From an uncultured Armatimonadetes bacterium (GTDB lineage Bacteria; Armatimonadota; UBA5829; DTJY01): a stretch of DNA of 64,000 nucleotides. The notes below the pieces were generated by a model, which was not told the DNA's origin, did no database searches, and saw only the letters and a list, made by a program, of their open reading frames with translations. Shown here piece after piece: positions 1 through 64,000 of this stretch. The stretch is from contig OY970325.1 in NCBI GenBank assembly GCA_963717145.1, forward strand, positions 5,184,001-5,248,000. The letters run 5' to 3'. The position numbers and the translations under genes were made by a program. How positions within the stretch are numbered: position 1 is the first letter of the stretch; the number at the start of each line of letters is the position of its first letter.

Positions 1-89
1 CACTGCGCATACTCCTCGGTCGGAAGGTAATCGACCAGAGTACCGTACAAGTCGAATATGACTGCCTTGCAGGTCTGTCTGCTGTTCAC
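1..89 (-). CDS. HAD-family hydrolase, 5' part (runs off window edge)
   Basis: Manual translation from GTG at 89: MNSRQTCKAVIFDLYGTLVDYLPTEEYAQ; FDLYGTLVD resembles HAD motif I. Not in the ORF track. Confidence 0.75.
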   Translation of the reverse strand, partial: MNSRQTCKAVIFDLYGTLVDYLPTEEYAQ

Positions 90-92
90 TGC

Positions 93-792
93 TCACCTGC
101 CATCGAGAAACTCCTTGTAGATCCGATAGTGCTCCGTATCCTTATAGGATACGGGAGCGATCGGCATCCGGTCGAAGCTGTAGATCGTCGCGCCGGGGCA
201 TGAGAGCAGGATCGGCGAATGTGTCGCGATGATGAACTGCGCGTGTCCGTCCGATGCCATATCCGTGAACATATCGAGCAGTTGGAGCTGCGTCTTCGGC
301 GAGAGAGCGGCTTCCGGTTCGTCGAGGAAGTAGAGCCCCTTGATCTGGTAGCGCGCGGTCAGATACGACATGATCGACTGACCGTGCGACTGAGTCACCA
401 GCGACTTCCCGCCGAAATGCTTCAGTTGCCCCGGATCGGCCGCCGCCCAGTCGTCGAGGATCTCGGCGAAATCCTGGAATACCGACGCCGAGAAGAATGA
501 CCCCGGCACGCGTCCATCCGCCCACTCGATCGAGATGTGCTCGTGGAACTTATGCTCGTAGGGATTATGCTGAACGCGCCGCCGCCCTTCATCGCGCCAG
601 ACATGGACTCCGCATTTGTGGACGAGCGCCTCCAGCAGCGTGGACTTCCCCGTGCCGTTCTCGCCGACGAATATCGTGACCGGCGTGTCGAACGTCAGCT
701 TCGTCACCTGCCCGAAGATGGGCAGGTTGAACGGGTAGTGCTCCCTCGTGGGGTACTCATCCGGCTGGCAGGCTGACGCTTCTCAGATGCAT
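93..792 (-). CDS. AAA/ABC-type ATPase, one frameshift near 770
   Basis: Walker A GENGTGKS, QSHGQS signature, LDEPEAALSP, IATHSP. The N-terminus MHLRSVSL from ATG 792 (SD GAGG) needs a 1-nt shift to join PDEYPTREHYPFNLP. Confidence 0.85.
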
Positions 793-813
793 GCTCTTTC
801 CTCAAACCTCTGG

Positions 814-1093
814 GAAACACGAATCGCACGAATGGACGAATAAAGGGAAAAGCAACTCTGTAGCCTCCGGTAGCTTGTATTCGGCTGCGGAGACTCATAC
901 ACTCAAGTTGCCGGTACACGAATGGAGAAGCAGAAACACGAATGACACGAATGGACGAATAGCACTTGCGTGATTGGCCTCCCATTCGTGTTCAGCTACC
1001 TTGACAGCATAAGTTATCGCTCTCCAATCCAAGCTGTCGAAGACAGATAAGCCGGTTTCCCCAATATTCGTCCATTCGCCTGATTCGTGTTTC
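814..1093. repeat. ACGAAT-core short-tandem element: two direct arms and one inverted arm
   Basis: GAAACACGAATcgCACGAATGGACGAATA (814-842), GAAACACGAATgaCACGAATGGACGAATA (933-961), inverted copy TATTCGTCCATTCGcctGATTCGTGTTTC (1065-1093). Confidence 0.85.
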
Positions 1094-1096
1094 CCC

Positions 1097-2426
1097 TCAG
1101 CCGCTGTGCCGGAAGAAGTGCCAGCCGCCGATGTTCTCAGGGTTGCCGGGATCACCTTCGAGGAGATCCTTGTAGTTCTCCGCGGCCTTGCGGAAGGCGT
1201 TCGCGTACTGGTCGATGATCTGCGGCCGGTAGTGCTTGAACCACGGGATGTGGTACGTCCGCGCGCCGACCGCCTCGCTCACGGGGAGGTCGCCCTTGTA
1301 CTGGCGCAGGTCCCTCGATGAATTCGCGATCCGGGTCGGCTTGCCGTGGCCGTAGATGTCGCACTCGGTGAAGACCGGGTGCAGGTGGAGCGCGTTGTTC
1401 ACGCCGGGGCTCGTGTGGCATCCCTCGGCCCTGACCGCCTCGCAGAACCGCGTGACCGACAGCCCGCCGAGTTCCTCGCCTCATAGATCCCATGGCAGGC
1501 ATACCATCCGCCCATCGTGCAGTTCGATCCCTTCGCCGGACGATGTGCCCTCAGACCGGGGACTCCCTCCAGCCGGTCCCAGAAGTAGTTCATCGCCCGG
1601 TCGATCTCCGCCATCCGCTCGTCGTAGTGCTTCAGCTGGACTCGGCCGACTGCGGAGCTCATCTGGTGCATGCGGTACTTGTATCCGCCCAGCGGCAGCC
1701 CGATGTACGGCTGCAACTCCGGCGTCTGAATGGTCTGATTGTTCCGCTCGTAGTGACCCCAGGCGATCCCGCGCTCGTAGATCTCGAGGTCGTCCGTGGC
1801 GAGGATACCCGCCTCGCCGATGGCGAGCGACTTGCCGGTCATCAGGGACATGGCCGCCACGTCGCCGAACGTGCCGACCTTTCTCCCCTTGTAGAGCCCG
1901 CCGTGCGCGTGGGAGACGTCCTCGATCACCTTGATGCCGTGCTTCCTGGCGATCGGCATGATGGGGTCCATGTCGGCGGGGTGGCCGAGGTAGTGGACGA
2001 CGATGATCGCCTTGGTGCGGTCGGTGATCCGATGCTCGATGTCCTGCGGGTCGATGCAGAGGGTCATCGGATCGATCTCGGCGAAGACGACCGTCGCGCC
2101 GAGCGAGAAGACTGGAGCGCCGACGCCCAGTAGGTGACGCTCGGGCAGATGATCTCGTCGCCGACGCCGACTCCGCAGCCGCACATGGCGGCCTGGATCG
2201 CAGCCGTGCCGGTGCTGAATCCGAGGGCGTACTTGCGGCCCTGCCACTCGGCGAACTCCTTCTCGAACTGCAGGGTGACGTCCGTGCCGGACATCGCCCC
2301 TCGGCGGAGGACGTCGAGGACCGCCGCCTCGTCCTCCTCGGTGACGATCGGCCAGGTGAACATGTCGCCCGGATCGCTCGTCACCGCTTTCTCACCGCCC
2401 AAGATCGCCAGCTTCGATTCCGCCAT
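1097..2426 (-). CDS. DegT/DnrJ/EryC1/StrS-family PLP aminotransferase, two frameshifts (~2113, ~1478)
   Basis: Three consecutive frames give one protein: MAESKLAILGG..FEKEFAEW..STGTAAI / IEDVSHAHG, SLMTGKSLAIGEAG, GYKYRM / NNALHLHP..GGWHFFRHSG. Confidence 0.9.
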
Positions 2427-2449
2427 CACGCACACTCCTCTGAGAGCAA

Positions 2450-2480
2450 TATGGGACTCATGGGACTGATAGGACCTATG
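2450..2480. repeat. Short 9-mer tandem repeat (ATGGGACTN-like)
   Basis: tatgggactc atgggactg ataggacct atg, upstream of the aminotransferase. Confidence 0.5.
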
Positions 2481-2574
2481 ATTGACCCAGGGTATGTTCG
2501 CGCCACAGGGACGGCAGTCCTCCGAGTTATCGGCAGAGGGTGTTCAGGAGTCGCTGATGAGGAGAGGGAGGCGA

Positions 2575-3081
2575 TCACATAGCACGGCTGTCGTAGGCCC
2601 AATGGAGCAGCGCCTGTCGCTGTTTCCGCCGGCAGTCTTCATCGCCGGGCAGGCAGTTCCTCCTGATCTGGGCGATGTGTCTCGTCATCGCCTTCCATCG
2701 GCGGATCTGTCGCTCGTCATCCGGGCAGCGCCGGCCCATGTAGTACCGGCAGTACCACTGGAACCAGCCGCGTGGATCTTCATCGTAGATCCAGCCCTTC
2801 ATCCGCCAGTAGGAGAGCGGTTGGGAGGCGTTCACCCCGAAGTAGTTCAGCTCGGGATCGTGGAACTGGTGGCAGAGCTTCGTGTGCTCGAACCAATCCC
2901 TTGGAAACTCCTCCCGGCAGTCGGTCATGTACTTCCCGCCGAAGACACCGAGTTCCAGCGTCTCCCTGGGCGTGAGGTCGGGCTTGAAGTCGGGATGGAA
3001 GTTTGCGCCAACCGGCTCGATGAGAACGTACACATAGCCGTGCTGCATCAGGTCATTAACAACGACGGTCTCGCCCGGCAT
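2575..3081 (-). CDS. Hypothetical protein, Trp/Tyr/Arg-rich, probably a conserved family
   Basis: Clean 168-aa ORF with SD GGAGGG; motifs LTPxExLxLGVFGGKY, DPRGWFQWYCRYYMGRR, RQALLHWAYD. Confidence 0.8.
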   Translation of the reverse strand: MPGETVVVNDLMQHGYVYVLIEPVGANFHPDFKPDLTPRETLELGVFGGKYMTDCREEFPRDWFEHTKLCHQFHDPELNYFGVNASQPLSYWRMKGWIYDEDPRGWFQWYCRYYMGRRCPDDERQIRRWKAMTRHIAQIRRNCLPGDEDCRRKQRQALLHWAYDSRAM

Positions 3082-3128
3082 GCTGAAGCCCTCCGATCAG
3101 TGATTCATACCCAGGAACAGGGGATGAT

Positions 3129-4484
3129 CTACTGGATCGGGAGGACTTCGTCGCGGGAGCAGACGAGGGCGGGTGTGCTGTCGATGATGACCGGTGTGCC
3201 GGTGGCCCGGGCGAACTGCCCGGTCGAGAGGCCGATGTGACCAGGCGCGACCACCTTGATCGAGCCGGACCCGTTGCTGATGAGGAGGCTGTCTCCATCG
3301 AGTACGGTGACCTGACCCATCACGGTGAACCGGAAGCTCGATGAGGCCGCGGGGATCAACGGCTCTGCGAGCGAGCGGCAGGTGGCATGAAGCGTGCGCA
3401 TATCGAGCGGAGTCGCATCGAGCGTGATCTCCGTGAGCACCGGGTTGCCGTTCCATCCGCGACCCGGTCCGTCGTACGGCAAGGTCGGGTCCTTCATCAG
3501 CTCGAGACGGACGCCGGTGATCCCGGTGATGCCGGTCCGAGCGGAGATCGTGTAGACGTCCGTATCGGGAAGAGTCCCACTTGCCAGGATCGAGCCGTCC
3601 GAGAGCACCGTCAAGGTCTGACCGTTGGCGGAGAGACACTCCGACGGCCTGACGACGGTCCATATTCCATCCGGGCCGACGCTTCCGCCGGTCGCCAATC
3701 CGTCTGCGAAACGCGATCGGTCGGCGGTCGTTATCGAGAGCCGGAATCGGCCGAGGACGTGGCCGGATCCATAGTTGGAGTAAAGCCTGAACTTCAGTTC
3801 CGTTCCGGTGCTTCCGCCGACGTTAGAGGCGGTTTCGAAGACGGCGGTCTCGGCCTCGCAGAACGTGGCCTCGTTCCTCGCGAGCGCCCAGCCGTTCCCG
3901 CCGGTGCTCACGCCATCGGTGGAGTAGTGGACGCTGAGATCGGCGTTAAGGGACTGAGAAAAGGTGGCGGTCGGATTGATCAGCGGGACGGATGCCGTGC
4001 CTGTCGACACCGGGTAGACTTCGAGTTCGTTCAAGCCGGTCCAATGGCTCCCGCCGACGCCTTCGAACTTCACGTAGCGGGCGGACCTGCCTGACGCATA
4101 GATGGTATGATTGAAGTCGATGCTGTCAATCAGGACACCGCGCCGGAGGTTCGTCCAGTTCACGTCATCCTTGCTGATCAGGACGTTATACTCGACCGTG
4201 TAGCCGACATAAGAGGATTGCGGGCCGTACAACAGGATCCTGTCGAGGTTGTAGAGTGCGCCAAGGTCGACTCTCATCCACAGCGGGTTGCTCGGAGATG
4301 CGTGACCCGCGGACGACCACTGCATACCCAGATCTCCGTCGACGGCATGCTCGGGCCCATACACGCTGTAGACGCTGTTGCTCGAAGTCGCCTTGCCGAG
4401 CGCGATGTTCTCCGCCATGGCAGCGGAACTCAGGATCATCAGACAGATGCAGGCGATGAGGACACTGGTCAGTGATAGTCTCAT
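3129..4484 (-). CDS. Secreted discoidin (F5/8 type C) domain protein
   Basis: Signal peptide MRLSLTSVLIACICLMILSSAAMA; NIALGKATSS..AVDGD..WMRVDLG..ARYVKF..LNELEVY; further beta-rich domains follow. Confidence 0.85.
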   Translation of the reverse strand: MRLSLTSVLIACICLMILSSAAMAENIALGKATSSNSVYSVYGPEHAVDGDLGMQWSSAGHASPSNPLWMRVDLGALYNLDRILLYGPQSSYVGYTVEYNVLISKDDVNWTNLRRGVLIDSIDFNHTIYASGRSARYVKFEGVGGSHWTGLNELEVYPVSTGTASVPLINPTATFSQSLNADLSVHYSTDGVSTGGNGWALARNEATFCEAETAVFETASNVGGSTGTELKFRLYSNYGSGHVLGRFRLSITTADRSRFADGLATGGSVGPDGIWTVVRPSECLSANGQTLTVLSDGSILASGTLPDTDVYTISARTGITGITGVRLELMKDPTLPYDGPGRGWNGNPVLTEITLDATPLDMRTLHATCRSLAEPLIPAASSSFRFTVMGQVTVLDGDSLLISNGSGSIKVVAPGHIGLSTGQFARATGTPVIIDSTPALVCSRDEVLPIQ

Positions 4485-4627
4485 TTGTTCTCTCCCCGTG
4501 ACACAGATGGGCTTGTAACAGTGTATCACGGAATCGGCGATTGGTTAACTGGTAGCAATACCGGAAAACGGGGAGAATTCGAGGGAGCAAAGGAGCTGAG
4601 TGCTGGATGGTTTCGGCCCACCAAGAA

Positions 4628-4705
4628 GGGGCGGGAGTCCAACTCCCGCCCCAACACCCAACACCCAACACCCAATACCCAACACCCAACACCGAACACC
4701 CAATA
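4628..4705. repeat. GGAGT-N3-ACTCC hairpin followed by 8 x CCCAACA heptamer array
   Basis: ggggcgggagt-cca-actcccgcccc (4628-4652), then eight CCCAACA/CCCAATA/CCGAACA units (4650-4705). Confidence 0.9.
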
Positions 4706-4718
4706 CCTGGCATCCGGC

Positions 4719-7700
4719 CTACTGAACCACCGCTTCATACCCCACCTTGAGCGTGACCGGGCCGAGGAGGCCGGAGGGAAGCAGCGGATCGTCCTTCTTC
4801 CACATCCGCCAACTCGTGAAGGTGAGGCGTCCGGTCGGACTCGGCTTGCCCTCACTGAGCCATGCCGGCCACGACTTGAGCGTGCCGTTCGGATTCCGGT
4901 CGCTGTCCTCGGGAAGCTGCTCGTCGCCGATCATGCGGTTGATGGGCAGGTTTGTCACCTTAACATAGATCTCGTTCGGTCCGGACTCGAGCGCGTCCGT
5001 CACTTCGAGGCTGAACGGTGGCTTCCAGAGCACGCCGAGACTCTTGCCGTTGAGCTTCACCTCTGCGATGACCTTCACGTCCCCGAGGTCGAGGTGGACG
5101 ATATGGCCATCCAGGAACATGAAGCTCGGCGCGTCGAAGGTCGTCCGGTAGGTCGCCGTGCCCGAGAAGAGCTTCACGCTCGGATCAGCGTGCTCGCTCC
5201 ACGAGATCAGTCGATCGAGGCTGATGCTCGGCGGTGCGCCGTGGCCCTCGGGGAAGCGGACCTCCCACGGGCCGCCGATCTCGGTGCGCTTCGGGAGAGC
5301 GGGAACGCGTACCTCCGCCTTCTTGCCATCCGAGCCGGTGACCGTGAACGTCCCGCGCTCCCAGGCGGTCATCGTCAGACGTCCGCCGTCGTTCCGCAAC
5401 TCGCACGCGGGCGATGACTTCGGGCCGGCGCTGAGACTGATGGTCTCGGGGTCAGTCCCCCTGGCGGTGAAATCCTTCCCTTCGGAAGTGTAGTCGATGA
5501 TGAGCGTCTTGACGATCCCGAACGCCGGGTCGTCGCCGGCTGCCATGTCGGACACCCGGAAGCTGTACTCGCCCGCCTCGATCTTGGCCTGGACCCTCCC
5601 CATCACATCACGAGTGCGAGCCGGATCGTCGAGGATGCCGTAGACTGCCTTGCGGACGGTGATCTTCCGGGGCGACTCCGGCATCGACGAGAGCACCTGC
5701 CTGCCGTTCAGTGTTACTGATGTGATCGGGTTCGATGCGGCCTCCTTGCGGAATACAACGAACACCGATCCGCTCGGGCCGAGAGGGAGGAGGACGTTGG
5801 TCGCGCCGCTCTTCTCCTGATAGACCGCCGCCCGCTCGATCCGACCTGAGTCCGGCCACCACAGCTCGGGGACCTTCCCGTTGACTCGGAATGAGCAGAC
5901 GGCCGAGGTCGCGAACGCCTGCTGGTTCGAGACGAAGTAGATGTCAGTGGCGCCAACTACACGGTGGATGTAGCGCAACTGCTCCGTGCTGCGGAAGTCC
6001 TGCTGGACGCCGGAATCCGCAAGGACCTTCTCCGCCGGAATCCCCCAGATGACGCGGCCCTTGCCGACACGACGCTGCCCGATCACGGAATCGCCCCACA
6101 ACTCGGCGGCGATCTGTTTCACTTCCTCATCGCACGTCGGGTAGTTGTTCAGGCTCGGCGACCGCTCGGGCGGCGGGCCGACGATGGTCGCACCGGCTTC
6201 CACCAGTTGCTTGATCTTGCGAAGTAGTCGGGGAGTCATCACCTTCGAATCGGAGAGCGCCAGAACCCGGTAGCTCATCCCGTCCGGCAGAACGATCCGC
6301 CCGTTCTTGACCGACATCCGATCGAGCACTACCTCCGCGCTCGCTTCGTCCCATTCATATCCCTTGCGATCGAGGCCGCGGAATGACTGGGGGGGAGCTT
6401 CGTTCTGCAGGTAGCAGATGTCCGCGACGAAGAGCCCCTGCCGCAGCATGTACTGGCAGCGGGAGAGATACTCGTGCCAGGCGGGCGTCTGCTCCCACCA
6501 CGTGTTCGTGCGCTCGTAGTGGAGTCCCCACGGGCCCATCGTCATGCCGGGGACTCGCTCCGGCGTGACCCATGGCTGCATCGCATAGCGGTGGAAGACA
6601 AATCTGTTGATCCCCTCGCAGAACGCGCGGTCGCCGAGCGCCTTGACCGAGCCGGGATCCTCCGTCCATCGCTCCCGGCTGTCCGCCGTGAATGCCTCCG
6701 CGCCGATGATCGGCTTCCCAAAGACGTGCCCGGCGCTTGCCATTCCCTTGCACGTTTCCATCGCGCCGCCGCCCCACCAGAACTCGCCCATCGGTTCGTC
6801 GGCCTTCCCCGCGTAAGGGATGTTGTCACACGGACTCCCGTATGCCTCGCAGGTGAACCGCATTCCGACCTCGCGCGCCAAGTCCCTCATGTGGCCCGCG
6901 TAGTTCTCGACCACAAGCTCGGAGATCGTCCGCCTGAGGTCCCACAGGAAGCGCTCCGAGACCTCGAGGCTGCCGACCACGCGGCCGGTCATTACCGGCA
7001 GGTAGGGCATCATATCGTAACCCCGCCGCTTCCGGAACTCTTCGCGCATGAGTGCCGTCCAGTTCTGCGAGCCGATCTCCCAGCTATCGATGTGTGTGGC
7101 CATAAGTCCACGATCTTGAGGTGTGACTGGACTTCCTACACGGAGATCATCCCTATCCGCTGCCAACTTCGACATCATGCCGTCGAAGTTCGCCTCGATG
7201 CCCTCTTTGCTCAACTTGTCGCATTCGAGGCCACGCCCGCTATCGTGCGCCGGACCGTTCTGCGCGCCGGTGCTCGTGTGACCGAACCTGATGACCGTCC
7301 ACTTGCCCGCCGGAACGTCCCACACCAGACGCCCGGTCGAATCCATCTTCGGCGTGAGATCGACGATCTTGTCCTGCCCGATGATCGCGTCCGGCGACAA
7401 CTTGTCCGCCGCCGGACCTCCGCTCCCCGGGCTGTTCGGACCGCCCCAGTAACCCGCCTTCGACTCGATGCCTGGTATGCGATATGAGCCCGGGGTGGGG
7501 AATGCCTGCACGGAGATGTCCTTGTAGTATCCTGCGACCGCCTTGGGCTGAGGGAGGATGCCGTCGAACTGCTTAGCCCCAGCAACCTCGGTCTCGGTCC
7601 AGACGACCTTCTGCATCGACTGCTCGGGCTTGATCCACGGACCGCCGCTCCCGTTCCAGCCCGCGTCGTTGTTCATATTGACCTCGAGGCCCAGGCGCTC

Positions 7701-8009
7701 TGCCTCAGAGACGACGTGCTTGAAGAGGTCCCGCCACTGGTCACTCATGAAGGGAACAGGCCCGAGCGGCGCGCCCTGATCGACCTCCATGATGAGGACG
7801 CCGCCGATCCCGACGCGCGCCATCGCCTCCAGGTCGGCGGTGATGCCTTCCCTGGTGATGTTGCCGTTCAGCCAGAACCAGTAGACCCACGGCCGCGCCT
7901 CGGGTGGGGGAGTCTTGAAGTCCGCCTCCATGCTCCCGGCGGCGGGGAGTACGATGCTGCAGAGGATCAGCGCGATTATCAGGAACAAGCCAGGTCGAAG
8001 GTATCTCAT
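4719..8009 (-). CDS. Glycoside hydrolase family 106 (alpha-L-rhamnosidase-like), secreted
   Basis: FKTPPPEARPWVYWFWLNGNITREGITADLEAM, GWNGSGGPWI, HIDSWE, PMGEFW, AEAFT, SGLLGPV; signal peptide from ATG 8009. Confidence 0.92.
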   Translation of the reverse strand: MRYLRPGLFLIIALILCSIVLPAAGSMEADFKTPPPEARPWVYWFWLNGNITREGITADLEAMARVGIGGVLIMEVDQGAPLGPVPFMSDQWRDLFKHVVSEAERLGLEVNMNNDAGWNGSGGPWIKPEQSMQKVVWTETEVAGAKQFDGILPQPKAVAGYYKDISVQAFPTPGSYRIPGIESKAGYWGGPNSPGSGGPAADKLSPDAIIGQDKIVDLTPKMDSTGRLVWDVPAGKWTVIRFGHTSTGAQNGPAHDSGRGLECDKLSKEGIEANFDGMMSKLAADRDDLRVGSPVTPQDRGLMATHIDSWEIGSQNWTALMREEFRKRRGYDMMPYLPVMTGRVVGSLEVSERFLWDLRRTISELVVENYAGHMRDLAREVGMRFTCEAYGSPCDNIPYAGKADEPMGEFWWGGGAMETCKGMASAGHVFGKPIIGAEAFTADSRERWTEDPGSVKALGDRAFCEGINRFVFHRYAMQPWVTPERVPGMTMGPWGLHYERTNTWWEQTPAWHEYLSRCQYMLRQGLFVADICYLQNEAPPQSFRGLDRKGYEWDEASAEVVLDRMSVKNGRIVLPDGMSYRVLALSDSKVMTPRLLRKIKQLVEAGATIVGPPPERSPSLNNYPTCDEEVKQIAAELWGDSVIGQRRVGKGRVIWGIPAEKVLADSGVQQDFRSTEQLRYIHRVVGATDIYFVSNQQAFATSAVCSFRVNGKVPELWWPDSGRIERAAVYQEKSGATNVLLPLGPSGSVFVVFRKEAASNPITSVTLNGRQVLSSMPESPRKITVRKAVYGILDDPARTRDVMGRVQAKIEAGEYSFRVSDMAAGDDPAFGIVKTLIIDYTSEGKDFTARGTDPETISLSAGPKSSPACELRNDGGRLTMTAWERGTFTVTGSDGKKAEVRVPALPKRTEIGGPWEVRFPEGHGAPPSISLDRLISWSEHADPSVKLFSGTATYRTTFDAPSFMFLDGHIVHLDLGDVKVIAEVKLNGKSLGVLWKPPFSLEVTDALESGPNEIYVKVTNLPINRMIGDEQLPEDSDRNPNGTLKSWPAWLSEGKPSPTGRLTFTSWRMWKKDDPLLPSGLLGPVTLKVGYEAVVQ

Positions 8010-8173
8010 CTCAGGGCCTCCATCGATCAGTCGGTAGGTTCGACTGCGATTGTACAACGAGTGGCCGGTGGGAGGCAAGGATACTGGAGTTTCTGCTCGA
8101 TTGTCGAGGGGTGAGCGCCCGACTATCTTCTTCCACGACCCCGGCTACCCGATGTCAAGACGGAGATCTGCTG

Positions 8174-8205
8174 AAAAGGGCAGGGAGACGTTTCTCCCTG
8201 CCCTT
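8174..8205 (-). terminator. Intrinsic terminator after the GHL10 gene
   Basis: 13-bp stem aagggcagggaga/tctccctgccctt ending in TTTT on the minus strand, 35 nt after the stop. Confidence 0.7.
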
Positions 8206-8240
8206 GGTGTTACTATGATGCGCCGCATTTCGGCGGTCAA

Positions 8241-11200
8241 CTAGTTGACCTGTTGGAACCTCACGGCATCGGCGATCACGACCTTGGTGGTCGAGCCGGT
8301 GCCGTTCCCCAGCCTGATGAAGCCGGCGGTACCCACGGCCATGCTCCTGTTGGTGAGCAGGCTCCTCCACATGCCGCCGTTGATCGACTGGTTGGCGTTC
8401 ACCGTCTGCGAGCCGCCGTTCCACTGGCAGAAATACGGCGCGTTCGTCGCCCTGTTCGAGCCCGCAGACCACCAGGCGTAGAGGTCATATCCTCCCGCAT
8501 TTGCGATGGTCGGCGTGAACTTGGCGGTCCTACCGGTTGTCACAGCCGTGGTGGCGAATCGGTAGTCGGCGCCATACTTCTCCGTCGCCGTCGTGCCGGT
8601 ACTCCAAGTGCCGACGTAGACTGCAGCCGGGTTGTCGATGATGATCTCAGCCATGCTTCCTGGTGGTGTGGTCGCTATTGCAGGCGCACTGTGCGCAGAC
8701 TCGTTGCTGCGAGCATCGTAGGCCGACACTTCGTATGTATACGTTGTGTTCGGCAAGCAGGTTATATCGCTGTAGGTCGCATCCCCGGAAGTCCCTATCT
8801 GGCTGGAGTTCCGGAAGACCTTGTAGCCCGTCACGCCTGCGTTATCCGTTGAGGCGGTCCAAGTCAGGTCGATCCGGGTCGAAGAGATGGGAGTCGCCGA
8901 TAGATTGGTCGGAACGGTCGGGGCCTGCCCGTCCCAGGTGGTCGTGCCGGCCGGAGTGCTCTGGGCCGACTCATTGCTCATGGCGTCATAGGCCGTGACC
9001 TTGTAGGTGTAGGTCGTATACTGCGTCAGTCCCGGGTCCGAGAACGAGGTTGTCGGGCTAGTGCCGACTTCGACATCGTTCCGGAAGATCCGGTAGCCGG
9101 TGACTGCGACGTTGTCGGTCGAGGCTGTCCACGTCAGGTTGATCTGGCTGCTCGACACGGCGGTTGCCGCCAGGTTCGTCGGCACGGTGGGAGGCTCGGT
9201 GTCCGGCCCGCCGCCGACCTGGAAGAATCTCGCGGCGTCTGCCATAACCACCAGGCTTGTCTGACCTGTGGCATTCCCGAGCTTCAGGTAGCCTGCGGTG
9301 CCCGTCACGAACGGCTTATTGCTGACCAGTACGTGCCAGGTTCCACCGCCGGACTGCTGGTTCATGTTGACCTGCTGACTTCCACCGTTCCAATACACGA
9401 TGTACGGAGCGGCAGTCGCGCGGTTCGCGCCCTGAGGATACCAGCAGGACACGTCGTAGTTGCCTGCAAGCGCGATATTGGGCCTCCACTGCGCAGTGCC
9501 GGTCTCGCCGGTCTGACCCGTGATGAAGCGGTAGTCAGCGCCGTACTTATCGCCCGACGACGTACCGGTGCTCCAGCTTCCGGTGAAGGTTGCCTGCGGG
9601 TTGTCAATGATCAAGTCCGCGCCGCCCCCCGCGGGAGTCGTCACAACGTCTGCAGCGCTCTGAGCGGAGTTGTTCCCCGCAGCATCATATGCGCTCACCG
9701 TGTAGCTGTACGTCGTGTTCGGTGAGCAGGTCGGATCAGAGTAGCTCGTCGTTGCGCTTGTGTCTATCTGGACGCTGTCTCGGAAGATCTTGTACCCGGT
9801 CACTCCGACGTTGTCGGTCGAGGCAGTCCATGTCAGGTCCACCTGTGTCGCCGACACAGCGGTGGCCGACAGGTTGGTCGGAACGCTCGGAGGAGTCGTG
9901 TCAGGTGTCCCGCCGAGCGCGATGTCTCGGACGTACATGTTGCCGGTCACTTCTCCGATCATCAGGTAGACCGTCCTCACGCTATTCGGATATCCGGTCT
10001 TACTTACCGTAACCGTGTAGGTCCCTGAAGTGAGATCGATGAAAGCATAAAACCCGGTGCCGTCCGTAAGCATCGAGCGGTTCTCCGGACCGGTGAGGGA
10101 CACTGTTGCGCCGTCGATCCACTTTGTGGTCGCCGCGTCGGTGACCGTGCCGCTGATATGTCCCTCTGTTGGATTCGTCTTCCAGGGCATATCCGGGATG
10201 TCGTCCCAGGTCGGCGTCACCTGTGCGACCAGCGTCGGGCTAAATCCGGCCCAAGTTCCACTCTCGTAGGGGACGCGGTACGAGTAACCGGAGAATCCCG
10301 TCGCATAGTGTCCGGCAGGCGAGGCTGTGCGCGTCTGCTGGATTTCGAGAATCGCGTTCGACAGGGAATTGAGGTAGATTCCCGGGCCGATGATCGCCTG
10401 CCGATTGAACTGACGGTCCTTGATGAAGTTGATCCATCTCGTCCAGTCGGAGGGCGATGACGCGTAGTCGTAGTAGGTCATCGGAATCGAGAGATCCACG
10501 ATGCCTTCCTGCATCATGGCGTCCCAGTCGCAAAACACGCCGTCGGTGCGGTTTCCGTATGGACGGGTGGCCTGGAACGCGGCCCTCGTGGATGCAGTCG
10601 GCGACGGGTTCCAAGTGACGAACGAACCGGACACCTTCACACTCGGTTTCGAGGCCTGTACTTTCGCATAAACTTTGCGGACGAGATTGCTGACCTGGTC
10701 TCGTCTCCACTGATCGAACTGGTCGTTTGTAGAGGAAGGCTGCCCGCTCAGACCGTAGCGCGCGTTGTACCGGGCGATGCTGGTGGGATTGTAGCCCTCG
10801 TTGCCTCCTGTGAAACGGATGTAGTCGAAGTGGATGCCGTCCAGGTCGAAGTTGTTCACCAGGTCCATGGCGACGTTGACGGTGTAATCTTCGGCGAGAG
10901 GATGGCCGGGATCGAACGCCTTGTCCGCCGTCTCCGCGCCGGCTGAGGTGCGCGACGGCCAGTAGTTGTCGAGATTGATGAGGCTGCCGGTCGGTGTGTC
11001 GCTGTGAGCGGCGTATACAGCACCGCCGGATGTGCGGAACGTGACCATCCATGCATGGACCTCGATCCGCTTCTTGCCCCCGGTGGTATCGTGGGCCGCG
11101 TCTATGACGGCTTGCACTGAGTTGAACTGCGCGGGGCTCAAGCCACTCATATACGGCTCACCCATCGAGGATGGGTAGTTCGCGTCGCAGTTCCGACGCA

Positions 11201-11432
11201 CCTGCACGATCACCGTGTTGCAGTTTGCCTGGCGAATCTGGCCGAGGCTGCTTCCATTGCCCGCAACTCCGAGGAGCGTGTCTACCTGGGCCTGGCTGAG
11301 GACACCCGCTCCCCAGGCATCTACCCAGAAAGCCCTGTACTCGGCTGCTGATGCCACCGACATACAGCCCGTGACCATTACGGCCACCACGAAAACCAAG
11401 AGAATCCCGAGACGTGATGTGGTGCTGGACAT
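8241..11432 (-). CDS. Secreted GHL10 (DUF187-type) glycoside hydrolase with carboxypeptidase-regulatory-like, 3 FN3 and 2 golvesin-like domains
   Basis: EYRAFWVDAW, VIVQVRR, EVHAW, DGIHFDYIRF, WRRDQV; three PTNLxATxxSxxxIxLTWTASTDN repeats; two IIDNP..KYGADYRF modules. Confidence 0.88.
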   Translation of the reverse strand: MSSTTSRLGILLVFVVAVMVTGCMSVASAAEYRAFWVDAWGAGVLSQAQVDTLLGVAGNGSSLGQIRQANCNTVIVQVRRNCDANYPSSMGEPYMSGLSPAQFNSVQAVIDAAHDTTGGKKRIEVHAWMVTFRTSGGAVYAAHSDTPTGSLINLDNYWPSRTSAGAETADKAFDPGHPLAEDYTVNVAMDLVNNFDLDGIHFDYIRFTGGNEGYNPTSIARYNARYGLSGQPSSTNDQFDQWRRDQVSNLVRKVYAKVQASKPSVKVSGSFVTWNPSPTASTRAAFQATRPYGNRTDGVFCDWDAMMQEGIVDLSIPMTYYDYASSPSDWTRWINFIKDRQFNRQAIIGPGIYLNSLSNAILEIQQTRTASPAGHYATGFSGYSYRVPYESGTWAGFSPTLVAQVTPTWDDIPDMPWKTNPTEGHISGTVTDAATTKWIDGATVSLTGPENRSMLTDGTGFYAFIDLTSGTYTVTVSKTGYPNSVRTVYLMIGEVTGNMYVRDIALGGTPDTTPPSVPTNLSATAVSATQVDLTWTASTDNVGVTGYKIFRDSVQIDTSATTSYSDPTCSPNTTYSYTVSAYDAAGNNSAQSAADVVTTPAGGGADLIIDNPQATFTGSWSTGTSSGDKYGADYRFITGQTGETGTAQWRPNIALAGNYDVSCWYPQGANRATAAPYIVYWNGGSQQVNMNQQSGGGTWHVLVSNKPFVTGTAGYLKLGNATGQTSLVVMADAARFFQVGGGPDTEPPTVPTNLAATAVSSSQINLTWTASTDNVAVTGYRIFRNDVEVGTSPTTSFSDPGLTQYTTYTYKVTAYDAMSNESAQSTPAGTTTWDGQAPTVPTNLSATPISSTRIDLTWTASTDNAGVTGYKVFRNSSQIGTSGDATYSDITCLPNTTYTYEVSAYDARSNESAHSAPAIATTPPGSMAEIIIDNPAAVYVGTWSTGTTATEKYGADYRFATTAVTTGRTAKFTPTIANAGGYDLYAWWSAGSNRATNAPYFCQWNGGSQTVNANQSINGGMWRSLLTNRSMAVGTAGFIRLGNGTGSTTKVVIADAVRFQQVN

Positions 11433-11525
11433 TACCTTACCCTTTCGCGTTCTAGTCCGAGGGAGCAAGTCGACGCCCAGCAGAAGGTGGCGTTCTGCGG
11501 AGTTGACCATCTTCCTCTGGGCATG

Positions 11526-11554
11526 ATTCTATGCTATATTGCTGAGGAGGTCAA
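11526..11554 (-). promoter_or_regulatory. Sigma70-type promoter for the GHL10 gene
   Basis: TTGACC (11554-11549), 17 nt spacer, TAGAAT (11531-11526). Confidence 0.6.
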
Positions 11555-11622
11555 CATGTTTGTGCAAAATTCACGTATTATTTCCTCTTTCCCGGTCCGG
11601 CATCAACCATCAACCATTTCCC

Positions 11623-12471
11623 TCATCCTTTCAAGCCCGTCATCGCGATGCCTTCGGTGATGCGCTTCTGGAAGACGAGGAACGCGAGGATGATCGGGAC
11701 GGTGCAGACGGCGGCCGCCGCCATCGTGAGGCCGAACTCCTGCGTGTATCGGCCCTGGAAGATCATGATGCCGATCGGGAGGGTCCGGAGGTTGATGTCG
11801 TTCGTGATGATCAGCGGCCAGGCGAAATCGTTCCACGAGCCGATGAACGTGAAGATCGCAAGTGCCGCGAGCGCCGGTTTCGCAAGCGGGAGGATCACCT
11901 TCCAGTAGATCGTGATCGGGCTCGCGCCGTCCATGAACGCGGCCTCCTCCAGCTCGACCGGTATCTGCATGAAGAACTGCCTCAGCAGGAAGACTCCGAA
12001 TCCGCCCGCGAGCCCGGGGATGATCAGCCCGTAGTAGCTGTTGAACCATCCGAGCTTCTGCACGATCAGGAACACGGGGATGAGCGTGATCTGCGCCGGG
12101 ATGATCATCGTGGCGACGACGATCATGAACCCCAGCTCCCGGCCCTTGAATTCCAGGCGGGCGAACGCATAGGCCGCGGTGCTCGCGATGAGCAGGACGA
12201 GGCCGGTCACCATCGAGGAGACGAAGATGCTGTTCCAGAGCCATCGGAAGACCGGGAAGTCCTTGGCCTGGGTGAAGAGGCCGACGAAGTTCTCGGTCGT
12301 GGCGGGGTGGGGGATCCACTGGGGCACGGCGCTCAGAACGGCGGACTCGTGCTTGAGGGATGTGGAGAGCATCCACACGATCGGCGCGAGCATCGTGATC
12401 GCCCCCAGGGTCATGATCCCCTGGGCGATCAGGTGTCTTACCGGTACAGGTTTTCGTCGTCTTGTTGCCAT
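11623..12471 (-). CDS. Carbohydrate ABC transporter permease (MalG-like)
   Basis: EAA loop IPVELEEAAFMDGAS, SWNDFAWPLI, multiple TM segments. Confidence 0.95.
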   Translation of the reverse strand: MATRRRKPVPVRHLIAQGIMTLGAITMLAPIVWMLSTSLKHESAVLSAVPQWIPHPATTENFVGLFTQAKDFPVFRWLWNSIFVSSMVTGLVLLIASTAAYAFARLEFKGRELGFMIVVATMIIPAQITLIPVFLIVQKLGWFNSYYGLIIPGLAGGFGVFLLRQFFMQIPVELEEAAFMDGASPITIYWKVILPLAKPALAALAIFTFIGSWNDFAWPLIITNDINLRTLPIGIMIFQGRYTQEFGLTMAAAAVCTVPIILAFLVFQKRITEGIAMTGLKG

Positions 12472-12495
12472 AGGTTATCTGTGCAATCCATGATT

Positions 12496-13158
12496 CTATT
12501 CGTTGCTGGCCGGCTCCATCTGCTTCTCACAGTATCTGGCAAACCACGCTGCATACCTTTCGGCGGCCTTAGCGTTCTTGTCGAACGTGTTCCGTCGGTC
12601 AACGTGATGGCCAATCTCATGCAACAACACATCTCTGAGGTAGAAATCCCGCAGAGATTCCATCGTGAAAGTGAACACCCAGCCGTTACGATCCTGACGG
12701 TACGAGGCACCGACCCTTTCATATTCCTGAACAACGTGTGGCGGCGGAAGTCTCTTGTGCCGCTCGACAAGAAGCTTCTTCGGGAATGCACTCAGGTAGA
12801 TTCGGGTATGTACGTAGCGTCCATAGCAAGCGAGTTCCCCGAGCGCCACCTTGTGCTGCTTTGCAGTTCCTCCCAGAAGGTGAACGCCCTCCAGACCTTT
12901 CAGGTACTCCACCGGAACGCGGCACAGGGTGTCGTACACATCCTGCGGCGTAACCGGTGACACGAACAGATGGTGAACACCGTGCTGAAAGATAGGGATT
13001 CGCTCGTCACCGAACTCCAGAATCAGAGACGGCCGCACTGATGGCGGCAGGGCCTCGATCTCGCCATCCAACGGATCGAACTCCCGCCAGTTCGTATACT
13101 TGCTCTCTGAGTACATATTGGAGCGCGTTCCGCTGCCTCGTTTGGGCCCGCGTGACAT
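12496..13158 (-). CDS. Hypothetical protein with HExxH zinc-metallopeptidase motif
   Basis: VLLHEIGHHVD followed by AERYA; ATG 13158 chosen from the purine-rich leader, start uncertain. Confidence 0.65.
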   Translation of the reverse strand: MSRGPKRGSGTRSNMYSESKYTNWREFDPLDGEIEALPPSVRPSLILEFGDERIPIFQHGVHHLFVSPVTPQDVYDTLCRVPVEYLKGLEGVHLLGGTAKQHKVALGELACYGRYVHTRIYLSAFPKKLLVERHKRLPPPHVVQEYERVGASYRQDRNGWVFTFTMESLRDFYLRDVLLHEIGHHVDRRNTFDKNAKAAERYAAWFARYCEKQMEPASNE

Positions 13159-13187
13159 GTCACCACTCTCCCCAGCCGTGCATATGC

Positions 13188-13682
13188 TCAGTACAAAAAC
13201 GGAATCAGTTTGCATGCCCGGCGCTGATATGCGGCGTAGCCCGGGAACTTGTCTTTCAGCCAATGCTCCTCACGGCGCGACTTGATATCAAAGAAGACGA
13301 ACAGCAGCACCGCATACCCGATCGTCAGCCATCCATTGACGAGCAGCGCCCATCCCAAAGCGATCAGGATTCCGCCGCTGTAGATCGGATGGCGCACGAA
13401 CCGATACGGACCGGTCTGCACCAGGACCGCGCCCTCCCTGGGATAGGGCATTGGCGTCAGACTCCTCGATCCAAGGCTGAACATCCCGGCAGCCAGTAGG
13501 AGCGCGCCGATTGCCATCAGCACAGCGCCGACGACGGATGCCGCCCGCGCGTAGGTCGAGGGCCACACCGGCCACCCCGGTAGTGTCCGAGGGCCGAAGA
13601 ACACCAGCGCCATCAAGGCGAGCTGCCCGATCACGTACCACTCGCCGTGTTTTCCCTTCCACCATGGACTTTGTGATTCCAT
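13188..13682 (-). CDS. Isoprenylcysteine carboxyl methyltransferase/PEMT-family membrane protein
   Basis: LVQTGPYRFVRHPIYSG, EEHWL..YAAY..LIPFLY; SD GGAGGGGG before ATG 13682. Confidence 0.9.
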   Translation of the reverse strand: MESQSPWWKGKHGEWYVIGQLALMALVFFGPRTLPGWPVWPSTYARAASVVGAVLMAIGALLLAAGMFSLGSRSLTPMPYPREGAVLVQTGPYRFVRHPIYSGGILIALGWALLVNGWLTIGYAVLLFVFFDIKSRREEHWLKDKFPGYAAYQRRACKLIPFLY

Positions 13683-13699
13683 ACTCCCCCTCCATGCTC

Positions 13700-13858
13700 G
13701 GGAGATTCGAAGCTCGAAGCACGAAATACGAAACAACAAGGCAAATGGGAAAAAGGGCAAATCCGAAAACCATCCGGCGGAGGCTCGTTTGCCTTTCTGC
13801 TTCTTCAGTCATTGGAAGTTTGTTTCGGATTTCGAGTTTCGAGTTTCGTGCTTCTCCC
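13700..13858. repeat. Inverted pair of heptamer arrays (CGAAATA/CGAAGCT vs TTTCGAG) around an ~80-nt spacer
   Basis: attcgaagctcgaagcacgaaatacgaaacaa (13705-13736) pairs imperfectly with ttgtttcggatttcgagtttcgagtttcgtgcttc (13820-13854). Confidence 0.85.
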
Positions 13859-13862
13859 CTGG

Positions 13863-14771
13863 TCACGTCCTCTTGAACGACAAGAGCTTGAATTGCAGGA
13901 TCGTGAATACCAGCACCGCCGCGAAGAGGACATATCCCACCGCCGCCGCGTATCCGAGCTGGTAGAGACCGAATCCCTGCTGATACATATATAGAATGAC
14001 GGTCAGCGTTGAGTAATACGGACCGCCGCCGGTGAGTATATAAGTTTGCCCGAAGACCTGCGACGAGCCGATCACCGACATCACCAGGCAGAAAAGCATC
14101 GTCGGGCGGATCAGCGGTACGGTGACGTTCCAGAACCTCTGCATCGAGGTCGCGCCGTCGATCTCCGCCGCCTCCAGGAGTTCCCTCGGCACGTTCTTCA
14201 GGCCGGCGAGGTAGATCAGCATGTTTCCGCCCGCTCCCCACCAGACCGAGAGGAGCGCGATCGCCGGCATCGCGGTCGATGTGCTCCGAAGCCAGCCGAC
14301 CTCCCAGTTGCCGGAGAAGATGCTCGGCGCGATCGAGTGGAACATGCCACCCATCCGCGCCAGGTAGTAGTTCAGCAGGCCGAAATCCGAGCTGTAGAGC
14401 CACCGCCAGAGGATTGCCGTCACCGAGACCGACGTGAGCACGGGCAGGTAGTAGGCGACCTTGTAGATCGTCGTGCCCCGGTAGTTCTGGTTGAGGCCGA
14501 CCGCCATAAGCAGGGAGAGCGCATTCCCCGCCGGGACGACCATGATGACGAAGAACGCGGTTCTCAGGGCGGCAGTCCGGAACAAGTCGTCCTTCAGGAC
14601 ATCTGCATAGTTGCCGAATCCGATGAACTCCGGCCTGGGTGCCAGGATGTACCACTTGTGCAGGCTGATGAAGAAGCCATAGAGCACCGGCGCGACTACG
14701 AACACCAGGAAGAGCGTGGTGTATGGCAGCAGGAACATTGCGGCGTATTTGTTTCGGTTCCAGAGCTTCAT
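13863..14771 (-). CDS. Carbohydrate ABC transporter permease (MalF-like)
   Basis: FIGFGNY, YLAGLKNVPRELLEAAEIDGA, GYAAA; ATG overlaps the upstream stop (ATGA). Confidence 0.95.
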   Translation of the reverse strand: MKLWNRNKYAAMFLLPYTTLFLVFVVAPVLYGFFISLHKWYILAPRPEFIGFGNYADVLKDDLFRTAALRTAFFVIMVVPAGNALSLLMAVGLNQNYRGTTIYKVAYYLPVLTSVSVTAILWRWLYSSDFGLLNYYLARMGGMFHSIAPSIFSGNWEVGWLRSTSTAMPAIALLSVWWGAGGNMLIYLAGLKNVPRELLEAAEIDGATSMQRFWNVTVPLIRPTMLFCLVMSVIGSSQVFGQTYILTGGGPYYSTLTVILYMYQQGFGLYQLGYAAAVGYVLFAAVLVFTILQFKLLSFKRT

Positions 14772-15850
14772 TTGTGCTCCGAGATGGCATCGCGCACGGC
14801 CTCGAGGTATCCCATGCCGTTGACGGTATCCGGCTCGAGATAGCTCCCCTCGCTCCATTCGTTCCAGGCGTTCACAGTAATCAGCCGCGGCGACAGGTGA
14901 TGGGAATCGACATGCTCAATCGCGCGCCGCAGATACCGGCCGAAAAGCTCGGGTGTCGCTCCTGTCACGACATTCGCATCGAAGCTCTTGTAGCGAGGGT
15001 TCGTGTCCCAGCCCACCGAGATGTGCGGGTAGAAGGGCACTGAGAACTCGCCCGCCCATCCGTCCCATGCCGCCACAGCGTGATCCGCCCAGGTCGCATA
15101 GTCACAGCCTGCACCCACATAGTGAGCCCATTGGTAGTTGGTCAGGCTGTCGAACCCGAGGTATCGGACTGTGTCGTCCTGGGTCGGCGATCCCGGGAAT
15201 AGCGCCCAGAGAAGGCCCTGCAGATGGATGCCAGGGAGTCCGTGAGCCTTGGCCTTGGTTCGGAAGGCTTCCAGCGCATCCCGTGCGGCCTCCAATCCGC
15301 CGAGTCCGTCGATCAAGGTCTTCAGTTCATATATCGCGAATACCGGCTTGCCGTCAATCCTGTAATACGACGGATGGCCGAAGTACTCGCTGACAACGCG
15401 ATCGGTCGCTTGGTCGAAAGTGGCGCGATCCACCGCTCCGGGCCAGATGACCTCATGCTTATGCGACCGCTCGATGTCCCAGAGGGTCGAAGCGTCGTGG
15501 TTGGCCCACATGAGGTAGAAGCCCATCCGATCGTTGTTTGCCGCTCCCATGAAACCCCGGCGAAGGGCGTCCTCGAGAAACGGCTGGTTGTTGTACCAAT
15601 ACCAGTCGAAGATGAAGACGTTGACGCCATGGTCGGCAGCCGCCTCGATCTTCCTTGCCATCACCGATGGATCCGCTTCGTCCTCATATCCCCACAAGGG
15701 AACTCGAGGCTGGTTGTGGCCCGGGAAGCGCGGTACTGCCTTGCGAATCGTCTCCCATTCGCCCTGTCCCTCGGGCATGAACCTCCGCCACAGCGGTTCG
15801 TCATGGTATGCCGGCCAGTAGTAAGCCGCGATGTCGTAATTCCGGTTCAT
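14768..15850 (-). CDS. GH99-like/WbsX-family glycoside hydrolase
   Basis: IAAYYWP, FIFDWYWY, MWANHD, NAWNEWSEGSYLEPD; alternative start GTG 15913. Confidence 0.88.
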   Translation of the reverse strand: MNRNYDIAAYYWPAYHDEPLWRRFMPEGQGEWETIRKAVPRFPGHNQPRVPLWGYEDEADPSVMARKIEAAADHGVNVFIFDWYWYNNQPFLEDALRRGFMGAANNDRMGFYLMWANHDASTLWDIERSHKHEVIWPGAVDRATFDQATDRVVSEYFGHPSYYRIDGKPVFAIYELKTLIDGLGGLEAARDALEAFRTKAKAHGLPGIHLQGLLWALFPGSPTQDDTVRYLGFDSLTNYQWAHYVGAGCDYATWADHAVAAWDGWAGEFSVPFYPHISVGWDTNPRYKSFDANVVTGATPELFGRYLRRAIEHVDSHHLSPRLITVNAWNEWSEGSYLEPDTVNGMGYLEAVRDAISEHK

Positions 15851-15909
15851 GTGTTCCTCACTCGTGTTCTCCTCAGCTCCGTTGCTCACCTTCATGGGGA
15901 TCGTCCCCG

Positions 15910-18900
15910 TCACTTCTCTTGCTTGATACTGTTGAGACCAAGGCGCAGCGCCTCCGCGTTCCAGGCGGCTACCTCCACGCTGAGGTCTGAGATCGGCGAC
16001 TTCAGTTCGCGCGATATCAGGTCCAGACCGGTCATGTCAGTTCGAACCAACCCCTCCACTGTGACCCGCTCACCCGGTCGCAGCCACATGTAGTTGTCTG
16101 ACCAGATGGCGGAATGAGTGTCAGGCGTGATGGTCAGGCTCACCGGGTACGCAGGGCGTGTTCCGGCGTTCCGTACCTCGACAGTGACAATGGCTTCCCT
16201 CTCCGAGAGCACGCGCACGGCTCTGACGGAGGCAGCGAGCCTGGTGGGGACACGTTGTATCTGCGGTTTGAGCCAGGGGCCTTCCTTTGATAGTGCCCTG
16301 GCGTCTTCGTTGTGGACCCTGAAGTAGTACAACTGCCGGGAGAGCCGTTCACCACCCCTGGCCTGGAGAGTCAGCTCGAAGAAGTAGAATGCTCTGGGCG
16401 CATTGGGCGGCGCTTTCCACGAGATATCGGTCGCTGTGCTCGGAACTCCGCCTGACGGTATGCTCACGGCCCAGCTTCTCTCCAGTGCCGGCCGCATCCC
16501 CGGATCGAGGATCCTCGCAGTGATCCGCGCCCCTGTGACGCTTTTCCCTGTGCTGTTCACCGCGCATACAGACGCACGGAAGTCCCCGCCCTGAGCCATG
16601 CTGTACCAGCTCCCGACGAACATCTCTCCGGGTTTGGTCCAGTTCGTGCTGACCCTGGCCTGGATGTGAACAGGCTCGTGCGCGCGCTTCATCGTGTAGT
16701 ATGCGACCTGCGGCTGCCCGAACCAGTCTATCACATGCCATGCCGATGTCGGCGCCTGGGGGTTGAAGCCCCAGAACGCCTGACCCCCGACCTCCGGGAA
16801 CCTCGACCGCATCTGTTCCGCGGCGTAGGCATTGCAGTCAGCGCGGAACATCTGCTGAGCTTCTACGAAATCGGCAATCCCGGCTTCCGAGAGGTCTACG
16901 TACCACGAGGCAGGCGGCCAGTACACCGGGGTCAGCCAACTCCACTCCAGAAACTGCTCACGGAACAACGGGTGCGCATCGCCGAACTTCGTGAAGTCAT
17001 AGCCGACGGGGTTCGAATCGAGTTCCCGTTCCGGCAGCACCCTCTTCAGTTGGGAGAAGTTCGTGAAGCCATAGGCATAGTGCCATTCGGCCGCAAACCC
17101 AAGCTCGGGCTGATCGTAGTGGGGGTAATGCCAGGACCCGCCGCCGGTGGATGACATGCGGAACGGTCTGTCGTCGTATGACGCAACGACGTCGCGAGCC
17201 ACACCCAGGACCGCCATCATCTCATTGCGATACGGCACGTACTCGTTGCCTCCGCAGTAGAGAGCCAAGCACGGGTGCTGCCTCAATCTGAGCACGGTCT
17301 GGGTAAGCTGTTCACGCCATGTAGACAGAGGGATGTCGGTCCCGCGTCCTCCGGTCACGTGGATGTCCTGCCACACAAGAATCCCGCTCTCGTCACAGAG
17401 GTTGTAGAAGTGCTCGTCCTCGTAGAGCGCGTTCCCTCCATTCAGGCGGAACAGGTTGATGCCTGACATCCTTGCGGCTTTGACGTACCATTCCTGGCGC
17501 ACCTGCTTGTGGGCGAACAACCCTTCTGCGGTGTGCCAGTTGGTACCGTTAGCGTAGAACGGAATCCCGTTCACTACAAAGAGGAAGCGATGGGACTCGT
17601 CGGAGAGCTTCATGGCGTCGTACACCAGCGGCTCCGAGACCGGGTCTGCGCCCCATACGCAACTCTCGCTCCTCGGAGAGCCAGGAGGCGATGGGTTGCG
17701 GCGGAGTTCCACAGTCCGGACGCCGAATCGCGTGGATATGCGGTCGTGCTCCGTGGCCTCGTTCATGAGAGTCAGTTCCAGGCGGTAGAGAGGCTGAGCG
17801 CCGAGCCCGTTTGGCCACCAGAGCCGGGGGCTCGGCAGCTCGATCCGCGTCTCCCAGAAGGAAGTGCCTGCCGCAACAGGCTGGTTGGTGACGACCTCCC
17901 ACGCAGTCTTTCCGGTGGTCAGATCGGTGATCCGAGCGCGCACCGTTCCGTCGAAACGCTCACCTGAGTTCGCGATCATCGCCTGAGCCCAGAGCGTCGC
18001 CTTGCCCTTGCCGATCGATTCCGTTCGCACGTACGGGGCCTCGACGCAGGCCTTCCCTGTCGACACGAGGCGGACAGACTGCCACAGCCCGATGGTTCTG
18101 CACCTGTTGCCCCAGAGGTTCCAGCCGTTGAGCGCGAGCGGCTTCAAGGCAGGTCCGGTATCATGCATGAGGCGTACCAGGATCTCATGGTCCTTGCCGG
18201 GCGTGAGGCGATCCGATACACCGAACGTCGGCCCGCCGAACATGCCCTCGTGGTTCCCGAGGAACTCGCCGTCGAGCCAGACGGCCGCCAGGTAGTCGAT
18301 GCCATCGAACCGGAGTCTGACCTGCCTGCCCGACCACTCTGTCGGGACATTGAACCGACGGCGGAGGTACCAATCGCTGTTCTGTATCCACTGAAGCTGC
18401 TGGTAGTTGTCCGCCCACCATGGACTAAGCGTCTTCCCGGCGAGGTAGAGCGCGTACTGGATGGTGTTGGGCATTTCCACCGTCGTCCACTGGTCGCGGG
18501 CCGGGACATCGGGCTTGATAGAGAAAGGCGTCTTCGCCTGGCTCAGTTCCCAGTCTCCATCCAACCGCAGTTCCTGCGAGTCGGATCTGTCCGCCATAGG
18601 GACCGATGTGTAGACCCTCGATCCGGCCGCCCGCCGTGTATGGATGGCGGCCATTTCGGGGCCGCTCTTGAGTATCGCGGCATAGCCTGCGATCAACCAG
18701 TCCCGAACACCGGCGTCCAATGGGGTCCAGCCTGTGTAGTGGATGACAGCGCCCTGGGAGATGCTCGCGGCGTACAGGCAGGAGTGGCCGAAGAGGTTGT
18801 CCACGTATGAGTACACCGGAACGGCGCTTTGATCGATCGACCGAGAGTAGCTGACCACGTGCTGACCGAGATTCGGCGACGGGATGCCGGCTTTCTCACC

Positions 18901-19413
18901 GGCCTCCGTCAGCCTCATCGTGCGGCCGTCCGAGCCTGGGTCGCCCACTATGCGCCAGGTGAGGCCCAGGAAGTCGCGCTGACCCTCACCCGCGCCGGTG
19001 CCGATAGCCCCGGTATTGACATCACGCCACTTGTAGTGCGATGCGCCCATCGGCATGATGTATATGCCGCCGGACCTGACATACTCGGTTATGGCCTTGG
19101 AGATCACGCCATTCAGGTTGCCCTCTTCAGGGTAACAGTGGTCCGTCGGGATCATTATCGCCCTGTAGGCCCTGAGCTTCCCGACATCTCGGAGTACATC
19201 GGCGCCGATGATCTCAGCCTGTACCCCATGCTTTCCGAAGAGTTCAGCAATGGTGTCGCTCTCCCAGTCTGCCTTCCACTCCCTGATGAAGTCATCGGTG
19301 AGGAGGAGACGGTGATCCACAATACCGATTCTGACCGTCGTGCCAATGGTCGAGCCGAAAGCGGCTCCAGTGCAGAATCCCAGCATCAACACTGCGGACA
19401 CAAGCTTGCTCAT
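15910..19413 (-). CDS. Secreted GH2-like (beta-mannosidase-type) glycoside hydrolase with extra N-terminal domain
   Basis: LRFDGIDY, LWWPNGLGAQPLY, GTNW, GILVWQD, CGGNE; signal peptide MSKLVSAVLMLG from ATG 19413 overlapping the upstream stop. Confidence 0.88.
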   Translation of the reverse strand: MSKLVSAVLMLGFCTGAAFGSTIGTTVRIGIVDHRLLLTDDFIREWKADWESDTIAELFGKHGVQAEIIGADVLRDVGKLRAYRAIMIPTDHCYPEEGNLNGVISKAITEYVRSGGIYIMPMGASHYKWRDVNTGAIGTGAGEGQRDFLGLTWRIVGDPGSDGRTMRLTEAGEKAGIPSPNLGQHVVSYSRSIDQSAVPVYSYVDNLFGHSCLYAASISQGAVIHYTGWTPLDAGVRDWLIAGYAAILKSGPEMAAIHTRRAAGSRVYTSVPMADRSDSQELRLDGDWELSQAKTPFSIKPDVPARDQWTTVEMPNTIQYALYLAGKTLSPWWADNYQQLQWIQNSDWYLRRRFNVPTEWSGRQVRLRFDGIDYLAAVWLDGEFLGNHEGMFGGPTFGVSDRLTPGKDHEILVRLMHDTGPALKPLALNGWNLWGNRCRTIGLWQSVRLVSTGKACVEAPYVRTESIGKGKATLWAQAMIANSGERFDGTVRARITDLTTGKTAWEVVTNQPVAAGTSFWETRIELPSPRLWWPNGLGAQPLYRLELTLMNEATEHDRISTRFGVRTVELRRNPSPPGSPRSESCVWGADPVSEPLVYDAMKLSDESHRFLFVVNGIPFYANGTNWHTAEGLFAHKQVRQEWYVKAARMSGINLFRLNGGNALYEDEHFYNLCDESGILVWQDIHVTGGRGTDIPLSTWREQLTQTVLRLRQHPCLALYCGGNEYVPYRNEMMAVLGVARDVVASYDDRPFRMSSTGGGSWHYPHYDQPELGFAAEWHYAYGFTNFSQLKRVLPERELDSNPVGYDFTKFGDAHPLFREQFLEWSWLTPVYWPPASWYVDLSEAGIADFVEAQQMFRADCNAYAAEQMRSRFPEVGGQAFWGFNPQAPTSAWHVIDWFGQPQVAYYTMKRAHEPVHIQARVSTNWTKPGEMFVGSWYSMAQGGDFRASVCAVNSTGKSVTGARITARILDPGMRPALERSWAVSIPSGGVPSTATDISWKAPPNAPRAFYFFELTLQARGGERLSRQLYYFRVHNEDARALSKEGPWLKPQIQRVPTRLAASVRAVRVLSEREAIVTVEVRNAGTRPAYPVSLTITPDTHSAIWSDNYMWLRPGERVTVEGLVRTDMTGLDLISRELKSPISDLSVEVAAWNAEALRLGLNSIKQEK

Positions 19414-20651
19414 TGAGCCTTGTCCTTCGGGGGCGCGGGAATCTTCTTCGACAGGTTGCCGGAGATGATCTTGTTCGCGCCCGGCTCGGAGTGATCGGTC
19501 ATCGCCTCGAACGGTGAAGGCTGGAACATGTTGTTCGTGATGCTGAAGTTGTTGGCGCCTTTCTCGATCACCACTCCGGGCCCGTTGGCGTCCATGGTGC
19601 AAGCGCTGATCAGCACATTGTCGCCGCCTTCGATGCGCACCGCGGGCACGGTCGGCCAGCCATCGCCATTCTTGCCCAGCGAGCATCCCGTGACGGTGAG
19701 GCTGCCGCACTTCCGCGAGATGATCGCCGGCTCGCCGTTCGACCGCAGGTCCGATCCCGCAACCGTGATGCGTCCCGGACCATCGAGCCTGAGGCTGCAA
19801 CCGTGCGACCACGAGCTGAGCCCGTTGATCACGAGTTCGGTGGCGTCCTCCACCACCACGCCCTGAGCACTGAAGTCGACGCAGCATCCGGTCATCTGGC
19901 CTCGGGTATTACCGTGCTTGTCCTTGACGAACAGGTATCCAACCTTGCAGTTGAAGGCAAAACAGTCGTCTATGCGTATTCCATCGTTTCTGCCAAACTT
20001 GAAGCCGATCGCTTCCTGCACCAGTTCTGGAACGGTATTCCAGACCTCGACATTCCTGAGCGTAGGAATGTCGAGCGTATGCGTGACGTACACCCCGCAT
20101 TTCCAGGCCGAGATGATGAATATGTTCTCCAGGTTGAGCCGCCCTATGTTCGACTCACCGTCAGCCATAATGCCCTCATACGGGAAATGGATGGTCAGGT
20201 TGGTAAGGGATATGCCGCCACCGGACAAGAGGATCGTGGGACCAAACTTGCGCGGCCTCTCACCCTTATGATCGTACTCGAAGGTGAGGCCGTGAACGGA
20301 TGCTCCCATCTTGGCCAGGATGCACGGGCCGTCAGTGAAATCAACCCGTATCATGGGAAGTGGCCGGTTGTCCGCCGGCCATCCGCCGTCCGACAGCCCG
20401 GAGAGTAGGGCGCCCTCGATTGTCAGCGTCTTTGTCACCCGGTACTCGCCCGCCGGGAGCACCACATTCCCGCCCCTCTTGAGCGAGGATGCCTCATCCA
20501 GCGCCTTCTGTATGGCAGCCGTGTCGTCGTGCTTGCCGTCACCGACAGCGCCGAATGCCTTGACATCGATGGCGCTGCCTGCTGCCCACGCGATCGTGGA
20601 CAAGCAGAACGATAGCGCGACGATTATGGGGATACCTCTAACAGAGTTCAC
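19410..20651 (-). CDS. Secreted pectate-lyase-3/GH28-like beta-helix protein
   Basis: DVKAFGAVGDGKHDDTAAIQKALD..LPAGEY followed by beta-helix repeats; signal peptide. Confidence 0.85.
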   Translation of the reverse strand: MNSVRGIPIIVALSFCLSTIAWAAGSAIDVKAFGAVGDGKHDDTAAIQKALDEASSLKRGGNVVLPAGEYRVTKTLTIEGALLSGLSDGGWPADNRPLPMIRVDFTDGPCILAKMGASVHGLTFEYDHKGERPRKFGPTILLSGGGISLTNLTIHFPYEGIMADGESNIGRLNLENIFIISAWKCGVYVTHTLDIPTLRNVEVWNTVPELVQEAIGFKFGRNDGIRIDDCFAFNCKVGYLFVKDKHGNTRGQMTGCCVDFSAQGVVVEDATELVINGLSSWSHGCSLRLDGPGRITVAGSDLRSNGEPAIISRKCGSLTVTGCSLGKNGDGWPTVPAVRIEGGDNVLISACTMDANGPGVVIEKGANNFSITNNMFQPSPFEAMTDHSEPGANKIISGNLSKKIPAPPKDKAQ

Positions 20652-20665
20652 GTTTTCCTCCTCAG

Positions 20666-21745
20666 CTAGTCCACAATACCGTTGTCCTTCACGATGTGGC
20701 CGGCCTTCTTGTCATAGACGATCGGTTTGTCCGCGGAATGGCAGAGTATGTTGTCCTTGACGATCCACCTCAGGCACCCCGCGCCCAGGAACAGAGCGGA
20801 TTTGTGTTTGGTCTGCGCCGAGTTCCAACTGAAGACCTGGTTCTGGCAGAAGGTCGTGTCCATAGCGCCATATGCCTCGACGGCATTGTACTTCCCAACG
20901 CTGAACTCACCGTTCGTATGGATCGTGTTCCCGGTGATGATGTTCAGGCGGCTCGGATCACCGCCCTTGGGGTCGCCGATGAGGATCCCCATCTCACGGC
21001 TCATCTCGAATCGATTGTTCTCGATGCGGTTGAAATACGACCCGGGTCCGAGACGGAGCGCCACCACGTTACTCCAGTGGTAGTTCATCGAATAGGTGCC
21101 CGCTCCGCTGTGGTCGAGCCAAGCTCCACTGCGCGGGGTGCGACCGGGACCGGTTCCGAACTGGTTGCCTGTGACATAGAAATCGCCGCTCTGAAAGCTG
21201 TACAACTGGTCGCCGAGGTTGTTGGTAAGCCAGCAGTTGCTGAGCGTGTTCGACGATATCGCCTCTTTGTCGGTACCCTCCCAACGCACGCCGCTCTCCG
21301 CGAACATGTTGATGTGACAGAGATCGATAGTATTCAGCCCGCCCCTGCGGATGATGATTCCCGAACCCTTCTTGGCCGTCGCTTCCCCTTCGACTGTCAG
21401 GTTGTGTACCCGGCAATAGGAGCCGCCGTCGAAGAGGATCGCGTCCCCATCCCCGCGCCTGTGGATCACCGTGCTCCAGCCGCTCCCCTCGATGTTGACC
21501 TGGCTCTTGTCACGAAAGACGAGGGTTTCGGTGATCTCATACTTTCCCGGTGCGAGAGTGATCATCCCGCCCTCAGCGTGCATCTCCTTCACCGCCGCGA
21601 CCAACCCGGCGCTGTCGGAGACCTTCCACACTCGCGATTCCGCTGGGGGCTTCGGCGTTGTGTCGTTCGTGCTTTGCGCTGCCCACGTGCCGGGCGCGAT
21701 GATGCAGCACGCGACTGCGATCGGTAATACCCTAAGTAGCCTCAT
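20666..21745 (-). CDS. Secreted right-handed parallel beta-helix protein
   Basis: ITLAPGKY..IEGSG and repeated IxxNxI/VTGNQF Asn-ladder motifs; signal peptide. Confidence 0.8.
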   Translation of the reverse strand: MRLLRVLPIAVACCIIAPGTWAAQSTNDTTPKPPAESRVWKVSDSAGLVAAVKEMHAEGGMITLAPGKYEITETLVFRDKSQVNIEGSGWSTVIHRRGDGDAILFDGGSYCRVHNLTVEGEATAKKGSGIIIRRGGLNTIDLCHINMFAESGVRWEGTDKEAISSNTLSNCWLTNNLGDQLYSFQSGDFYVTGNQFGTGPGRTPRSGAWLDHSGAGTYSMNYHWSNVVALRLGPGSYFNRIENNRFEMSREMGILIGDPKGGDPSRLNIITGNTIHTNGEFSVGKYNAVEAYGAMDTTFCQNQVFSWNSAQTKHKSALFLGAGCLRWIVKDNILCHSADKPIVYDKKAGHIVKDNGIVD

Positions 21746-21757
21746 AGTTCGTCCTCC

Positions 21758-23002
21758 CTACTGCCTCTCGAGCACGCGGTCTATCCGGCGGGCGGCCTCG
21801 GAGAGCGCGTAGTCGGTCGGCTTGATCTTGTTCAGGATCGCCTCCACCGAGGCGTCGCAGAACGGGAGCACCTGGTTGATCGCAGTCGACTGCGGGAGGT
21901 AGACGACATACGGGACTCCCTTGGCGAACTGGTACTGTACCGACATCTGCTTGAACTCCGCCGTCGCCAGGATGCTCTTCCTGATCGGCACCTGTCCGCC
22001 CTTCGCCCACGCGAGCGAGTGATCGGAGAGATACTTCATGAACTCCCACGACGCCTTCCGCCGCTCGGAGGATATCTTCGCCGGCATCGCAAGGAGGTGC
22101 GAGCCGCCCCAAACCGCCTTGACCGGCCCGAACTGCGGGCACGGAGCGCCGGCGAAGTGGAGGCCCTCCTGCTTCTCGGCGTCGGAGAGCATGTAGATCC
22201 CCTCGATCGCCATCGCCACCTTGCCGGTCCGGAATCCGAGCCATGCGTCCTGACCCTCGGGCGCGGGGCATATCTTGTGCTTGTAGATCAGATCGGTCAT
22301 GACGCGGAATGCTTCCTTCGCATTCTCGCTCGTGAGGTCCGAATGCTTCACGTCCCGGGTCATCCAGCCCGAATCATACTGGGAGAGGAAGGTGTGCGCG
22401 TTCGTCCGCATCCATGTGAACGCGAACCCCCACTGCTCGGGCTTCCCGTCGCCGTTCGCGTCGATCGTCAGCTTCTTCCCGGCCTCGATGAACTCCGTCA
22501 GGTTCGTCGGCGGATGCCTGATCCCCGCCTTCTTGAATAACTCGGTGTTGTAGTACAAGCCGATCGGATGGCAGTCGAGCGGGAGCGCGTATTGATGGTC
22601 TTTCCATCGCGCGGATGCCCACGGACGCTCCATGAAGTCCTTCGGATCGAGGCCGCCGTCCGCCACCAGATCGTCAATGCGGCTGATCGCCTCGACGTTC
22701 GCGTACTCGGGCAGGCGGTCGGTGTGGAGGATGAAGACGTCCGGCGCGCCGCCGTACGCGAGTCCGAGCGTGACCTTGTCGTAATAGGTGTTCCAGGGGA
22801 TGATCTGCATGCGGACTTGGATGTCTTTGTGCTCGGCGTTGAACTGCTTGACGATCGCCTCCATCGTCTTGCCGTCCGGGCCGGTGAACCCGTTCCAGAA
22901 CTCGAGGGTGATCACGCCGGTGTTCGTCTGCTGGCGGTGAGTGCATCCGGTGATGAGGATGAGCAGGATCAGGGCGATCAGTTGTAGTTTGCGTGTGGGC
23001 AC
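21758..23002 (-). CDS. Carbohydrate ABC transporter substrate-binding lipoprotein
   Basis: Lipobox ITGC; FWNGFTGPDG, APDV, YALP, LYYNTELFKKAG. Confidence 0.95.
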   Translation of the reverse strand: MPTRKLQLIALILLILITGCTHRQQTNTGVITLEFWNGFTGPDGKTMEAIVKQFNAEHKDIQVRMQIIPWNTYYDKVTLGLAYGGAPDVFILHTDRLPEYANVEAISRIDDLVADGGLDPKDFMERPWASARWKDHQYALPLDCHPIGLYYNTELFKKAGIRHPPTNLTEFIEAGKKLTIDANGDGKPEQWGFAFTWMRTNAHTFLSQYDSGWMTRDVKHSDLTSENAKEAFRVMTDLIYKHKICPAPEGQDAWLGFRTGKVAMAIEGIYMLSDAEKQEGLHFAGAPCPQFGPVKAVWGGSHLLAMPAKISSERRKASWEFMKYLSDHSLAWAKGGQVPIRKSILATAEFKQMSVQYQFAKGVPYVVYLPQSTAINQVLPFCDASVEAILNKIKPTDYALSEAARRIDRVLERQ

Positions 23003-23010
23003 GGTAAGCT

Positions 23011-23040
23011 AAGGTATCGCAAACGAGACGGGAATGTCAA
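23011..23040 (-). promoter_or_regulatory. Possible promoter giving a near-leaderless transcript of the sugar operon
   Basis: TTGACA (23040-23035), 18 nt, TACCTT (23016-23011), 8 nt before GTG 23002; no SD visible. Confidence 0.4.
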
Positions 23041-23052
23041 TGCAAGCCCACT

Positions 23053-23119
23053 TCTGTCATTCTGAGCGCAGCGAAGAATCCGGCCGGGCCAGATTCTTCG
23101 CTGCGCTCAGAATGACAGA
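23053..23119. repeat. REP-like 28-bp perfect inverted repeat (GTCAT-tagged)
   Basis: tctgtcattctgagcgcagcgaagaatc / gattcttcgctgcgctcagaatgacaga with 11-nt loop, in a divergent intergenic region. Confidence 0.9.
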
Positions 23120-23206
23120 TGCTCACTTGTCCGTTGTTTGCGTGTCCTTATCACTGGGTAACAGAGTAGGCGATGGGCAACATACCATGACACAAGGAGG
23201 TGCTCC

Positions 23207-24274
23207 ATGAGGTTGGTACTTGTTCTACTGGCTCTGGCTCTCGTCACCGGCTTCCTGATCCTCTCACTCTGCGGGATCTCGATCGCCAACGGGATGTATG
23301 CGAACGGCCTGCTCCCGGCGGTCCCCGTTCCCGCCAACAACCCGATGACCGATGCCAAGGTCAGGCTCGGGGCGCAGTTGTACTTCGAAGGCAGGCTCTC
23401 GTCGGATGGGACGATCAGTTGCGCGAGCTGCCACGATCCCAAGAAGGCGTGGGCCGACGCCGGTCCCGTGTCTGAGGGTGTCGGTCACCAGAAGGGCGGG
23501 CGCAACTCGCCTTCGATCATCGACTCCGCCTACATCGTGCCCCAGTTTTGGGATGGGCGCGCTCTGCACCTCGAAAAGCAGGCGGTCGGCCCGGTCCAGA
23601 ACCCGATCGAGATGGACCTGACCGAGGCGCAGCTCAACTTTCGCCTGAACCACATCCCCGGCTACGTCACTCAGTTCCAGGAGGTCTTCGGCGCTGAGCC
23701 GAACATCGACCTGATGGCGAAGGCGATCGCGGCGTTCGAGCGGACGGTCGTCACGGGCGACTCGCCATACGATATGTACCTGAGGGGCGACCGAACGGCG
23801 CTGAGCGAGTCGGCGATGCATGGCATGGAGATCTTCAGCGGGAAGGGACACTGCAACGTCTGTCACAGCGGCCCGGCGTTCAGCGATTCCCAGTTCCACA
23901 ATCTGGGCGTCGGTTATTCGAAGGGCAAGCACGCGGACGTCGGCCGGTACAATGTGACGAAGGATCCGAAAGACATGGGCGCGTTCCTGACCCAACGGCT
24001 GAGGAACATCGCACAGACTCCGCCTTACATGCACGACGGCTCCGAGCCGACTCTGGAGAGTGTCGTGGAGTTGTACAACCGGGGCGGGGTTCGCAACCCG
24101 AATCTCGACCATGTGATGTTCCCGCTCAATCTTACGAAGATGGAGAAGATGGACCTGGTCGCATTCCTGGAAGCGTTGACCGGTCCGTACCCCATGACCG
24201 AGCCGCCCATGCTGCCGAATCCGGAGATCACCGCGGAACAACTGAGCAGCATGATGAAGGAGGAAGCCAAATGA
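23207..24274 (+). CDS. Di-heme cytochrome c peroxidase/MauG-family protein
   Basis: CASCH, CNVCH, RNSPS, QFWDGRA, NPIEM, PYMHDGS; N-terminal signal; SD AAGGAGG. Confidence 0.93.
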   Translation: MRLVLVLLALALVTGFLILSLCGISIANGMYANGLLPAVPVPANNPMTDAKVRLGAQLYFEGRLSSDGTISCASCHDPKKAWADAGPVSEGVGHQKGGRNSPSIIDSAYIVPQFWDGRALHLEKQAVGPVQNPIEMDLTEAQLNFRLNHIPGYVTQFQEVFGAEPNIDLMAKAIAAFERTVVTGDSPYDMYLRGDRTALSESAMHGMEIFSGKGHCNVCHSGPAFSDSQFHNLGVGYSKGKHADVGRYNVTKDPKDMGAFLTQRLRNIAQTPPYMHDGSEPTLESVVELYNRGGVRNPNLDHVMFPLNLTKMEKMDLVAFLEALTGPYPMTEPPMLPNPEITAEQLSSMMKEEAK

Positions 24275-25506
24275 GCAGACTGCGCTGGCTAACGCTTCTT
24301 ACGATTTCCATGGGACTCACCATTCTCTGCCAGAGTCCGTCTCAGGCCATACCCGCTTTCGCGCGGAAGTATGGCTTCATGTGCGGCATGTGCCACGTGG
24401 CATGGCCGCGTCTGAACGACTTCGGGCAGAAGTACCGCATGAATGGCTACAGGATACCCGGCCAGGAGAACACCGAGAAGACCGTCCTCGACATGGCCGG
24501 CATACCCCTCTCTCTGCGGACTCAGGCCGGCTACACCAGCGATAAGTTCTCGCCCAACGGAGCGGAGGGTGAGACCAGTCAGTTCCAGCTCAACGGGCTC
24601 GACGTGCTCGGCGGCGGACTCCTCGGCGAGAATGCAGGCTTCTTCCTCGCGTATCTGCCTCAGATCAACGGGAGCAACGGCGTAGAGCCCCAGGACGCGA
24701 CACTCGAGCAGGCGAACGTGATCTTCAGCGGTTTGAGATCGACGTGGTTGAACGCGAGGATCGGCAAGTTCGAGGGGCAGTACGTGGCATTCTCCGCCCT
24801 GCGCTCGATGACGATCTCGCCCTATGAGATCTATGAGTTCGACGGCTCTCCAGGCGTCTCGGCGGCGGGAACGCGGGGGTCGCTGAACTCGTTCTCGCTG
24901 GCCGGTACGGCTACCGGAGTGGAAGTGACCGGCTGGGGTCGGAGTCCTCTGCAGTACGCGCTCGGCGTCGTCAACGGCTCGGACAGCAACACGTCGGAGG
25001 ACGGGCCTTCGGACGTCTATCTGCGAGGGGCGTATGTCATCGGCGATGGATTCGGTCAGACCGCCGGGACGAGGATCGGCGCGCTGGCATACTTCGGGCA
25101 GGCCAGGCCGACAACCGGCGGCGGGCGGGAGTCATTCCACCGTTACGGGCTCGATGCGACCCTGAACTTCAGCGAGTACAACGTCGACTTCCAATACATA
25201 ACAGGCCGGGACGACGGCGCGTTCAACGATGCCGCTCCGGGGGATGAGTACAAGTTCTCCGGCGGGTTCCTGCAGTTCAACCACTTCGCGATGGAGTCCG
25301 CGCAGTTCGCGCGCCTCGACTGGGTGAACACGCCGTCCGCCGACAACCACGACATCCGTCGGTTCACGATCGGCTGGCGTCAACATCTGGCGCATCCGCT
25401 GATGCTCCAGGTCGAGTATTCCCATCGGAACGTGGACAACGGCGCTGCTCCCGGCCGTGATCTGACCGAGAACTTCGTCGCCGCCCGTGTGGACTGGGCG
25501 TTCTGA
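24271..25506 (+). CDS. Cyc2-like monoheme cytochrome-porin fusion
   Basis: Signal peptide, then IPAFARKYGFMCGMCHVAWPRLNDFGQKYRMNGY, amphipathic beta-strands and terminal aromatic (VDWAF); ATGA overlap with the upstream gene. Confidence 0.75.
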   Translation: MSRLRWLTLLTISMGLTILCQSPSQAIPAFARKYGFMCGMCHVAWPRLNDFGQKYRMNGYRIPGQENTEKTVLDMAGIPLSLRTQAGYTSDKFSPNGAEGETSQFQLNGLDVLGGGLLGENAGFFLAYLPQINGSNGVEPQDATLEQANVIFSGLRSTWLNARIGKFEGQYVAFSALRSMTISPYEIYEFDGSPGVSAAGTRGSLNSFSLAGTATGVEVTGWGRSPLQYALGVVNGSDSNTSEDGPSDVYLRGAYVIGDGFGQTAGTRIGALAYFGQARPTTGGGRESFHRYGLDATLNFSEYNVDFQYITGRDDGAFNDAAPGDEYKFSGGFLQFNHFAMESAQFARLDWVNTPSADNHDIRRFTIGWRQHLAHPLMLQVEYSHRNVDNGAAPGRDLTENFVAARVDWAF

Positions 25507-25534
25507 TCGTTTCTGAGCAGGAGGGATCATCGGC

Positions 25535-28049
25535 TCAACTTCCGACGATCTCGCCGATGTCCTCCTGCTTTCTGACCCTGAGAAGCCGGATGACATGGCC
25601 GTCGGAGTCCTTCTCACAGGAACTGATGCCCGTGACCTTGACGAACCCCGTGGACGGGAAGGTGTATCCCGCCGCCAGGACCTTCAATCCCCGATGGCCC
25701 GATCCGTCGTCGAGCGCCGAGCCGTCATCGACGTAGAAGAACCCGTCGCCCGCGAACGTCACGCTCCCGAACGTCGTCACCAGCAGCCCGATGTTGTTCG
25801 TTCCCACGCCGTCCATGATCCCCGGCGTGTAGAGGTTGAGGCTCGCGCCGCCGAGTACGCCGTTCCGCAGGAGAAGCGATTCCAGGGGTAGGGGAGTCCC
25901 GGTCTCCCCCATGATTGCCTCATCGAGAGTTCTCTCGCCGTCGACGGTCAGCAGCTTGCCGGTCACCGTCATCCTCGACCCGAGAACCGAAGTCGTGGCG
26001 GCATTGACCCTGATCGCCGAACTCCGGTCGAACTCCTGCACCCACGACACCGAGCCGATCTTCGCTGAGAGGATCTTGTCCGTGATACGAACCACGCGCC
26101 CGTCGGCATATCCTTTGGCCGCTGAGACCGTGAGCGGCGTCTCGATGATGGTGATCGTCGGGGATACCGCGAGGCTCGCGTTCAACGAAGTGTCCCTGGC
26201 ATAGATCGGGAAGGCGCAGGTCTCGGGGACAGGCACGTTGTTCCAGGTCGCAACCCCTCCGGAATATGTGCTGGGAGTGAGCGCAGGGCGAACCTCCGCC
26301 AGATCGAAGTTCCCGCCGCCTCCGAGTCCGCTGCAACTCCAACTCAGCTTCAGCGCTATCGTCAACTGCGAAGTCGTGGGCGTGACGATGGCATAGAGCC
26401 TCTTCCACCCGCTGGTGTTGCTCGTCGTGGAGGCAATCGTCGTGCACTGCCCATCGCCGGTCGCCGTCCCGTTCTTCCACTGGAGGAACGCACTGCAGGC
26501 GTTCGGGCTCCCCTGTGTATTGACCCACACCGACAGGAAGTACTTGGTCAGAGCGTTCACGCTCACGACCTGACGAAGCTCGGGGGTCTTGATGCCGCTG
26601 TCGTAGCCGCATGATGTGCCGACCCAGTGCGCGCCGTCTTTGGCCGTGACCGGATTGGGATACGTGCCATCCTGAGCGTATGGCGGACTGCTCGCGTTGA
26701 TCCAACCGCTGAGGCCCGACTCGAAGCTGGGATTCGCGAGCAGATTGGCCGTCTTCACCAGTGCGATGGCGTTCATCGCGATCGCCACGTTGTCGGTCAC
26801 GTTGGCGGTCATGGTGACGGTCCCGCCGGGGAGTACCCACGTCGGCGTCGGGACGATATTGGCGATCGTAGGGGGAGTCGTGTCCTGAATGGCCAGGGTG
26901 AAGTTCGCGCTGGTCGTGTTCCCCTCGGTCACGCTGACCGGAGAACTCGACGGCGCATAACCGGTCTTCGATGCCGTCACGGTATACGACCCGACGTTCA
27001 CGCCCGGCAGCGAGTAGTTGCCGCTCGGGTCGGTATTCGTCGTGTATCCGCCGATGTTGGTGGAGACGGTCGCCCCATCGATCGCCGCGCCGCCGGTCAC
27101 CTTGACCCAGCCGCTGATCGTGCCGGTCGGGGTCGCCCATGTGGACTTCATGTAGTCGGAGACCGTGGCGCTGTTGATCGTCTCGAAGTTCGCCCAGTAT
27201 GGAGAGCCCTGCGCGAAGACGAACACCGCGACGACATTGGGACTGCATCCGGCCCGATAAGCCGCCATCTGGGTGACGTATGCCGACGCCGTCAGCTTGC
27301 CGTTCTCGAGCCAGCCGGAACGACAGAGCGGGTCGTCGCATTCCACGGACGGGTTGCACACGTGATCCGATCCGAACTCGCCGATCGAACCACGGCTTGC
27401 TGCCGAGGAGCGCCGGATGCTGGCCGATCGCGATGTCCCGGTGACGGAATGTGAGCCATGGTGACATGCAGTTCACGTCGAAGTCGAAGTACTCGTGGGT
27501 CTCGATCGCGTCCGCGCTCGCGGCGGCATCGGCGACCTCCGGCTCATCCCACACCGCCGAGTCCGGCCAGCCGACGCCGTATGATCCGTACACGACCATG
27601 CCGGTGAATCCGAGCGCATGAAGCCTGTCGTGGTAGGATCGGAACTGCGCGGAGGTGTGGCGATTGGCGACGCTTCCGTACCAGGGGAACTCGTTGCGGT
27701 AACCGATCGCGGCGGGCTTCACCGCGAGCCCCGATATCTTCGCCCACACGGCATCGGCGTATTGAGTGCCGGTCACGTTGGTGGGAAGGTCGCCGTCATC
27801 CGTGCCGATGGAGGTATCGTAGGGGCGGTAGAAGACCTGAGCGCCGCACGCCTGGGCGGTAGGGATATCGCCTGAGAAGAGGACCTTGATCCACGGCGCG
27901 CCGTTCGCCCACGCCTGAACTCCGCCGCCCCATCCGAGAACGTGCGGGCACAACGGCGGCGCTGCCTGCGAGGGAATCGCCGCAAGGAGAACCAACAGGA
28001 GGATTGCCGGCCGGATATACGTCATCGTTGCGAACCGGGGCTTTGTCAT
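25535..28049 (-). CDS. Secreted multidomain protein (putative clan GH-A-like domain, carboxypeptidase-regulatory-like, CBM-like, C-terminal lineage module); frameshift ~27387
   Basis: Removing one base joins KPWF to IGEFGSDHVCNPS; RNE, THEY and GEFG motifs; NLLANPSFESG; start 28049 or 28025. Confidence 0.75.
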
Positions 28050-28107
28050 ACTTGTAAACCGTGGAAACGCACACTGAGGCAGGGAAGCGCTGTTCTTATC
28101 CTCTATA

Positions 28108-28136
28108 AGAATAGCAGAAAATGCCCGTCGCGTCAA
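28108..28136 (-). promoter_or_regulatory. Sigma70-type promoter
   Basis: TTGACG (28136-28131), 17 nt, TATTCT (28113-28108), with TG extended -10. Confidence 0.6.
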
Positions 28137-28193
28137 GTCCGAGTGAGCCTGTGAGGGTGGCGAGAACGAACCGTCAGGACTGACGTTGTGGGA

Positions 28194-28227
28194 TCCCCAG
28201 CCCTCCCCGCAACGGGAGGGCTGGGGA
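28194..28227. repeat. Collapsed copy of the CCCTCCCC hairpin element at 39524-39617
   Basis: tccccagccctccccgcaacgg-gagggctgggga matches parts of both arms of the intragenic element. Confidence 0.75.
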
Positions 28228-28418
28228 GTGTTTCCCCAAAGAAAAGAGCGGAGCACCCATGCGCCCCGCCCCATTCTGACTTCTGACTGGAGTCGCCACC
28301 CCCGGATTGGGATTGGAGACAGGAGCTAAGCACAATCGGGATCGAGAGCCCATGAGCGGTAGTGGGGTGAATGTCGGCAAGGTGCAAAGATAACCGGTGA
28401 ATACACAGGGACAGCTGT

Positions 28419-28490
28419 CGATGCTGGTGACCGCCAACTACTTCGCCGACCCGACGAACCGCTGGCAGGAGCTGTTCTTCCCGCACATCA
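28419..28490 (+). repeat. 72-bp exact duplicate of an internal segment of the DUF6785 gene (36089-36160)
   Basis: cgatgctggtgaccgccaactac...ttcttcccgcacatca is identical at both sites. Confidence 0.95.
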
Positions 28491-28843
28491 GGGGGATTTG
28501 GGAGTCGTCCTGAATGTGAGCTACATCGGAATGGGCCCATCCGTATTGCGCCAAAGTTGCTGACAAGAACATTTTCGCGCTGTGCAGGAACTATCTGGAC
28601 TCAGATGGAAAGAACAGATGGCCTCTTGACAGCATTGCTCTTCTGCAGCCAAGCTCGGGAGGGCTATCAGCCGGATTCTCCGGTTTCATCGTGGCTTTGG
28701 CTGGATAGGGCTGCCGGCGCTTTCGGACTACATAGGGAGTGGCTGGGACGCGGCACGGATAGTGACCACTCTTATCGCCAGTGCTGCCAATCGGTCTGCC
28801 GCAGGAGTATTGCCTGCCAACTCAGAGTCAAGGAGGAAGTATC

Positions 28844-31800
28844 TTGCTTTACCGGACGTTCATACTCATCTGCATCGCTCTACTGCTCGTCTGTGGGATG
28901 ACCTCCGCAGCTAACAACGGTAGTAGCGCCGAAGAACCTCTGTTGCCTGACGGCTGTGTCAAGTATGTAGAGATGGATGCCGTCATCAAGAATGGCAAGA
29001 TCAAGAAGTCGCACGTGAAAAGCTCCAGGGATGGCGGAATTGGCTTGCAGGCAATGCTGAACTGGACACACGTCTGCCCATCTACGGGCGACCCGAAGGG
29101 CATCGCCCTTTGCGTGGACTTCAGCAACAGGCCTGGGACGCAGACGATACAACATTTCAACGACCTGTTCTTCGGCACCGCGCCCGGCGGAAGCCTTACC
29201 GAGTTCTTCCTCGAAGCATCCTACGGCCTGATGGACCTCGACGGTGCAGCGCAGGGCTGGTATCGCATGCCGGAGACCTTCTCCGTATATGAGTCGAGAC
29301 CGGACAGTCTTGCATCCATGATCGTCGATGCGGTAGCTGCGGCCGACGCGGCCGGCACTGACTTCAGCCAGTTCGACAGCGACAGTGACGGATACGTCGA
29401 CGCGCTCATCATACCTATCAGTGTGAGCGCGGGATGGCGTGGTTTTGCCAATCACCTCGATCCGGGAATCCTGGTAGACGGCGTCAGAATCGGCAACGTC
29501 CAGTTTCTGCCAGAGGATAAACCTGCCGTCACATTTGCCCATGAGTTGGGTCACCAGATGGGCTTGCCGGATCTCTATGCGGCTAATCCATATCCCGGCA
29601 ACTGCGCCTATATCGGTGTCTGGTCTCTGATGAGTACGGTGTCCCTTCACGGTCATTTCTCACACCCGGACGCCTGGTGCAAGGTGCAACTGGGATGGAT
29701 ATCGCCGAGCATACCCAGCACGAATCTGACCGCTGTGACCGTACCACCCGTGGAGACCGATCCCGTCGCATACAAGCTATGGAACAACGGAAACACCTCG
29801 GGCGAGTACTTCCTGGTGGAAAACCGCCAGAAGGTTGGTTTCGACACCCAGCTTCCCGGCAGTGGCCTGCTGATCTACCATGTGCTGTCAGACACGGTCA
29901 ACGTGCATCAGTTCATGCATGTGGAGGAAGCCGACGGCAGGTTTGACCTTACGAAATACTACTCTCCGGATGGGGATGGCAGTGACCCATGGCCCGGCAG
30001 TCTGGGGAAGACCAGCTTCGACCCCGTATCAGATCCGAACAGCCTGGCTTGGGGACAATATCATTCCTCTCTAGTCCACTTGAGCGCGATACATACCTCA
30101 GGATCGAACGTGATCGCGGACATATCGGTTACGCTCGATGCCGGCACAGTCCGACCCTACGGAATGGACGTTACTCCTGAAGGGAACGCGCAGCCCGGTA
30201 CATCGGCGCCCATGGAGGACCTGTGTCTACAGACGACCGGGTCGGTGACAATCACAGGTATGGCCATCGAGCGGACGGGGACGGCGACCGATGCCGACGT
30301 TCCATCCGTGGATGTATACGATGACGCGGACCGCGACCGAATCCTGGATGAGGGAGAGACCCTTATCGCATCGTCCAACTTCGCGAACGGGGTTGCATCC
30401 ATAACAGGCCTGTCATACAGCATAACTGGCGGTGGCTGCAGGCATATGCTCGCGGTCTACAACATATCCGCGACGGCGGTGGTCGGCCGCACTCTCGGGC
30501 TGCGGATCGCATCCGGCTCCAGCATCACTGTTGGAGGTACGGAGACAGTGGACGACTTGCTGATGCCGATCCAGTCGCGGAACTTGATTGTGTCGTGGGC
30601 GTTCACGGAGGTAGGATGGCCGATCGAGCACTTGATGAATATGCACGGCATCTCGCCCATAATCGCGGACGTGAACGCCAACGGGTTTGACGATGAGATC
30701 GCCTACACGTGGATCGACCCGCCGAGTATCGTTTCGCCGTGGGCAGACTGGAGGATACGCGTCAAGAGCGGCGTAGACGGCTCCTCCACTATACTTGATC
30801 TGTATCTGAGCGACATCGAGATCACGCATCCCTTGGTAGCAGGGGATGTCGACGGCAACGGTCGTGCGGAGATTATCGCGGTCGATGTAGGGGGCAAGCT
30901 GTATATCTGGAACGGCCGGGGTCAAATGATGCCGGGCTGGCCGCAGTCGGTCTTCGCTCGGGACCTGGCCCTCGCGGACCTGGATGGGGATGGCGCCAAC
31001 GAGATTGTGGCCGGGGCCAATGAGATAGATGAGATGTATGGGACACCCATTGCCGACTCCGGCCGGGTATCCGTATACAGAGGCAACGGAAAGTTGCTCT
31101 GGCGCCGGCATACGGGGGGCACAATGCTCGCGCCCGTTGTAGGCGATATAGATGCCGACGGTGATCCGGAGGTAGTCGCCGTCAGCCAGGAGGGCAAGGT
31201 ATTTGCCTGGAATCACGACGGATCCGCCGTGGACTCCAGAGTATGGCCTATGCAACTGGGATCGCCCGCTTGCGCTCCCATTCTTGCTGATCTCGATGGC
31301 GACGGTTCTCCGGAGATCATCATGGCTGCAGGCGGCGAGGTCCATGCACTCCGGGCCGACGGCTGGTCACCGGCGGGCACTTCATGGCCCGCCACGGTGT
31401 CTGGGTCCGGGATCTCCGGTCTCGCCGCAGGTGAAGTCAGTGAAGAAGCTATGCAGATAGCAGCCACGGCGTCCGATGGTACCGTGTACTTGTTCGGTGC
31501 AGATGGCACTCTTGCCGACGGCGATTGGCCCAATACTTTGGGCGGCGGTGTACAGGGCAGCCCGATCATTGTGGACATCGATCAGGACGGGCTCGGTGAG
31601 ATACTGGTAGCGGCTGGGGACAAGATGCTCTATGGTCTGGACGGCGATGGGAGCGTCAGCCCTGGTTGGCAGTTTCCGCTAAGTAGTGATCCGGGCAGCT
31701 CCACCCCATCGGCGGGAGATGTGGATGGCGACGGACAGATCGAGGTGCTGTTGTCGGATAACGGGCGCACGACGTATCGCTGGGAAATCCGCAGACCCTA

Positions 31801-34800
31801 TGCCAATGAGGCGCTGATATGGCCGACGCTCCAGCAGAGTGCGAGCCATGCTGGTATCGGTCCGGGCGGAAGTGGCCCGGCGGTCGCCAATGCCTACCAC
31901 ACGGACGGCACGCACGTCAACGTGTGGTTCGACGAGCACGTGGATGAGGCATCTGCAGAGAACCCGGGCAACTACGCCATCGATAACGGCGTGACTGTCC
32001 AGAGTGCCACGGCCTCCGAGCAGTCTGCCCGAACAGTCGTCACGCTCACTACGTCATCGCTGCCCAATAACCTGCCGATCACCGTGACGGTAACAGGTGT
32101 ATCCGATCTCTGGGGCAATCTCATGAGTACCAACAACCAGGCCTCGTTCCGCACCGGTCCGCTTCAGTTGACCGGTTCGAGTATTATCGAGGGGATCCAA
32201 TCGGAAGTGTTCTTCAACCGGCCTCTTCTGAGCGCGGACGGGAGCAACTTCTGGTACGACGGATGGCAGCAGTGCGCAGGCATATCAGCCAACTTTGGCG
32301 ATGAGACGGTTGTATTACTGACGGGCCCGCCGCTGTATAGAGATGTCTGGGTGACCGGCATTCAGGGCCTGGCAGGCGGCACAGTGGAGGCAGGGGCCTT
32401 CATTGTACCCAGACCTCGTGTGCTTGGTGCAGCCTGGGTTGACAGTGACAGTGTGGACGTCGCATTCGATCCGGCTGAGAATTCCCTCTCCCAGGCGAGC
32501 GTTCTGGAACCCAGCAGCTACTTCATCAACGATGGTCTGCCGGTGACCGCCTGCACACTTGTGGACGAGTACGGGCCGGTTGTGAGACTCACGACTGGTG
32601 TACAGGCTCCGAATCGAAGCTATGTGCTCGGAGTGCCTGGTGCGAGAGGCACGAGTGGGTGTCGATCCTTCGGCGATTGGGTACTGACCTCGTTCAGTAC
32701 GCCGAGCATGAGCAGCAACGCTGCTTCACTGGAGTTCGAGCGATCCTACATACGCCTGCAGGCGAACGGGACGGATAGCGCCACCCTGAAGGTGGTGCTG
32801 AAGGATGTGTACGGGAACCCGGCTGTTACCGCCAATAATCCCGTCACTATCGCCATTACGCAGGGGCAGAACAGCGCCGTCTTGTCGCAGACCACTCCTA
32901 TCACACCTCAGAATGGCGTTGTGACTGTCACGTGCACGGCGACAACCGTGCCGGGTGCGATCGAAGTAACGGCCATGAGCACCGGTCTGCAGACGGTTAC
33001 TCTGCACGGATACGTGACCGGACCTGTTACGGAGGGCTGGCCCTCATTCCTCGGCTTCGATTCTGTCTATTCGTCTCCGGCCATCGCCGATATCGATGGT
33101 GACGGTTCAACTGAGGCGGTCGTCGGCACCCGGGACGGCAGGCTTCTCAGCATCGAGGCTGATGGAACCGTGCTGGAGATCAAGTCCGGTCTGTGCAGCA
33201 TCAGCTACGCTCCGGCAATTGCCAACATGGACTCGGACCCGCAGCCGGAGATCGTGGTTGCCACCGACAGTGACGCCGGCGGGGGGCAGGTCTGGGTCCT
33301 GGACTATGATGGTACTGTGCTTCCCGGCTGGCCGCAGGGAGATGGAGAGCCTACGACCGTTGAGGCCAGCTCGTCACCGGCAGTCGCTGATATCGATGGA
33401 GACGGGTCTCTGGAGATCATCGTAGGGTCCTCCACGATGCAGGTATGGGCATACAACCATGATGGAACAGTGGCGGCAGGTTGGCCACAGAATGCCATGG
33501 ACCCGGTATGCGCTACTCCGGCCATCGGTGACATCGATGGCGATGGCGACCTGGAGGTTGTGGCCGGTGATTACACAGGGTACATCTGGGCATGGAATGG
33601 TGATGGGAGTCCTGTCTCCACATGGCCGTCCGAGCCGCAGTTCGGGCTCGGTTACGCCCTCAGCAGCCCGGCTCTGGCCAACCTCGATGACGATGGCAAG
33701 ATGGAGATCGTCGTCGGTACCTGCCGGCCTGACCACACAGGCTACCTCCTTGCCCTGAACGAAGATGCTTCCTACCTGAGCGGCTGGCCCATCACCATGA
33801 ACACCGGGGTATGTACTTCGCCGGCGATCGGTGACCTCGATGGAGACGGCCTGCTGGACATCGTGGTGGCCGGCATGAACGGCCGAGTGTACGCCGTCAC
33901 TCCATCCGCTGTTCCAGTGACAGGTTGGTCCGCTCCGTATCTGGGAGCTGCTACTCCCTATGATGGTACCTACAGGCAGTCATCACCGGTTCTCGCGGAC
34001 GTAGACGGCGATACCTCGCTCAAGGTTCTGATCGGATGTCAGGATGGCAAGCTCTATGCGTTCAACTCCAACAGTTCTCTCGTAGCCGGATGGCCCAAGG
34101 CGACCGGAGGACCCATGACGTCGACCCCGGCTATCGGCAACCTGGATGGCGACAACTACTGGGACGCGGTTGTCGGATCCGGTGACGGCGGCATCCACAG
34201 GTGGGAGATCGGCCCGGCCGACACCGCATCCACTCCCGCATCCCTATTCCCGTGGACGACGTTCCACGGGGATAACCAGCGCACGGGCGCATTCTGGCAT
34301 ACCGTGGCCAGTCTGCCCAGAATCGGTGACTTGGCCGACTGTGCGGATGGAACCAGGGTGCGTCTTGCCGGCTGCACGGTGAGTCGAGCTTTCGACGCCG
34401 ATCACGTGTTCTACGTCGAATCAGCGGATCGTTCGTCCGGGGTCAGGGTCGCGCCGAAGCCCTGGATGCCTCTGCCTGCACAGGGAGATCAGGTTGACGT
34501 CGTTGGCATCCTTCACACCGGCAGCGGAGTAGAACGGTATGTCGAGGTGCTGTCAATCATGACCACGACGAGTGCCAATGCCATTCCCGAGTCTCTGGGA
34601 ATGAGGAACAACTGGCTGGGCGGAATCAGCTATGGAACTGCATCCGGTATTGCCCAACCCAATCCCCCGAATGGGCCCTGCGATCTCTATAACATCGGCC
34701 TGCTGGTAAACACCTGGGGTGTCGTCACCGCTGTGGAGGACGATTATTTCTACATCGACGATGGCGCTGAGTTGCAGGATGGGAGTAGCAACGTAGGCGT

Positions 34801-35515
34801 CTGTGCGAGGTGCTATGGGTTCGCTCCCCCGTACGACGTCGGCGACTACGTTCATGTGATCGGCATCAGTTCCATGAGTGGGGGGCATCCGCAGCTCCTG
34901 GTCAGCAGCATAGCGGATGTGGATGTGCTCTCAGGCACTGTTGTCCAACTCCAGGTATCTCCAGGGTCTATGCTGATCGGGCTGAATCGGGCGACTATAG
35001 ACCCGGATCCGTCGAGTGTCTTCTCAAGCATTGATAACTGGTCACTGGACGGGAATCTCGTCCGCCGGGATGCATGCACGGGATTGGACGTGTACTATGA
35101 CGCGGAGATGCCTGACGGCTTCGGCTCTGTGCTCATTGGAGAAGGTTACTGGCTGCTCAACCTGGCACAATCGGATACCATTGAGTACCAGGGTGTAGAC
35201 GTATCTGATTCCGATCACTGGCTTAGTCTTCCCAAGACTGGATGGTCGATAGTCTCGCATCCATTCGCCTACAACGTACCTTGGGCAAGCTACCTGGTTA
35301 CCAACGGGAAAGAAACCAAGACATTGACGGCGGCTTCTGGTTACGGGGCAGGTTGGCTGAACTCCTACGGGTACTTCTGGTGCGAGCAGGGAATCTGTGA
35401 TTTCGGTTTGGAGGAGGATTGGGCGTCAGTCCAAGAGTGGTACCCGGGACACGGCTACTGGGTCGAGACTTATGTTGACGGGCTGGCTCTGATCGCGCCG
35501 AGAGTCGATCCATAG
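28844..35515 (+). CDS. Large secreted M6-family (immune inhibitor A-like) metalloprotease with FG-GAP/VCBS repeats, Ig-like domains and C-terminal lineage module
   Basis: FAHELGHQMGLPDLY, WSLMS, HPDAWCKVQLGW, EYFLVENRQ; many ADxDGDGxxEI repeats; TTG 28844 after AAGGAGG. Confidence 0.92.
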   Translation: MLYRTFILICIALLLVCGMTSAANNGSSAEEPLLPDGCVKYVEMDAVIKNGKIKKSHVKSSRDGGIGLQAMLNWTHVCPSTGDPKGIALCVDFSNRPGTQTIQHFNDLFFGTAPGGSLTEFFLEASYGLMDLDGAAQGWYRMPETFSVYESRPDSLASMIVDAVAAADAAGTDFSQFDSDSDGYVDALIIPISVSAGWRGFANHLDPGILVDGVRIGNVQFLPEDKPAVTFAHELGHQMGLPDLYAANPYPGNCAYIGVWSLMSTVSLHGHFSHPDAWCKVQLGWISPSIPSTNLTAVTVPPVETDPVAYKLWNNGNTSGEYFLVENRQKVGFDTQLPGSGLLIYHVLSDTVNVHQFMHVEEADGRFDLTKYYSPDGDGSDPWPGSLGKTSFDPVSDPNSLAWGQYHSSLVHLSAIHTSGSNVIADISVTLDAGTVRPYGMDVTPEGNAQPGTSAPMEDLCLQTTGSVTITGMAIERTGTATDADVPSVDVYDDADRDRILDEGETLIASSNFANGVASITGLSYSITGGGCRHMLAVYNISATAVVGRTLGLRIASGSSITVGGTETVDDLLMPIQSRNLIVSWAFTEVGWPIEHLMNMHGISPIIADVNANGFDDEIAYTWIDPPSIVSPWADWRIRVKSGVDGSSTILDLYLSDIEITHPLVAGDVDGNGRAEIIAVDVGGKLYIWNGRGQMMPGWPQSVFARDLALADLDGDGANEIVAGANEIDEMYGTPIADSGRVSVYRGNGKLLWRRHTGGTMLAPVVGDIDADGDPEVVAVSQEGKVFAWNHDGSAVDSRVWPMQLGSPACAPILADLDGDGSPEIIMAAGGEVHALRADGWSPAGTSWPATVSGSGISGLAAGEVSEEAMQIAATASDGTVYLFGADGTLADGDWPNTLGGGVQGSPIIVDIDQDGLGEILVAAGDKMLYGLDGDGSVSPGWQFPLSSDPGSSTPSAGDVDGDGQIEVLLSDNGRTTYRWEIRRPYANEALIWPTLQQSASHAGIGPGGSGPAVANAYHTDGTHVNVWFDEHVDEASAENPGNYAIDNGVTVQSATASEQSARTVVTLTTSSLPNNLPITVTVTGVSDLWGNLMSTNNQASFRTGPLQLTGSSIIEGIQSEVFFNRPLLSADGSNFWYDGWQQCAGISANFGDETVVLLTGPPLYRDVWVTGIQGLAGGTVEAGAFIVPRPRVLGAAWVDSDSVDVAFDPAENSLSQASVLEPSSYFINDGLPVTACTLVDEYGPVVRLTTGVQAPNRSYVLGVPGARGTSGCRSFGDWVLTSFSTPSMSSNAASLEFERSYIRLQANGTDSATLKVVLKDVYGNPAVTANNPVTIAITQGQNSAVLSQTTPITPQNGVVTVTCTATTVPGAIEVTAMSTGLQTVTLHGYVTGPVTEGWPSFLGFDSVYSSPAIADIDGDGSTEAVVGTRDGRLLSIEADGTVLEIKSGLCSISYAPAIANMDSDPQPEIVVATDSDAGGGQVWVLDYDGTVLPGWPQGDGEPTTVEASSSPAVADIDGDGSLEIIVGSSTMQVWAYNHDGTVAAGWPQNAMDPVCATPAIGDIDGDGDLEVVAGDYTGYIWAWNGDGSPVSTWPSEPQFGLGYALSSPALANLDDDGKMEIVVGTCRPDHTGYLLALNEDASYLSGWPITMNTGVCTSPAIGDLDGDGLLDIVVAGMNGRVYAVTPSAVPVTGWSAPYLGAATPYDGTYRQSSPVLADVDGDTSLKVLIGCQDGKLYAFNSNSSLVAGWPKATGGPMTSTPAIGNLDGDNYWDAVVGSGDGGIHRWEIGPADTASTPASLFPWTTFHGDNQRTGAFWHTVASLPRIGDLADCADGTRVRLAGCTVSRAFDADHVFYVESADRSSGVRVAPKPWMPLPAQGDQVDVVGILHTGSGVERYVEVLSIMTTTSANAIPESLGMRNNWLGGISYGTASGIAQPNPPNGPCDLYNIGLLVNTWGVVTAVEDDYFYIDDGAELQDGSSNVGVCARCYGFAPPYDVGDYVHVIGISSMSGGHPQLLVSSIADVDVLSGTVVQLQVSPGSMLIGLNRATIDPDPSSVFSSIDNWSLDGNLVRRDACTGLDVYYDAEMPDGFGSVLIGEGYWLLNLAQSDTIEYQGVDVSDSDHWLSLPKTGWSIVSHPFAYNVPWASYLVTNGKETKTLTAASGYGAGWLNSYGYFWCEQGICDFGLEEDWASVQEWYPGHGYWVETYVDGLALIAPRVDP

Positions 35516-35550
35516 GCCTGGACCAGGAGTGGATGGGCTAGACCGAATGC

Positions 35551-35587
35551 GGGCAGAGGCACAGCGGAGTTGCCTCTGCCCTTTGTT
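35551..35587 (+). terminator. Probable intrinsic terminator after the M6 gene
   Basis: gggcagaggca/tgcctctgccc 11-bp stem followed by TTTGTT. Confidence 0.6.
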
Positions 35588-35775
35588 ATGTGCTGGGAGT
35601 CAGCGTTACATTGGAGTTCAGACCTCCTGCCTGTCGGGACGCCGCCCGTCGCCTTGCGAGAAGCCCGATAGCGAATGGGGGTATGCCGGGGGATGATTGC
35701 ACGGCGGGCGTGTCGAATCTATCCGTGCGATGCGCTCTGCCACTGACACAGCCGCCGAGGGGGACGCGAGGAGAG

Positions 35776-37746
35776 ATGGGGGGAGGAGAGACGCCGGGAG
35801 GATGCCACGGTCTGTCGCTCAGGGGCGTGATCGTCGGGCTCGTCATGGTGGTCGTGATATGCCTGCTGGTCTCCTACGCCGAACTGGTCACCGCCGTCAT
35901 CCTCGTCGGCTCGCAGCAGATGCCGCCCGCGGTCGTCGCCGTGTTCATGGTGATCGTGCTGATGAACGCGGGATTGAGCCGCCTGAAGAGGAGCCTCGGT
36001 CTCAGTCCCGCCGACCTCGTGACGGTCTACTGCATGATGCTGATCGCCGCCATGATCTCCGCCAGGGGGATCGTCGAGAAGCTGCTGACGATGCTGGTGA
36101 CCGCCAACTACTTCGCCGACCCGACGAACCGCTGGCAGGAGCTGTTCTTCCCGCACATCAAGAAGTGGCTGGTCGCGTTCGATCCCGCCGGCGATCCGAA
36201 GCAGTTCGTGGCCACGCGCTTCTTCGAGGGACTCAGGGCGGGGGAGCATATCCCATGGGGCTTGTGGATCGTCCCGCTCGCGGCGTGGGGAGCGCTCTGC
36301 CTGATGGTGCTCTTCGCATTCCTCTGTCTCGCCTCGATCCTCAGGCGGCAGTGGGTCGATAACGAGAAGCTCCCGTTCCCGCTCGTCCAGCCGTCGCTCG
36401 AACTGATCCGCGACTCGGTCACCGGCGGCTCGGTTCTGCGCAACAAGCCGCTCTGGATCGGGTTCAGCCTGCCGGTCGTGGTGTACGCGATCAACGGACT
36501 GCACAACTGGTATCCCAACCTCCCGATGATGCCGGTCGCGCAGAGCCTCGACTTCTTCACGAGCCCGCCCTGGAACGCCTGGGGTGGGGCGCGGATGTAC
36601 TTCTCCTTCGCGGCGATCGGGTTCTGCTTCCTGCTGCCGATGGAGATGCTCTTCTCGCTCTGGTTCTTCTACATGTTCTCGAAGCTGCAGGCGGTCATCG
36701 CGACGTCGTTCGGCATGGAGATGCAGGGCATGCCGATGTATCCGTGTAGCCAGATGATCGGCTATCAGACCGCGGGCGCATACATCGTGCTGGCGATCTA
36801 CATGCTCTACACCGCGCGTCCGCACCTCAAGCGAGTCCTCCGCGCCGCGATGGGCAGGGAGCAGGTCGATGACTCGCGGGAACTGATGCCGTGTCGGACG
36901 GCGGTCTGGGGGCTCGCGCTCTCCTTCGTGCTGATCGTGGCGTGGTGCTGTCTCGCGGGGATGTCGCTCTGGGTCGCGGTCGGGCTGATGGGCATCTTCA
37001 TCTTCGTGGTGGCGCTCGTGATGACCCGAGCCACCGCCGAGGCGGGCCTATTCATGACGGAGGTGTCGTGGCGGCCGATCGACCTCTATCGGATGTTCGC
37101 GCCGGTCAGCGCGCTCGGTCCGGCGAACATCACGATGCTCACGTTCATGGACGCGGGCTTCATGCGCGATCAGCGGGGACTCGTGCTGACCGGGATCATG
37201 GACGCGCTCAAGATGACGGACAGCGCGAAGATCCGCAGCCGATCGTTCCTTCCCGGCCTGATCGCGGCGATCGTTCTGGCGCTCCTGGTGGCGGGCGCGG
37301 CACACGTCTGGCTGCCATACAAGTTCGCGGGGCTGACGATGTACTGGTATCCGTATCGCGGGAACAACCTGTGGGCGATGTGGGACTACCAGGGGCACAT
37401 CACCGGGATGACGCGCGATCTGGGACGGCAGGCGTCGGCGTTCTTCGGGGTCGGGGTGGTGGTCACGATCCTGCTCTCGTACATGCGGGCGGCGTTCTAC
37501 TGGTGGCCGCTTCATCCACTCGGGTACGCGCTCTGCGGCTCGTGGAGCATGGTCGTCCTGTGGTTCTCATGCGCGTTCGTATGGATCGTGAAGGGCTTCC
37601 TGTTGCGCTACGGGGGGATGCGCATGTATATTAGGGCGAGGCCGGTGTTCATCGGGATGATGCTCGGGGAGTTCTTCATGGCGGCGCTCTGGACGCTCAT
37701 CAGCGCGACGACCGGCGCGCCCGTCCCGGAGTTCCCCTGGCCGTAA
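35776..37746 (+). CDS. DUF6785/DUF6784-type polytopic membrane protein (putative transporter)
   Basis: ILRRQWVDNEKLPFPL, RATAEAG, WWPLHPLGY, LRYGG; ATG 35776 after GAGGAG. Confidence 0.8.
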   Translation: MGGGETPGGCHGLSLRGVIVGLVMVVVICLLVSYAELVTAVILVGSQQMPPAVVAVFMVIVLMNAGLSRLKRSLGLSPADLVTVYCMMLIAAMISARGIVEKLLTMLVTANYFADPTNRWQELFFPHIKKWLVAFDPAGDPKQFVATRFFEGLRAGEHIPWGLWIVPLAAWGALCLMVLFAFLCLASILRRQWVDNEKLPFPLVQPSLELIRDSVTGGSVLRNKPLWIGFSLPVVVYAINGLHNWYPNLPMMPVAQSLDFFTSPPWNAWGGARMYFSFAAIGFCFLLPMEMLFSLWFFYMFSKLQAVIATSFGMEMQGMPMYPCSQMIGYQTAGAYIVLAIYMLYTARPHLKRVLRAAMGREQVDDSRELMPCRTAVWGLALSFVLIVAWCCLAGMSLWVAVGLMGIFIFVVALVMTRATAEAGLFMTEVSWRPIDLYRMFAPVSALGPANITMLTFMDAGFMRDQRGLVLTGIMDALKMTDSAKIRSRSFLPGLIAAIVLALLVAGAAHVWLPYKFAGLTMYWYPYRGNNLWAMWDYQGHITGMTRDLGRQASAFFGVGVVVTILLSYMRAAFYWWPLHPLGYALCGSWSMVVLWFSCAFVWIVKGFLLRYGGMRMYIRARPVFIGMMLGEFFMAALWTLISATTGAPVPEFPWP

Positions 37747-37775
37747 AAAGTAGGGAACGTGCCGCCGTGCCGTTC

Positions 37776-37898
37776 CGCAGCCAAGATGTCCCCCTTACGA
37801 AGGGGGACCGGCCTCTGGGCCGAGGGGGTTTCCGCGTGTGGGTGCGCATACAAACCTCCCCCGGCCTGCTGGCCGGCCCCTCCTTCGTAAGGAGGGGC
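37776..37898 (-). mobile_element. Empty (MITE-like) copy of the DUF559 cassette ends
   Basis: 37784-37831 is the exact reverse complement of 42980-43027, and 37852-37898 of 42505-42551; only 20 nt lie between them. Confidence 0.8.
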
Positions 37899-38052
37899 GC
37901 AGACGGCTTCCGGGCCGAGGGGGTTGCCGCGCGCGGGTCCACGAAACGGAACCGCCAAGACGCCAAGGACGCCAAGCGAACCTCCCCCGGCCTGCTGGCC
38001 GGCCCCTCCTTCGTAAGGAGGGGCGCAGACGGCCTGCTGGCCGAGGAGGTTT
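37899..38052. repeat. Further copies of the cassette-end palindrome plus an ACGCCAAG tandem
   Basis: aacctcccccggcctgctggccggcccctccttcgtaaggaggggcgcagacggc repeated from 37979; ccgccaagacgccaaggacgccaag at 37952-37976. Confidence 0.85.
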
Positions 38053-38056
38053 CAAC

Positions 38057-40207
38057 ATGCGACAGATCGACTACAAGACATATCTCGACAAAGTGTACGG
38101 ATGCTGGATCGGCAAGTGCGTCGCCGGCACGATCGGCGCTCCCTATGAAGGCGCGAAGGAGCTGTTCGACTTCGAGTACGACCCGAAGCTGATCGAGAAG
38201 ATGCTCCCGAACGACGACCTCGACCTCCAGGTGCTCTGGCTGTCCGTCTTGGAAGAGAAAGGGATCGCCTTCACCTCCGACGACCTCGCCGATGCGTTCC
38301 TCAACAGGTGCAAGTACGCGCCCGGGGAGTACGCCTTCTTCAAGAAGAACTATGCCAGAGGCATCCATCCGCCGCTGAGTGGCGCGTACAACAACCGCTA
38401 CTACATCGAGGGAATGGGCTGCCCGATCCGCTCCGAGGTATGGGCCTGCATCGCTCCCGGCAACCCGCAACTCGCCGCCGAACTCGCGGCGAAGGACGGG
38501 GTGCTCGATCACGCGGGGAACTCGGTCTACGCCGAGCAGTTCCTCGCCGCACTCGAGGCCGCCGCGTTCTTCGAGAGCGACATCGGGAAGCTCGTCGAGA
38601 TCGGACTCAGTGTGATCCCCGAGGACTCGAAGATCGCCGGCCTGATCCGCGACGTCCGCGACTGGTGCCAGCTTGTGGGAGACGACTCGGGAGCGACTGT
38701 AGGGGCGTGCCTTGTGCCGCCTGTGACCGTCGACCAGGCGGCACAAGGCACGCCCCTACAGTCGCCTGTGACCGTCGACCAGGCGGCACAAGGCACGCCC
38801 CTACAGTCGCCTGCCGTAAGTGAGGACACCGGCGCTCCGGACTGGCGGTATGTCCGAAGCCAAATCCTGCGGAAGTACGGCCATCCGGACTGCACGAACA
38901 TGTACCAGAACATGGGGATCACGCTCCTGGCGCTCTTCCTGGGAAGGGACTTCCTCGACACGACCATGATGGCGCTCAACTGCGGGTTCGACACCGACTG
39001 CACCTGCGCGACCGCCGGCTCGGTGCTCGGCATCATCCAGGGCGCGGAGTACCTGAGCACGACGCACGAGTTCCCCGAGCAGCGCTTCAAGCTCGGAGTC
39101 GATGCGCCTCGCCGATCCGACCGCGTCCTCGATCTGGCCGAGGATACGTGCCTGATGGGCCTCCATTTCGCCGAGTACTTGAACAGGGATGTGGCGATCA
39201 TTGACGCGCCGAAGCCGCCTCAAATCGAGCGGCCGGAGTACGAAACGGTCAAGGTCTCGATCGATTACCAGGGAGTCCCGGCGATGGGCATCGGTGAGAC
39301 GCGAAAGATCAAGATTCTGTTTGACAACGAGCGCGTCAGCCCAGTCGGGATAGCGGTCTCCCTGACCGTCCCTGATGGCTGGGACGTATCCCCGACCTCC
39401 GCCGATCTGCTTCTCGATCCCGGCGTCAACTCCTGGGAGATCGAGGTGACCGTTCCGGCGGATATTCCGGTGCTGGATGAGCGGAACATGTTCGAGTTGG
39501 GATTCGATTCTTCCGCCGAGAGACCGGAAACCCCTCCCCAGCCCTCCCCGCAACGGAGAGGGAATCGCACTCTCTGCCCCCTCTCCGTTGCGGGGAGGGC
39601 TGGGGAGGGGTTTCCGGCTCGCTACCCATTCGGCATCGTCGGGGCGTCGGTGTGGGAAGTCTTCGGTCCATTCTGGCAGAACATCGGGCTCATCTCAGAG
39701 GGTACCAAGGACGAGATGGCGGATGTCGGCCGGATATACCACCTCAACACGCGCGTCGATCCCGACCGGGAGTACATGACGCTCGACGAGATTCTCGGGC
39801 CGAAGATCACCGGCGACGCGGCGAAGGAAGGGCAGGTCGTCTGCTTCGGCGAGGACCTGATGTCGATGTCGGACGCGGTCGGATTCCAGGGGCCGTGCGC
39901 GGTGTATATGGTGCGGCGGATGATCTCGCCGGAGGACCGAACGCTCGGGGTGCTCGTCGGCCATACGGACGCGTACAAGCTGTGGATCAATGGGGAACTG
40001 ATCAGCCGGCGGGACGACGTCGATTGGTGGACCGCCGAGAACGCGCACATCCACGGGGTGAAGATCAACAAGGGCGAGAACATGATCGTCCTGCAGATGA
40101 TCCGGCGCAGTTCCGAGGCGAAACTGAGCATCCTCTTCGTGAAGCGCGGCTCATGCTCCGAGCACTACTACGACTTCGCGTCGGTGAACCCGCGGCTCAG
40201 GGAGTAA
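38057..40207 (+). CDS. ADP-ribosylglycohydrolase-family protein with C-terminal extension and two repeat-derived inserts
   Basis: YLDKVYGCWIGKCVAGTIGAPYE, PNDDLD, MGCPIRSE, GFDTDCTCATAGS; ATG 38057 after GAGGAGG. Confidence 0.9.
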   Translation: MRQIDYKTYLDKVYGCWIGKCVAGTIGAPYEGAKELFDFEYDPKLIEKMLPNDDLDLQVLWLSVLEEKGIAFTSDDLADAFLNRCKYAPGEYAFFKKNYARGIHPPLSGAYNNRYYIEGMGCPIRSEVWACIAPGNPQLAAELAAKDGVLDHAGNSVYAEQFLAALEAAAFFESDIGKLVEIGLSVIPEDSKIAGLIRDVRDWCQLVGDDSGATVGACLVPPVTVDQAAQGTPLQSPVTVDQAAQGTPLQSPAVSEDTGAPDWRYVRSQILRKYGHPDCTNMYQNMGITLLALFLGRDFLDTTMMALNCGFDTDCTCATAGSVLGIIQGAEYLSTTHEFPEQRFKLGVDAPRRSDRVLDLAEDTCLMGLHFAEYLNRDVAIIDAPKPPQIERPEYETVKVSIDYQGVPAMGIGETRKIKILFDNERVSPVGIAVSLTVPDGWDVSPTSADLLLDPGVNSWEIEVTVPADIPVLDERNMFELGFDSSAERPETPPQPSPQRRGNRTLCPLSVAGRAGEGFPARYPFGIVGASVWEVFGPFWQNIGLISEGTKDEMADVGRIYHLNTRVDPDREYMTLDEILGPKITGDAAKEGQVVCFGEDLMSMSDAVGFQGPCAVYMVRRMISPEDRTLGVLVGHTDAYKLWINGELISRRDDVDWWTAENAHIHGVKINKGENMIVLQMIRRSSEAKLSILFVKRGSCSEHYYDFASVNPRLRE
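38693..38810. repeat. Intragenic GTAG-type REP doublet with 45-bp tandem duplication
   Basis: 31-bp arm 38693-38723 with inverted arms at 38735-38765 and 38780-38810; encodes PVTVDQAAQGTPLQS twice. Confidence 0.92.
39524..39617. repeat. Intragenic 39-bp perfect inverted repeat
   Basis: ccggaaacccctccccagccctccccgcaacggagaggg and its reverse complement, 16-nt loop. Confidence 0.92.
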
Positions 40208-40301
40208 GGGAGTGTGGGAGTATGGGAGTGTGGGGTATGGGAGTGTGGGAGTGTGGGAGTCCGGATCGCCCATACTCCCACACTCCCATACTCCCATACT
40301 C
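40208..40301. repeat. Inverted octamer arrays (GGGAGTRT / AYACTCCC) between convergent genes
   Basis: About 6 forward units, core ccggatcg, about 4 inverted units. Confidence 0.9.
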
Positions 40302-40306
40302 TGCTA

Positions 40307-41206
40307 CTACTCCTCGTCGCCTCTGCCAAAGATGCGGGTCAGGAGGCCTGGCTTCCGGGGACTCTCGACCTCCGCCGGCTCATCGTCCGGCCAGTGGAGA
40401 TCGTTCGCGGCTGCATTCAGTCGGCGGAAGAGATCGTCCGCGGATTCATCCTGCTCGGTCTTATCCATGGAGTCGGCCTCAGATTGCGGCTTCACAATTG
40501 TTACCTGGGCGATCTCGGGTTCAGCCTCAGAGGCGGAGCGCGTCTCTTCGACCACCTCGGCCTCAACAGCGACCACCTCCTCACCTCGGGCTGACCGGGT
40601 CTCCGTGGGTCGAACGTCCCCCAGTGACTCCATGACAGGGGCGGGAGCGTCCACCGTCTGGGCGGAAGTGGTCTGTGCACTCGGCATCTCGACCGGCTCG
40701 GCTTCGACGTGCATCTCGGGCTTCGGCGACTCGACCTGCGGCGGAGAGGTCACGGGCGTCGTGACCGCGGAGACCTCTTTGGTCGGATCAGCCATTACCG
40801 GCCCGCTCGTCGTCCGGAAAATCTCGTCCTGCATCTCGCCGGCAAGCTCGTGTGTCCGGTGAAAGAGGTCGTTCACCCTGGACATGGTCTCTTCCCACTC
40901 GGGAGTGCCGCCGTCTTCGTTCTCCTTGGGGGCAGGCAGCTCCTTCACCAGATGCGTGAACTCGGCGGAGAGCGCCAGGTTTGTGTCCTGCATCTGGTGG
41001 AGCACCGAACTGGCGCGATGGAGCATATAGTTCAACTCGCGCTGGCGTTGAAGTAGTTCGGAGGCGATGTGGTTCATCGAGGTCTCGCGAGTGCGGAAGT
41101 CCTCGACCTGCTGCTGGAGAAGCTTGCTCCGTTCGGCCAGAACAGCCTTGTGCTTGAGCGCTCTGAGCAGCTTGTCCTTCATGTTCTCGCTGAAATCTGG
41201 TGACAC
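40307..41206 (-). CDS. Hypothetical protein: N-terminal coiled coil, acidic disordered middle
   Basis: 299-aa ORF with heptad L/Q/E pattern; C-terminus RKPGLLTRIFGR may form an amphipathic helix. Confidence 0.75.
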   Translation of the reverse strand: MSPDFSENMKDKLLRALKHKAVLAERSKLLQQQVEDFRTRETSMNHIASELLQRQRELNYMLHRASSVLHQMQDTNLALSAEFTHLVKELPAPKENEDGGTPEWEETMSRVNDLFHRTHELAGEMQDEIFRTTSGPVMADPTKEVSAVTTPVTSPPQVESPKPEMHVEAEPVEMPSAQTTSAQTVDAPAPVMESLGDVRPTETRSARGEEVVAVEAEVVEETRSASEAEPEIAQVTIVKPQSEADSMDKTEQDESADDLFRRLNAAANDLHWPDDEPAEVESPRKPGLLTRIFGRGDEE

Positions 41207-41429
41207 GAATCATCCCTCGCTTGGTTCCCTGACGACTCCCGTCGTCGGGGATACTGGTACTTATACCAGGATTATCGGCGGTTTCGACGGCTTTTCTGAG
41301 GCGGCACTGCCAGTTCAAGTTTATCACCATTCTCGGAGGATGTAAACAAATGATGCCCGCCGACCCCTCATTCATCTCTACGCGTCACTCGGCCCAGGGG
41401 TTCCGGGTGAAGGAATCCGTCGTCCTGGA

Positions 41430-41515
41430 GGAGTATGGGAGTGTGGGAGAATGGGAGAATGGGAGTGTGGGAGTCCGGAACGCCCATACCCCCATTCTCC
41501 CACACCCCCATTCTC
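41430..41515. repeat. Second inverted octamer-array element
   Basis: GGGAGTRT/GGGAGAAT units with core gggagtccggaacgcccatac, nearly identical to the core at 40255. Confidence 0.9.
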
Positions 41516-41532
41516 TCCCCAGGAGGCATGCC

Positions 41533-42504
41533 ATGAAGAACCTCGCCAGGTTGCTGGTGATCCTTTCGATACTGACGCTCGTCGGGTGCAGCAAGCAGCC
41601 CAAACCATCCGGTCGCATCACGATCGCCGTCATCCCCAAGGGCACGATGCACGAGTTCTGGAAGACCGTCCATGCCGGCGCGGTCAAGGCATCGAAGGAA
41701 CTCGACGTAGATATCATCTGGAAAGGCCCGATGAAGGAGGACGACAGGGACGCCCAGATTGCGGTCGTCGAGGACTTCATCAGCAAGGGTGTCTCGGGCA
41801 TCGCGCTCGCCCCCCTCGACGACATGGCGCTCCGAGCACCGGTCGCCAATGCCACCAGGAGCGGCATCCCGGTCGTGATCTTCGACTCCGGCCTCCAGGG
41901 AAGCGACTTCATGAGCTTCGTCGCCACCGACAATCACAAGGGCGGACAGATCGCGGGCGACTATATGGCCAAGCTGCTCGGCGACAAGGGCAGCGTCATG
42001 ATGCTGCGGTACAACGAGGGATCGAACAGCACGATGCAGCGCGAGAAGGGCTTCCTCGATGCCATCGCCAGACATGCGGGCATCAAGGTCGTCAGTTCGA
42101 ACCAGTATGGCGGAGTGACCACTGAGAGCGCGTACAAGGCGGGCGAGAACCTGCTCTCCCGCTTCAAGGACGTTGACGGCATCTTCTGCCCGAACGAGTC
42201 GACCACCTTCGGCATGCTCCGCGCGCTTCAGGATGGCGGATATGCCGGCAAGGTGAAGTTCGTCGGCTTCGACGCGTCCCAGCAGCTCATCGACGGCATG
42301 AAGAAGGGGCAGATCGACGGTCTCGTGCTCCAGGACCCGATGTTCATGGGCTACATGGCGGTGAAAACCGTCGTCCAGAGCATCCGCGGCGCCCAGGTCG
42401 AGAATCGGATCGACACCGGCGCGAAACTCGTCACGCCTGAGAATATGGATACGCCCGAGATGAAGGCCCTCCTCCGCCCGGACCTCGACAAGTGGCTCAA
42501 GTAA
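41533..42504 (+). CDS. RbsB-like sugar ABC substrate-binding lipoprotein
   Basis: Lipobox LVGC; IPKGTMHEFW, FVATDN, VGFD, VLQDP; SD AGGAGG. Confidence 0.93.
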   Translation: MKNLARLLVILSILTLVGCSKQPKPSGRITIAVIPKGTMHEFWKTVHAGAVKASKELDVDIIWKGPMKEDDRDAQIAVVEDFISKGVSGIALAPLDDMALRAPVANATRSGIPVVIFDSGLQGSDFMSFVATDNHKGGQIAGDYMAKLLGDKGSVMMLRYNEGSNSTMQREKGFLDAIARHAGIKVVSSNQYGGVTTESAYKAGENLLSRFKDVDGIFCPNESTTFGMLRALQDGGYAGKVKFVGFDASQQLIDGMKKGQIDGLVLQDPMFMGYMAVKTVVQSIRGAQVENRIDTGAKLVTPENMDTPEMKALLRPDLDKWLK

Positions 42505-43035
42505 GCCCCTCCTTACGAAGGAGGGGCCGGCCAGCAGGCCGGGGGAGGTTTCCGGATGGGCTGCTGGATGCGCTGCCGCTTGCAGGGGGGTGGCCGGAGG
42601 AGGTTAGAGGCTTGACCGAGTTGTTCAACCGGAAGACGGTGACCGCCAGACGTCGAGCACTGCGCGCTATCATGCCCGAGCCGGAAGTCGTCCTGTGGTC
42701 CAAGTTGAAGGGCAGGCAGGTGGACGGCGTCAAGTTTCGCAGGCAGTACAGTGTCGGTCCGTACATCATCGACTTCTTCGCGCCAAAGGCCAAGCTTGCC
42801 ATAGAAGTGGATGGCGACACCCATTCTGCGGAGGGGGCTGGTGAGCGTGATAGACAGAGGCAAGCTTACATTGAGGGTTTTGGCATCCGTGTGCTTCGGT
42901 TCACAAACAGGGAGGTTCTGCGCAACTTAGACGGTGTGCTGGTGACGATACAACAAGCCATCTGCGAGGCCACGCCGGAAAACCCCCTCGGCCCAGAGGC
43001 CGGTCCCCCTTCGTAAGGGGGACATCTCGGTTGCG
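42505..43035 (+). mobile_element. Palindrome-flanked DUF559 endonuclease cassette inserted in the ABC operon
   Basis: Begins directly after the SBP stop. Left end gcccctccttacgaaggaggggc..., right end ...gtcccccttcgtaagggggac. Both ends recur at 37776-37898 without the gene. Confidence 0.7.
42612..43016 (+). CDS. DUF559 (Vsr-like PD-(D/E)xK) endonuclease
   Basis: RRRALR..PEVVLWSKLKGRQ..KFRRQYSVGPYIIDF..LAIEVDGDTH..D..R..VLRFTN; TTG after GGAGGAGG; stop lies within the right hairpin. Confidence 0.92.
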   Translation: MTELFNRKTVTARRRALRAIMPEPEVVLWSKLKGRQVDGVKFRRQYSVGPYIIDFFAPKAKLAIEVDGDTHSAEGAGERDRQRQAYIEGFGIRVLRFTNREVLRNLDGVLVTIQQAICEATPENPLGPEAGPPS

Positions 43036-43077
43036 CCAGGTTGTCTTGACATGGAGATTTCGCAGTCAGAGACCAGA

Positions 43078-44031
43078 ATGCGCGTCATGCTCACGTGGCT
43101 CAACCGGCTCGGGCCGGTGCTCGGGCTCGCGCTGGTCTACGGCCTGTTCGCGGCGCTCGCAGGTGAGAGCTTCACCGGCGTGCGGAATATGGAGACCATC
43201 GCGCGTCAGACCGCAGTCGTCGGGACCGCCGCGCTCGGGATGACGATGGTTATCATCGCCGGAGGGATCGATCTCTCGGTCGGCTCGATCATCGCGCTCA
43301 GCACAGTCACGATCGCCTCATGCCTTGCGAAGGGCTTCAGCCCGCTCACGGCCGCATTCGCCGGAATCATCGCAGGACTGATCTGCGGCCTCATCAACGG
43401 TTTCATCATCACCCGCTTGCGAGTCGTGCCGTTTATCGTCACGCTCGGCACGCTGCTCGCGGTTCGGGGCATCGCCAAAGGATTCGCCCACGAGCAGAAG
43501 GTGAACGCGCCGTGGACCTCGCTGAACGACCTGCTCGCCACTCTCCCTCCCGACAAGCACTGGATGATCGTCCCGCCGGGCGTATGGATCATGCTCATCA
43601 TGGCGGTCGGGGTGGCGGTGATGCTACGTTACTCGCGATTCGGCAGGCACGTCTTCGCGATCGGATCGAGCGAGCAGACCTCGAGGCTCTCGGGGATCGA
43701 TGTGCAGCGGATGAAGCTGATGGTCTATGCCGGGAGCGCCGCCTTCGCCGGGCTCGCTGGGTTGATGCAGTTCTCGCGCCTGACCGTCGGCGACCCGACC
43801 GCCGCGACGGGCCTCGAACTCGATATTATCGCCGCTGTCGTGATCGGCGGTGGGAGCCTTTCCGGCGGCGAGGGATCGGTGTTCGGGGCGTTGATCGGCG
43901 CGCTGATCATGACCGTCATCCGATCCGGATGCTCTCAGATAGGCCTCGAGAACTGGGTGCAGGAGATCATCACCGGCGGCATCATCGTCGTCGCGGTAGC
44001 CCTCGATCGCCTGCGCCACCGGGCGCGGTGA
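43078..44031 (+). CDS. RbsC-like sugar ABC permease
   Basis: GGIDLSVGS, VPFIVTLG, FGRHVFAIG, ELDIIAAVVIGGGSLSGGEGS; start uncertain (43051/43078/43087). Confidence 0.93.
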   Translation: MRVMLTWLNRLGPVLGLALVYGLFAALAGESFTGVRNMETIARQTAVVGTAALGMTMVIIAGGIDLSVGSIIALSTVTIASCLAKGFSPLTAAFAGIIAGLICGLINGFIITRLRVVPFIVTLGTLLAVRGIAKGFAHEQKVNAPWTSLNDLLATLPPDKHWMIVPPGVWIMLIMAVGVAVMLRYSRFGRHVFAIGSSEQTSRLSGIDVQRMKLMVYAGSAAFAGLAGLMQFSRLTVGDPTAATGLELDIIAAVVIGGGSLSGGEGSVFGALIGALIMTVIRSGCSQIGLENWVQEIITGGIIVVAVALDRLRHRAR

Positions 44032-44032
44032 G

Positions 44033-44803
44033 TCAGCCCGCCCCGGAGGTCTCGATGTGTTCCTCACGCAGGCGGATGATCTCGACCTCGGGGAAGCGGT
44101 CCTTGATCCTGTGGGCGATGGCTTCCACGCCGAATAGCTCGGTGAACGTGTGGCTGCCGATGAAGAGATCGAGGCCTGCGAACCGGGCGTATTCCAGCGT
44201 GTAGAGCATCCTCTCGCCGGTGATGTAGGCGTCGCAGCCCCTGTCGACTGCCTCCTTCACGTGATTGGTCCACATCCCCCCACCGGTCACGATGTCGATG
44301 CGCCTGATCGGCCGGTCATGGTTACGCCAGGCGTGGATCGGCTCCTCCAGGACTCCCTCCAGACGCGACTTCAGCGCCTCGAAGGTCATCGGCTCGTCGA
44401 ACTCGCAGACACGGCCGCAGTAGAAGGCTTCTTCCTCCAGGTGCGACTTCTCCACGACGCGAGCGCCGAGTTTCTCTGCGAGCATGACACCGTTGCCGAA
44501 GTCGTCCGCGCCATCGAGCATCAAGTGGAACTGGCAGTGCGAGACGCAGTGCACCTGCATGCGTGAGAGGCAGACCTCCTTCATGCCGTAGAGGGAATCG
44601 AAAGCATCATGATGCGTGATGATGACGTTCACCCGATTCTTGATCGCCTCATCGACAACCTCCGGCGTAAGGTTGGTGCAATAGCCGATCCGTCGGACAT
44701 CATCCACCCCATCGAACCGGAAGATGTGCTCGTTCTGCAGCTTCTCCAGATTCTCGACGCCGAACAGGTCGGTGATGTATTCCCGCAGTTCAGTCAGTTT
44801 CAT
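44033..44803 (-). CDS. Nif3/YbgI-like dinuclear metal centre protein
   Basis: IITHH, HLMLD, VTGGG, YITGE, GSHTFTE. Confidence 0.88.
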   Translation of the reverse strand: MKLTELREYITDLFGVENLEKLQNEHIFRFDGVDDVRRIGYCTNLTPEVVDEAIKNRVNVIITHHDAFDSLYGMKEVCLSRMQVHCVSHCQFHLMLDGADDFGNGVMLAEKLGARVVEKSHLEEEAFYCGRVCEFDEPMTFEALKSRLEGVLEEPIHAWRNHDRPIRRIDIVTGGGMWTNHVKEAVDRGCDAYITGERMLYTLEYARFAGLDLFIGSHTFTELFGVEAIAHRIKDRFPEVEIIRLREEHIETSGAG

Positions 44804-45333
44804 GAGTTCCTCTTGGTTTGGAAGTGCTGGGCAATCAGGTCGAGGCCGGGGAAGAGCGGATCGGGCATAACCGACTCCTCGTAGTGCCCGTCGGTGTACT
44901 CGGCGATGATCCTGGTCCAGAAGGCACGGGCGGGCGCATTCTCAAGCATCTCCCCTACCTCCCAGTTGCCTTGGAACAGGTCGAACATGCGTCGGGCGAC
45001 ATACTTGCCGACTCCCTTCCCGCGGAACTTGCGCAGGATGAAGAACTGGCCGATATCGTAGCTGTCTTCTCCAGTCTGACGAACCAGCGAGAACCCGGCG
45101 AGGCGTCCATCTACCCGCACCAGGAATGGGTATCCACGCCAACCCTCGGGCCAGGCGTACTCAGGGTCGCACGGCTTGCCCCAGTACTGCGGAAGCTCGT
45201 CGCATCCGCCGAAGAGGCCGCTCTCCGGGCAATCCCAGCCCATGTGCTCAGACATGTCGTAGATATAGAACCTGATCAGATTCTCGATGACCGGCATGTC
45301 CTCCTCACGGGCCTCGATGATCTCGATGTTCAT
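44800..45333 (-). CDS. GNAT-family N-acetyltransferase
   Basis: FFILRKFRGKGVG acetyl-CoA motif; NAPARAFW. Confidence 0.9.
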   Translation of the reverse strand: MNIEIIEAREEDMPVIENLIRFYIYDMSEHMGWDCPESGLFGGCDELPQYWGKPCDPEYAWPEGWRGYPFLVRVDGRLAGFSLVRQTGEDSYDIGQFFILRKFRGKGVGKYVARRMFDLFQGNWEVGEMLENAPARAFWTRIIAEYTDGHYEESVMPDPLFPGLDLIAQHFQTKRNS

Positions 45334-45336
45334 GCG

Positions 45337-46088
45337 CTATCTCCCTTCGGGACGCTTGACCGCCAGGGTCAACATCCGCTTGGAGTCGATAGTGAGTGCC
45401 GACGAGTCGAGGTCGCCCCAGACCGACTCGATGGTGAGGCCGGCCTGCCTCATCATACTCCGCATCTCACGGCTCGGTGTAGACGCGCAGGGACTGACAA
45501 CTCTCGGTTCGGCGACCGTCCGCGTAGATTGTTCGCTCCGTGGCATTGGTACGGCCCGTCGCAGGATCGAACGATCGCTCGGACACTATGATATCGCCCC
45601 GGGAGTTCTCACGCCAGTCGCGTGGCTGGAACCGCCGCATCAGCGACTCATAGCAGTGCGTCTCCAGGAGGAATTGCCCGCCGGGCTTGAGGGCGCGCGA
45701 GATGCCGTCGAGCACCTTCTGGTCCTCCTCGTCGGATTCCAGGTAGCCAAAGGAGGTCCACATGTTGATTGCCGCGTCGAACTCCGAGTCGAAGGCCAGG
45801 TCGCGCATATCCATCTGCACGAGATTGGGCTCGAGGCCCTCTCGTGCGGCGGTTTCCCGGCACTTGCCAAGCATGAACTCGGATAGATCGACGCCCACGA
45901 CTTCCCCGACGCATGAGGTCGAGGAGGTGCCTACCCTGCCCGCAGCAGAGGTCGAGCACCCGCGCGCCGGGCCGGATCGCCATCTTCTCGATCGCGAAGT
46001 CGACCTGCGTCCGGCTCGCGTCGCTCTCGCCGTACATCTCGAACCTCAGAGGGTCTTCCTCAGCGAACAACTCTTCGTACCAGGCCAT
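45337..46088 (-). CDS. Class I SAM-dependent methyltransferase, two frameshifts (~45903, ~45470)
   Basis: VLDLCCGQGRH / VGVDLSEFML..DMRDL..FDAAINMWTSFGY..LKPGG / EMRSMMRQAGL..VWGD across three frames. Confidence 0.85.
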
Positions 46089-46109
46089 GTGCATTCTCCT
46101 TTACCAGGC

Positions 46110-46187
46110 AGTCTACCTGGCGCATGGGAATCTGTCAATCTGCACGAACTCGATGGTTTGACGATCAGATGTGAAAAATGGTACGAT
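46110..46187. promoter_or_regulatory. Back-to-back sigma70-type promoters
   Basis: Minus strand: TTGACA (46138-46133), 17 nt, TAGACT (46115-46110). Plus strand: TTGACG (46158-46163), 18 nt, TACGAT (46182-46187) with TG extension. Confidence 0.6.
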
Positions 46188-46219
46188 TTGCCAGTCTTGT
46201 GGCCCGTGAGGGAAAGATA

Positions 46220-48133
46220 TTGAAGACGACTGTTCTGCTGTCGGGCAATGAGGCGATCGCCCGAGGCGCATATGAGGCCGGTGTTCGGGTCGCCGCGGGT
46301 TACCCCGGCACCCCGAGCACCGAGATACTTGAGAACATCACCCAGTACGAGACGATCTACGCCGAGTGGTCGCCGAATGAGAAGGTTGCCCTCGAGGTCG
46401 CTCTCGGCGCTGCTCTCGGAGGCGCTCGGGCGCTCTGCACCATGAAGCACGTCGGCGTCAACGTCGCGTCCGACCCGCTGATGACCGCCTCGTACACCGG
46501 CATCAACCGTGGACTCGTGCTGGTGAGCGCCGACGACCCCGGCATGCACAGCTCCCAGAACGAACAGGACAACCGTCACTACGCCCGGTTCGCCAAGATC
46601 CCGATGCTCGAACCGGCCGACAGCCAGGAGTGCAGGGACTTCACCATCCGCGCCTTCGAGATCAGCGAAGCGTATGATACCCCGGTGCTGCTCCGAACGA
46701 CCACCCGCGTGAACCACGGGAAATCGACCGTCAGCCTCTCTGAGCCGCAGGAGCCGGTCTTCGGCAGGTTTGAGTGCAACCTTCAGAAATACGTGATGAT
46801 CCCCGCATACGCGATGAAGCGCCATGTGATCGTGGAGGAGCGGATGATCCGCCTGAGGGAGTTGTCCAACGCCTCCGGTGTCGCCATTGCCCGTAGTGGC
46901 CGTGCCTCTGTGCCGGCCTCCGAGATCACTGGCCGGCACAGAGGCACGGCCACTACGGGCAATGGCGACCTGCACCGCATCGAATGGGTCGACACGTCGA
47001 TCGGCGTGATCACCTCGGGGATCGCATACCAGTACGTCAGGGAGGTGCTCCCGGAGGCGTCGGTACTGAAGCTCGGGATGACCTATCCGCTGCCCGACCG
47101 CCTGATCCGCGAGTTCGCGTCGAAGGTCGAGAAGCTGTACGTCGTCGAGGAACTCGATCCGTTCCTGGAGGATCAGATCAAGGCGCTCGGAATCGAGGTC
47201 ATCGGCAAGGAGCGCTTCCCGATCATCGGCGAGCTGAACCCGAGGCTCGTCGCCGCTGGATTCGACTTGGGTAGGGGCGTGCCTTGTGCCGCCTGTGACG
47301 AGGTACCGGGCGGAGATGGACAGGCCACGGGCGGCACAAGGCACGCCCCTACAACCCAGCGGTTGGAGGGTGATATCCCCGGGCGGCCGCCGGTCCTCTG
47401 CCCGGGATGCCCTCACCGCGGGTTCTACCAGGTTCTGAAGAAGATGAAGGCCATCGTGACCGGCGACATCGGATGCTATACGCTCGGAGTGCTTCCGCCG
47501 CTCGAGGTAATGGACACCTGCATCTGCATGGGCGCATCGATCGGGACCGCGCTCGGCATGAAGCGCGCTCAGTCGCCCGACGACAAGCGCCCGGTCGTGG
47601 CGGTGATCGGCGACTCAACTTTCGTCCACTCCGGGATCACCGGCCTGATCGATGCCGTCTACAACGGCACGGCCGCGACGATATGCATCCTCGACAACTC
47701 CACGACCGCGATGACCGGCGGGCAGGAGCATCCGGCGTCGGGGAAGACGCTCATGGGCAGTCCGGCGCCGAAGCTCGATCTGGCGGCCCTCGCACGTGCG
47801 ATCGGTGTCGAGGACGTGCTGGTGGTCGATCCATACGATCTGGAGGCAGTCGAGAAGGCGCTCAGGTATGCGACCCGGACGGATAAGCCTTCGGTGATCA
47901 TTACGAACAGGCCGTGCGTGCTGAGAGACAGGTCGGAGAAGCCGCCGAAGTCCTCCATCGCGCTGGAAATGTGTACCGGCTGCCAGGTGTGCTTCCGGAT
48001 CGGATGCCCGGCGATGGAGTCGGTGGCGGTCGACGACAAGTTGCGCGCGCGGATCAACGCCAACCTGTGTCAGAGCTGTGGTGTCTGCATCCAGGTATGC
48101 CGCTTCGAGGCCATTGGGAGGCCGGAGGAATGA
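46220..48133 (+). CDS. iorA: Indolepyruvate:ferredoxin oxidoreductase alpha subunit with two repeat-derived inserts
   Basis: LSGNEAIARG, YPGTPSTE, MKHVGVNVA, RPPVLCPGCPH, GDIGCY, GDSTF, two C-terminal Fe-S Cys motifs; TTG start. Confidence 0.96.
   Translation: MKTTVLLSGNEAIARGAYEAGVRVAAGYPGTPSTEILENITQYETIYAEWSPNEKVALEVALGAALGGARALCTMKHVGVNVASDPLMTASYTGINRGLVLVSADDPGMHSSQNEQDNRHYARFAKIPMLEPADSQECRDFTIRAFEISEAYDTPVLLRTTTRVNHGKSTVSLSEPQEPVFGRFECNLQKYVMIPAYAMKRHVIVEERMIRLRELSNASGVAIARSGRASVPASEITGRHRGTATTGNGDLHRIEWVDTSIGVITSGIAYQYVREVLPEASVLKLGMTYPLPDRLIREFASKVEKLYVVEELDPFLEDQIKALGIEVIGKERFPIIGELNPRLVAAGFDLGRGVPCAACDEVPGGDGQATGGTRHAPTTQRLEGDIPGRPPVLCPGCPHRGFYQVLKKMKAIVTGDIGCYTLGVLPPLEVMDTCICMGASIGTALGMKRAQSPDDKRPVVAVIGDSTFVHSGITGLIDAVYNGTAATICILDNSTTAMTGGQEHPASGKTLMGSPAPKLDLAALARAIGVEDVLVVDPYDLEAVEKALRYATRTDKPSVIITNRPCVLRDRSEKPPKSSIALEMCTGCQVCFRIGCPAMESVAVDDKLRARINANLCQSCGVCIQVCRFEAIGRPEE
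46880..46969. repeat. Intragenic 39-bp perfect inverted repeat (GTAGTGGCCG family), 90 nt
   Basis: gtcgccattgcccgtagtggccgtgcctctgtgccggcc, 12-nt loop, exact reverse complement. Confidence 0.95.
47271..47352. repeat. Intragenic GTAG-type REP doublet (GTAGGGGCG family)
   Basis: gtaggggcgtgccttgtgccgcc ... ggcggcacaaggcacgcccctac. Confidence 0.93.
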
Positions 48134-48708
48134 GCAATCGCACGACGAACATCAGACTGGCCGGTGTCGGCGGGCAAGGAATACTCGTAGCCAGTGAGGC
48201 GCTCTGCGATGCGCTGCTCGCGAGCGGCTTCGACGTGAAGAAGAGTGAGGTCCATGGGATGGCCCAGCGCGGCGGCACAGTGAACTCCGACGTGCGCTTC
48301 GGGGTCAAGGTGTGTTCCCCCATCATACCGGAGGGTGATGTGGACGTGCTGCTGGCATTCGAGCAGATGGAGGCGCTTCGGTATCTGCCGTCACTCAAGG
48401 CCGGCGGAGTCGTGATTGTGAATCGGCAGCGGATACTCCCGTCGGCGGTCGCCTCGGGGAAGCTGGAATACCCGGCCGACATCGAGAGCCGGCTCGCGGA
48501 CCACGCGGGCGAGGTGATCTCGATCGATGCGCTGGACTTGGCGAAGGAAGCCGGCTCAGTCCGGAGCGTGAACGTCTGCCTGCTCGGGGCGCTGTCGCGG
48601 TTCCTCGAAGTCGAGGAATCGGTGTGGGAGAGCGTTCTCACCGAGCGGTTCAGGAACAAGGGGCTCGAGGCGAACCTGAAGGCCTTTGCGCTGGGGCGGG
48701 CCGTTTGA
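48130..48708 (+). CDS. iorB: Indolepyruvate:ferredoxin oxidoreductase beta subunit
   Basis: GVGGQG, KKSEVHGMAQRGG, NVCLLG, NLKAFALG; ATGA overlap with iorA. Confidence 0.95.
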   Translation: MSNRTTNIRLAGVGGQGILVASEALCDALLASGFDVKKSEVHGMAQRGGTVNSDVRFGVKVCSPIIPEGDVDVLLAFEQMEALRYLPSLKAGGVVIVNRQRILPSAVASGKLEYPADIESRLADHAGEVISIDALDLAKEAGSVRSVNVCLLGALSRFLEVEESVWESVLTERFRNKGLEANLKAFALGRAV

Positions 48709-48735
48709 GTATGAGTATGAGTATGAGTATGAGTA
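48706..48735. repeat. (TGAGTA)x5 hexamer array
   Basis: Starts at the iorB stop codon and runs into the paaK SD region. Confidence 0.9.
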
Positions 48736-48747
48736 GGAGCGGGAGCC

Positions 48748-50046
48748 ATGATTTGGAACAGAGAAGCTGAGTGCATGCCGGTTGAGGAGCGCCGGAAGCT
48801 CCAGGGCGAGCGACTGCGTCAGACCGTCAGGCGGTGCTACGACAACGTTCCGGTCTATCGGAAGAAGTTCGATGACGCCGGGATCAAGCCGGACGACGTT
48901 CGCTCGATCGACGACCTCAAGAGCCTGCCGTTCACCACCAGGGACGATCTGCGCGACAACTACCCGTTCGGCATGTTCGCCGTCCCGATGGAGGATGTCG
49001 TCCGCGTCCATTCGTCTTCCGGCACGACGGGCAAGCCCAAGGTCGTCGGCTACACGCGCAACGATGTCGAGATGTGGGCCGAGCTGATGGCCCGCACGAT
49101 CGGGTGCGGCGGCGCGGGGAAGCACGACATCATCCAGGTCGCCTACGGATACGGTCTCTTCACCGGTGGCCTCGGAGTCCATTACGGCGCGGAGAAGGTC
49201 GGCGCGACCGTCGTCCCGATCTCGGGCGGCAACACCAAGCGCCAGATCATGATCATGCAGGACTTCGGCAGCACGATGCTCGCCTGCACGCCGTCCTATG
49301 CGCTATACCTCGCCGACACCGCGAAGGAGATGGACCTCGACATCCGCGATTTCCCGCTCAAGTATGGCATATTCGGCGCTGAGCCGTGGACCGTTCAGAT
49401 GCGCAGAGAGATCGAGGCCAAGATGGGCGTCCGCGCGACCGACATCTACGGCCTCAGCGAGGTCATCGGCCCCGGCGTATCGAGTGAGTGCGAGGCTCAG
49501 GACGGCCTGCACGTGTGCGACGACCACTTCGTCCCTGAGATCATCGACCCGGTTACCGAGCAGGTCGTCCCTGCCGGAACGCCCGGTGAGCTGGTCTTTA
49601 CATCGCTCACCAAGGAAGCGTTCCCGATCATCCGCTACCGGACGCGGGATCTCTCGGTGCTCAATGAGAATAAGTGCGAGTGCGGGCGGACTCACTTCCG
49701 CATGGGCAGGATCACCGGCCGGACGGACGATATGCTGATCATCCGCGGCGTGAACCTGTTCCCGAGCCAGATCGAGAGCGTGCTGCTCGAAATCGAGGGC
49801 ACTGAGCCGCACTATCTCATCGTCGTGAACCGCGTTGACAGCCTCGACTGCCTGGAAGTCTGGGTCGAGGTCAGCGAGAAGTTCTTCTCCGACGAGATCA
49901 AGGGGCTCGAAGCGCTGGAGAAGAAGATCGAGCACGAGATCCACAGCGTGGTCGGCATCAGCGCTGATGTCAAGCTGGTCGAGCCGAAGACGATCGAGCG
50001 GAGTGAGGGCAAGGCGAAGCGCGTGGTAGACAATCGGCCGAAGTAG
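48748..50046 (+). CDS. paaK: Phenylacetate-CoA ligase family protein
   Basis: [57 protein letters not shown]. Confidence 0.93.
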
Positions 50047-50078
50047 TGCAGAATCTGTAGTTCAAAGGAGAACGGTAG

Positions 50079-51686
50079 ATGAACACGGGAATACTGGTCA
50101 TCGTTCTGTACGTCGTAGCCATGGTCATCCTGGGCTACTGGGCGATGAGGAAGACCCACAACGTGAGCGATTTCTTCCTCGGTGGGCGGAACATCGGACC
50201 GTGGATGTCGGCGTTTGCGTACGGCACGACGTATTTCTCAGCGGTACTCTTCATCGGCTACGGCGGGAAGCTCGGCTGGGGATTCGGCCTCCACACGATG
50301 TGGATCGTCGCCGGAAACGTGCTCGTCGGAAGTCTGTTGGCGTGGTGGGTCTTGGGAAGACGGACTCGGGAGATGACCTCTCGGATCGACGCGATGACCA
50401 TGCCCGATTTCCTTGCCAAGCGGTACAGCAGTCCGGCGCTCAAGGTGCTGGCTGCCCTGCTCATTTTCATCTTTCTGGTCCCGTACTCCGCGTCCGTATA
50501 CATGGGACTCAGCTACCTGTTCCAGACGGCATTCGACATGCCCTACACTACGGCACTGGGCATCCTGGCGGCTCTGACGGCGGTGTACCTGGTCATGGGC
50601 GGTTACTTCGCCATCACGCTCACTGACTTCCTCATGGGCCTGATAATGCTCTCGGGAGTCGGAGTCATGCTGACCCTCCTGATCGGCAAGGCGGGCGGCA
50701 TCGGTCACACTCTCCAACTTCTCACCGACTGGAAGACCTGCTCCCCTGCCCTGAACCTGCCACCGGGAGCGCCTGTCCCGCCGATCCCGAACTGGCTTAC
50801 CCTGGCGTCTCTGGTCGTCCTGACGAGTCTCGGGCCGTGGGGTCTCCCGCAGATGGTACAGAAGTTCTACTCGATCAAGAGCGGCGACCAGGTGAAGCGC
50901 GCGATGATCGTAGCCACCCTGTTCGCGCTGGTCGTCACCCTCGGCGGCTACTTCACAGGCGCGATGACGCACATCAACGTGCCGAACGCCGCCCACGTCT
51001 CCGCATCGAGTGCATCCACCGGCGACTACACCTCTCCGAAGGACCTGCCGGTGAAAATGAGGGACGGCAAGCCGGTCATTCTGCCGAGCGGAAAGCCCGA
51101 CGTCGACTGGGACAGATGGATTCCGACATACCTGGGGAACAAGCTGCCGGCATGGGTGATACTCGTCATCGCGCTGCTTGTGTTCTCGGCTTCCATGAGC
51201 ACGCTGTCATCGCTGGTATTGGTCTCCAGTTCGGCCGTGGCGATGGACCTCTACGGCGGGTCCATCAATCCAGGGGCTGACCGCAAGACCGTGCTTCTGC
51301 TGATGAGGATACTATGCGGCCTGTTCGTGGCAGTTTCGCTGTATGTTGCCCTCCAGCAGCCGAAGATCATAATCAATCTCATGGCGATATCCTGGGGCGT
51401 GTTGGCAGGCGCTTTCGCGGCCCCGTATTTCTATGGCCTGTTCTGGCGGAGAACGACAACTGCCGGGGCGGTTGCCGGCATGATCGTCGGAGTCGGCGCT
51501 GTGATCACGATCGTCAGGCACTACGGCGATCCGGGCATACCGCTCTCGGCGGCCGTGGCCATTCTGTTGCCCTTTGTCGTTGTGCCGGTCGTCAGCCTTC
51601 TGACGAAACCGATGGGGAGGGCACATCTCGACAAGTGTTTTGGCGATGGGGGCGCTAAGCCGTCACCAGCTCTCAAAGGAGAATGA
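50079..51686 (+). CDS. Sodium:solute symporter family protein
   Basis: DFFLGGR, WGLPQM, SASMST; many TM segments. Confidence 0.92.
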
Positions 51687-51687
51687 G

Positions 51688-52118
51688 ATGAAGGTCAAAC
51701 AGCTTTCCATATTCCTGGAGAACCAGTCCGGACGGCTCGCCGAGGTAACCGAGGCGATCGGGAACGAAGGGATCAACATCCGGGCGCTCTCGCTCGCGGA
51801 CACATCGGGCTTCGGAATCCTCAGGCTGATCGTGGACGACATAGACAAAGCCCGCGATATCCTCAAGGCCCGGCAGTTCACCGTTCGGGAGACCTACGTG
51901 ATCGCCGTCGAGATCCCGATCGGCCGGGTGGGCTGGGAAGCGTACTCAAGATCTTCGGCGACGCGAAGATCAACATCGAGTACATGTACGCATTCGTTCA
52001 GAAGGCTTCAGAGAACGCGGTCGTCATCTTCCGCATCGACAATGTGGACGAGGCGATCGAGAGGCTCAGGTCCAAGGGAGTGGGAATCCTCTCGGCAGAG
52101 CAGGTGTACGCGCTGTAG
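51688..52118 (+). CDS. Tandem ACT-domain protein, frameshift ~51917
   Basis: [21 protein letters not shown]; adding one base continues [24 protein letters not shown], colinear with the next paralog. Confidence 0.9.
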
Positions 52119-52272
52119 CCACTTCCTCCTAAAGACTTCTCCGGACATCATCCGGGCGGAAGACTTTGAGCAAGAATTCACATATAACCGGCTGCGAGGG
52201 AGGAATCCGGCTCTCTAAGCGCTAATGATTGTGCAAAAGTGCACATTGTTCGCTGGAAGAGCAACTAAGCCT

Positions 52273-52704
52273 ATGAAAGTCGAACAGATATCCGTATTCC
52301 TGGAGAACAAGTCGGGGCGTCTCGGTGATGTGACCCACGCCCTCGCACAGAGCGGAATCAATATTCGCGCCCTTTCGATCGCGGACACCGCCGATTACGG
52401 GCTCCTGCGCCTGATCGTCGATGACCCAAAGCACGCGACCGATGTGCTTACCGATCAGGGATTCACGGTCGCGGCGACCGAAGTCCTGGCGATCGAAGTG
52501 CCGGACAACCCGGGCGGCCTGGCGGGGATCATAGATATTCTGTCCTCCAAGGGCCTGAACATCGACTACATGTACGCCTTCGTCGGGACATCGGGCGAGA
52601 ACGCCATTGTTGTGTTCCGGACCGAACCGGTCGATAAGGCGATAGAGGCGCTCAGGGAAGGCGGCGCCAGGATACTTACGGGAGACGAACTCCACGCGCT
52701 CTAG
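52273..52704 (+). CDS. Tandem ACT-domain protein
   Basis: MKVEQISVFLENKSGRL, PDNPGGL, NIDYMYAF. Confidence 0.93.
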   Translation: MKVEQISVFLENKSGRLGDVTHALAQSGINIRALSIADTADYGLLRLIVDDPKHATDVLTDQGFTVAATEVLAIEVPDNPGGLAGIIDILSSKGLNIDYMYAFVGTSGENAIVVFRTEPVDKAIEALREGGARILTGDELHAL

Positions 52705-52871
52705 AGGGAGGCGACTTCCTCTTGGCATATGCGCCATCGTCGGCGTGAAACGGGCGAAACTTCCGCGCCCGTGTATGGACATCGGTCGTATGACTGCCGG
52801 CCTAGTCGGAAGTGTCCAAGAGTGACACCGGGCCTGCGGCAGCGGCTAAATCCAGATTATGGAGGTCTGAA

Positions 52872-54026
52872 GTGACGCTAGGGAAACGAATCGCAGTAGT
52901 GACGCTCGTCTGCATGGTAGCCGCGCTCTGTGCCGTGAGCGCCCATGCAGCGGCGAAGTCGACGTACCTCGTCGGCGTGGTGCTCGACGTAACGGGCCCG
53001 GCTTCTCCTCTCGGAACCCCTGAGAAGCTGACCGTCGAGATGCTCCAGAAGGGGCTCAACGGAATGGGCGGCATCAACGGCCACCCGGTCAAGTTCATCA
53101 TCTATGACAGCGCCAGCGAGGAATCGAAGGCCGTGTTGGCGGTCAAGAGGCTGATTGAGGCCGACAAGGTAAAGGCGATCATCGGCCCGAGCACCACCGG
53201 CACCACGCTCGCCATCGCCGGCATCTGCCAGAAGGCTAAGATCCCACTGATCTCCTGCGCCGCCGGCATCAAGATCACTGAGCCGGTCCAGTCGTATGTC
53301 TTCAAGACGGCCCAGCCCGATACGCTCGCAATTGCGAAGGTAATCGACTACCTGAAGGCCAAGAAGATCACAAAGGTCGCCTTCATCAACGATTCGAATG
53401 CCTTCGGCGCGAGCGGACTCGAGCAGATGATAAAGCAGGCGGCGACGGCGAAGATCACCATTGTGGCCAAGGAAGCCTTCGGAAGCAAAGACACGGATAT
53501 GACGGTCCAGCTTACTCGGATCAAGGCGAAGAACCCGCAGGCGGTCATCTGCTGGGGCACGAATCCCGGGCCGGCGCTCGTCGCGAAGAACATGAAACAG
53601 CTTGGCATCAAGTCGCCGCTCATCATGAGCCACGGCATTGCGAACAAGAAGTTCATCGAGCTGGCCGGAGACGCCGCCAATGGTGTCATCTTCCCCGCTG
53701 GTCACTTGATAGTGGCAAGCTCGATCCCGAACAAGGATCCGCAGAAGAAGGTCCTGCTGGGCTATGCGGCTCAGTTCAAGAACTTCGCCAAGGTGGACGC
53801 CGACACGTTCGGCGGTCATGCCTGGGATGCCGCCAAGATCGTGCTCAAGGCGATGGGTAAGGTCGGCGACAACCCCGCCAAGATCCGCGCCGCGATCGAG
53901 AACACGAAGGGCTTCATCGGCATCAGTGGGGTGTTCAACTTCACCGCCAAGGATCACAATGGCCTGACCAAGGACGCGTTCGAGATGGTGCTCATCAAGA
54001 ACGGCAAGTGGACTTTGCTGAAGTAG
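52872..54026 (+). CDS. LivK/LivJ-like ABC substrate-binding protein
   Basis: Signal peptide; TGPAS, GGING, IIGPS, GVFNF; GTG after GGAGG. Confidence 0.92.
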   Translation: MTLGKRIAVVTLVCMVAALCAVSAHAAAKSTYLVGVVLDVTGPASPLGTPEKLTVEMLQKGLNGMGGINGHPVKFIIYDSASEESKAVLAVKRLIEADKVKAIIGPSTTGTTLAIAGICQKAKIPLISCAAGIKITEPVQSYVFKTAQPDTLAIAKVIDYLKAKKITKVAFINDSNAFGASGLEQMIKQAATAKITIVAKEAFGSKDTDMTVQLTRIKAKNPQAVICWGTNPGPALVAKNMKQLGIKSPLIMSHGIANKKFIELAGDAANGVIFPAGHLIVASSIPNKDPQKKVLLGYAAQFKNFAKVDADTFGGHAWDAAKIVLKAMGKVGDNPAKIRAAIENTKGFIGISGVFNFTAKDHNGLTKDAFEMVLIKNGKWTLLK

Positions 54027-54068
54027 CAGATTGAAGGAATAGGGATCTAAGTCCCCGGAAATCTCCCG

Positions 54069-54141
54069 CGATGGATGCTGAATCAAGTTCAGCATGACGC
54101 GTCGCGCTACCGTCATGCTGAACTTGATTCAGCATCCATCG
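54069..54141. repeat. REP-like 31-bp perfect inverted repeat (CGTCAT-tagged)
   Basis: cgatggatgctgaatcaagttcagcatgacg / cgtcatgctgaacttgattcagcatccatcg; the stem extends imperfectly outward. Confidence 0.9.
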
Positions 54142-54182
54142 GGGGGAGGTTCCGGGGCGATCTCCCATTCAGGATCAAGCAA

Positions 54183-55058
54183 TTGACTAGTTCAGCACAG
54201 TTCCTGCAGTTCCTACTCTCAGGGGTGACAGTAGGCAGCATCTACGCGCTTACCGCAATCGGGTTCACGATCATCTATAACTGCACGCAGGTCGTCAACT
54301 TCGCGCAGGGTGAGTTCGTGATGCTCGGGGCGATGATCGCGGCGGTTCTCGTCGTGGCAGGTCACGTCTCGCTTCCCGTCGCATGTATTGCCGCGGTCGT
54401 CATAACCGGCATCGTCGGCTGGCTTATCGCATCTTCACTCCTCAGACCGCTCAGGACCGGCTCCACGGTTACGCTCATCATCATCACCGTGGGCGCTTCG
54501 ATCCTGTTTCGCGGAATCGCCATGCTGTTCTGGGGCAAGGATGCAATGCCGCTGCCGGCGTTCTCCGGTGAGAACACGCTGCATTTCGGCGGCGCCTCGA
54601 TGCAGCCCCAGAGCCTGTGGGTGCTGGCTGTCACGGCTGTGCTCGTGATCCTCCTGAGGCTCTTCTATCAGTACACTCTGCTCGGTCGCGCGATGAGGGC
54701 CTGCGCATCCTGCAAGCCGGGCGCGAAGCTCGTCGGCATCAACACCAACCGAATGACGATCCTGTCGTTCGTTCTTGGCGGGGCAGTCGGCGCGGTGGCC
54801 GGAGTCGTGATCGCTCCGATGACCATGGCCCAGTACGACATGGGCACGATGCTCGGGCTGAAGGGGTTCTGTGCCGCAATCCTCGGCGGGCTGGGCAACT
54901 TCACGGGCGGCATCGTGGCCGGACTCGCACTCGGCATTCTGGAGGCGATGGGCGCCGGTTTCATATCGAGTGGCTACAAGGATGCCATAGCCTTTGTGAT
55001 CCTTCTCATCATCCTCTTTGCCCGCCCGCAAGGGGTCTTCGGCGGGAAGAAGGGATAG
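54183..55058 (+). CDS. livH: Branched-chain amino acid-type ABC permease
   Basis: GSIYAL, VNFAQGE, GRAMRA, AAILGGLG; TTG start inferred. Confidence 0.92.
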   Translation: MTSSAQFLQFLLSGVTVGSIYALTAIGFTIIYNCTQVVNFAQGEFVMLGAMIAAVLVVAGHVSLPVACIAAVVITGIVGWLIASSLLRPLRTGSTVTLIIITVGASILFRGIAMLFWGKDAMPLPAFSGENTLHFGGASMQPQSLWVLAVTAVLVILLRLFYQYTLLGRAMRACASCKPGAKLVGINTNRMTILSFVLGGAVGAVAGVVIAPMTMAQYDMGTMLGLKGFCAAILGGLGNFTGGIVAGLALGILEAMGAGFISSGYKDAIAFVILLIILFARPQGVFGGKKG

Positions 55059-55084
55059 ATAGCATCTGTTGGGTCTCTGTTGGG

Positions 55085-55216
55085 TCGGGAGTTGTACTCC
55101 CGAACCGGAGACTGGTTTGGCGGAGTTCAACTCCGCGTCGGTTCGGCGGGATGGAGTGCAACTCCATCCCGAACGGGGACGGTAGGCTTTCGACTTTGGA
55201 CTTTCGACTTTCGACT
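55085..55216. repeat. Three GGAGT-N3-ACTCC hairpins plus 4 x CTTTCGA heptamer
   Basis: Hairpins at 55085-55103, 55120-55136 and 55147-55171; heptamers at 55187-55216. Confidence 0.85.
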
Positions 55217-56581
55217 AGACCTGCGATCCTGCGCCTGTTGCCGTTCATCGCGCTCGTCGCAGCCATACTGGCGATACCGAACCTGGTATTCAAGCCGTCC
55301 GAAACGGGCGGCAACTACTACCTCACGGTTCTGATCTACGTCGGGATCAACACGATCCTGGCGGTCGGACTGAACCTGCTCATGGGGTATGCGGGCCAGG
55401 TGTCGCTCGGTCACGCCGCCTTCTACGGTCTTGGCGCGTATGCGTCCGCCGTTCTGACGACCCGTGGCGTCCCTGCCGGTATCGTGGCCCCCGCAGCCGC
55501 CGTGATCGCCGTAATGGCGTCCGCCGCAGCGATCATCTCCATGCTTCGAGCCGAGTCCGGCAGGTTCTTGCTCTCGGTGGGCGGCTTCCTCCTTGCAGCA
55601 GTCTCCGCCGTCCACTTCGGACTCGCACACCCGGTGCCCTACATTCTGCTGGTCGCGGGCTGGATGGTTTCGTATGTTGCATACAGGATGTCGCCGATCA
55701 AACTGGCAGTCCCCTACGCCATCGGAGCGGTGGTCGGGCTCGTCACCTATTGGCTACTCGGACACGCCACGGGCGGCATGTCGCCCTGGTACGCGATGGC
55801 CGCCGGACTGGTCTTCACCTGCCTGATCGCGTATCTTATCGGCTCTCAGGCACTGAAGCTCCATGGACACTACCTGGCGATGGCGACTCTCGGCTTCGGC
55901 GTGATCATCGCCATCATCCTCGTGCAGTGGGAGCCGATGACGGGCGGCACATCGGGGATCTATGGCATTCCCAGCCTGCAACTCGGCAAGCTGGCCCTCG
56001 ACAACGATATCTCCGTCTATTACCTGGTATGGGCGCTGGTTGCGGTAGTGATCGCGTTATCCGCCAACATCGTCAACTCGCGGATCGGGCGCGCGTTCCG
56101 AGCCGTGCACGGAAGCGAGGTTGCGGCGGCTTCTCTCGGGGTCGACGCGACTCGGTACAAGGTGCAGGTCTTCGTGCTGAGCGCCGCCCTGGCTTCGATC
56201 GCCGGCAGCATCTACGCTCATTACGTCACTTTCATCAGCCCCGAGCCGTTCGGGTTCAAGTTCTCGATCGAACTGGTGGTCATGGTGGTCATCGGGGGCT
56301 TGGCGAGCATCTGGGGCGCGGTGTTTGGGGCAGCGACGATAACAATCCTCGGCGAACTGCTGCGCGGGCTGGGAACGACCCAGACATTGGGCGCGGAGAA
56401 GGGCGTCTTTGCCCTGATCCGAGATAGACTCGGTGCTTCCCCCTCAGATTTTGACGTGATCATTTTCGGCCTGATCCTGATGCTCATCATGATATACATG
56501 CCCAACGGCCTGCTCCGGACGATCGTCGACAGCGCGAAGTCTGCCATCCGCCTGGCGCGGAGAAAGAAGGCGGTGGAGTGA
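55151..56581 (+). CDS. livM: Branched-chain amino acid-type ABC permease with extra TM insert; start uncertain
   Basis: GLNLLMGYAGQVSLGHAAFYGLGAY, GHYLAMATLG, SRIGRAFRAV, VVIGG. Confidence 0.88.
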   Translation: MECNSIPNGDGRLSTLDFRLSTRPAILRLLPFIALVAAILAIPNLVFKPSETGGNYYLTVLIYVGINTILAVGLNLLMGYAGQVSLGHAAFYGLGAYASAVLTTRGVPAGIVAPAAAVIAVMASAAAIISMLRAESGRFLLSVGGFLLAAVSAVHFGLAHPVPYILLVAGWMVSYVAYRMSPIKLAVPYAIGAVVGLVTYWLLGHATGGMSPWYAMAAGLVFTCLIAYLIGSQALKLHGHYLAMATLGFGVIIAIILVQWEPMTGGTSGIYGIPSLQLGKLALDNDISVYYLVWALVAVVIALSANIVNSRIGRAFRAVHGSEVAAASLGVDATRYKVQVFVLSAALASIAGSIYAHYVTFISPEPFGFKFSIELVVMVVIGGLASIWGAVFGAATITILGELLRGLGTTQTLGAEKGVFALIRDRLGASPSDFDVIIFGLILMLIMIYMPNGLLRTIVDSAKSAIRLARRKKAVE

Positions 56582-57375
56582 TGGAGACCTCAGCCGCTTT
56601 GGTCCAGGTGCGGAAGGCACGCAAGGTTTTCGGCGGACTCACAGCCGTCGATGATGTTACGTTCGACGTGGCGCTTGGGCAGTTGTTTGCGGTCATCGGG
56701 CCAAACGGAGCAGGGAAGAGCACCATGCTGAACCTGCTATCCGGCGTCCTCAAGCCGACGGACGGCGAGATCTTCTTCCGGCAGACCGCCACTTCGGGCC
56801 TCCCGCCATACGAGATCGCCGGCCTGGGGATCGCCAGGACGTTCCAGAATGTACAGCTCTTCCCGAACATGACCGTCCTCGAAAACGTCATGGTGGGACG
56901 GCATCTGCGCTCCAGTCAGGGACTCCTGGCGGCCGCGCTCCGTTTCCCCGGGCAGATCAGGGAAGAGCGGCGGATCCTCGAATCAGCGCTCGAGCGGCTG
57001 GACTCGGTCGGGCTCGCGGACAAGCGCGAGGACTCCGCCTCGAGCTTGTCGTTCGGACAGCAGCGGCTCCTCGAGATCGCCCGCGCGCTCGCGCCTGAGC
57101 CGAAGATGCTTCTGCTGGACGAGCCGGCATCCGGTCTCAGTTCCCATGAGACCGAGACGCTCGCGGATTACCTCCTGCGAATCGTCGCCGAGGGGATCAC
57201 AGTCATCCTCGTGGACCACGACATGCAGTTCGTGATGGACATATCCGACCACGTTGTAGTGCTCGACCACGGGCAGAAGATCGCCGAGGGAACGCCGACG
57301 GAGGTGCAGGCCGATCGGAAGGTCATCGCCGCATACCTGGGAGAGGAGGTCCACGGTCATGCTAAGACTGACTAG
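56578..57375 (+). CDS. livG: ABC ATP-binding protein
   Basis: FGGLTAV, GPNGAGKS, RTFQN, LDEP, AYLG. Confidence 0.93.
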   Translation: MMETSAALVQVRKARKVFGGLTAVDDVTFDVALGQLFAVIGPNGAGKSTMLNLLSGVLKPTDGEIFFRQTATSGLPPYEIAGLGIARTFQNVQLFPNMTVLENVMVGRHLRSSQGLLAAALRFPGQIREERRILESALERLDSVGLADKREDSASSLSFGQQRLLEIARALAPEPKMLLLDEPASGLSSHETETLADYLLRIVAEGITVILVDHDMQFVMDISDHVVVLDHGQKIAEGTPTEVQADRKVIAAYLGEEVHGHAKTD

Positions 57376-58096
57376 CCTCGTCTCGGGGTATGGCAGGATC
57401 ACGGTCCTCCGCCGCATATCGATGCACGTGGGGGCCGGCGAGATCGTCGCGGTTATCGGTGCGAACGGAGCGGGCAAGACCACGCTCCTCGATACGGTAT
57501 GTGGAGTGCTCCCGGCGCAGTCGGGGTCGATCAAGCTGGACGGGAAGGAAGTCGCCGGGGCCGCCCCGGAGCGCCTGGTGAGGATGGGCATGTCGCACGC
57601 GCCTCAGGGACGCCAGCTTTTCCCCGACATGACGGTCTACGAGAACCTGGTTCTCGGCGCGTACAGAAGGAGCCGCTCCGAGAAGCGAACTCAGATGCGC
57701 GGCGACCTGGAGAACGTCTACTCTATCTTCCCGACGCTGGAGGAGCGACACGGTCAGCTCGCCGGGACGCTTTCCGGCGGTGAACAGCAGATGCTCGCGA
57801 TCGGACGAGCGCTGATGTCGAAGCCGAGGCTCCTGCTGCTCGATGAGCCATCGATGGGCCTCGCGCCGCTCGTCATCAAGGACATTTTCAAAGTCATCAG
57901 CGCACTGCACAAGCAGGGTACGACTGTGTTGGTTGTCGAACAGAACGCCAAGGCAGCGCTCTCTATCGCCCAGCGAGGCTACGTCATAGAGACGGGGCGC
58001 GTCATCCTCGAGGGGACGGCTCACGAGCTGGAGCGCAATCCCGAGGTCCAGAGAGCCTATCTGGGCAAGGGTTACAAGCACATGATAGAAAGCTGA
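57359..58096 (+). CDS. livF: ABC ATP-binding protein
   Basis: GANGAGKT, LSGGEQQMLAIGRALM, DEPSMGLAP, EQN. Confidence 0.95.
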   Translation: MLRLTSLVSGYGRITVLRRISMHVGAGEIVAVIGANGAGKTTLLDTVCGVLPAQSGSIKLDGKEVAGAAPERLVRMGMSHAPQGRQLFPDMTVYENLVLGAYRRSRSEKRTQMRGDLENVYSIFPTLEERHGQLAGTLSGGEQQMLAIGRALMSKPRLLLLDEPSMGLAPLVIKDIFKVISALHKQGTTVLVVEQNAKAALSIAQRGYVIETGRVILEGTAHELERNPEVQRAYLGKGYKHMIES

Positions 58097-58104
58097 GGAA
58101 GCCT

Positions 58105-59400
58105 ATGCCTATCTGGAACAGAAGATGCGAAACGATGTCGCGTGAAGAGATGGGGCAGTTGCAGCTCGAACGGCTCCAGTCGACCGTCAACCGCGCGTAC
58201 CGGAACGTCCGCTTCTACCACAGAAGGTTCGAGAGGCTCGGGATCGAGCCGGAGGACGTTGGCTCGCTCGACGATCTCAAGCGTCTGCCGTTTACGACGA
58301 AGGAGGACCTCTGCGACGCCTATCCCTACGAGATGTTCAGCGTCCCTCTGAGGGAGATCGTGCGCATCCACGCCTCGTCCGGGTCCTCAGGGCAGGGAGC
58401 GGTCATCGGCTATACGCGCAATGACCTGCGCACGTGGAGCGACCTCGTCGCGCGCGTCGTCAGTGCGGCCGGAGTCACGAAGCATGATGTGCTTCAGGTG
58501 ACGTTCGACTACGGGCTGTTCACGGGCGGCTTCGGGATCCATTACGGAGCCGAGCGAGTCGGCGCGTCGGTCATCCCGGCGTCGGGAGGGAATACCGAGC
58601 GCCAGATCCGCATCATGAAGGACTTCAAAACAACGGTGCTCGTCGGCACTCCGAGCTATGCCCTCCATATCGCCGAAGTGATGGACCAGATGGATGTGGA
58701 TCGGAGCGCGTTCTCTCTGCGGCTCGGGCTCTTCGGGGGCGAACCGTTCCCCGAGCATCTCAGGAGCGAGATCGAGGAGCGCCTCGGAATAAGCGCGACC
58801 GACAACTATGGGATCAGCGATGTCATGGGCCCCGGGATCGCGGGCGAGTGCGAGTGCAAGTGCGGCCTCCACGTGAATGAGGACCACTTCCTAGCCGAAC
58901 TGGTGGATCCCCAGACGCTCGAATCGGTTCCATATGGCGCGGAGGGCGAATTGGTTCTCACAACGATCACGAAGCAAGGCATGCCGCTGCTCCGATACCG
59001 AACCAGAGACCTGACGACGCTGAATCCCGAGAAATGCGTCTGCGGGCGCACCAACGTCCGCATGAGCAAGATCGCCGGCCGCACCGACGACATGCTGATC
59101 ATCCGCGGCGTGAACGTCTATCCCTCGCAGATCGAGTCGATCCTGCTCGAGATCGAGGGCGTCGAGCCGCATTACCGCATCGTCATCGACCGCGTGGCGG
59201 CGATGGACGAGATGACCATTCAGGTGGAGGTATCGAAGGAGATCCTCACCGACCAGATGCGCAGGCTCGCGGAGCTTGAGGAGAAGATCAAGTCCCGGAT
59301 GCATGCCGTCATCGGCCTGACACCCAAGCTGAAGTTGGTCGAGCCCAGGACACTCCAGGATATGGGTGGACAGAAGGTAGTCGATAACCGCAATCTTTAG
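58105..59400 (+). CDS. paaK: Second phenylacetate-CoA ligase-family paralog with altered motifs
   Basis: Colinear with 48748-50046; P-loop HASSGSSGQG; C-terminus GGQKVVD. Confidence 0.85.
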   Translation: MPIWNRRCETMSREEMGQLQLERLQSTVNRAYRNVRFYHRRFERLGIEPEDVGSLDDLKRLPFTTKEDLCDAYPYEMFSVPLREIVRIHASSGSSGQGAVIGYTRNDLRTWSDLVARVVSAAGVTKHDVLQVTFDYGLFTGGFGIHYGAERVGASVIPASGGNTERQIRIMKDFKTTVLVGTPSYALHIAEVMDQMDVDRSAFSLRLGLFGGEPFPEHLRSEIEERLGISATDNYGISDVMGPGIAGECECKCGLHVNEDHFLAELVDPQTLESVPYGAEGELVLTTITKQGMPLLRYRTRDLTTLNPEKCVCGRTNVRMSKIAGRTDDMLIIRGVNVYPSQIESILLEIEGVEPHYRIVIDRVAAMDEMTIQVEVSKEILTDQMRRLAELEEKIKSRMHAVIGLTPKLKLVEPRTLQDMGGQKVVDNRNL

Positions 59401-59409
59401 CAGATGGCT

Positions 59410-59480
59410 CATGTAGTGGCCGCGCCTCCGTGCCGGCCACTGAGGTGGTAAGGCCGGCACAGAGGCACGGCCACTACATG
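59410..59480. repeat. Intergenic GTAGTGGCCG REP doublet
   Basis: catgtagtggccgcgcctccgtgccggcc / ggccggcacagaggcacggccactacatg; same family as the first iorA insert. Confidence 0.92.
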
Positions 59481-59648
59481 CTATTTCACATCCATTTTGC
59501 TCGAGGAGGTGATCTTACTGCACCTGAGCTTGGTTTCTATCTGATAAGGCGAAACAAGGACAGCCTTATCAGGTAGTGGCCGGTGAATGCCGGCATAGTA
59601 CGAGCGGATTTCGGTCCGCGATTCGAAAATACAGAGGAGGTAAGGAAA

Positions 59649-60803
59649 TTGTTACACAGCAAGAAGCGCATCCTGCTCGCAACGATTGCCGTGCTGATGA
59701 TGGTCTCAGCAGGCATGTTGTTTGCGCAGGGCGGAGGCGCGGCCCCCGCAGCGGCCGCCCCTGGACCGCCTACCATCAGCGTGCATGGCTACATGCAGAA
59801 CAGGTTCTACTTCGGTGAAGGCGCGAATCCCGAGTTCCGGTCGGAGAGGATATCGATCTCAACGCTCGCGACCTTCGCGGACGCCAGCACCGCGTTCGTA
59901 GAGCTGTACTATCATCCATGGGCTCCGGCAGCCGGGCTCTACCTCGAGAGCGCCTATTACGACAAGGTCCTGGCTGACAGTCACCTCAGGGTGGGCAAGG
60001 GCAGAAGGCAGACCTTCGGTATCACACCCGCCTATCCGAACCGGAAGACCTCCAACTACGGGATCGTCTCAGAGGCGTTCACGCAGGACCGCATCCAGGG
60101 TCTTCAGTACTTTGGCACGAAGAACAATCTGGATATCGGCCTGTCGCTGCACACCGCATATCGTCTCGGCACTCGGAACATCGGAGAAATCCCGGGAGAT
60201 AGCCTGCGCAACGCAACCCATCAGGTGCCTCACCTGGCCCTCAGAGAAGCAAACGGCGATCTCAGCCAGAAGCTCCAGGTCTCAGGACGAGTCGGTATGA
60301 ACACGGACGGATGGAAGGCCGGTGTCTCGCTCTCGTTTGCCGGTCTCGACCGGCGCGATGTGACCAACCTCACGACGTCCGGCGCGACCAATCCGCTGAC
60401 TCCCGGCGCAACACCTGCTCTGCTTCCGGTTGGATCAGACAACAATATGAGCCAGTGGGGTCTGGACTTCATGAAGAAGTGGTCATCCGGATTCATGGCT
60501 CAGGGCGAGTTCTACGGGGCCAGCGTCAGTGAGCTGGACTACAACGCGTGGAACGTACTCGCCGGCCAGGAGTTCACCAGCGGGTGGAAGGTCATCCTGC
60601 GGTATGCTCAGCAGAACATGGATACACCGCTTACGAGCAACCCACTCTCATGGGACGTTCAGCAGACCAGCATATCGGTGGTCCAGCCGATCGCCAAGTC
60701 GGTCTGGATCCAGTACGAGTACGAGATCAACACCGAGCGCACGAACACCGGCGGGGACGTCGGGAACGATGTGTTCTTCATTGAGCTGTTCAGCGGGTTC
60801 TAG
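59649..60803 (+). CDS. Putative outer-membrane beta-barrel/porin
   Basis: Signal peptide, ISVHGYMQNRF, alternating beta-strands, terminal Phe; TTG after GAGGAGG/AAGGA. Confidence 0.7.
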   Translation: MLHSKKRILLATIAVLMMVSAGMLFAQGGGAAPAAAAPGPPTISVHGYMQNRFYFGEGANPEFRSERISISTLATFADASTAFVELYYHPWAPAAGLYLESAYYDKVLADSHLRVGKGRRQTFGITPAYPNRKTSNYGIVSEAFTQDRIQGLQYFGTKNNLDIGLSLHTAYRLGTRNIGEIPGDSLRNATHQVPHLALREANGDLSQKLQVSGRVGMNTDGWKAGVSLSFAGLDRRDVTNLTTSGATNPLTPGATPALLPVGSDNNMSQWGLDFMKKWSSGFMAQGEFYGASVSELDYNAWNVLAGQEFTSGWKVILRYAQQNMDTPLTSNPLSWDVQQTSISVVQPIAKSVWIQYEYEINTERTNTGGDVGNDVFFIELFSGF

Positions 60804-60867
60804 GAATCCGAGGGAATGGAGTGGTGGAGTGTCGGGATAACGGGCACCTCACCACACGATAGGCGCG

Positions 60868-60896
60868 AGGGCCGGGGGCATCTGCTCCCGGCCCTT
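60868..60896 (+). terminator. Terminator-like hairpin
   Basis: agggccgggggca/tgctcccggccct with only a weak T tail. Confidence 0.45.
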
Positions 60897-60905
60897 ATGC
60901 TGACA

Positions 60906-60970
60906 ATGTAGGGGCGTGCCTTGTGCCGCCCGTTGCCGCGTGTCGGGCGGCACAAGGCACGCCCCTACAT
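60906..60970. repeat. Intergenic GTAGGGGCG REP doublet
   Basis: atgtaggggcgtgccttgtgccgccc / gggcggcacaaggcacgcccctacat. Confidence 0.93.
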
Positions 60971-61039
60971 CGTGATTGGCGGTAGGACTTCCGACGCCCG
61001 AGGGCGAAGAATACCCCAGAGGCATCCGCGAAGATCACC

Positions 61040-63030
61040 ATGGCAGTCGAACCCTACGATCCGCGACTCTTATCCGCAGCAGACACCGCGACCGAGCACG
61101 AATCCGCCCAGGCCGATCCTTCGACAGGCTCAGGAGGCATCACCTGGCGCGCGCTCCTGATCGGGTTCATCGCCATCATCCCCGGCGTCTTCTGGGGCGT
61201 CTACGGCGATGTCGTCTCCCAGACCGACCTGACCTCGACCTCGCTGATGATGCCGCCGGTCCTCATCCTGATGGCGCTCCTCGTCCTCAACGGCATCGTC
61301 AGGCGCATCAGGCCGATATGGGTGCTCGGCCGCACGGAGTTGATCACCATCTACGCGATGCTTACCGTCTCCGTGATCCTCTCCGGCATGGGGATGCTCC
61401 AGTTCCTGATGACATCCCTCGGCGCGGTCCCGCACTTTGCCACCCCCGAGAACGGATGGGGCGCTTACCTCAACATGGTCCCGCACTGGATCATGCCGAA
61501 GCTCTCCGCCATCGACGGCTTCTACGTCGGCAACAAGCCGATCCCCTGGTCTGCGTGGACGAACCCGATCCTCCTGTGGAGCGGATTCCTCTTCGCGATG
61601 CTCTTCTGCATGATGTGCATCAACACGATCCTCCGCAAGCAGTGGATCGAGCGGGAACGGCTCACATATCCCATAGTCCAACTTCCGCTGGAGATGACCG
61701 ACCCGAAGAGCCGGTTCTTCTCGAACAGGCTGATGTGGGCAGGGTTCTTCACCGCCGCCGCACTCGAGACGCTGAACAGCCTCGCGTTCCTCTATCCGAA
61801 TGTTCCCCAGGTGCAGTTGCGGGCGTTCGACCTTCAGCCGTTCTTCAGCACCGCGCCGTGGAATGGGGTGGGGTACTTCCCGACGACCTTCTACCCGCTC
61901 GCCATCGGACTCGGGTTCGTGCTCGCGACCGACGTGAGCTTCTCGTGCTGGTTCTTCTACCTCGTGACCAAGGTGGAGGGAGTCCTCACCTCAGCGCTCG
62001 GCTGGACGGGTGGGGCGGGCGCGATGAGCGCTCCGCCGTATCTCGCCCAGCAGAGCGTCGGCGGGTTTATCGGCATCGGCGTCGTGGTGATCTACCTCGC
62101 GAGGAATCACCTCAGGGACGTCTTCGCGAAGGTCTTCACCCGCGACTCCGGCGTTGACGATTCCGAAGAGCCGATGAGCTATCGGATGGCGGTCTTCGGG
62201 CTGGGGCTCGGATTCCTCATCATGGTGATATTCTGCGTGGCGGTCGGCGTCTCTCCGGCTGTGGGGATCGCGTATCTCGGCCTCTACATGCTCTTCGCCA
62301 CGACGATCAGCCGACTCCGCGCCGAAGCCGGGCCTGCATGGGTGATGGGCCCGGGTGGGACGCGCTCGACAGCCTCACCCGCCCGATCGGGACCGGGGCA
62401 TTCAGCGGGGGAAACCTCGTCGCGCTCGCCTACTTCCACTGGTTCAGCATCGAGATGAGGTGCTGTCCGATGGGCGTGCAGGCCGAGGGGATGAAGATGG
62501 CGCAGGCGACCCGAACGAAGCAGCGGGTGATGACGATCGTTCTCCTCGCGGCGATGGTCATCGGGATCGCGGTCGGATTCTGGGCGTGCCTCGCGGTATG
62601 GTACAAGTTCGGCGCGGGGACGGCGAAGGTCGAGCCGTGGCGCACCGGTATGGGCGCGGCGCCATTCGACCGGGTCACGGACTACATGCAGAACCCGCAG
62701 AGGGCCGATGTCGCGGGCATCCTGGCGATCGTCTTCGGCACGGGGTTCACGTTCCTGCTCAGTCTGATGCGGAGCCGGTTCGTATGGTTTCCGCTCCATC
62801 CGGCGGGATACGTGCTCGCGAACACCGGCACGATGTACTGGCTCTGGTGTCCGTTCCTGCTGGCGTGGATCATCAAGGTCCTGATCATCCGCTACGGCGG
62901 GATCAAGGGCTACCGGACCGCGCTCCCATTCTTCCTCGGCCTCGTCCTCGGCGACTACATAGCCTCGAGCCTCTGGGCCCTCGCGGGCTCCGTTCTCGGC
63001 ATCACCATGTACCGCTGCTTCCCCTGCTGA
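61040..63030 (+). CDS. Second DUF6785/DUF6784-type membrane protein, frameshift ~62352
   Basis: ILRKQWIERERLTYPI, RLRAEAG; adding one base continues GPGWDALD..WFPLHPAGY, IRYGG; paralog of 35776-37746. Confidence 0.82.
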
Positions 63031-63035
63031 TTTCA

Positions 63036-63071
63036 TACTAGTACTCGTGCTCGTAATCGTACTCGTAATCG
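63036..63071. repeat. Hexamer array (TACTCG/TAATCG) between convergent genes
   Basis: tactag tactcg tgctcg taatcg tactcg taatcg. Confidence 0.75.
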
Positions 63072-63092
63072 CGGTCTTGGGGTTGTCGCGCG

Positions 63093-63545
63093 CTAAGCAG
63101 TAGTGGCGACGATCTCCGACGGGGTGATCGCGGTGATCTCGGGGTATCGAGCGAAGTCGGAGGGATTCAGGGTCACCAGATGAGTGATGCCGTGCGCCAT
63201 CATGAAGGCGACTATCCGTGCATCGTGGGCCTTCTTGCCGAGGACGGAGTATGACTGGACTACCGTCCGCCAACGAGCCGCCATGTCTTCAGGCTCAGGC
63301 AGACAAGGAAAGAGTATCTCGATCTCGTCCATGTGGCCGTCGGCCTTCTCGAGGTCGAACCCCAGTCCATTCACATCCAGCGGCCTGGTAGCCACAACCC
63401 AGGATTCTATCAGCACCTGAGCACACACATGGCAAGGCACACCCGACTTGCGAAGGGAATCCAGCGCCGCTACGATCTCAGGGTTGCTCGGATCGCTCAG
63501 TTCGAAGAACCTGAGGAGCACGTTGGTGTCGATCAGGAAGGTCAC
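63093..63545 (-). CDS. vapC: PIN-domain toxin
   Basis: FLIDTNVLLR, QVLIE, HDARIVA, LVTLNPSDF. Confidence 0.9.
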   Translation of the reverse strand: MTFLIDTNVLLRFFELSDPSNPEIVAALDSLRKSGVPCHVCAQVLIESWVVATRPLDVNGLGFDLEKADGHMDEIEILFPCLPEPEDMAARWRTVVQSYSVLGKKAHDARIVAFMMAHGITHLVTLNPSDFARYPEITAITPSEIVATTA

Positions 63546-63775
63546 AGCCGGTCCTCATACATATTCTCACGCCTGAGGGCCTCATCGGGGATGCGGACGC
63601 CGGATACCCGCCCGGCAAGGAGTCTCCGCCAGGCTGCATCTTTTGACGAAGTGCGCCGACGCTGAGGCTTCTCAACCGCGAGTTGGATTACCAGCGACTG
63701 GTTGATCGGCAGGTCCACCGGATCGTCGGGAACGATGGTCTTGCCATCATAATGCGCGCGGATTCTCATTGCCAT
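63542..63775 (-). CDS. Putative antitoxin (DUF104/AF2212-like N-terminus)
   Basis: IRAHYDGKTIVPDDPVDLP; C-terminal IPDEALRRENMYEDR; stop overlaps the toxin GTG. Confidence 0.8.
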   Translation of the reverse strand: MAMRIRAHYDGKTIVPDDPVDLPINQSLVIQLAVEKPQRRRTSSKDAAWRRLLAGRVSGVRIPDEALRRENMYEDRL

Positions 63776-63793
63776 GGGATTCACCTCGCAAGC

Positions 63794-63802
63794 ATTATAC
63801 CA
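63794..63802 (-). promoter_or_regulatory. Extended -10 promoter of the TA operon
   Basis: TGGTATAAT 18 nt upstream of ATG 63775; SD GAGGTG. Confidence 0.65.
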
Positions 63803-63820
63803 CATCGGCTCTGCATCGGT

Positions 63821-64000
63821 CGGGATACGTGTTGGTGAACACCGGCACGATGTACTGGCTCTGGTGTCCGTTCATGGTGGCATGGTTCGTCAAGGTCCTG
63901 ATCATCCGCTACGGCGGGATCAAGGGCTACCGGACCGCGCTCCCGTTCTTCCTCGGGCTCGTCCTCGGCGACTACATCGCCTCATCCCTCTGGGCCCTCG
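63821..64000 (+). pseudogene. Diverged duplicate of the 3' end of the DUF6785 gene (from ~62805), runs off the window
   Basis: GYVLVNTGTMYWLWCPFMVAWFVKVLIIRYGGIKGYRTALPFFLGLVLGDYIASSLWAL versus GYVLANTGTMYWLWCPFLLAWIIKV...; no 5' part present. Confidence 0.85.

Follow-up and report, generated by a model that had tools for sequence, protein, structure and literature searches.

A small stand-alone DUF559 gene lies between the sugar-binding protein (SBP) gene and the permease gene of an ABC transporter, and two related palindromic ends bound it, as the sequence-only reading of this 64,000-nucleotide stretch (the window) had described. The question raised by this locus is whether the nuclease and the repeats at its ends belong together, as RAYT transposases do with REP/REPIN repeats. 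The features of the 546-nt L-DUF559-R cassette and its junction are as follows:

41534 to 42504, plus strand: sugar-binding protein gene of the ABC transporter (Peripla_BP_4), likely start ATG at 41534, TAA stop at 42502-42504
42505 to 42551, plus strand: L module, of BoxC/TM type, its second loop occupied by a mini-hairpin
42552 to 42611, plus strand: cassette leader, containing a decayed inner module (about 42578-42603) just 5' of the start codon
42612 to 43016, plus strand: stand-alone DUF559 (YcjD-like) nuclease gene, 134 amino acids, TTG at 42612 to TAA at 43014-43016
42980 to 43027, plus strand: R module, an imperfect reverse complement of L
43051 to 44031, plus strand: ABC-transporter permease gene (BPD_transp_2), directly 3' of the SBP gene in relatives

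The cassette starts directly past the SBP stop, as had been claimed, with L beginning one base after the TAA. Hairpin A of L (CCCCTCCTT/AAGGAGGGG, 42506-42526) has the arms CCCCTCC / GGAGGGG, and a 16-nt mini-hairpin (42527-42542) is placed between it and the purine tract GGGGGAGGTTT, which is the mirror of the purine arm; the GGGGGAGG that comes after the arms gives this purine arm when read backwards. The R module is ordered as pyrimidine tract AAACCCCCTC, mini-hairpin (42989-43002), hairpin B (GTCCCCCTT/AAGGGGGAC, 43003-43023) and the tail ACATCT, and on its G-rich strand it shows CCCCC / GGGGG and then AGGGGG. Folded as single-stranded DNA, L and R reached -17.1 and -15.9 kcal/mol, with 0 of 200 dinucleotide shuffles as stable in each case; these ViennaRNA energies cover hairpins only.

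Modules are integrated with the gene at both of its ends. R provides the stop codon of DUF559 together with its final 12 or so codons, and the stop falls on the boundary between the loop and the 3' arm of the R hairpin in the predicted fold, so that the nuclease does end inside the right hairpin. At the 5' end, the older decayed module, absent from the earlier description of the cassette, carries GGAGGAGG 8 nt from the TTG, which is likely the Shine-Dalgarno sequence. This integration, at the ribosome-binding site and at the stop, argues for a nuclease that is the cognate enzyme of its repeats. The intact L sits 60 nt outside the decayed module, so that modules may accumulate next to the gene instead of moving together with it; this counts against the same reading.

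Inverted modules could also act as recombination sites that flip the DUF559 segment in a form of phase variation. The position within an operon suits this, since orientation would decide read-through, and 'DUF559 domain-containing protein' is enriched among predicted programmed-inversion CDS targets in a published table (odds ratio 14.3, corrected P 3.2e-5; PMC9881135), although the enrichment may reflect no more than the flanking inverted repeats used as predictor. The L and R arms are short and imperfect: L and the reverse complement of R align over 48 columns with mismatches. Among the metagenome contigs compared, from runs lacking this locus, none had an inverted joint at the cassette. We regard inversion as very improbable.

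The SBP-permease junction, which the sequence-only reading had proposed to compare, is a clean empty site in 8 of 8 relatives, the permease gene following the SBP gene directly. The DUF559 gene has a GC3 of 70%, whereas its neighbours have 85-88%. On the clean junction and the foreign GC3, the L-DUF559-R block is of foreign origin and was inserted as a cassette into the operon junction of the ABC transporter. Mobility of such a block is also indicated in one Nitrospinales genome, where two loci 1.6 Mb apart share a cassette with 98% identity over 492 nt; the shared part stops where the modules stop, and close by there is a remnant of the 3' part of the gene, together with its module. Such mobility also favours the cognate-enzyme reading.

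The possibility that the ends are a new kind of palindrome was rejected. Judging from their design, L and R are variants of the BoxC / PIT / TM(ECO) intrastrand-triplex repeats, described for E. coli, cyanobacteria and over 260 genomes in the account by Holder et al. (NAR 2015, PMC4666352). By that account they share with the class the order of pyrimidine arm, loop, purine arm, short loop and mirror purine tract (class II purine motif; the hairpins are predicted), and also dispersed, mostly intergenic copies in which the stems are highly conserved and the loops vary, arranged in inverted doublets; for L and R, intergenic position was read in the copies within the window. One strand of each unit can, by prediction, fold as a hairpin or as an intrastrand triplex. 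L and R differ from the class in an extra mini-hairpin of 14-16 nt from the purine arm to the third tract, and in a 45-58-nt spacer with CTTGGCG heptads found in many L-to-R doublets. In E. coli K-12, 5 A+B doublets are listed, and BoxC-type inverted doublets are described as frequent and always combining two subtypes (PMC4666352); the two-subtype ends of the cassette follow the same rule and are a point for the pairing. The same paper states that mobility functions near the triplex motif were never found, and its main text contains 'ycjD' and 'endonuclease' 0 times each; its supplementary Table S2, on flanking genes, may name ycjD. No published report linking DUF559 to BoxC-type repeats was found in the literature searched.

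Both ends had been noticed to recur, inverted, at 37776-37898, 4.6 kb from the cassette. The units of this region are:

37784 to 37898, minus strand: gene-less L-to-R doublet ('empty copy'), with L at 37852-37898, a 20-nt spacer at 37832-37851 and R at 37784-37831
37899 to 38051, minus strand: adjoining units of the same array, namely a truncated R-like piece, a heptad spacer, a second L and a partial R-like piece
about 37904-37925, minus strand: truncated R-like piece, beside the empty copy
about 37926-37978, minus strand: spacer with CTTGGCG heptads, same array
37979 to 38024, minus strand: second L, same array
38030 to 38051, minus strand: partial R-like piece, same array

The recurrence is exact, 47 of 47 positions of L and 48 of 48 of R being complementary to those of the cassette, on either side of the 20-nt spacer. 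As single-stranded DNA the empty doublet folds to -41.8 kcal/mol (z = -6.8; 0 of 200 dinucleotide shuffles as stable). The whole of 37776-38051 is a small array, more than one isolated doublet. An origin of the empty copy by deletion from the cassette was rejected, the common sequence being limited to the ends. The gene-less doublet is real but no special partner of the cassette: it is one of 19 such doublets genome-wide.

A count of both ends, with doublets classified as filled or empty, gave 25 L and 57 R units in the 5.4-Mb genome (a unit was counted if aligned over at least 28 nt), and these 82 units sit at a few dozen places, so the flanks do form a dispersed family with numerous gene-less copies. 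There are 20 L-to-R doublets, and the cassette is the sole one with a gene inside. The L arms are identical over 46 nt in 16 of the 20; the gene-less elements occur in long (about 150 nt) and short (about 100 nt) forms, and lone single ends are plentiful besides. By their coordinates the doublet spacers range from 9 to 242 nt, the 8 short ones all differ from each other, and the interior of the cassette is unrelated to them. No consistent target-site duplication was found at the borders of L-to-R doublets. The genome as a whole is rich in palindromic repeat families. Besides L and R it contains at least two other canonical TM families, whose 39 strict matches mostly form inverted doublets and enclose no gene. 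The flanks of the second DUF559 gene are likewise inverted, but these 21-nt sequences are unique and belong to no dispersed family. The occupancy of 1 in 20, the unlike interior, the lack of target duplication, the orphan families and the second DUF559 gene all weigh against the cognate-enzyme reading.

Among the 8 Y1/RAYT genes of the genome (PF01797 matches) none has L or R beside it, and 7 adjoin other repeated sequence of their own kind. The flanks are therefore distinct from RAYT/REP, as had been supposed, and this too favours DUF559 as the partner. The likeness to REP/REPIN-RAYT lies in the arrangement: a single-copy enzyme gene with inverted copies of a short palindromic repeat, which is dispersed as singlets and inverted doublets and differs in type between gene copies. 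Unlike in those systems, L and R enclose DUF559, a Vsr-fold nuclease and not an HUH/Y1 transposase, and the triplex-type modules are without the GTAG-type head motif of REP repeats. With MITE/TIR transposons the family has in common that the gene-carrying element and the 19 gene-less doublets share their inverted ends alone; it differs in that the ends are often single, the sole gene encodes a nuclease in place of a DDE or other known transposase, and no consistent target-site duplication was found.

The sequence-only reading had held that a palindrome not enriched next to DUF559 genes would refute it, and enrichment was measured with a strict detector of TM-like modules at 80 loci that carry DUF559 homologues and span many phyla. 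Up to 200 nt from the gene ends there were 144 modules in 38,578 nt (3.73 per kb), against 19 in 384,268 nt (0.049 per kb) in the rest of the same loci, a density about 75-fold higher. At least one adjacent module was present in 71 of the 80 loci and modules on both sides in 32, and the flank-to-flank inverted-repeat score reached at least 30 in 36 of 77 loci but in none of the 66 windows displaced by 1200 nt. Hairpins stand 5' of DUF559 in 12 of 12 loci from relatives. The upstream and downstream subtypes differ in many of the 80 loci, and the hairpin pair of the cassette recurs at a Chloroflexota-labelled homologue whose protein is only 52% identical, where hairpin B agrees at 19 of 19 positions. 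DUF559 with hairpin flanks is therefore a recurrent unit. A small gene that by accident has one unit on each side could be imagined in a genome crowded with palindromic repeat families, but with 82 units at a few dozen places the hitting of both flanks of one gene is, by our estimate, improbable, and neither the local enrichment nor the similar case of E. coli ycjD is expected from it; we consider accident extremely improbable.

Module load was also compared with the presence of the gene in 41 relatives. In the 14 with a stand-alone DUF559 match the median was 25 canonical modules, and 12 had at least 5; in the 27 others the median was 0, and 5 had at least 5. These relatives are not independent of each other, so the significance is overstated; the reversed-pattern control gave 0 modules in every one. 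The contrast holds inside genera g16 and g18, and in a third genus, g15, two genomes without DUF559 have 2 and 4 modules, versus 14. Load thus tracks the gene, but the expected co-occurrence is incomplete: the five module-bearing relatives without the stand-alone gene have 5-28 modules each, and a Pfam search of them gave helicase-fused DUF559 domains only in two and none in three.

It is also conceivable that the modules act only in cis, as ribosome-binding sites, mRNA ends, insulators or autoregulatory sites of a horizontally transferred nuclease gene whose role is unrelated (repair, defence, non-B DNA resolution), the dispersed copies being relics or independent. The Shine-Dalgarno use and the stop codon inside the downstream module agree with this, as do the persistence of BoxC in E. 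coli without ycjD and the earlier work on PIT elements, summarized in PMC4666352 as without promoter or terminator activity and without mobility genes nearby. In homologues L002, L003, L013 and L019 the purine tract of an intact module lies 6-8 nt 5' of the start, as in the cassette, and by this position would be the Shine-Dalgarno sequence. In the Nitrospinota loci, however, the pyrimidine tract comes first, so the upstream module can face either way with respect to the gene, and in these loci the purine tract cannot serve as ribosome-binding site. Besides, an action in cis leaves unexplained the 25 L and 57 R gene-less copies and the within-genus tracking of load with DUF559, and we judge it improbable.

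The cassette protein matches Pfam PF04480 with 102.9 bits (curated cut-off 20.6; E=1.1e-29), the family that includes E. coli YcjD and N. gonorrhoeae NGO0050 (PDB 3HRL), and its N-terminal residues TELFNRK agree with the conserved N-terminus of homologues. Against 3HRL, the single sequence gave E=1.3e-17 and a profile gave 6.5e-35. Foldseek of the predicted structure (pLDDT 78.5) gave 3HRL (1.4e-7), 3R3P (2.6e-5), 1CW0 (4.8e-3) and 1VSR (1.3e-2), and the predicted fold is Vsr-like, within the PD-(D/E)XK nucleases, as had been assumed. In 9 of 9 aligned homologues, the cassette protein among them, D54, E65, D67 and H71 are the same, and by analogy these are the putative catalytic residues. On the predicted model, the nearest characterised structural relative is the homing endonuclease I-Bth0305I (PDB 3R3P; TM 0.82 on target, profile E=0.0014), which has a Vsr-like catalytic domain, is encoded in a mobile intron and, as a precedent, shows how a Vsr-fold nuclease can bring about its own spread via DNA breaks and host repair. 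DUF559 differs from it in being free-standing, neither in an intron nor in a conserved host gene, and in having dispersed repeats as flanks instead of the halves of a unique target; the sequence similarity is marginal.

Taking into account the association, the co-occurrence and this fold, we propose that DUF559 and BoxC-type repeats form a RAYT/REPIN-like pair built on a homing-endonuclease-like nuclease, to which we give an even chance of being right. The Mg-dependent nuclease would recognise the folded modules and nick or cut at them, leaving it to host repair or replication to copy, delete or re-insert modules, so that spread would proceed by break-and-repair and not by transposase chemistry. 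Within the repeat family the cassette is the single gene-carrying member, all others being gene-less doublets and single units. PD-(D/E)XK-type nucleases are not known to have strand-transfer chemistry, a further point against. The partnership suggested by the sequence-only reading is thus favoured by the recurrent unit, the dispersed flanks and the tracking load, but weakened by the orphan repeat families and the gene-less genomes with repeats. If it is true, BoxC-type repeats would have their cognate enzyme in DUF559, just as REP/REPIN have theirs in RAYT, and the pairing points to a candidate enzyme for the handling or spreading of an old, unexplained repeat class.

The kinship with a homing endonuclease also allows the reverse relationship, which we hold to be possible though rather improbable: the modules spread otherwise (replication slippage, recombination or another enzyme), and a selfish DUF559 inserts into doublet spacers, both arms serving it as homology for repair. 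The central position of DUF559 in an inverted doublet agrees with this in both geometries, with the tracts inside at the cassette and outside in Nitrospinota, and so does the abundance of empty doublets; the orphan families and the gene-less genomes fit independent module spread. Against it stand the low occupancy of doublets, the variety of their spacers, in which no fixed target is visible, and the fact that in several phyla the upstream module is fused, at a fixed distance, to the ribosome-binding site of DUF559, a sign that the module travels with the gene.

For the proposed pair, E. coli gives evidence of both kinds. There, ycjD has a hairpin across its stop codon, a partial duplicate of its own 3' end and a canonical BoxC towards fabI; the upstream flank is another palindrome, not BoxC. 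The block of ycjD, hairpin and BoxC is present in 3346 of 5426 E. coli genomes, and in at least one genome without it an efflux operon occupies the place and BoxC is absent at the site (PMC12817139). The filled and empty alleles are ragged, with flanks replaced, and no consistent target-site duplication was found in these presence/absence alleles, which speaks against the pair. In a tiny and phylogenetically confounded sample, strict BoxC matches numbered 2 and 5 in the chromosomes without ycjD, versus 8, 6 and 6 in three with it.

The 546-nt block between the sugar-binding protein (SBP) gene and the permease gene of an ABC transporter in the window is a cassette formed by a left palindromic module (L), a DUF559 gene and a right module (R). 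The sequence-only reading had described the SBP end, L, the gene, R and an inverted, gene-less copy of both modules (the empty copy), and all of them were confirmed in the sequence.

Features of the cassette and of the empty copy, in window coordinates
42502-42504: stop codon (TAA) of the SBP gene (Peripla_BP_4); L begins directly after it, at 42505
42505-42551: L module; 9-bp-stem hairpin CCCCTCCTT / AAGGAGGGG, then a mini-hairpin, then the tract GGGGGAGGTTT
42612 (TTG) to 43014-43016 (TAA): DUF559 open reading frame; PF04480, E=1.1e-29
42980-43027: R module; tract AAACCCCCTC, then a mini-hairpin, then 9-bp-stem hairpin GTCCCCCTT / AAGGGGGAC
37784-37898: empty copy, L and R inverted; identity 47/47 in L and 48/48 in R, spacer of 20 nt

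The stop codon of DUF559 lies at the loop edge of the R hairpin, and its N-terminus, TELFNRK, agrees with the conserved start of the homologues. In a 48-column alignment L and R are imperfect reverse complements. The predicted single-stranded DNA folding energies were -17.1 kcal/mol for L, -15.9 for R and -41.8 for the empty doublet, and 0/200 shuffles equalled the energy of any of the three. A decayed module is kept in the cassette, its GGAGGAGG lying 8 nt ahead of the TTG, with the intact L another 60 nt outward. It had been proposed to compare the SBP-permease junction in relatives, and it was uninterrupted in all eight with an orthologous SBP (60-88% identity): the permease lies directly 3' of the SBP gene, where the window genome has 546 nt. 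The GC3 of the DUF559 core was 70% vs 88% and 85% in the two neighbour genes. None of the public sequencing runs listed, whether of DNA (best share 0.08) or of RNA, covers the cassette locus.

The genome is a single contig (G000:C1 in the coordinates that follow) of 5.37 Mb with 60.6% G+C, of which the window spans 5184001-5248000, and blastn-short with at least 28 nt aligned detected 25 L and 57 R units in it. L was followed by R on the same strand in 20 cases, with gaps of 9, 9, 9, 9, 11, 11, 11, 12, 20, 21, 41, 51, 51, 52, 56, 57, 100, 108 and 242 nt, and of 411 nt in the copy with DUF559, the sole gene found within any such doublet. The empty copy is therefore one of 19 gene-less doublets. 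Many R units were solitary or lay behind variant L units. In 16 of the 20 doublets the L arm had one and the same sequence along 46 nt. No two of the eight short spacers were alike, and CTTGGCG heptads were common to the long spacers (45-58 nt). Two or three of these heptads followed by GTTCC were present in long spacers of 10/20 doublets and also at window 37926-37978; such a spacer may represent an iteron bound by a protein, or else a module of a third type. The spacers shared nothing with the cassette interior except a few bases adjoining R, so the gene-less elements did not arise from the cassette by simple deletion, and the empty copy was rejected as a deletion derivative. TCT was frequent at both doublet borders, but absent at single R units and at the cassette; a target-site duplication from it is unproven. 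At G000:C1:3267930-3267990, 3825860-3825930 and 380161-380248 the mini-hairpin of R contains a 35-nt insert of two hairpins with CAGAGGC at either border; this repeated border may be a 7-nt duplication made by a nested insertion, or may have arisen by slipped duplication. Units nearly identical to L (window 42505-42556) and R (42980-43027) were also present on contigs of soil and sediment metagenomes (runs X1, X2 and X4). Contigs of four metagenome runs had L-spacer-R joints with 12-22 other letters and lacked the DUF559 gene body, so the L/R family lives in other organisms there, and these contigs are no test of the window site.

The flanks of homologous loci were built alike: a loop joins a pyrimidine arm to a purine arm, and after 2-3 nt comes a purine tract that mirrors the purine arm, as in CCCTCTCCC-loop-GGGAGAGGG-TTA-GGGTGAGGG. 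The same motif adjoins ycjD, the DUF559 gene of E. coli, and it is the BoxC repeat, also named PIT element or TM(ECO). L and R fit the BoxC/TM definition because their third tract mirrors the purine arm; unlike canonical BoxC/TM, they carry a mini-hairpin in the second loop. These repeats have reportedly been known since the 1990s from hundreds of bacterial genomes, and we know of no report of their function, origin or associated protein; DUF559 is, to our knowledge, a large family without assigned role. According to the available text of Holder et al. 2015 (PMC4666352), K-12 has 23 BoxC copies with conserved stems and variable loops, and five inverted doublets, each of them made of one subtype A and one subtype B unit; the motif folds in vitro into an intrastrand triplex of the purine-motif kind, and more than 260 genomes have BoxC/TM in many copies. 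The same text reports no link to a gene class, with mobility functions never found nearby, and the words "ycjD" and "endonuclease" have 0 occurrences each in the main text.

With a strict pattern, the canonical TM motif had 39 copies in the window genome vs 0 for the reversed-pattern control; most belong to two families other than L/R and are arranged as inverted doublets, one of them at window 39524-39617. A G-quadruplex reading was not adopted, as four G-runs are present in canonical modules but not in L and R. Neither was a known RNA family: the Rfam E-value scan of nine loci gave only chance-level matches of miRNA models on the palindromes and sub-threshold matches of Whalefall-1, and the orientation of the modules relative to the DUF559 gene varies. 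The Whalefall-1 (RF01762) scores, 20.9-27.1 bits for a gathering score of 37, came from the TM modules of three fetched loci (L009, L010 and L011); Whalefall-1, an orphan "RNA motif", may in fact be a DNA repeat of the BoxC type.

Homologous loci were sought with a 3-sequence alignment in a scan of one genome per species, which gave 544 confirmed relatives. The best 80 of the 544 loci were analysed (40-57% protein identity; labels Cyanobacteria, Nitrospinota, Nitrospirota, Bacteroidota, Chloroflexota, Patescibacteria groups, Alpha- and Gammaproteobacteria). In these best 80 of 544, a strict detector that misses even L and R found 144 modules in the 38.6 kb within 200 nt of DUF559 ends vs 19 in the remaining 384 kb, that is, 3.73 vs 0.049 per kb; the earlier proposal had turned on such an enrichment of the flank palindrome beside DUF559. 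Modules were present on both sides in 32 loci, upstream only in 21, downstream only in 18 and on neither side in 9. The comparison of the upstream with the reverse-complemented downstream flank scored at least 30 in 36 of the 77 loci with enough flank, vs 0/66 windows shifted 1200 nt outward and 13/77 cross-locus pairs, in which the generic motif is common to both flanks. The two ends of a locus usually had different hairpin subtypes. A Chloroflexota-labelled homologue (52% protein identity) had the same hairpin pair as the window genome, with hairpin B identical in 19/19 positions. The DUF559-module link is general, and we regard a chance neighbourhood of DUF559 and L/R as hardly credible.

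In the loci L002, L003, L013 and L019 the purine tract reads GGAGG and lies 6-8 nt ahead of the start codon, so it doubles as ribosome-binding site. In Nitrospinota the modules are reversed and have their tracts on the outer side, which shows that no single orientation to the gene is kept. The first of these observations speaks for, and the second against, another explanation, by which the modules would be cis-parts of a transferred gene with some other role, and which we consider quite unlikely.

A stand-alone DUF559 homologue was present in 14 of 41 relatives, with hairpins upstream of the gene in 12/12 fetched loci, most of which also had one at or past the stop. The numbers of canonical modules in these 14 genomes (the window genome included) were 0, 0, 5, 13, 14, 17, 17, 33, 39, 40, 44, 70, 94 and 697, and in the 27 without the gene they were 0 (18 genomes), 1, 1, 2, 4, 5, 6, 8, 8 and 28 (Mann-Whitney p=1.3e-5; Fisher, at least 5 modules, p=5e-5; both overstated, since kin are not independent). 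The contrasts within genera are more telling. Genus g16 has two genomes with DUF559 and modules and three without either, and g18 has one and two, respectively; in g15 the gene-bearing genome has 14 modules and the two without the gene have 2 and 4. The DUF559 matches of the two positive genomes with 0 modules were weak or interrupted. Five gene-less genomes with 5-28 modules count against the link; a Pfam search of these five found DUF559 only as the end domain of ~1730-aa proteins in two and none in three. Overall, module load tracks stand-alone DUF559 among the 41 relatives, a co-occurrence whose inspection the sequence-only reading had advised. Co-phylogeny of the protein and its flank type would not tell the explanations apart, since linkage in cis would yield it under each of them.

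Two cassettes with 98% identity over 492 nt lie at a distance of 1.6 Mb on one Nitrospinales chromosome. Their similarity stops at the module edges, nested insertions split the left module, and close by is a remnant consisting of the last 118 nt of the DUF559 gene and its module. The ycjD gene of E. coli K-12 has a hairpin over its stop, a partial 3'-end duplicate and a canonical BoxC on the fabI side; the duplicate, of the last ~60 nt of ycjD, sits between the stop hairpin and BoxC (locus L093, K-12 ycjD-fabI, 5200-5430). A different perfect palindrome (CACCTCATTCTGACAA...) lies upstream of K-12 ycjD, and related ones, CAGAATGACA, are nested in the Nitrospinales cassettes (L042 and L043), with another at window 23053-23119. 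BoxC was reportedly first described near envM/fabI, in 1992. The arrangement sapF-ycjD-BoxC-fabI had at least 80% query coverage in 3346/5426 complete E. coli genomes; the one other E. coli genome inspected has the eef efflux operon at the site, and no BoxC was read in its spacer adjoining fabI. According to the available text of PMC12817139, phylogroups A, B1 and C have ycjD "in place of" eefRABCD, as do, separately, ST69 and ST182. Strict BoxC matches were 2 and 5 in chromosomes without ycjD vs 8, 6 and 6 in those with it, in a comparison of only five chromosomes. The filled and empty BoxC alleles of E. coli (ilvC-ppiC and lldD-trmL) were ragged replacements, not clean insertions. In lldD-trmL of USMARC-51688 (L111, ~425-470) the interior of the BoxC doublet is swapped for two CTGTCTCTTGATCAG-type sequences in inverted orientation, which resemble an IS50 inside end.

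A profile built on nine homologues matched, in the PDB, 3HRL (6.5e-35; N. gonorrhoeae, function unknown) and 3R3P (0.0014). The AlphaFold model of the window DUF559 (pLDDT 78.5) matched, in this order, 3HRL (1.4e-7), the catalytic domain of I-Bth0305I (2.6e-5, TM 0.82 on target), PvuRts1I and Vsr, and D54, E65, D67 and H71 were invariant in 9/9 aligned sequences. Given the matches to 3HRL, I-Bth0305I and Vsr, the Vsr-like fold assigned beforehand was right.

Among the explanations considered, we favour, at about even odds, the one in which DUF559 would be the cognate nuclease of BoxC-type modules, acting through break and repair, with its gene kept as a module-bounded cassette. DUF559 would recognise the folded module and nick or cut at it, host repair or replication would then copy, join or delete modules, and the gene would persist as a cassette with one module of each subtype per end. 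Identical arms with junctions that are all different, ragged presence/absence alleles with replaced flanks in E. coli, and the lack of a visible target duplication argue for break and repair and not for transposase chemistry, and the instability reported in print for TM sites agrees with it. The homing endonuclease I-Bth0305I is a precedent for such a fold aiding the spread of a selfish gene via breaks and host repair. That the DUF559 gene instead homes into pre-existing doublets seems to us unlikely. A further explanation, very improbable in our opinion, is that the cassette is an invertible segment: predicted inversion targets include more DUF559 coding sequences than expected (odds ratio 14.3, in the available text of PMC9881135), but this enrichment may be a mere shadow of the flanking repeats. 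Against the cognate-nuclease reading, only 1/20 doublets is filled, further TM families of the window genome are without the gene, the second DUF559 gene of this genome is without dispersed flanks, some genomes have modules and no gene, and BoxC is kept in E. coli without ycjD.

BoxC repeats and the DUF559 family are each already known; a link between them was not found in print in a full-text literature search, largely outside subscription journals, nor in the main text of PMC4666352. The consistent physical and phyletic link provides both BoxC and DUF559 with a partner that can be tested, in E. coli K-12 too. If the nuclease acts on the repeats, it would form a second enzyme-plus-repeat system beside RAYT/REPIN, bearing on the origin of small structured repeats, on rearrangement hotspots and on possible structure-specific DNA tools. 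In its widest form, which we put forward tentatively, stand-alone DUF559/YcjD proteins would be the missing enzymes of BoxC repeats, structure-specific Vsr-fold nucleases that bind the module in its folded hairpin-triplex state and create, copy and delete modules via nick- or break-induced repair. If true, this would be a chemically different second REP/RAYT-like system across bacterial phyla, including E. coli K-12, and would explain the origin of the BoxC family and the genomic instability reported at BoxC sites. The window adds a clean insertion at an operon junction, a module variant with mini-hairpin, co-occurrence contrasts inside genera, and RAYT/REP and DUF559/TM systems distinguishable side by side in one genome.

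The Y1 transposase family had eight matches in the genome, all RAYT-like genes. A 16-mer multiplicity map of their flanks showed repeated sequence of another kind beside seven of them and L or R beside 0/8, by which RAYT was rejected as mobiliser of L/R. The genome has only two DUF559 genes in total; the second (G000:C1:890870-891205) lies between the arms of a unique, G-run-rich 21-nt inverted repeat (TTACTGGGTGGGTGG... type; region 890816-891270), whose likeness to a palindrome family of ~10 loci is limited to a 10-12-nt core. A 91-nt palindrome with GGGTGGGCGGGCGGG in its arms, also of a family of ~10 loci, lies ~600 nt 3' of this gene (G000:C1:891815-891905).

Large hairpins of tandem octamers (GGGAGTGT and variants, with complements) lie at window 40201-40310 and 41422-41524, and the minus-strand open reading frame of 299 aa between them (40307-41206) had no Pfam match. 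Two further palindromic families, of the TGTAGGGGCGTGCCTTGTGCCGCC and GTAGTGGCCGTGCCTC types, were seen at window 38693-38810, 47270-47353 and 60903-60973, and at 46880-46969 and 59410-59484; repeats of these types also flank two RAYT-like genes (G000:C1:827021-827575 and 3783755-3784330). An open frame of 789 aa with an ADP-ribosylglycohydrolase domain (window 37838-40207) runs uninterrupted through the REP doublet at 38693-38810, which falls within the Pfam match (aa 88-404), and through the canonical TM doublet at 39524-39617; the repeats may have been inserted in frame, or the frame may be over-extended.
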